Origin: an archaeon
GTDB lineage: Archaea > Iainarchaeota > Iainarchaeia > Iainarchaeales > CSSED10-239
Reading direction: 5' to 3'
Length of the DNA stretch: 9,842 bases
Assembly: GCA_041677685.1 (NCBI GenBank)
Contig: JBAYPN010000026.1
Location: forward strand, 1-9,842
The number at the start of each line of letters is the position of its first letter. The stretch's first letter is position 1. The translations under genes were made by a program, and so were the position numbers. Shown one piece after another: positions 1 to 9,842 of this stretch. Below the pieces are notes generated by a model. That model did not search any database. It was not told the DNA's origin and worked only from the letters and a program-made list of their open reading frames with translations.

Positions 1-44
1 CTTAAATTATTATTAGTAAGCAAAATCTATAATTCTATTTTTTT

Positions 45-127
45 GCAGAGGTGACGGAGTGGTCAAACGTGCTAGCCTGCTAAGCTAGAGTCTTTGGACT
101 ACACGGGTTCGAATCCCGTCCTCTGCG
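45..127 (+). tRNA. tRNA-Ser(GCU), class II with long variable arm, CCA not encoded
   Basis: Hand-folded cloverleaf. Acceptor GCAGAGG/CCTCTGC has 7/7 pairs. D-stem ACG/CGT. Anticodon stem CTAGC/GCTAG with loop CTGCTAA (anticodon GCT). Variable arm AGTC-TTTG-GACT. T-arm ACGGG-TTCGAAT-CCCGT. Discriminator is G. Confidence 0.9.
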
Positions 128-180
128 TAACCGGTTTCGCTCGGTTAATGCGCAATGGTTGTAAGCAGTTGACACCCAAT
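81..180. repeat. Left copy of a perfect 100-bp direct repeat (candidate attL): 3' 47 nt of tRNA-Ser plus 53 nt of downstream tail
   Basis: 81-180 is base-for-base identical to 4368-4467 (offset 4287). Weaker similarity extends 5 more bp leftward (CCTGC vs CTTGT, two C-to-T differences). Identity stops at ...acccaat, followed by ggtaag on the left and agattc on the right. Confidence 0.9.
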
Positions 181-825
181 GGTAAGCAGTTTGCTGTAAG
201 TAGCTTTAAACAGTGGCTTTATAACAAAAAGTTTGTAAAAGACTATGAAGTTGGATTAATTAACAAATTATCCTTATTATTTGTAAAAGAGCAAAAACAT
301 ACGTATACTTTTTCTGAGCTATCTGATATAATTAAAATAAAATTAGAACAGATAAATGAAGACAAATATCTTAATAGATTAGTAAGACAGATCTTAAATT
401 ATTTGTTAGAAAGTGATATTGTATCTGATAATGATGTGTCTTATATTAAAAAGAAATTAAAAACTAAGCAATATAATGCTGATAACTATGTACCTACAGA
501 CTATGAAATACAGCAAACCCTTTTACAATTAACTCTAAAAAATCTTAAGGAAATGGGTTTAAATGAAAAAGAACTTTCTCAATTTAAGGAATATTGGATT
601 CCTGAACTTAATGGTTCTAAATATTATGTTATAAAATTATTATCTGATGATTTTTTATCTGAAAATATGAATCTTTTAGTATCTCCAACTCCAGATACAA
701 TGATAAGGTTAAATTTTTATTTTAAGGGTGTAGATAATATTGTTAAGTTAGAAGAGCCTGTTATTACAACCCCTGTAAGAAATGGTTTTACTGTTGTTGA
801 ATGGGGTGGAATCTTAGAAGAGTGA
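148..825 (+). CDS. Hypothetical protein in the integrase position of the island; possible degenerate SSV-type tyrosine recombinase (core-binding domain plus mutated box I, no C-terminal catalytic half)
   Basis: This is track ORF 94-825. I prefer the first in-frame ATG at 148, because the TTG at 94 lies inside the tRNA. The frame is open from 76, through the tRNA T-arm (TGSNPV = acg ggt tcg aat ccc gtc). NADNYVPTDYEIQQTLLQL followed by EMGLNEKELSQFKEY resembles the xDxY[IV]PTxxEIxxTLxL ... G[VL]RxxE[IL] region of archaeal integrases, but with Asn where the catalytic Arg is expected. I saw no HxxR or catalytic Tyr region. Confidence 0.55.
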   Translation: MRNGCKQLTPNGKQFAVSSFKQWLYNKKFVKDYEVGLINKLSLLFVKEQKHTYTFSELSDIIKIKLEQINEDKYLNRLVRQILNYLLESDIVSDNDVSYIKKKLKTKQYNADNYVPTDYEIQQTLLQLTLKNLKEMGLNEKELSQFKEYWIPELNGSKYYVIKLLSDDFLSENMNLLVSPTPDTMIRLNFYFKGVDNIVKLEEPVITTPVRNGFTVVEWGGILEE

Positions 826-1133
826 TATCTTTTTTTTCTTTTTTCCTCTTCTTTCTTTTTTCTCTTCTTCTTTTTTATTTTTTTGGTCTAATTTTAATTA
901 ATCTTTTTTTCATTAACTCTTTCTCTCAAAACAATTATTTTTGTTATATTGTAAAGCATAATTTTTAAAAAGGCTTTGTTACTTTAAATATAATAGTTGT
1001 TATGTTTTTCTAAAATATTTAGATAAAAAAGAAAAAATCAAAAAGCAAAAAAAACCAAAAAGTAAAAAATAAAATAAAAAAAACTAAAAAAAATAAAATA
1101 AAAGAAATAAAAAAAATAAAAGGTTTTTAATAT

Positions 1134-1727
1134 ATGAAAAAAGATATTACAGTTACTAAAACAAAGAAAGAAACATTAACAATTACAAAAGCAAAGAAAA
1201 AAGATGTTCTTGCAATATACAATTTACAAAAAAACCAGATCCTGGATTTTAATTCTAAGATAAATCATAAGGAAGTTACAGATAACGGTTTTCTAGTTTA
1301 TGAACTATCAATTGATGATTTTTTAAAAGCTGTAAGTTGTAGAAATACTTTTCTTTTTGTTGCAAAAAATAAAGAAGATGTGGTTGGTTATTTTCTTGCA
1401 TACAGTTTAAAAAAATATATTAAACTTAATCCTTCTTTTATAGAAGAAATTGATGTTTCAGGGGATATTTTAAAAGAAAACAAAGTTCTTTTTGGAAAAC
1501 AGTTAGTCTCAAATAGATCTTTTCCAAAGATTGGTGAGTCTTTAAACAAAGAGATGTTCAAGCACACTAAGTCTTTAGGTTTTACTCTCTACATTTGTGA
1601 GATTTTAGAAAAACCAATTAGAAATAAAAGATCTATTGAAAAACATCTCTCTCTTAATCTAAAAAAAATAGGAACCCACAAAGATGATGAAGATCTTCTT
1701 TGGGGTATTTATTCAAAGAAGCTTTAA
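1134..1727 (+). CDS. GNAT-family N-acetyltransferase-like protein
   Basis: 197-aa ORF with an ATG start. GNAT-like layout: ITKAKKKDVLAIYNL (N-terminal strand/helix), NGFLVYELSIDDFLKAV, VVGYFLAY (beta-4-like), and a C-terminal NKRSIEKHLSLNLKKIG resembling the N..S...H.k.GF motif. The Q/RxxGxG/A motif is not canonical. Confidence 0.55.
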   Translation: MKKDITVTKTKKETLTITKAKKKDVLAIYNLQKNQILDFNSKINHKEVTDNGFLVYELSIDDFLKAVSCRNTFLFVAKNKEDVVGYFLAYSLKKYIKLNPSFIEEIDVSGDILKENKVLFGKQLVSNRSFPKIGESLNKEMFKHTKSLGFTLYICEILEKPIRNKRSIEKHLSLNLKKIGTHKDDEDLLWGIYSKKL

Positions 1728-1945
1728 TTTAGTTTAAATCTTCTTTTTATTTCTTTACCATCTGAGATTTGGTTTATCAGTTGGCTGTTTCCCATAAGAT
1801 AAGTGTTTGCACTCTCAAGGGAGTTTATAACATTTGTTTTCTTACCAATCTCTATTTCAACAGAAAGATATTTGATCAAGTCTCTTAGGCCTGCAAGATT
1901 AATAGCTCCTGCCTCATATTTACTGTAAAGAGATTTTAATATCAT
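1724..1945 (-). CDS. Hypothetical small protein; possibly the 3' remnant of a longer decayed gene
   Basis: 73-aa ORF convergent with, and 4 bp overlapping, the GNAT gene. The same frame stays open upstream to 2089 without any ATG/GTG/TTG. It continues past an in-frame TAA (2090-2092) for about 35 more codons. No motif recognised. Confidence 0.3.
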   Translation of the reverse strand: MILKSLYSKYEAGAINLAGLRDLIKYLSVEIEIGKKTNVINSLESANTYLMGNSQLINQISDGKEIKRRFKLN

Positions 1946-2027
1946 TTCTCTTGCTTGTTTAGTTTCTGCAACAGTTCCAAATGTTTTTAGTTGATTTTTA
2001 ATAATCTCGTTAAACTTTATAGATTGG

Positions 2028-2249
2028 ATGTTTGCAATTTCTTTGTTTATATGTCTTGCTTTATTTTTATTTTCAAAATATTTAGCCTCTTATGACAAAG
2101 AAATATATCTTAAATCTTTCAATTGGTTTTTAATAACCTTAGGGGGTTCTATCTTAATGCTCTTCTTGTTTGGAATGACTGGTGTTTTTGAGGTTTACTT
2201 TTTTGTTTTTCTCTCAATCTTTTTATTAATACTTAATAGACATAAATAA
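2028..2249 (+). CDS. Hypothetical small membrane protein (two or three hydrophobic segments); may be spurious
   Basis: 73-aa, very hydrophobic, T-rich ORF. Its 5' end overlaps the open minus-strand frame 1724-2089, so only one of the two is likely to be real. Confidence 0.25.
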   Translation: MFAISLFICLALFLFSKYLASYDKEIYLKSFNWFLITLGGSILMLFLFGMTGVFEVYFFVFLSIFLLILNRHK

Positions 2250-2315
2250 TTTATAGATAAAGAAAGTTATTACTTCTTTTTAAAAGCTTATCTGATATAA
2301 ATATATATATACATT

Positions 2316-2398
2316 GCAGGGTTTCCCGAGCGGTCAAACGCGCTAGCCTGCTAAGCTAGAGTCTCACGACTACCTGGGTTCAAATCCCAGTCTCTGCG
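2316..2398 (+). tRNA. tRNA-Ser(GCU)-like gene with chimeric Leu/Ser architecture; possibly a tRNA pseudogene
   Basis: Anticodon arm CTAGC-CTGCTAA-GCTAG is identical to tRNA-Ser 45-127. Variable arm AGTC-TCAC-GACT and T-arm CTGGG-TTCAAAT-CCCAG are sound, and the discriminator is G. However, nt 1-23 are identical to nt 1-23 of tRNA-Leu (9140-9162). This leaves the D-stem as CCC vs CGC (1 of 3 pairs) and the acceptor stem with G5-T and a T7-T mismatch. Confidence 0.6.
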
Positions 2399-2553
2399 CT
2401 TTAACTTTTCGCCAGGTTGACAGGTATTTGTTTTAACCTGTAAATTGATTTAACTATTTTTTTGAAAAAAATATATTTGTAAAGTATTTTGTGTTTTGTA
2501 TATAAAAATAAAAAAATACCTTATATCTTTAAAAATATTATGATGTAAAATTT

Positions 2554-3550
2554 GGACTTGTAGAAATCCTATTCAGAAATAAACATCCACAAACAAAATA
2601 CTTTTTGTTTGTATTTTCCAAGTATTGTTATATTGTATGCTAATACTTTCAAGATAACCTGCTTTTGCTGGTTATCTTGCTTTCTTGAAGTTACAAAATC
2701 TCCAAACCTTCTTTTTACTTCCGATATTACCGATTCAACTATCGATCTTTTCCGATACACATTTTTTCTAAATCTTTTTTTTGCTTTAATTTTTTTTTTT
2801 TGTTATCCGTTCTAGTTTTTCCAAAGCATCTAAAGTCAATATGATTTTTAATATTATTATCCCAACAAAACTCTCTAAGTTCTATTGAGTCACATCCTCT
2901 ATCCGCTAAAACACAACTAAGCTTTTGTTTTATTGGTTTTATGGGTGGAATAAAAAAATGCGAATCATGTTTTCTATGATTATATGTTTCAATATTTAAA
3001 ATAAGCTTTGTATATAAATCTTTTAATATATGTGTGTTAATATAGTTTTTATATCCTTTATTAACACCATATTTATTTTGATAGTACATTGATGGGTGTG
3101 TGTTGTCAAATCCTGTTCCATCAATTGCAGATTTAATATTTGTTAAATTTAATATTTTATAACACACCCTTACTAGCTTTGCCAGTAAGTCTTTATCAAA
3201 TCTTGAAATAAACTTTTGTAAGGTTGTAAAGTGTGGTATTTTAACAAACTTAACATCTGTCTGATGTTAAGGTTATCTGCAAGCTCTATAAGTCCTCTGT
3301 AGGATTGTTTATATTTTTCTTTTAAAACAAGTAAAAACACATGTACAAAGTTATTGTATATCCCATTTAAGTATTTAGAAAATCTAAAAGGTAGTCTACT
3401 TTCACTAAATACTCTCTCAACCATCTTATAGAAACCAATAAAAAATATTTGTTTTAATATTATATTGTTCATATTTATCAAATAATATATAGATGCAAAT
3501 CTATGTATTATTTATGGACACTTTAAGAAAAAGAAGGGTTTTACAAGCCC
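2554..3550 (-). mobile_element. Decayed insertion sequence, IS4/IS5 superfamily (IS903-like features: about 1 kb, GG-initiated inverted repeats, about 9-bp target duplication)
   Basis: Terminal inverted repeats are GGACTTGTAGAA (2554-2565) and the reverse complement of 3539-3550, GGGCTTGTAAAA (10/12 match). Flanking direct repeats are GTAAAATTT (2545-2553) and GTAAAAATTT (3551-3560). The element encloses the fragmented DDE transposase. Confidence 0.7.
2569..3481 (-). pseudogene. DDE transposase (IS4/IS5-type, DDE_Tnp_1-like) split by two frameshifts
   Basis: Three consecutive minus-strand ORFs in different frames. 3173-3481 carries the N-terminal SYRGLIELADNLNIRQ segment; the KIPHFTTLQKFISRF motif is readable only after a frame change near 3240-3260. 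2739-3167 carries AIDGTGF (D1) and VLADRGCDS (D2). 2569-2760 carries YRKRSIVESVISEVKRRFG (E). The second shift can be repaired by slippage in the A12 run (T12 on the plus strand, 2790-2801). Confidence 0.8.
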
Positions 3551-3589
3551 GTAAAAATTTAATGTTAAATTAGGTTTTGGTGGATAGAA

Positions 3590-4327
3590 ATGAATAATGC
3601 TATTAAAGAACAATATGATATTAAAGCAAATAAGTATAATTCTTTAAGAGAGGTTCTTCATGTAAAGTATGTTAAAAGACCTTCGATTGAAGCTTATTTT
3701 TCCTTTAATTTAAAAGGTAAAAGAGTATTAGATTTAGCTTGTGGTGAAGGTGAGATGAGTAGATATTTGTATAAGAAAGGAGCAATTGTGACTGGGTTAG
3801 ATAACTCTAAGGAACTAATATCTATTGCTAAAGATAAAAATATAAAATTTGACACAGATATAAATTATCTGCATGGAGATGGCTTTAAACTACAAAATAT
3901 TAATCAAAAATTTGATTTTATTGTAGGGATTTATTTTCTAAATTATGTTTCTTCTAAAAGAAAATTAAATGATTTTTTAAAATTATCAAAAAACTTTCTA
4001 AAATCTGATTCAAAAATGATTTTTTTAATTCCTGATTATGATTTCAGAAAATATTATAATAATTATGGTATAGAATCTTTTACACCTAAAAACGAAGGAG
4101 ATAAACTTAAGTTTAAAATATTTCATGATGATGGGCAACTTGGAATCGAATTAGAATGTTTTTATTGGAAAATGAAAACTTATGAAACTGCATTTAAAGA
4201 TGCAGGCTTTAAATTTAGAGAACATGCTTTAATAATTTCACAAGAAGGTCTAAAAAAATATAGTACTAAATTTTGGACTGAATTGAAAGCAAATCCGATC
4301 TTCAAAATCTATGAACTTAGTTTGTAG
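3590..4327 (+). CDS. Class I SAM-dependent methyltransferase
   Basis: 245-aa ORF. Motif I is VLDLACGEGEMS (from 3725), followed by an acidic residue after beta-2 (TGLDNS) and post-I/II-like HGDGFKL ... FDFIVGIYFLNYV. A GGTGGA Shine-Dalgarno-like element (3579-3584) lies 5 nt upstream of the ATG. Confidence 0.85.
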   Translation: MNNAIKEQYDIKANKYNSLREVLHVKYVKRPSIEAYFSFNLKGKRVLDLACGEGEMSRYLYKKGAIVTGLDNSKELISIAKDKNIKFDTDINYLHGDGFKLQNINQKFDFIVGIYFLNYVSSKRKLNDFLKLSKNFLKSDSKMIFLIPDYDFRKYYNNYGIESFTPKNEGDKLKFKIFHDDGQLGIELECFYWKMKTYETAFKDAGFKFREHALIISQEGLKKYSTKFWTELKANPIFKIYELSL

Positions 4328-4367
4328 ATTTTATTTCTCTAAAATCACTTAATTTATCTACCCTTGT

Positions 4368-4414
4368 TAAGCTAGAGTCTTTGGACTACACGGGTTCGAA
4401 TCCCGTCCTCTGCG
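4368..4414 (+). other. Orphan 3' fragment of tRNA-Ser(GCU) (anticodon-loop 3' side through discriminator), not a functional tRNA
   Basis: Matches tRNA positions 37-83 of the gene at 45-127. No acceptor 5' strand or D-arm lies upstream. Confidence 0.9.
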
Positions 4415-4467
4415 TAACCGGTTTCGCTCGGTTAATGCGCAATGGTTGTAAGCAGTTGACACCCAAT
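4368..4467. repeat. Right copy of the perfect 100-bp direct repeat (candidate attR)
   Basis: Identical to 81-180. It is preceded by unrelated sequence (the methyltransferase 3' flank) rather than a tRNA 5' half. Confidence 0.9.
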
Positions 4468-4544
4468 AGATTCTCTGAGTTAACAGATGATTTTATTTAA
4501 GATTTTAAAATATATTGGTAATTGATTGAAAATTTTGATTTGTT

Positions 4545-5066
4545 ATGGATTATTTAAAATTAAATGATGTTGAGAAAAAGAATTTTTTAAAAAAATTTGT
4601 TTTTAAAGATATTGTTGGCAAGAAAATATCAGATATAATTATTCCTGATAGACATTATTGCTCAAGATATGTTGTAGCTTGTGCAAAAACAATCTATAAT
4701 TGGAAAAAAGAGTATACAGAGATTTCAGGAAATGCATGGAATTTAAGATATAATCCAAATTATAAAGTTGTTTATTCTTTTAAAGGTGGAAAAAAATTAG
4801 ATCTTGAAACATTAAGACCTGGAATGTTTTTATTAGTGTATAATAAATTAAGCTTGTATAATGGAATTAAAGATAAAGAAAATAACCTTATAGACTATAC
4901 ACATGTTATTCTTTATGTTGGAAAAATAGATTCTAAGTTATATTTTATGCACATGTATGATAGTTATTCTGAATTAATAGACTTTGAGGGACTATTTTCA
5001 AAGACTGGAAAATATTTTGAAAATGAGTTTGAAATAAAAGAAGTTTTAAGCTATGTTGGAGAGTAG
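4545..5066 (+). CDS. NlpC/P60-like papain-fold cysteine peptidase/amidase (putative)
   Basis: 173-aa ORF. The motif order is typical of NlpC/P60: HYCSRYV (Cys nucleophile context), LRPGMFLLVYN (the xPGDhhhf equivalent), and YTHVILYVGK ... YFMHMY (His residues). Confidence 0.5.
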   Translation: MDYLKLNDVEKKNFLKKFVFKDIVGKKISDIIIPDRHYCSRYVVACAKTIYNWKKEYTEISGNAWNLRYNPNYKVVYSFKGGKKLDLETLRPGMFLLVYNKLSLYNGIKDKENNLIDYTHVILYVGKIDSKLYFMHMYDSYSELIDFEGLFSKTGKYFENEFEIKEVLSYVGE

Positions 5067-5209
5067 AATACTTTTCAGAATTGACAAAAATTATTTTTTA
5101 AAATTTAATTTAATCATTATATGTAATTTATAATTTAGAAAGAAAGCAGGTTACTTACAAACATAAGAAAAAATACCTACCTAGTTTCCAAATTATTTAA
5201 TTTAACTAA

Positions 5210-5824
5210 TCAACAAGAACCTTCATGAACAATTGGGATGTCTCCAGCTACACATGGATTTGAGTAAGTAACTCCATTTTCTCCACATACAGGGTTAAAC
5301 TCTCTTGTACATGCTTTATCTTGATAGATATACTTTCCAGCTTCACATTCTCCTCTGTAAAACATCCATTCTTCACACTCTGAATTGTCTTGAAAAACAC
5401 AAACTCCATATTCTCCATTTTGTGAGCTTCTGATATCTACAGTTCCGTTATTATCTTCACAAAATTCTGATGCTGGGTTTGCAAGTTGTGTAGTTTCACA
5501 TTCTCCTTGGTATTCAATTTCTACATCCCCTGCCATACATGCATTTCCGTATGTTACTCCATCAACTCCACATACTGGCATGTACTCTAAGGTGCAGATC
5601 TTATTTTCTTCTAAGTTTTCACATTCTCCTTGGTATTCAATTTCTACATCCCCTGCCATACATGCATTTCCGTATGTTACTCCATCAACTCCACATACTG
5701 GCATGTACTCTAAGGTGCAGGCTTTATAATCATTAGTATTTCCAGGTTTTTGAACAACAAGTAAAATTGCAAGAGCAATTCCAATTAGAAAAACAATTCC
5801 AATTAAATAATATATTTTTTTCAT
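5210..5824 (-). CDS. Membrane-anchored or secreted protein with three Kazal-like inhibitor domains and a central DUF333 (COG3042-like) domain
   Basis: I prefer the ATG at 5824 (MKKIYYLIGIVFLIGIALAILLVV signal/anchor) because AAAGGAGAT lies 7-8 nt upstream; the track start at 5866 has no such element. Two identical CTLEYMPVCGVDGVTYGNACMAGDVEIEYQGEC modules and one CTREFNPVCGENGVTYSNPCVAGDIPIVHEGSC module fit the Kazal-like pattern C..PVCG.DG.TY.N.C......G.C. NPASEFCEDNNGTVDI...GVCVFQDNSECEEWMFYRGEC fits DUF333. Confidence 0.85.
   Translation of the reverse strand: MKKIYYLIGIVFLIGIALAILLVVQKPGNTNDYKACTLEYMPVCGVDGVTYGNACMAGDVEIEYQGECENLEENKICTLEYMPVCGVDGVTYGNACMAGDVEIEYQGECETTQLANPASEFCEDNNGTVDIRSSQNGEYGVCVFQDNSECEEWMFYRGECEAGKYIYQDKACTREFNPVCGENGVTYSNPCVAGDIPIVHEGSC
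5494..5720. repeat. Perfect 104-bp intragenic duplication (5494-5597 and 5617-5720), period 123 bp = 41 codons
   Basis: The two copies are identical base for base and separated by 19 bp. Each encodes one Kazal-like module. Confidence 0.95.
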
Positions 5825-5981
5825 AAGTTTAATCTCCTTTTTAGTTATTATAAATAGTCTAAGCAAAAGCTATTATAAATAGATATTTTAGATTAGGTTT
5901 TTCCCTTATTATATATTTTGCTAAAGTGTTATTTTGTAATACCTATTAATACTTATAAATATTTTGTAATATATATAATAA

Positions 5982-6157
5982 ATGACAGAGAAGTCTTTAG
6001 CAATAGTTGATACATCTTTTTGGATCATTTAGTTAAAGTTGAGCTATTAGATGAATTTTTAGATGTTTTAGAAATTAATAAAGTTGCTTTAAATTTAGAT
6101 ACTGTGCCTTTTGAGTATGGATTGTCTTCTATTAAGAAATCCTTAAAAAAGAAATAG
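5982..6157 (+). pseudogene. Possible PIN-domain (VapC-like) gene remnant, frameshifted and truncated
   Basis: ATG at 5982 gives MTEKSLAIVDTSFWII then a stop at 6030. IVDTSFWI resembles the N-terminal hhDTSh motif of PIN domains. The frame starting at 6029 continues LVKVELLDEFLDVLEINKVALNLDTVPFEYGLSSIKKSLKKK to a stop at 6155-6157. About 59 aa in total, too short for an intact PIN domain. Confidence 0.25.
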
Positions 6158-6210
6158 TTTTTCTTTAGAAAAGACGATAGTCTATATGTTTTAAATTTTA
6201 AGTAATCAGA

Positions 6211-6594
6211 TTAAAGTAAATATTTTGATCTTGTAAATTCTAAAAGATCTTCAGGGTTTAGATTATATTTTAGGTCTTCAATCTTAATTTGTATGTCTTT
6301 AACAATTTTGTTCTTCTCTTTTAATATCTCAGATTTAGTGTAACCTTTTTCAAAAACAATTTCACTTATTTTTAAATTTAAATTGTTGTTTGTTTTGTAA
6401 AAGATATATGCAATAGTCTTTTTAATTTTAGTCACATCTCTATTTTCAATTTCTAAAAATATTTGTAGATTCTTAACTTTTTTAAGAGTTAAGTATTCTT
6501 CTTTTAATTTAATATTTTTTAAAAAATTAACATACTCTTTTTCATCAATCTCAAGTTTTGAAAAACCTTTTATTTTAAAATTGTCTTTAATCAT
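6211..6594 (-). CDS. Hypothetical protein (127 aa, Lys/Glu/Ile-rich)
   Basis: Clean ORF with an ATG start. Its composition matches neighbouring genes. No motif recognised. Confidence 0.5.
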   Translation of the reverse strand: MIKDNFKIKGFSKLEIDEKEYVNFLKNIKLKEEYLTLKKVKNLQIFLEIENRDVTKIKKTIAYIFYKTNNNLNLKISEIVFEKGYTKSEILKEKNKIVKDIQIKIEDLKYNLNPEDLLEFTRSKYLL

Positions 6595-6787
6595 AATTAT
6601 CTTTTACCCTATAAGTTATATTTATATAATAGCAAAAAGATTTATAAATTATGCTCTAAAAATATTTAGTTATATAAACTTTATTTTTTAAAAAATAAAA
6701 AATAAAAAAACTTATTTTAAATACTTTTTGTTATATTATATTATCTAAATAAAAAACTATAAATAATAAAAAATAAATTTGAGAAAT

Positions 6788-8743
6788 ATGAAAGTACCTA
6801 AATTTAAATATGTTATAGACAACTTTACAGATTTTAGAATAATTAGATATAAAGTTCCTGATTTTAAAAAATTGTCTCTAAAAGAAAAAAAATTAATTTA
6901 TTATCTTTACCAAGCTGGACTGTATGGAAGAGATATCTACTATGATCAAAATTATAAACATAACTTAATAATTAGAAAAACCTTAGAGGAAATTGTAAAA
7001 GAACCAAAAACAAAGAAAAGTTCAAGAGATTATAATCAATTGCTTGATTATCTTAAACAGATGTGGGCATCTAATGGAATACATAATCATTATTCTTTTA
7101 AAAAAATAGTTCCAAAGTTTTCAAAAGCCTACTTAATTAAAGAAATTAAAAACTTAGAAGAAAATAAATTGCCTTTAGAAAAAAAACAATTGTTAAAGAT
7201 AATAATTCCAATTGTCTTTAATAAGAAAATAGATTCTACAAAAACATGTTTTGATCCAAAAAAAGATTTGATCAAAAATTCAGCAGTTAACTTTTATGAT
7301 AACTTAACTCAAAAAGAAGTTGATAACTATTATTCTAAGCTAATAAACAAAAAAGATAAAGAACCTGTTATGTATGGGCTTAATTCAATGCTGGTAAAGA
7401 AAAATGGAAAAATTGTTGAAAAGGTGTGGAAAGTAAATGGACTTTATTCTAAAGCAATTGAAAGAATAATAGATTACTTAGAAAAAGCAATCTTAGTTTC
7501 TGATTCTAAACAGAAAAAGATTGTTATTAAAAATTTAATTGATTTTTATAAAACTGGAGATTTAAAAACTTTTGATAAATATTCTTTATCTTGGTTAAAA
7601 GATAATAAATCAAATGTTGATTTTTTAAATGGGTTTATAGAAAATTATAATGACCCATTAAACAAAAAAGGAAGCTATGAGGCAATGGTTTCAATTAAAG
7701 ATTTTGATGAAACAAAAAGAACAAAAATAATTAGTAATAATGCTTTATGGTTTGAACAAAATTCCCCAACAGATAAAGAATTTAAAAGAACAGAAATTAA
7801 AGGAATGGATGCTAAGGTAATTAATGTTGTTGTTGAAGTTGGAGATGCTTCCCCTACAACCCCAATTGGAATTAATCTACCTAACTCTAATTGGATTAGG
7901 CAAAAGTACGGTTCTAAGTCAGTAAGTTTAGGAAACATTATTAAGGCTTATGAGATGGCATCTAAGGAAAGTAATTTGAAAAAAGAATTTTTTAATTCTA
8001 AAAAAGAAATTGATCTTTTAGACAAATATTCTTTACTTGCAAACAATCTACATGTGGATCTACATGAGATTGTGGGACATGGTTCTGGTAAATCTGAAGA
8101 AGGAATGTCAGACTTTACTTCTAGCTTAAGAAATTATGATGCTGTTATTGAAGAGGCAAGAGCTGATCTTGTGGCTTTATATTTTGCAATTGATAAAAAA
8201 TTAATTGATCTTAAGTTAATGTCAAGCTTAGATGTTGGAAAAGCTCTATATATCTCTTATATTACAGGTGGGTTGTTAGTTCAGCTTTCGAAAATAAAAA
8301 AAAATCATAATCTTGAAGAAGCACATATGAGAAATAGACAACTAATATGTAAGTGGGTTTATGAAAAAGGCAAATCTCAGAAAATAATTGAAAAGAAAAT
8401 AAAAAATAAAAAAACATATTTTGTAATTAATGATTATGATAGGCTTAGAGAATTATTTGGAAAGTTATTAAAAGAAATTCAAAGAATTAAATCAACTGGA
8501 GATTATAATGAAGCAAAAGAGCTTGTTGAAAAGTATGGCGTGAAGGTGGATAAGAAATTACATGCTGAAGTTATTAAAAGATGGGAGAAATTAAAGATTC
8601 CTAAATATTCTGGATTTATTAATCCAAAATTAATTCCAATTTATTCAAAGAACAAAAAAGAAATTATAGATGTTAAGATTAGTTATCCTGAGAATTTTGA
8701 AAAGCAAATGTTAGAATATTCTTATGTTTATTCTGTTCTTTAA
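6788..8743 (+). CDS. Dipeptidyl-peptidase III family zinc metallopeptidase (MEROPS M49), bacterial short-spacer type
   Basis: HEIVGH (8063-8080) matches the M49 HEXXGH motif, and EEARAD (8150-8167) matches the second M49 zinc motif EEXR(A/K)(E/D). HEIVGHGSGK ... IEEARADL has the short spacing seen in Bacteroides-type DPP III. I prefer the ATG at 6788 to the TTG at 6779. Confidence 0.85.
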   Translation: MKVPKFKYVIDNFTDFRIIRYKVPDFKKLSLKEKKLIYYLYQAGLYGRDIYYDQNYKHNLIIRKTLEEIVKEPKTKKSSRDYNQLLDYLKQMWASNGIHNHYSFKKIVPKFSKAYLIKEIKNLEENKLPLEKKQLLKIIIPIVFNKKIDSTKTCFDPKKDLIKNSAVNFYDNLTQKEVDNYYSKLINKKDKEPVMYGLNSMLVKKNGKIVEKVWKVNGLYSKAIERIIDYLEKAILVSDSKQKKIVIKNLIDFYKTGDLKTFDKYSLSWLKDNKSNVDFLNGFIENYNDPLNKKGSYEAMVSIKDFDETKRTKIISNNALWFEQNSPTDKEFKRTEIKGMDAKVINVVVEVGDASPTTPIGINLPNSNWIRQKYGSKSVSLGNIIKAYEMASKESNLKKEFFNSKKEIDLLDKYSLLANNLHVDLHEIVGHGSGKSEEGMSDFTSSLRNYDAVIEEARADLVALYFAIDKKLIDLKLMSSLDVGKALYISYITGGLLVQLSKIKKNHNLEEAHMRNRQLICKWVYEKGKSQKIIEKKIKNKKTYFVINDYDRLRELFGKLLKEIQRIKSTGDYNEAKELVEKYGVKVDKKLHAEVIKRWEKLKIPKYSGFINPKLIPIYSKNKKEIIDVKISYPENFEKQMLEYSYVYSVL

Positions 8744-8769
8744 TTTTTAGACAAATAATATTTTTTTTA

Positions 8770-8812
8770 GTTTTCTAAAATTAGAAAACAATATGTTTTT
8801 AAATAAAAACAT
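8770..8812 (+). terminator. Two adjacent perfect 8-bp AT-rich hairpins, each with an AAAT loop (possible terminator or regulatory element)
   Basis: GTTTTCTA-AAAT-TAGAAAAC (8770-8789) and ATGTTTTT-AAAT-AAAAACAT (8793-8812), preceded by a T-run at 8761-8768. They lie between the DPP III stop and the next small ORF. Confidence 0.25.
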
Positions 8813-8842
8813 AGTAATTATATTTATAGTGATAGATTAAAT

Positions 8843-9007
8843 ATGTTAAAAAAAGATATAAAGGTAGTGTTAGGGAGAACAATAATTTTAATTGGAATTA
8901 TTTTCTTAATATTTGGTTTAACTGAACTTTATGAATTTCATATAGGTTTATTATTTGCAATAATTTTATGGGTAATTTCAATATTAATATTTAGAAATTA
9001 TATATGA
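8843..9007 (+). CDS. Hypothetical small membrane protein (54 aa, two hydrophobic segments)
   Basis: Not in the track (too short). ATG at 8843 gives MLKKDIKVVLGRTIILIGIIFLIFGLTELYEFHIGLLFAIILWVISILIFRNYI, with a stop at 9005-9007. Confidence 0.3.
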   Translation: MLKKDIKVVLGRTIILIGIIFLIFGLTELYEFHIGLLFAIILWVISILIFRNYI

Positions 9008-9013
9008 TTTGAT

Positions 9014-9103
9014 ATGTCTAAAGAAAAATATACTTTTTGGGTTGTGCTTTCAATAATTGTTATAGTTGTTCTTTTAGTTTTAGGTTTAATAATGTATTAT
9101 TAA
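9014..9103 (+). CDS. Hypothetical micro membrane protein (29 aa, one hydrophobic segment)
   Basis: ATG at 9014 gives MSKEKYTFWVVLSIIVIVVLLVLGLIMYY, with a stop at 9101-9103. It starts 6 nt after the previous small ORF. Confidence 0.2.
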   Translation: MSKEKYTFWVVLSIIVIVVLLVLGLIMYY

Positions 9104-9139
9104 GTTGTTGTATAATTTTTAGGAAAGAGTTACTTTTAA

Positions 9140-9221
9140 GCAGGGTTTCCCGAGCGGTCAAAGGGGATGGACTCAAAATCCATTGCTTAGTGCTTCACAG
9201 GTTCGAATCCTGTACCCTGCA
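9140..9221 (+). tRNA. tRNA-Leu(CAA), class II, CCA not encoded
   Basis: Acceptor GCAGGGT/ACCCTGC has 7/7 pairs. D-stem CCC/GGG. Anticodon stem ATGGA/TCCAT with loop CTCAAAA (anticodon CAA). 13-nt variable region. T-arm ACAGG-TTCGAAT-CCTGT. Discriminator is A. Confidence 0.85.
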
Positions 9222-9236
9222 CTTTTTAAAAACAGA

Positions 9237-9518
9237 TTACAATTCTTTTTCAATTTTTATAGCTTTTCCATTTATTAAAGAATCAGCAATTTTTGTTCTT
9301 GCTTCTAGTAGTATTCTGTGGAAAGTAGATTGAGAAATTTCCATTCTTTTTGCACATTCTATTTGTTCTAACCTTTCATGATCTTTAAGTCTAATTGCTT
9401 CAAGTTCAGAAAAATCCAATTTAATTTGTTCTAATCTATTGATTGGTATTCCTGCTGGTTTAAAGTAGGTCACTTTTGGTATATTTAAAATTCTTCTAAA
9501 TCTTTTTGGTCTTGGCAT
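9237..9518 (-). CDS. DUF134 (UPF0251) family predicted DNA-binding protein
   Basis: MPRPKRFRRI...FKPAGIP...LDFSELEAIRLKDHERLEQIECAKRMEISQSTFHRILLEARTKIADSLINGKAI matches the conserved DUF134 pattern: MPRP..R, FKP.G, E.EA.RL.D, and a sigma-70 region-4-like helix-turn-helix. Confidence 0.85.
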   Translation of the reverse strand: MPRPKRFRRILNIPKVTYFKPAGIPINRLEQIKLDFSELEAIRLKDHERLEQIECAKRMEISQSTFHRILLEARTKIADSLINGKAIKIEKEL

Positions 9519-9524
9519 ATTTTC

Positions 9525-9842
9525 TCAACTTTCTTTTTTACATGATTCTTTTATATCTTTTAAATTATTTAAATTATTAATAACTTCATTTAATATTTTA
9601 TAGTTTCCATTTTTAATTAATATTTGCTTTTCATTGAAAAAAGAAATTGCTTTTTGTCCCATTCCTAAACTAAAAATAATATCTGGCTTATATTTTATTA
9701 TTTCTTCAGAGATGTTTGAGTTTTTTAGACTATGGTCATTTTTGTTTTTTATAATTTCTAATCTTTTAGTTTCACTTTGGTAAATTGCAAAAAAATTACA
9801 CATTCCAAAATGTTTACTTAATTTTGAGTTAAGTGCATTGTC
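9525..9842 (-). CDS. NifB/NifX/NifY-like (dinitrogenase iron-molybdenum cofactor domain family) protein, 5' end outside the window
   Basis: The frame stays open to the window edge: DNALNSKLSKHFGMCNFFAIYQ. The HFG....F.IY motif and a later GMG..A segment are typical of this small domain family. The stop lies 6 nt upstream of the DUF134 start, suggesting an operon. Confidence 0.6.
   Translation of the reverse strand, partial: DNALNSKLSKHFGMCNFFAIYQSETKRLEIIKNKNDHSLKNSNISEEIIKYKPDIIFSLGMGQKAISFFNEKQILIKNGNYKILNEVINNLNNLKDIKESCKKES

Follow-up and report, generated by a model that had tools for sequence, protein, structure and literature searches.

The 4,287 bp at positions 181–4467 of the window (the whole 9,842-nt stretch of DNA analysed here) are very probably a decayed, mosaic remnant of an SSV-type integrase element residing in a tRNA-Ser(GCU) gene of a DPANN archaeon of the Candidatus Iainarchaeum lineage (Table 1). 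The preliminary description had read this region as an insertion into a tRNA gene flanked by attL and attR, and that reading is supported by empty sites, by an ORF that derives from an integrase gene, and by related elements in other genomes. The island is a genuine but fairly ordinary kind of genomic island.

Table 1 Features of the island and its borders (window coordinates).
Feature	Positions	Strand	Basis or remark
tRNA-Ser(GCU), intact; probable integration target	45–127	+	ARAGORN; Rfam RF00005, 63.6 bits; also present at empty sites
Left direct-repeat copy, attL side	81–180	+	Exact match to 4368–4467
SSV-type integrase Int(C) 5′ fragment, ~130 codons	148–543	+	Protein and DNA identity to intact PF16795 integrases
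Unrelated-gene 3′ fragment, last ~93 codons plus 58 nt	538–883	+	98.3% DNA identity to L081, which has the full-length P0005 gene
A/T-rich low-complexity spacer	884–1115		14.7% G+C; several assemblies break there
ORF197	1134–1727	+	4 homologue clusters
C-terminal fragment of a 309-aa gene	1724–1945	-	blastn and tblastn to L080
Hybrid pseudo-tRNA	2272–2399	+	L080 alignments; Rfam 32.2 bits
IS5-family insertion sequence	2554–3550	-	DDE_Tnp_1 matches; NF033579
Class I SAM-dependent methyltransferase, UbiG/UbiE/TehB-like generic type	3590–4327	+	Pfam Methyltransf_25/23/11
Element-side arm adjoining attR	4328–4367	+	In-silico circular junction
Right direct-repeat copy, attR side	4368–4467	+	tRNA-Ser 3′ 47 nt plus 53-nt trailer
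Host flank with 173-aa gene at 4545–5066	4468–5066	+	Adjoins position 180 directly at empty sites

Target tRNA gene, direct repeat and empty sites

ARAGORN and Rfam both call the tRNA-Ser(GCU) gene intact, with bounds at 44/45 and 127/128, as the preliminary description had held. Its anticodon (GCT) occupies positions 79–81 and the left copy of the repeat covers the gene from position 81 on, so that the exact repeat begins at the third base of the anticodon and comprises 47 nt of the 3′ part of the tRNA followed by a 53-nt trailer, which holds a hairpin (TAACCG-N8-CGGTTA, 128–147) and in which the integrase frame begins (ATG at 148 and TTG at 169). The claim of a perfect 100-bp repeat whose right copy lacks a tRNA 5′ half was confirmed: the copies are identical at 100 of 100 positions, positions 78–79 match too, and by a rough estimate ~1e-43 perfect 100-mer repeats would be expected by chance in 9.8 kb at 25% G+C. 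Upstream of the right copy stands CTACCCTTGT (4358–4367), a degenerate form of the anticodon-stem/loop sequence CTAGCC-TGC (72–80), and in the attR-side arm the integrase frame is open only from position 4321, for 15 codons, with no start codon. Two further claims, that the repeat edge falls at the anticodon loop and that 100 bp is long for an att site, agree with what we find in related elements for which a single contig covers both ends. These have perfect direct repeats that start in the anticodon stem/loop, from tRNA position 26–30, and measure 46–89 bp (89 nt in L024 and L038, 58 nt in L039, 46 nt in L054, 49 nt in L072 and 48 nt in L097, the last sharing its contig with the empty site L011).

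The empty site that had been proposed as a check (45–180 joined to 4468 onward) exists in four assemblies from the same population, two of them NCBI MAGs (L011 and L013) and two Logan runs (L016 and L017), in which 1–180 is joined straight to 4468 with flanks 99.7–100% identical to those of the window. L013, L016 and L017 are 100% identical to the occupied window over 1–180, and L013 is 99.98% identical to it over 4365–9842; L011 differs mainly by three bases in the variable loop of the tRNA (TCAC, not TTTG). That a repeat-induced misjoin produced the occupied arrangement is scarcely credible. Several short contigs do stop at or near the repeat or the A/T-rich spacer, as such an artefact would have it, but the whole island with both repeat copies is found, at 99.98% identity, in an independently assembled 35-kb contig (L001/L012/L083; MEGAHIT k141, with a repeat shorter than k), and the left junction and the right junction are each reproduced in at least seven assemblies, as is the left part of the island in at least seven besides the 35-kb contig. 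Because there are at least eight independent assemblies, it is already unlikely that no reads would cross both junctions.

The 53-nt trailer is integrase 5′ sequence and is already there in the empty attB of this population. It aligns with the beginning of the integrase gene in L018, L021, L025 and L082, and the unoccupied tRNA-Ser gene of the relative L080 lacks it. The 100 bp would thus be made up of the ~47-nt tRNA part typical of related elements plus 53 nt of integrase 5′ sequence, and the 53 nt at attB, judged from these alignments, are most likely the scar of an earlier, deleted element at a hot spot. Alternatively, the element could have captured a host trailer.

The integrase fragment and its intact relatives

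The ORF beside the tRNA (148–825) had been described as a degenerate ORF in the position of an integrase gene. It does derive from an integrase and it is decayed, but it is a chimera with a fragment of a foreign gene, and the decay goes further than had been stated in that the whole catalytic domain and Int(N) are gone. Residues 1 to ~130 share 92%, 85% and 83% protein identity with the intact integrases P0002, P0003 and P0004, which, like P0007, another integrase matched by these residues, score 96–100 bits against PF16795; the catalytic domain of P0002 can be aligned, at E 2e-9, with three structures of the SSV1 integrase (3UXU, 3VCF and 4DKS). At the DNA level the fragment is 85–97% identical to its relatives (97.2% to L025 and 95.2% to L082 over 41–543), and homology ends at position 543 in all of them. 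What is retained is the SAM-like N-terminal region and the first ~20 residues of the catalytic domain, with the catalytic residues all absent. From there the ORF continues in frame, through an AAAAAT microhomology at 538–543, into a fragment of a widespread DPANN/CPR family marked by 'KPAVYLYP...GFTVVEWGG', and hundreds of homologues match only this 3′, non-integrase part.

The intact relatives of the fragment are found in Candidatus Iainarchaeum, a DPANN lineage. Among the 46 loci in which the integrase 5′ end was listed and was not truncated by the contig start, 40 have a tRNA gene on the same strand at most 150 nt upstream (Ser-GCU, Ser-GGA, Thr-GGU, Met-CAU, Asp-GUC or Arg-CCU), and three of the other six have too little upstream sequence to judge. 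When the ends of related elements are joined in silico, a single frame results that runs from an N-terminal module of 50–60 aa through a tRNA-encoded linker into Int(C); such Int(N) modules lie at the right ends in eight loci, and in L060 the Int(N)-att-Int(C) frame is unbroken. The att site of the relatives is inside the integrase gene, and integration splits that gene into Int(N) and Int(C), which is the defining trait of the suicidal integrases (PMC8371274, PMC7253208). By its sequence, the conserved Int(N) module appears to resemble a ribbon-helix-helix domain, with one weak match to CcdA. The evidence for Int(N) comes from members that target tRNA-Met, tRNA-Thr, tRNA-Asp and tRNA-Ser(GGA); none of the contigs has both ends of a member of the tRNA-Ser subfamily. 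Some loci hold elements in tandem, with remnants of att or Int(N) inside them (L056, and L097 with a 250-nt internal repeat).

The anatomy shared across PF16795 family members, from which we infer the insertion step, suggests that the element would have entered tRNA-Ser(GCU) through site-specific recombination by an SSV-type ('suicidal', type I, PF16795) tyrosine integrase whose gene contained the attachment site of the element, a copy of the 3′ part of the tRNA. Crossover at the anticodon stem/loop would have restored a complete tRNA on the left, followed at once by Int(C), and moved the original tRNA 3′ part to the right end, after Int(N). Afterwards Int(C) lost its catalytic domain through an illegitimate junction with the foreign gene fragment. 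Int(N), which was absent from the window both in tblastn searches with Int(N) modules and in the reconstructed circular junction, has been lost from the island as well.

Cargo of the island and accounts of its mobility

ORF197 had been labelled GNAT, an assignment that finds no match in Pfam, NCBIfam or PHROGs and gains weak support at the level of fold: the top 50 Foldseek hits of its AlphaFold2 model (pLDDT 46.6) against the PDB are all GNAT acetyltransferases (E 3e-4 to 8e-3, TM ~0.4), and the protein may have a GNAT-like fold. The gene lies directly 3′ of tRNA-Leu(CAA) in the relative L080, and the block 1182–2074 is homologous to L080 8019–8922 (79.7% by blastn over 907 nt, 80% by tblastn). 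In contig L004 as well, tRNA-Leu is joined directly to ORF197, an alternative junction for which our model does not account. The 'extra tRNA' of the preliminary description proved, on alignment to L080, to be a hybrid. A tRNA-Leu(CAA) supplies its upstream region and its 5′ 23 nt, a foreign tRNA-Ser(GCU) supplies its last 61 nt, the halves meet inside a shared GGTCAAA, and an element-type trailer follows (2400 to ~2425, ending in GGTTGACA). Positions 2272–2338 are 85% identical to L080 7830–7895 (tRNA-Leu and upstream sequence) and 2328–2409 are 90% identical to the tRNA-Ser of L080; in the acceptor stem G5-U68 is a wobble pair and U7-U66 a mismatch, and the Rfam score compares with 63.6 and 55.7 bits for two normal tRNAs. 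These alignments indicate that the island holds a block from a tRNA-Leu locus that ends in the tRNA-Leu/tRNA-Ser hybrid. Parts of the island, namely the ORF197 block and the sequence upstream of tRNA-Leu, look like chromosomal DNA of relatives, and it is therefore not a clean mobile-element genome.

Such chromosome-like DNA would also fit an origin in which no integrase ever took part, whether a segment was duplicated or a circle sharing the 100 bp was captured by homologous (Campbell-type) recombination, as would the extension of the repeat 53 bp past the tRNA, for which selection to restore that gene gives no reason. We consider this origin very unlikely, given that every family member, like this island, has its repeat edge at the anticodon, that the integrase fragment is in the canonical position and frame, and that elements with intact integrases occupy the same tRNA site in the related genomes L021, L022, L025, L030 and L082.

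The remaining cargo is an insertion sequence and a methyltransferase. The former had correctly been called frameshifted: it belongs to the IS5 family, its transposase is spread over three frames (3481–3173, 3167–2739 and 2760–2569), and it has imperfect terminal inverted repeats (2554–2569 and 3536–3550) and is flanked by GTAAAATTT and GTAAAAATTT. Its homologue in L054 has one frame of 293 aa and is homologous to the window over exactly 2559–3550. An IS5 copy was thus inserted in the island and later gained two frameshifts. The 'orphan methyltransferase' is indeed a methyltransferase, which Pfam places among generic class I SAM enzymes; NCBIfam matches are all under their cut-offs, and at the cut-offs used the only DNA-methyltransferase families to match were two marginal PHROGs 'DNA methyltransferase' entries (phrog_799, E 0.041; phrog_3820, E 0.045). 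The suggested comparison of composition revealed no contrast between island and host (G+C 25.6% versus 25.7%; tetranucleotide distance 0.18 versus a host mean of 0.179).

With the catalytic domain and Int(N) lost and the IS5 copy broken, the island is unable to move on its own. The strains with empty and occupied sites, whose flanks are 99.98% identical, would differ by recombination across the two perfect repeats, carried out by host homologous recombination or by an intact sibling integrase in trans. A variant of the inner island, 96.3% identical and with the same IS insertion, is present in another lineage (L084), which implies that the inner island predates the split of the 99.98%-identical strains.

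We see about an even chance that the island is a fixed fossil, with the empty sites arising from recent precise deletions by host recombination between the repeats and no integrase acting in the present polymorphism. The interior is old and decayed, yet the flanks of empty and occupied sites are 99.98–100% identical, and a perfect match of 100 bp is quite long enough for RadA-type recombination. The TCAC allele of L011 within the repeat would fit exchange anywhere in the repeat and not at one fixed crossover point, but it could equally be ancestral, because L080 has TCAC in its tRNA-Ser variable loop too.

An integrase-less, att-flanked element that is 'cis-mobilisable', still mobile in trans through intact sibling integrases with the identical 100-nt att and gained recently in an already decayed state, is possible but rather unlikely. 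Around a broken interior, both att copies are perfect; the related populations of L025 and L082 have intact integrases that are 95–97% identical over the retained part and have the identical att sequence; and the L084 variant shows the inner island to be older than the strain split. Moreover, suicidal integrases need an intact integrase in trans for excision anyway (PMC8371274, PMC7253208). Against this, neither a circular junction nor a second insertion site was seen (a scan of IMG/VR found no free circular form or attP of the element), no intact integrase of the tRNA-Ser type was detected in the same genome, the second family member on the host contig has tRNA-Thr as its target and shares only 44% identity, and loss by homologous recombination between the 100-bp repeats explains the polymorphism equally well.

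Comparison with known systems

The relatives of the island share with SSV1 and SSV2 of Sulfolobus and with pTN3, pT26-2 and TKV of Thermococcales the PF16795 catalytic domain, an attP within the integrase ORF, entry into the 3′ part of a tRNA gene, and Int(N) and Int(C) at opposite ends. In both groups att starts at or near the anticodon (2 nt upstream of it in pT26-2, where att is 51 bp; PMC7253208), and integrated SSV-type copies decay and become 'captured', as the island has. The hosts of the SSV-type elements are hyperthermophiles, whereas here the host is a mesophile-type DPANN archaeon (Iainarchaeia) with 25% G+C. The integrase is co-directional with the tRNA here but antiparallel in pT26-2, class II tRNAs (Ser, with its long extra arm) are among the targets here but are mostly avoided by the pT26-2 family, and Int(N), as we read its sequence and the one weak CcdA match, looks like a short ribbon-helix-helix module, unlike that of SSV-type systems. 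The window itself differs in lacking both the catalytic domain and Int(N), and in its 100-bp repeat, which includes 53 bp of integrase 5′ sequence.

Tandem accretion at archaeal tRNA genes (PMC8371274) is paralleled by the tandem loci L056 and L097, and the putative integrase-like 53-nt scar at the empty site fits the pattern. In the window, however, the presumed older element would survive only as that 53-nt remnant.

CIMEs are cis-mobilisable, integrase-less, att-flanked elements at the sites of streptococcal ICEs. Like the island, they have two intact att sites around DNA without a working integrase and co-occur with relatives of the same att specificity; the domain of life and the recombinase family differ, and mobilisation in trans is only putative here.

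Bacterial tRNA islands with a P4-like integrase resemble the island in their tRNA anchor, a repeat running from the anticodon loop to past the 3′ end, a mobility-gene remnant beside the tRNA, presence or absence among strains, and accreted IS and accessory genes. The anticodon-loop sublocation of tRNA-gene integration was reportedly set out by Williams in 2002. In contrast to these islands, the integrase family and its self-splitting architecture are archaea-specific, and the island in the window does not deviate in composition from its host.

The tRNA-Ser repeat and its empty site

The preliminary description had noticed a perfect 100-bp direct repeat with its edge in the anticodon loop of tRNA-Ser(GCU), one of three tRNAs identified in the window by ARAGORN and Rfam. 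A repeat finder gave 99% identity between 78-180 and 4365-4467, and direct string comparison of the left copy (attL side) with the right copy (attR side) gave 100 identical positions out of 100. The exact repeat starts at the third anticodon base (GCT, 79-81) and runs past the tRNA 3′ end at 127 for a further 53 bases; the target is the 3′ part of the tRNA gene and the direct repeat flanks the element, as for SSV-type elements. The sequence CTACCCTTGT (4358-4367), which abuts the right copy on its left, is a degenerate version of the anticodon-stem/loop sequence CTAGCC-TGC and, judging from this, the repeat identity probably began originally at the anticodon stem, as in related elements. We considered whether the right copy could be an assembly artefact, a concern raised at the outset. 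Both repeat copies and the entire island are present at 99.98% identity on a 35-kb contig from an independent assembly (L001/L012/L083), and the left and right junctions each occur in at least seven further assemblies, which rules out a misassembly.

Coordinates of features in the window and of related elements
Feature	Positions	Repeat (nt)	Element (bp)	Remarks
tRNA-Ser(GCU)	44/45-127/128			Rfam 63.6 bits
Repeat, left copy	81-180	100		attL side
Chimeric ORF	94/148-825			frame open from 76
Hairpin	128-147			TAACCG-N8-CGGTTA
A/T-rich tract	830-1130			14.7% G+C
ORF197	1134-1727
Block shared with L080	1182-2074			79.7% identity
tRNA-Leu(CAA) upstream region and first 23 nt	2272-2338
Second "tRNA-Ser(GCU)"	2316-2399			Rfam 32.2 bits, just over gathering score 29
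IS5-family insertion sequence	2554-3550			imperfect terminal inverted repeats
Methyltransferase ORF	3590-4327
Repeat, right copy	4368-4467	100		attR side
Gene right of island	4545-5066
Kazal/DUF333 gene	5210-5866 (-)			repeats at 5209-5319, 5494-5604, 5617-5727
tRNA-Leu(CAA)	9140-9222			ARAGORN and Rfam
Elements in L024, L038		89	8,983	tRNA-Met
Element in L039		58
Element in L054		46
Element in L072		49
Element in L097	9962-19159 (of L097)	48	9,125	tRNA-Thr; contig shared with empty site L011

Using the exact protein encoded by the gene right of the island to retrieve empty sites, we found four contigs (L011, L013, L016 and L017) in which this gene lies 275 bp beyond the TrmB-like gene that precedes the tRNA. 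In L013 (NCBI MAG GCA_028702685.1), L016 and L017 the spacer is exactly window 1-180 joined to 4468 onward, which is the joint that the preliminary description had predicted; L011 (NCBI MAG GCA_028708135.1) has the identical joint but differs mainly in three bases of the tRNA variable loop, inside the repeat (TCAC for TTTG). L013 is 100% identical to the occupied window over 1-180 and 99.98% identical over 4365-9842. The site is thus empty in these four contigs and occupied in L001, L002-L010, L014 and L083-L090. The island is a textbook case of anchoring at a tRNA, with even the empty site confirmed. We note that the tRNA-Ser allele of L011 (9787-9871) differs from that at window 45-127 solely in the variable loop, and that the TCAC variant is common to L011, the hybrid tRNA inside the island and L080, a relative with an unoccupied tRNA-Ser; this sharing suggests that alleles may have been exchanged within the att region.

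Another lineage (L084) has a variant (96.3%) of the inner island that includes the same IS insertion; the inner island is therefore older than the split between the empty and occupied strains, which are 99.98% identical. The polymorphism therefore stems from recent recombination across both repeats. Either an occupied ancestor would have lost the island, or the island would have been passed on when it had already decayed. Homologous recombination by the host, or a sibling integrase acting in trans, could have been responsible; split suicidal integrases depend on an intact integrase supplied in trans (PMC8371274, PMC7253208), and L025 and L082, which carry intact Int(C) genes (Int(C) and Int(N) being the C- and N-terminal halves of an SSV-type integrase split on integration) and identical att sequence, are candidate helpers. 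As in a cis-mobilisable element, both att sites of the window are intact and a functional integrase is absent. Strain-level variation in gene content in an uncultured DPANN archaeon is here generated at tRNA integration hot spots.

The chimeric ORF and its integrase relatives

The ORF beside the tRNA has no match in Pfam, PHROGs or NCBIfam, and its integrase origin emerged only from a homologue search. Its residues 1 to ~130 are 92%, 85%, 83% and 68% identical to the homologous proteins P0002, P0003, P0004 and P0007, respectively, which are 269-289 aa long and belong to PF16795 ("archaeal phage integrase"; 96-100 bits by Pfam scan in P0002, P0003 and P0007, and by precomputed annotation in P0004). 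Residues 110-273 of P0002 match the SSV1 integrase structures 3UXU, 3VCF and 4DKS (E 2e-9), with SGVRK, YCRKW and NHY aligned with the SSV1 motifs. At the DNA level, window 41-543 is 97.2% identical to L025 and 95.2% to L082, and the homology ends at 543 in every relative. Window 538-883 in turn matches the 3′ part of another, unrelated gene (P0005, contig L081) at 98.3% identity; P0005 is a member of a DPANN/CPR family that is widespread. AAAAAT is shared by both homologies and marks an illegitimate junction. The retained integrase piece stops ~20 residues into the catalytic domain, and therefore all catalytic residues are absent; indeed, no PF16795 catalytic domain (R...K...xxR...Y) is present in ORF 148-825, in which the homology ends at residue ~130 (nt 543). 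What had been described as a degenerate integrase-like ORF is thus integrase-derived and catalytically empty, but it is a chimera with a fragment of an unrelated gene rather than a degenerate integrase throughout. A simple deletion that fused an integrase to a neighbouring P0005-like gene was considered and rejected, as the gene downstream of the intact integrase in L082 is unrelated.

The search recovered ~70 protein clusters of this integrase family, few of which carry names, almost all of these being Candidatus Iainarchaeum; on the named contigs the hosts are mostly Candidatus Iainarchaeum (DPANN), with two labelled "uncultured archaeon". Among the 46 loci for which the integrase 5′ end is listed and not cut at the very contig start, 40 have a tRNA at most 150 nt upstream on the same strand, and three of the remaining six have upstream sequence too short to judge. 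The tRNA targets are Ser-GCU, Ser-GGA, Thr-GGU, Met-CAU, Asp-GUC and Arg-CCU. In elements with both ends on one contig, the perfect direct repeats begin at tRNA position 26-30.

In this family the att site lies inside the integrase frame: in the window the frame stays open across the entire repeat and on to the end of the ORF, and the same holds for 13 of 16 related loci checked. Joining the element ends in silico yields one long open frame comprising, in order, a conserved N-terminal module of 50-60 aa, a linker encoded by the 3′ half of the tRNA, and Int(C). The Int(N) module resembles a ribbon-helix-helix domain, a likeness read from the sequence and backed only by a weak CcdA match (E 0.005), and tblastn places it at the right ends of eight loci. 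Split Int(N)/Int(C) pairs are seen in the relatives L024, L038, L054, L072, L078 and L068, with the module reading through the tRNA-Asp 3′ half in L078 and L068, and in L060 the Int(N)-att-Int(C) frame is uninterrupted. Type I or "suicidal" integrases are defined by an att site inside the integrase gene and by the splitting of that gene when the element integrates (PMC8371274, PMC7253208). None of the tRNA-Ser-type relatives has both ends on one contig, and the split architecture is known from other members of the family. The window itself has an Int(C) fragment at its left end and lacks Int(N) at its right end, where the frame upstream of the right repeat copy is open for 15 codons and has no start codon; tblastn with Int(N) modules detected none in the window. 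A scan of IMG/VR found no relatives of the integrase, and there is therefore no evidence that the element is a virus.

Several observations concern individual relatives. L060 is a 2.7-kb contig that starts inside Int(C) and ends with Int(N), the tRNA-Thr 3′ half and the start of Int(C) in one frame (2494-2682); this may represent either a free circle of very small size or a tandem junction in frame. The L097 element, a second member of the integrase family on the empty-site contig of GCA_028708135.1, is inserted at tRNA-Thr(GGU) with a perfect repeat; its cargo includes methyltransferases, a SpoU methylase and HicA, and it contains an internal repeat of 250 nt (90%; 14086-14335 and 18881-19130) which indicates two elements in tandem. 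Intact relatives encode Avd-like proteins (23S_rRNA_IVP/bAvd; L018 14081-14434, L022 5651-5995, L024 5478-5828), which might point to a diversity-generating retroelement or to defence cargo, and in L024 there are further genes for a DUF5906 primase/helicase-like protein, a VRR-NUC/HIRAN nuclease and a Schlafen AlbA_2 protein.

Repeat length and the island interior

A 100-bp repeat had been thought long for an att site, and it is also the longest of its kind here, with repeats elsewhere in the family spanning 46-89 nt. Those of 46-58 nt stop at the tRNA 3′ end; the two long ones, of 89 nt (L024/L038) and 100 nt (window), extend into integrase 5′ sequence. In L018, L021, L025 and L082 the start regions of the integrase genes align with the 53 extra bases of the window, which include candidate start codons (ATG 148, TTG 169). 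The same 53 bases are present at the "empty" sites and are lacking at the unoccupied tRNA-Ser of L080. The simplest reading is that the extra bases are the scar of an older element: the attB of this population would not be pristine, keeping the tRNA-proximal end of an earlier, deleted element, and an incoming sibling element would have shared that 53-base sequence. Layering of this sort occurs in the family, L056 and L097 showing tandem accretion and internal att or Int(N) remnants. Alternatively, the element may have captured the host trailer, which would likewise give the 53 extra bases. We favour the scar of an older element as the simpler of the two. A search of 4468-5215 for a remnant of an older attR found none, local alignment scores lying under those of shuffled controls. 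Directly after the tRNA-Ser lies a hairpin, whose counterpart in L018 (around 6881-6905; CAACTG-N8-CAGTTG) carries two compensatory changes; it could be a tRNA trailer/terminator or a recombinase core-type site (6-bp arms, 8-bp spacer).

Comparison of composition, suggested in the preliminary description as a check on the island, found it indistinguishable from its host: G+C is 25.6% against 25.7%, and the tetranucleotide distance, at 0.18, falls inside the range of the host (mean 0.179, maximum 0.259). The frameshifted IS described earlier was borne out, since the IS5-family transposase is spread over three frames in the window and its L054 homologue is a single frame of 293 aa scoring above the NCBIfam cut-off for IS5. 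Directly downstream of the integrase in another element of the family, of the tRNA-Ser-GGA type (L053 1150-2138, L054 982-1970), lies an intact IS5-family copy with 65% identity to that of the window, and L054 carries a second complete tRNA-Ser(GGA) 750 nt past its attR.

Of the proposed orphan methyltransferase, the class I SAM methyltransferase stood (Pfam Methyltransf_25/23/11, generic) and a DNA-methyltransferase identity was not supported: UbiG/UbiE/TehB-like NCBIfam matches fall below their cut-offs, no DNA-methyltransferase family matches in Pfam or NCBIfam, and in PHROGs two marginal "DNA methyltransferase" matches (E 0.041 and 0.045) rank far behind generic and tRNA-methyltransferase matches. 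ORF197, for which only four homologue clusters exist among the search results, has no match in Pfam, PHROGs or NCBIfam; a low-confidence structural model (pLDDT 46.6), whose top 50 Foldseek PDB matches are all GNAT and weak (E at least 3e-4, TM about 0.4), hints at a GNAT acetyltransferase. The tract preceding ORF197 is an extremely A/T-rich low-complexity sequence, poly-T-rich and then poly-A-rich, at which several assemblies break and of which the L086 version is ~250 nt longer.

The extra tRNA reported for the island proved to be a hybrid, consisting of the 5′ 23 nt of tRNA-Leu(CAA), preceded by the tRNA-Leu upstream region, and, from nt 24, the 3′ 61 nt of a tRNA-Ser(GCU) of foreign origin, behind which comes an element-type trailer; the joint lies inside a shared GGTCAAA. 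As read from the sequence, U7 and U66 are mismatched in its acceptor stem and G5-U68 is a wobble pair, in keeping with its low Rfam score; a functional cargo tRNA-Ser was rejected. The block shared with L080 is there a chromosomal segment directly 3′ of tRNA-Leu(CAA). L004 (ERZ27247376 k141_1854453), a contig elsewhere 99.98% identical to the window, opens at 1-110 with an entire tRNA-Leu(CAA), separated by 7 nt (TTGTTAT) from ORF197 (cf. window 1116 and 9140-9221), a junction absent from the window that matches the L080 arrangement; L004 also has the normal tRNA-Leu ~8 kb downstream. Together with the hybrid, this start points to recombination between the tRNA-Leu and tRNA-Ser regions; no contigs with the order 54-aa gene, tRNA-Leu, ORF197, which would account for the start of L004, were found.

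Further variation among strains lies outside the island. In L004 (8085-8717; window 9237-9803) DUF134 and Nitro_FeMo-Co, which other strains have as two genes of 93 and 114 aa, are called as a single 210-aa fusion; in L080 the entire block of DUF5320, Nitro_FeMo-Co and DUF134 is inverted. The secreted Kazal/DUF333 protein, whose gene contains tandem repeats of 111-123 nt, is 163, 174, 204 or 218 aa long among near-identical strains and is split into 128 and 83 aa in L011; this variation in length is a copy-number polymorphism of Kazal domains.

Relation to SSV-type integrative elements

An integrase-mediated insertion into a tRNA gene, as originally proposed, is upheld by the empty site and by the integrase-derived ORF beside the tRNA. 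The island has its origin in an SSV-type integrative element and works in the same way. The description that suits it best is that of a captured remnant, with the catalytic domain and Int(N) both absent, and it therefore lacks those SSV-type features that need an intact integrase. SSV-type integrases are known from Sulfolobales, Thermococcales, Archaeoglobales, a few Methanosarcinales and one Thaumarchaeota (PMC8371274, PMC7253208, PMC6563490). The integrases of the present family are co-directional with the tRNA, have class II tRNAs among their targets and carry a short ribbon-helix-helix-like N-terminal module, features that together would extend the range of suicidal integrases to low-G+C DPANN genomes. 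Among the papers covered, which did not include the study of mobile elements in DPANN by Wu et al. (2024, Nat Microbiol), none appears to describe this clade of integrases from DPANN.

A broader proposal, which we regard as improbable, is that DPANN of the Iainarchaeum lineage have their own clade of self-splitting integrases that leave att-flanked, integrase-dead islands, mobilisable in trans, at tRNA hot spots, and that the 100-bp identity and the Leu/Ser hybrid are traces left by integrases catalysing homology-type recombination between different tRNA genes and element scars. If this were true, integrases would be actively rearranging these very small genomes. For such homology-type recombination there is a parallel in Int-pTN3, which is able to recombine identical segments of at least 104 bp.

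Follow-up and report, generated by a model that had tools for sequence, protein, structure and literature searches.

The open reading frame (ORF) adjoining the tRNA-Ser(GCT) gene in the archaeal DNA analysed here (9,842 nt, referred to below as the window) is very probably a fusion pseudogene, in which the 5′ fragment of an SSV-type integrase gene was joined to the end of an unrelated gene in the course of decay of an integrated element. The preliminary description of this locus, made from the sequence before any database search, had considered either a degenerate SSV-type integrase or a recombinase of unrecognised kind. Below we set out the composition of the ORF, the two gene families from which its parts are derived, and the rearrangements that surround it.

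Organization of the tRNA-Ser(GCT) locus

Features of the window are listed with coordinates and strand; Int(C) and Int(N) denote, respectively, the larger and the short part of a split integrase gene.

44–128, + strand: tRNA-Ser(GCT), the integration target (ARAGORN; Rfam tRNA model, 63.6 bits; clean cloverleaf)
78–180, + strand: left att copy (attL), a 103-nt direct repeat 99% identical to 4365–4467
148–537, + strand: probable 5′ fragment of Int(C) of an SSV-type integrase gene, 130 codons (BLASTN, hhalign)
538–543, + strand: fusion junction AAAAAT, a 6-nt overlap common to both parental sequences (three-way alignment)
538–825, + strand: last 95 codons of a P0005-family gene in their native frame (BLASTN, hhalign)
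826–884, + strand: CT-rich tract, 3′-flanking DNA native to the P0005-family gene that came along with the fragment (collinear with loci L007 and L009)
2316–2399, + strand: hybrid tRNA, called "tRNA-Ser(GCT)" (alignment; BLASTN to locus L086; Rfam 32.2 bits; 6-bp acceptor stem)
2569–3481, − strand: IS5-type (DDE_Tnp_1) transposase gene broken into three ORFs (Pfam PF01609 on 2739–3167 and 2569–2760)
4321–4364, + strand: start-less open stretch of 15 codons preceding the right att copy, where Int(N) would be expected
4365–4467, + strand: right att copy (attR-like), with the 3′ half of the tRNA, its trailer and integrase codons 1–11

The direct repeat spans the tRNA from its anticodon loop to its 3′ end together with 52 nt of trailer, weaker similarity reaching out to positions 72 and 4358, and such a length at 99% identity is far beyond chance. 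The trailer of the left copy encodes the first residues of the integrase frame, and this copy is identical in the intact-integrase strains L008 and L035. The right copy breaks off between CCCAAT and AG, and the same CAAT/AG boundary is found in two att remnants of locus L009. The frame of ATG 148 is open from position 76, immediately after a TAG stop at 73–75, to the TGA at 823–825. Coordinates of the repeat and of the tRNA confirm the earlier observations that the first 11 codons from ATG 148 lie inside the repeat and that the frame is open back through the tRNA T-arm, and the entire 103-nt att proved to be embedded in the int reading frame, as had been proposed, both here and in related loci. 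A frame scan also agreed with the preliminary description as to the right repeat, where the corresponding open frame begins only at 4321 and offers no ATG, GTG or TTG before the repeat is reached. The 15-codon stretch is at most an Int(N) stub, and the methyltransferase gene ends at 4327; with no Int(N)-like sequence found within ±10 kb, the reported lack of an Int(N) partner at the right repeat holds.

The open reading frame is composed of parts of two genes

Searches of Pfam, PHROGs, NCBIfam and PDB sequences with the whole ORF gave nothing meaningful (neither PF16795 nor SSV1 integrase in the PDB was matched), and the weak Cas5 and DsbE matches (E 0.12 and 1.7) were discarded as noise; the absence of a profile match is explained by the ORF being made of halves of two unrelated genes. 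Its homologues fall into two classes, PF16795 integrases aligning with aa 1 to ~130 and hypothetical proteins aligning with aa ~131–225. The former (257–289 aa) cover only the first 52–59% of the ORF at 48–92% identity, and the latter (more than 100 proteins of ~200–350 aa) only the last ~41%, with identity up to 99% for P0005. In hhalign comparisons residues 1–130 matched columns 9–136 of the 288-column integrase alignment (128 columns; 100% probability, E 6e-64), which for 130 codons is far beyond chance and indicates N-terminal homology to the SSV-type family. For residues 131–225 the integrase profile returned 0.9% probability and the P0005 family E 4e-54. The intact integrase P0002 is 92% identical to the N-terminal part over 132 aa.

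The same partition is seen in DNA. BLASTN aligned window positions 25–543 with positions 1–519 of the intact integrase locus L008 at 95% identity, and positions 538–883 with the P0005 locus L007 at 98%, including 58 nt past the stop codon; integrase homology ends at 543 and P0005-gene homology begins at 538. Within 538–825, identity to L007 and P0005 amounts to 98% for nucleotides and 99% for amino acids, and that to L009 to 95% for nucleotides. The peptide across the joint reads ...LQLTLKNLKEMGL..., where intact integrase genes continue past the breakpoint as ...NNRLVSLVSLVSGVRKVE.... The integrase part stops ~10 codons before the Arg of box I, retaining only the first helix of the catalytic domain (~17 residues), and everything from this Arg onward is absent, not degenerate: no integrase 3′ half, no catalytic residues and no P0005 5′ half were detected within ±10 kb of the ORF. 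The CT-rich tract directly 3′ of the ORF, to which the preliminary description had drawn attention, is indeed present, but it is the P0005 gene's own 3′ flank, L007 being collinear with the window up to position 883 and L009 up to 844 before both diverge.

These boundaries bear on the idea that the whole ORF descends from one contiguous integrase gene, the catalytic domain of which mutated past recognition. The N-terminal half with its NADNYVPTDYEIQQTL motif is truly integrase-derived and the downstream region shows no catalytic motif, both in agreement with such a history, which is nevertheless very improbable and is refuted by the DNA breakpoints, the three-way alignment and hhalign of the C-terminal part. 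Homology stops abruptly at nt 543, and the last 95 residues, formerly taken for a decayed catalytic domain, are not recognised by the integrase profile and are nearly identical to the P0005 C-terminus, as is their DNA, 3′ flank included. The resemblance to SSV1 Int noted in the preliminary description is real in its first half, where NADNYVPTDYEIQQTLLQL aligns with NADIYIPTLEEIKRTLQL of SSV1 Int through P0002, and spurious in the second, since EMGLNEKELSQF, which had been compared with ESGVRLSEIL, belongs to the different gene of the P0005 family. For the same reason the supposed replacement of the box I Arg by Asn came from a non-homologous alignment: the integrase sequence stops before that Arg, and as residues 131–225 stem from another gene, this Asn does not represent a mutated active site.

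The junction recurs, 100% identical, in no fewer than three other assemblies obtained independently and from separate samples (L032, L033 and L034), which are 99.98–100% identical to the window over 1.1–6.9 kb with the joint included, and a chimeric protein the same as that of the window, P0121, is encoded on contigs from other samples; the chimera is confined to one near-clonal population. The window comes from a metagenome-assembled genome, and related strains with intact integrase co-occur in the same sample series, both of which would suit a junction created by the assembler. Such an artefact is hardly credible, however, given the recurrence of the structure, over 2.5–7 kb and at 99.98–100% identity, in three other assemblies and an overlap at the joint, 6 nt, far below any assembler k-mer.

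Intact relatives belong to a self-splitting integrase family

Profile and structure comparisons, proposed in the preliminary description as a check and fruitless for the whole ORF, succeeded with the intact relatives of its 5′ part: they match PF16795 (Phage_integr_3) at aa 114–271 with E ~1e-28, as well as the catalytic-domain structures of SSV1 Int (3UXU, 3VCF and 4DKS, E 2e-9 to 6e-9), and the catalytic domain is recognisable in this way in P0002, P0003 and P0007. The SSV-type origin suggested earlier for the 5′ part gains support from these matches. P0002 bridges the alignment of the window to SSV1 Int, and the motif NADxYxPTxxEIxxTL is common to the family and SSV1 Int. The search for full-length homologues also revealed what the missing C-terminus looks like: the signature R...KxxR...Y of SSV1-type enzymes (PMC8371274) is invariant in the aligned intact relatives, as SGVRKVE, KYCRKW and NHY, and in the window all its residues would lie downstream of the breakpoint.

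An exhaustive HMMER search yielded 376 integrase clusters at 50% identity, distributed between two length classes, a shorter one of ~260–290 aa beginning where our query begins and a longer one of ~310–350 aa with 40–70 additional N-terminal residues; nothing of this family was found in a scan of IMG/VR. The gene abuts or overlaps the tRNA 3′ end in 28 of 36 metagenomic loci, where the targets are Ser-GCT, Ser-GGA, Met, Thr-GGT, Asp and Arg tRNAs; tRNA-Ser(GCT) directly precedes the integrase in L001–L005, L008, L035, L036 and others. In every related locus with the upstream region inside the contig the open frame extends upstream through the 3′ half of the tRNA, and in ten loci the stretch from the tRNA-internal stop to the conserved region is devoid of ATG, GTG and TTG. 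A second att copy was not found in the retrieved DNA of L002, L003, L004, L036, L043 and L078.

In the complete elements L060 and L045 the second att copy is immediately preceded by a short ORF that has a start codon and continues across att in frame with the gene at the tRNA side. This putative Int(N) segment is 40% identical over 52 aa (E 4e-9) to the integrase N-terminus of L062, a tRNA-less locus where it is contiguous with the integrase, and its homologues occur at the distal ends of L074 and L066. The split form is represented by L060, L045, L074 and L066, the contiguous one by L062 and by P0151, one of the full-length forms of 314–351 aa, in which the tRNA-encoded GSNPG lies within one long ORF, and the window by a truncated Int(C) only. 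In the DPANN clade att lies very near the 5′ end of the gene and Int(N) comprises ~20–60 aa, compared with about 65 aa in SSV1; a CcdA match below threshold (E 0.007) hints that Int(N) may weakly resemble ribbon-helix-helix proteins.

The distal location of Int(N), the frame running through the tRNA and the existence of two length classes argue that the gene beside the tRNA is Int(C), the larger half, and att within the ORF, start-less integrated copies, distal Int(N) and unsplit full-length forms jointly indicate that the family is truly SSV-type and self-splitting. One might suppose instead that the gene starts within att, at ATG 148, and stays whole after integration, in the manner of lambda or pNOB8-type integrases, the presence of att in the ORF being incidental. 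The lineage that comprises the window, L008 and L035 does have an ATG (148) and a TTG (169) in the trailer, which would give a 272–278-aa protein with a complete catalytic domain. We consider this unlikely, although it deserves some weight, in view of the ten loci without any start codon, the Int(N) segments at the far ends of four elements that are contiguous with the integrase elsewhere, and the bimodal lengths with their N-terminal offset. With a self-splitting family, ATG 148 just happens to fall in the trailer of the window lineage.

The 3′ part derives from a cellular gene of the tRNA-Ser neighbourhood

The 212-aa protein P0005 carries a membrane helix at its N-terminus, and its family is widespread, occurring in DPANN archaea, Ignavibacteria, Cloacimonadota and Bacteroidota. 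It matches no Pfam family; an AF2 model of the family reached pLDDT 88.6, and a fold search with this model gave no PDB match with E below 0.3. The C-terminal part of the ORF carries the P0005 C-terminal module GLNEKE..QFKEYW...GFTVVEWGG (99% identity), and the membrane helix together with the beta-rich half (KPAxYLYP...YDYLFYEA) is absent from the ORF and from ±10 kb around it. Only two distinct chimeras (3 of the 113 listed sequences) represent family members devoid of the N-terminal half. In L009 (labelled Candidatus ainarchaeum sp.) tRNA-Ser is followed by a small island, two att remnants, a Kazal-domain gene and the P0005 gene, and in L010 the start of the P0005 gene follows tRNA-Ser at a distance of 90 nt; this gene order shows that the P0005 gene is native to the att neighbourhood. 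In the window the second att copy has the Kazal gene on its right, and synteny with L009 ends ~50–100 nt before the expected P0005 gene start. P0005 is a cellular gene belonging to the tRNA-Ser neighbourhood and not a recombinase.

The possibility that the ORF encodes a recombinase of unrecognised kind which moves the island rested on its place beside att, where integrases sit, and on the failure of the whole sequence to match Pfam, PHROG, NCBIfam or PDB entries. It is rejected as exceedingly improbable: each half has a well-populated family of its own, that of the C-terminal half consists of cellular proteins which are widespread and anchored in the membrane by their N-terminus, and the chimera exists in one population only.

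Because the two parts are fused in frame and no stop interrupts the ORF, translation into a chimeric protein is conceivable, an in-frame joint having a chance of ~1 in 3. If translated, it might have acquired a non-catalytic role through the integrase N-terminal domain, for example by binding att DNA or an incoming integrase and thereby acting as a regulator or a dominant-negative factor against related elements. Besides the intact frame with its ATG, one could cite the junction, which is close to the predicted boundary between two halves of the P0005 fold, and an independent second chimera (portal protein plus the P0005 C-terminal part) that breaks within ~2 codons of the same place. On the other hand, the fragment begins inside a predicted helix, integration deprives the gene of its native start and promoter, which lie in Int(N), and the lack of conservation beyond one near-clonal population means that there is no selective signal, which makes such a role improbable. 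The dN/dS of 0.27 relative to L008 most likely reflects divergence between functional alleles before truncation. The ORF product, having neither a catalytic residue nor a partner Int(N), would be unable to recombine DNA, and the ORF is most likely a pseudogene functionally. This agrees with the earlier suggestion that the island was immobilised by loss of its integrase: with its two att copies it would be immobile unless a related intact integrase acts in trans, which at most could happen.

A related strain and mosaic identity of the integrase fragment

L035 is 99.7% identical to the window over 6.6 kb upstream and has an intact 272-aa integrase at the same tRNA. Its integrase is of the kind that could at most move the island in trans. 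Identity between the two loci is 100% over nt 1–388, ~93% over 389–500, where the differences are mostly synonymous, and ~74% over 501–543. The diverged 37-nt patch at 501–537 found no close DNA match among all retrieved integrase alleles, and only its peptide EIQQTL occurs in some of them. Since identity to the closest alleles falls to ~74% in the final ~40 nt ahead of the joint, the integrase fragment appears to be mosaic, or else remodelled or derived from another allele near the joint.

Rearrangements within the island and its proposed history

Between the two att copies the window contains, besides the fusion ORF, ORF197 with a fragment of the next gene, the hybrid tRNA, the transposase pieces and a SAM methyltransferase gene. 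In the unoccupied relative L086, ORF197 and the gene following it are host genes directly downstream of tRNA-Leu, so that host genes adjoining tRNA-Leu there sit inside the "island" here. The first 23 nt of the hybrid tRNA and its upstream flank (2272–2315) correspond to tRNA-Leu(CAA), and its remainder to the 3′ two-thirds of tRNA-Ser(GCT) with the native trailer, which marks a further rearrangement. The IS5-type transposase, an intact 297-aa relative of which adjoins Int(C) in L060, probably helped to rearrange the island.

The evidence shows that a mobile element carrying an SSV-type ("suicidal") tyrosine integrase once inserted into the tRNA-Ser(GCT) gene of a DPANN archaeon. As att is inside the integrase ORF, like that of SSV1, insertion places the larger half, Int(C), next to the tRNA and pointing away from it, while a short Int(N) ends up on the opposite side of the element. 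Later Int(C) was severed after codon ~130, immediately ahead of the box I Arg, and what was left of it became fused in frame, through 6 nt of microhomology, to the final 95 codons and the 3′ flank of a P0005-family gene, the donor normally residing a few hundred bases downstream of the same tRNA-Ser locus. The joint probably arose by illegitimate, microhomology-mediated recombination, for which a deletion across the rest of the element would be the simplest single event. At least two later events would be required, namely recombination between tRNA-Leu and tRNA-Ser producing the hybrid tRNA, and decay of the IS; IS activity or re-integration would explain the second att copy and the Kazal gene to the right.

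Several schemes were considered and rejected. A single deletion from Int(C) into a downstream P0005 gene leaves unexplained the second att copy, ORF173 and the Kazal gene, all of which are situated to the right of the fragment in the window, as well as the presence inside the island of host genes that adjoin tRNA-Leu in L086. Starting from an L009/L086-like ancestor, neither a single deletion nor one inversion accounts for all junctions, and the same applies to tandem duplication between tRNA-Ser and tRNA-Leu and to excision of a circle followed by re-integration.

Relation to known integrases and significance

The intact relatives share the catalytic domain and the R...KxxR...Y signature with SSV1 and other suicidal integrases (pTN3, pT26-2; PF16795), and the family resembles SSV-type integrases as defined in PMC8371274 and PMC7253208 in its tRNA target, in att within the ORF and in the Int(N)/Int(C) split. 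In comparison with these enzymes, the copy in the window lacks the entire catalytic domain as well as Int(N); it is SSV-type by descent and, being devoid of the defining catalytic features, should be classed as a fragment and not as a member. Typical att sequences of suicidal integrases measure 40–50 bp (PMC8371274), against which the 103 nt found here are long. Suicidal integrases were described mainly in hyperthermophiles, for which they are treated as a hallmark, along with five mesophilic Methanosarcinales cases (PMC7253208; PMC8371274), whereas hosts of the present family are DPANN archaea from non-thermal metagenomes. A full-text literature search of incomplete coverage returned no description of suicidal integrases in DPANN archaea, which leaves their novelty unproven.

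pNOB8- and lambda-type integrases likewise combine a gene beside the tRNA-proximal att with direct repeats derived from the tRNA 3′ end, but their genes stay intact and carry YxxR or HxxR, whereas the family described here splits and carries KxxR (KYCRKW). Chimeric int pseudogenes are known in Thermococcales, where the partners are other integrase halves (PMC7253208). The int(C) and int(N) pseudogenes of Thermococcales and Sulfolobales (Badel et al., 2020) parallel the present case as chromosomal integrase halves undergoing decay and having mosaic ancestry; unlike those hybrids, the partner here is an unrelated cellular gene and the outcome is a dead end rather than a new integrase. Host genes between two att copies are also a feature of gene capture at archaeal att sites (She et al., cited in PMC8371274), and captured-like host material here comprises ORF197 and fragments of the P0005 gene and of tRNA-Leu. 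In distinction from such capture, the joint between int and the P0005 gene is a microhomology junction and no att crossover.

The fusion as such is ordinary in kind, the DPANN integrase clade and the rearranged tRNA hot spot being the more interesting by-product. For annotation, it means that the ORF should be named neither an integrase nor a new recombinase, and that the island should be treated as a decayed remnant. Intact element, truncated element and empty site in near-identical or related genomes compose a natural series for following decay and trans rescue, and related loci show that the SSV-type self-splitting module is common in DPANN archaea from non-thermal habitats. It turns the tRNA-Ser/tRNA-Leu neighbourhood of these tiny genomes into a mosaic in which remnants of elements, hybrid tRNAs and displaced host genes lie side by side. 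Judging by 376 clusters at 50% identity with at least six tRNA genes targeted, the scar ORF may point, with about even chances in our estimation, to a large SSV-type self-splitting clade in mesophilic DPANN archaea, decayed copies of which would retain both att sites and could be re-mobilised in trans, together with captured host genes, by intact elements of sister strains.

A second chimera of the P0005 family

The 3′ half of the window's fusion ORF belongs to the family named after P0005, a membrane-anchored protein of a related locus, and a second protein carrying the same module is joined to an unrelated partner:
window 538-825, P0005-family C-terminal part of the fusion ORF (family alignment A4)
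L087 1822-2775, protein P0035 of a related locus, portal protein N-part (PF05133) with a P0005-family C-terminal module

Members of the family combine a membrane anchor with a C-terminal GFTVVEWGG motif and are distributed over DPANN archaea and several bacterial phyla. No Pfam family was found for them, and the fold search against PDB with a confident AF2 model (pLDDT 88.6) returned no match at E < 0.3. P0035 is a second and independent chimera, which begins as a phage portal protein (PF05133, N-part) and continues into the C-terminal module shared with the window ORF, and among the 113 listed family members only this protein and the window ORF are chimeric. Its joint, ...SHLIK/FGLNEKE (slash at the point of fusion), lies about two codons or less from that of the window ORF, TL/KNLKEMGLNEKE (window 530-545), and this near coincidence may be due to chance or may mark a domain boundary or else a hot spot.

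Integrases and accompanying genes in related loci

In one related locus, L062, Int(N), att and Int(C) are contiguous in a single gene (4768-5837), with both halves of the self-splitting SSV-type integrase around the attachment site, and the only tRNA sequence inside this gene is the 3′ half of tRNA-Thr. The locus probably represents the unintegrated form. The frames of Int(N) and Int(C) are offset there by one base in the att region; a sequencing error or decay may account for this. The weak CcdA/ribbon-helix-helix match of its Int(N) (E 0.007) is taken as a hint only. Islands related to that of the window but bearing an intact integrase also encode bAvd (PF05635/PF22296; L002 5651-5995 and L003 14081-14434), the accessory protein of diversity-generating retroelements, along with Mrr-type restriction and AbiEii genes.

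Rearranged and repeated sequences in the window

Three further features of the window are considered here:
2316-2399 (region considered 2272-2422), second "tRNA-Ser(GCT)", a hybrid of tRNA-Leu(CAA) and tRNA-Ser
2569-3481, minus strand, IS5-family (DDE_Tnp_1) transposase split into three ORFs
5494-5727, minus strand, Kazal-domain gene (Kazal/DUF333 protein) with a 123-nt internal repeat

The first 23 nt of the hybrid tRNA and the 44-nt flank upstream of it are tRNA-Leu(CAA) sequence, matching window 9140-9162 exactly and running collinear with 9830-9895 of L086, a related genome with the tRNA-Ser site unoccupied; the remainder is tRNA-Ser with its native CTTTAA trailer, present also in L086 and in the related locus L009. 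The Rfam score of the hybrid is only 32 bits, and its acceptor stem has 6 bp.

Comparison with L086 (9873-10922) identifies ORF197 and the fragment ORF73(-) (window 1134-2074) as host genes: their counterparts immediately follow tRNA-Leu(CAA) on its 3′ side in L086, and in the window they are placed between the two att copies. Relative to L086, the window has the DUF134/NifB-like/DUF5320 block that follows tRNA-Leu in inverted orientation. The A-rich tract 1023-1121 encodes a lysine-rich N-terminal extension of ORF197, lacking in the L086 homologue, and pairs imperfectly (72% complementary) with the CT-rich tract 831-884 as a 54-nt inverted repeat bracketing 885-1022.

In the complete element L060, an intact 297-aa relative of the split transposase directly abuts Int(C). 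The copy number of the Kazal/DUF333 repeat differs between the window and L032, a contig otherwise identical to it, the protein having 218 aa in the window (counted from the TTG start) versus 163 aa in L032.

Possible traces of repeated integration

The att trailer (window 129-190 and 4416-4470) contains nested near-duplicates, ...GCGCAAT GG TTGTAAGCAG and ...ACCCAAT GG TAAGCAG, and the right edge of att identity in every case falls directly after ...CAAT. In L009 (5064-5240), two att remnants are arranged in tandem, each ending with CAAT/AG (slash at the edge), and an identical stretch of 34 nt follows both of them. Such sequences resemble scars left by recurrent integration and excision.
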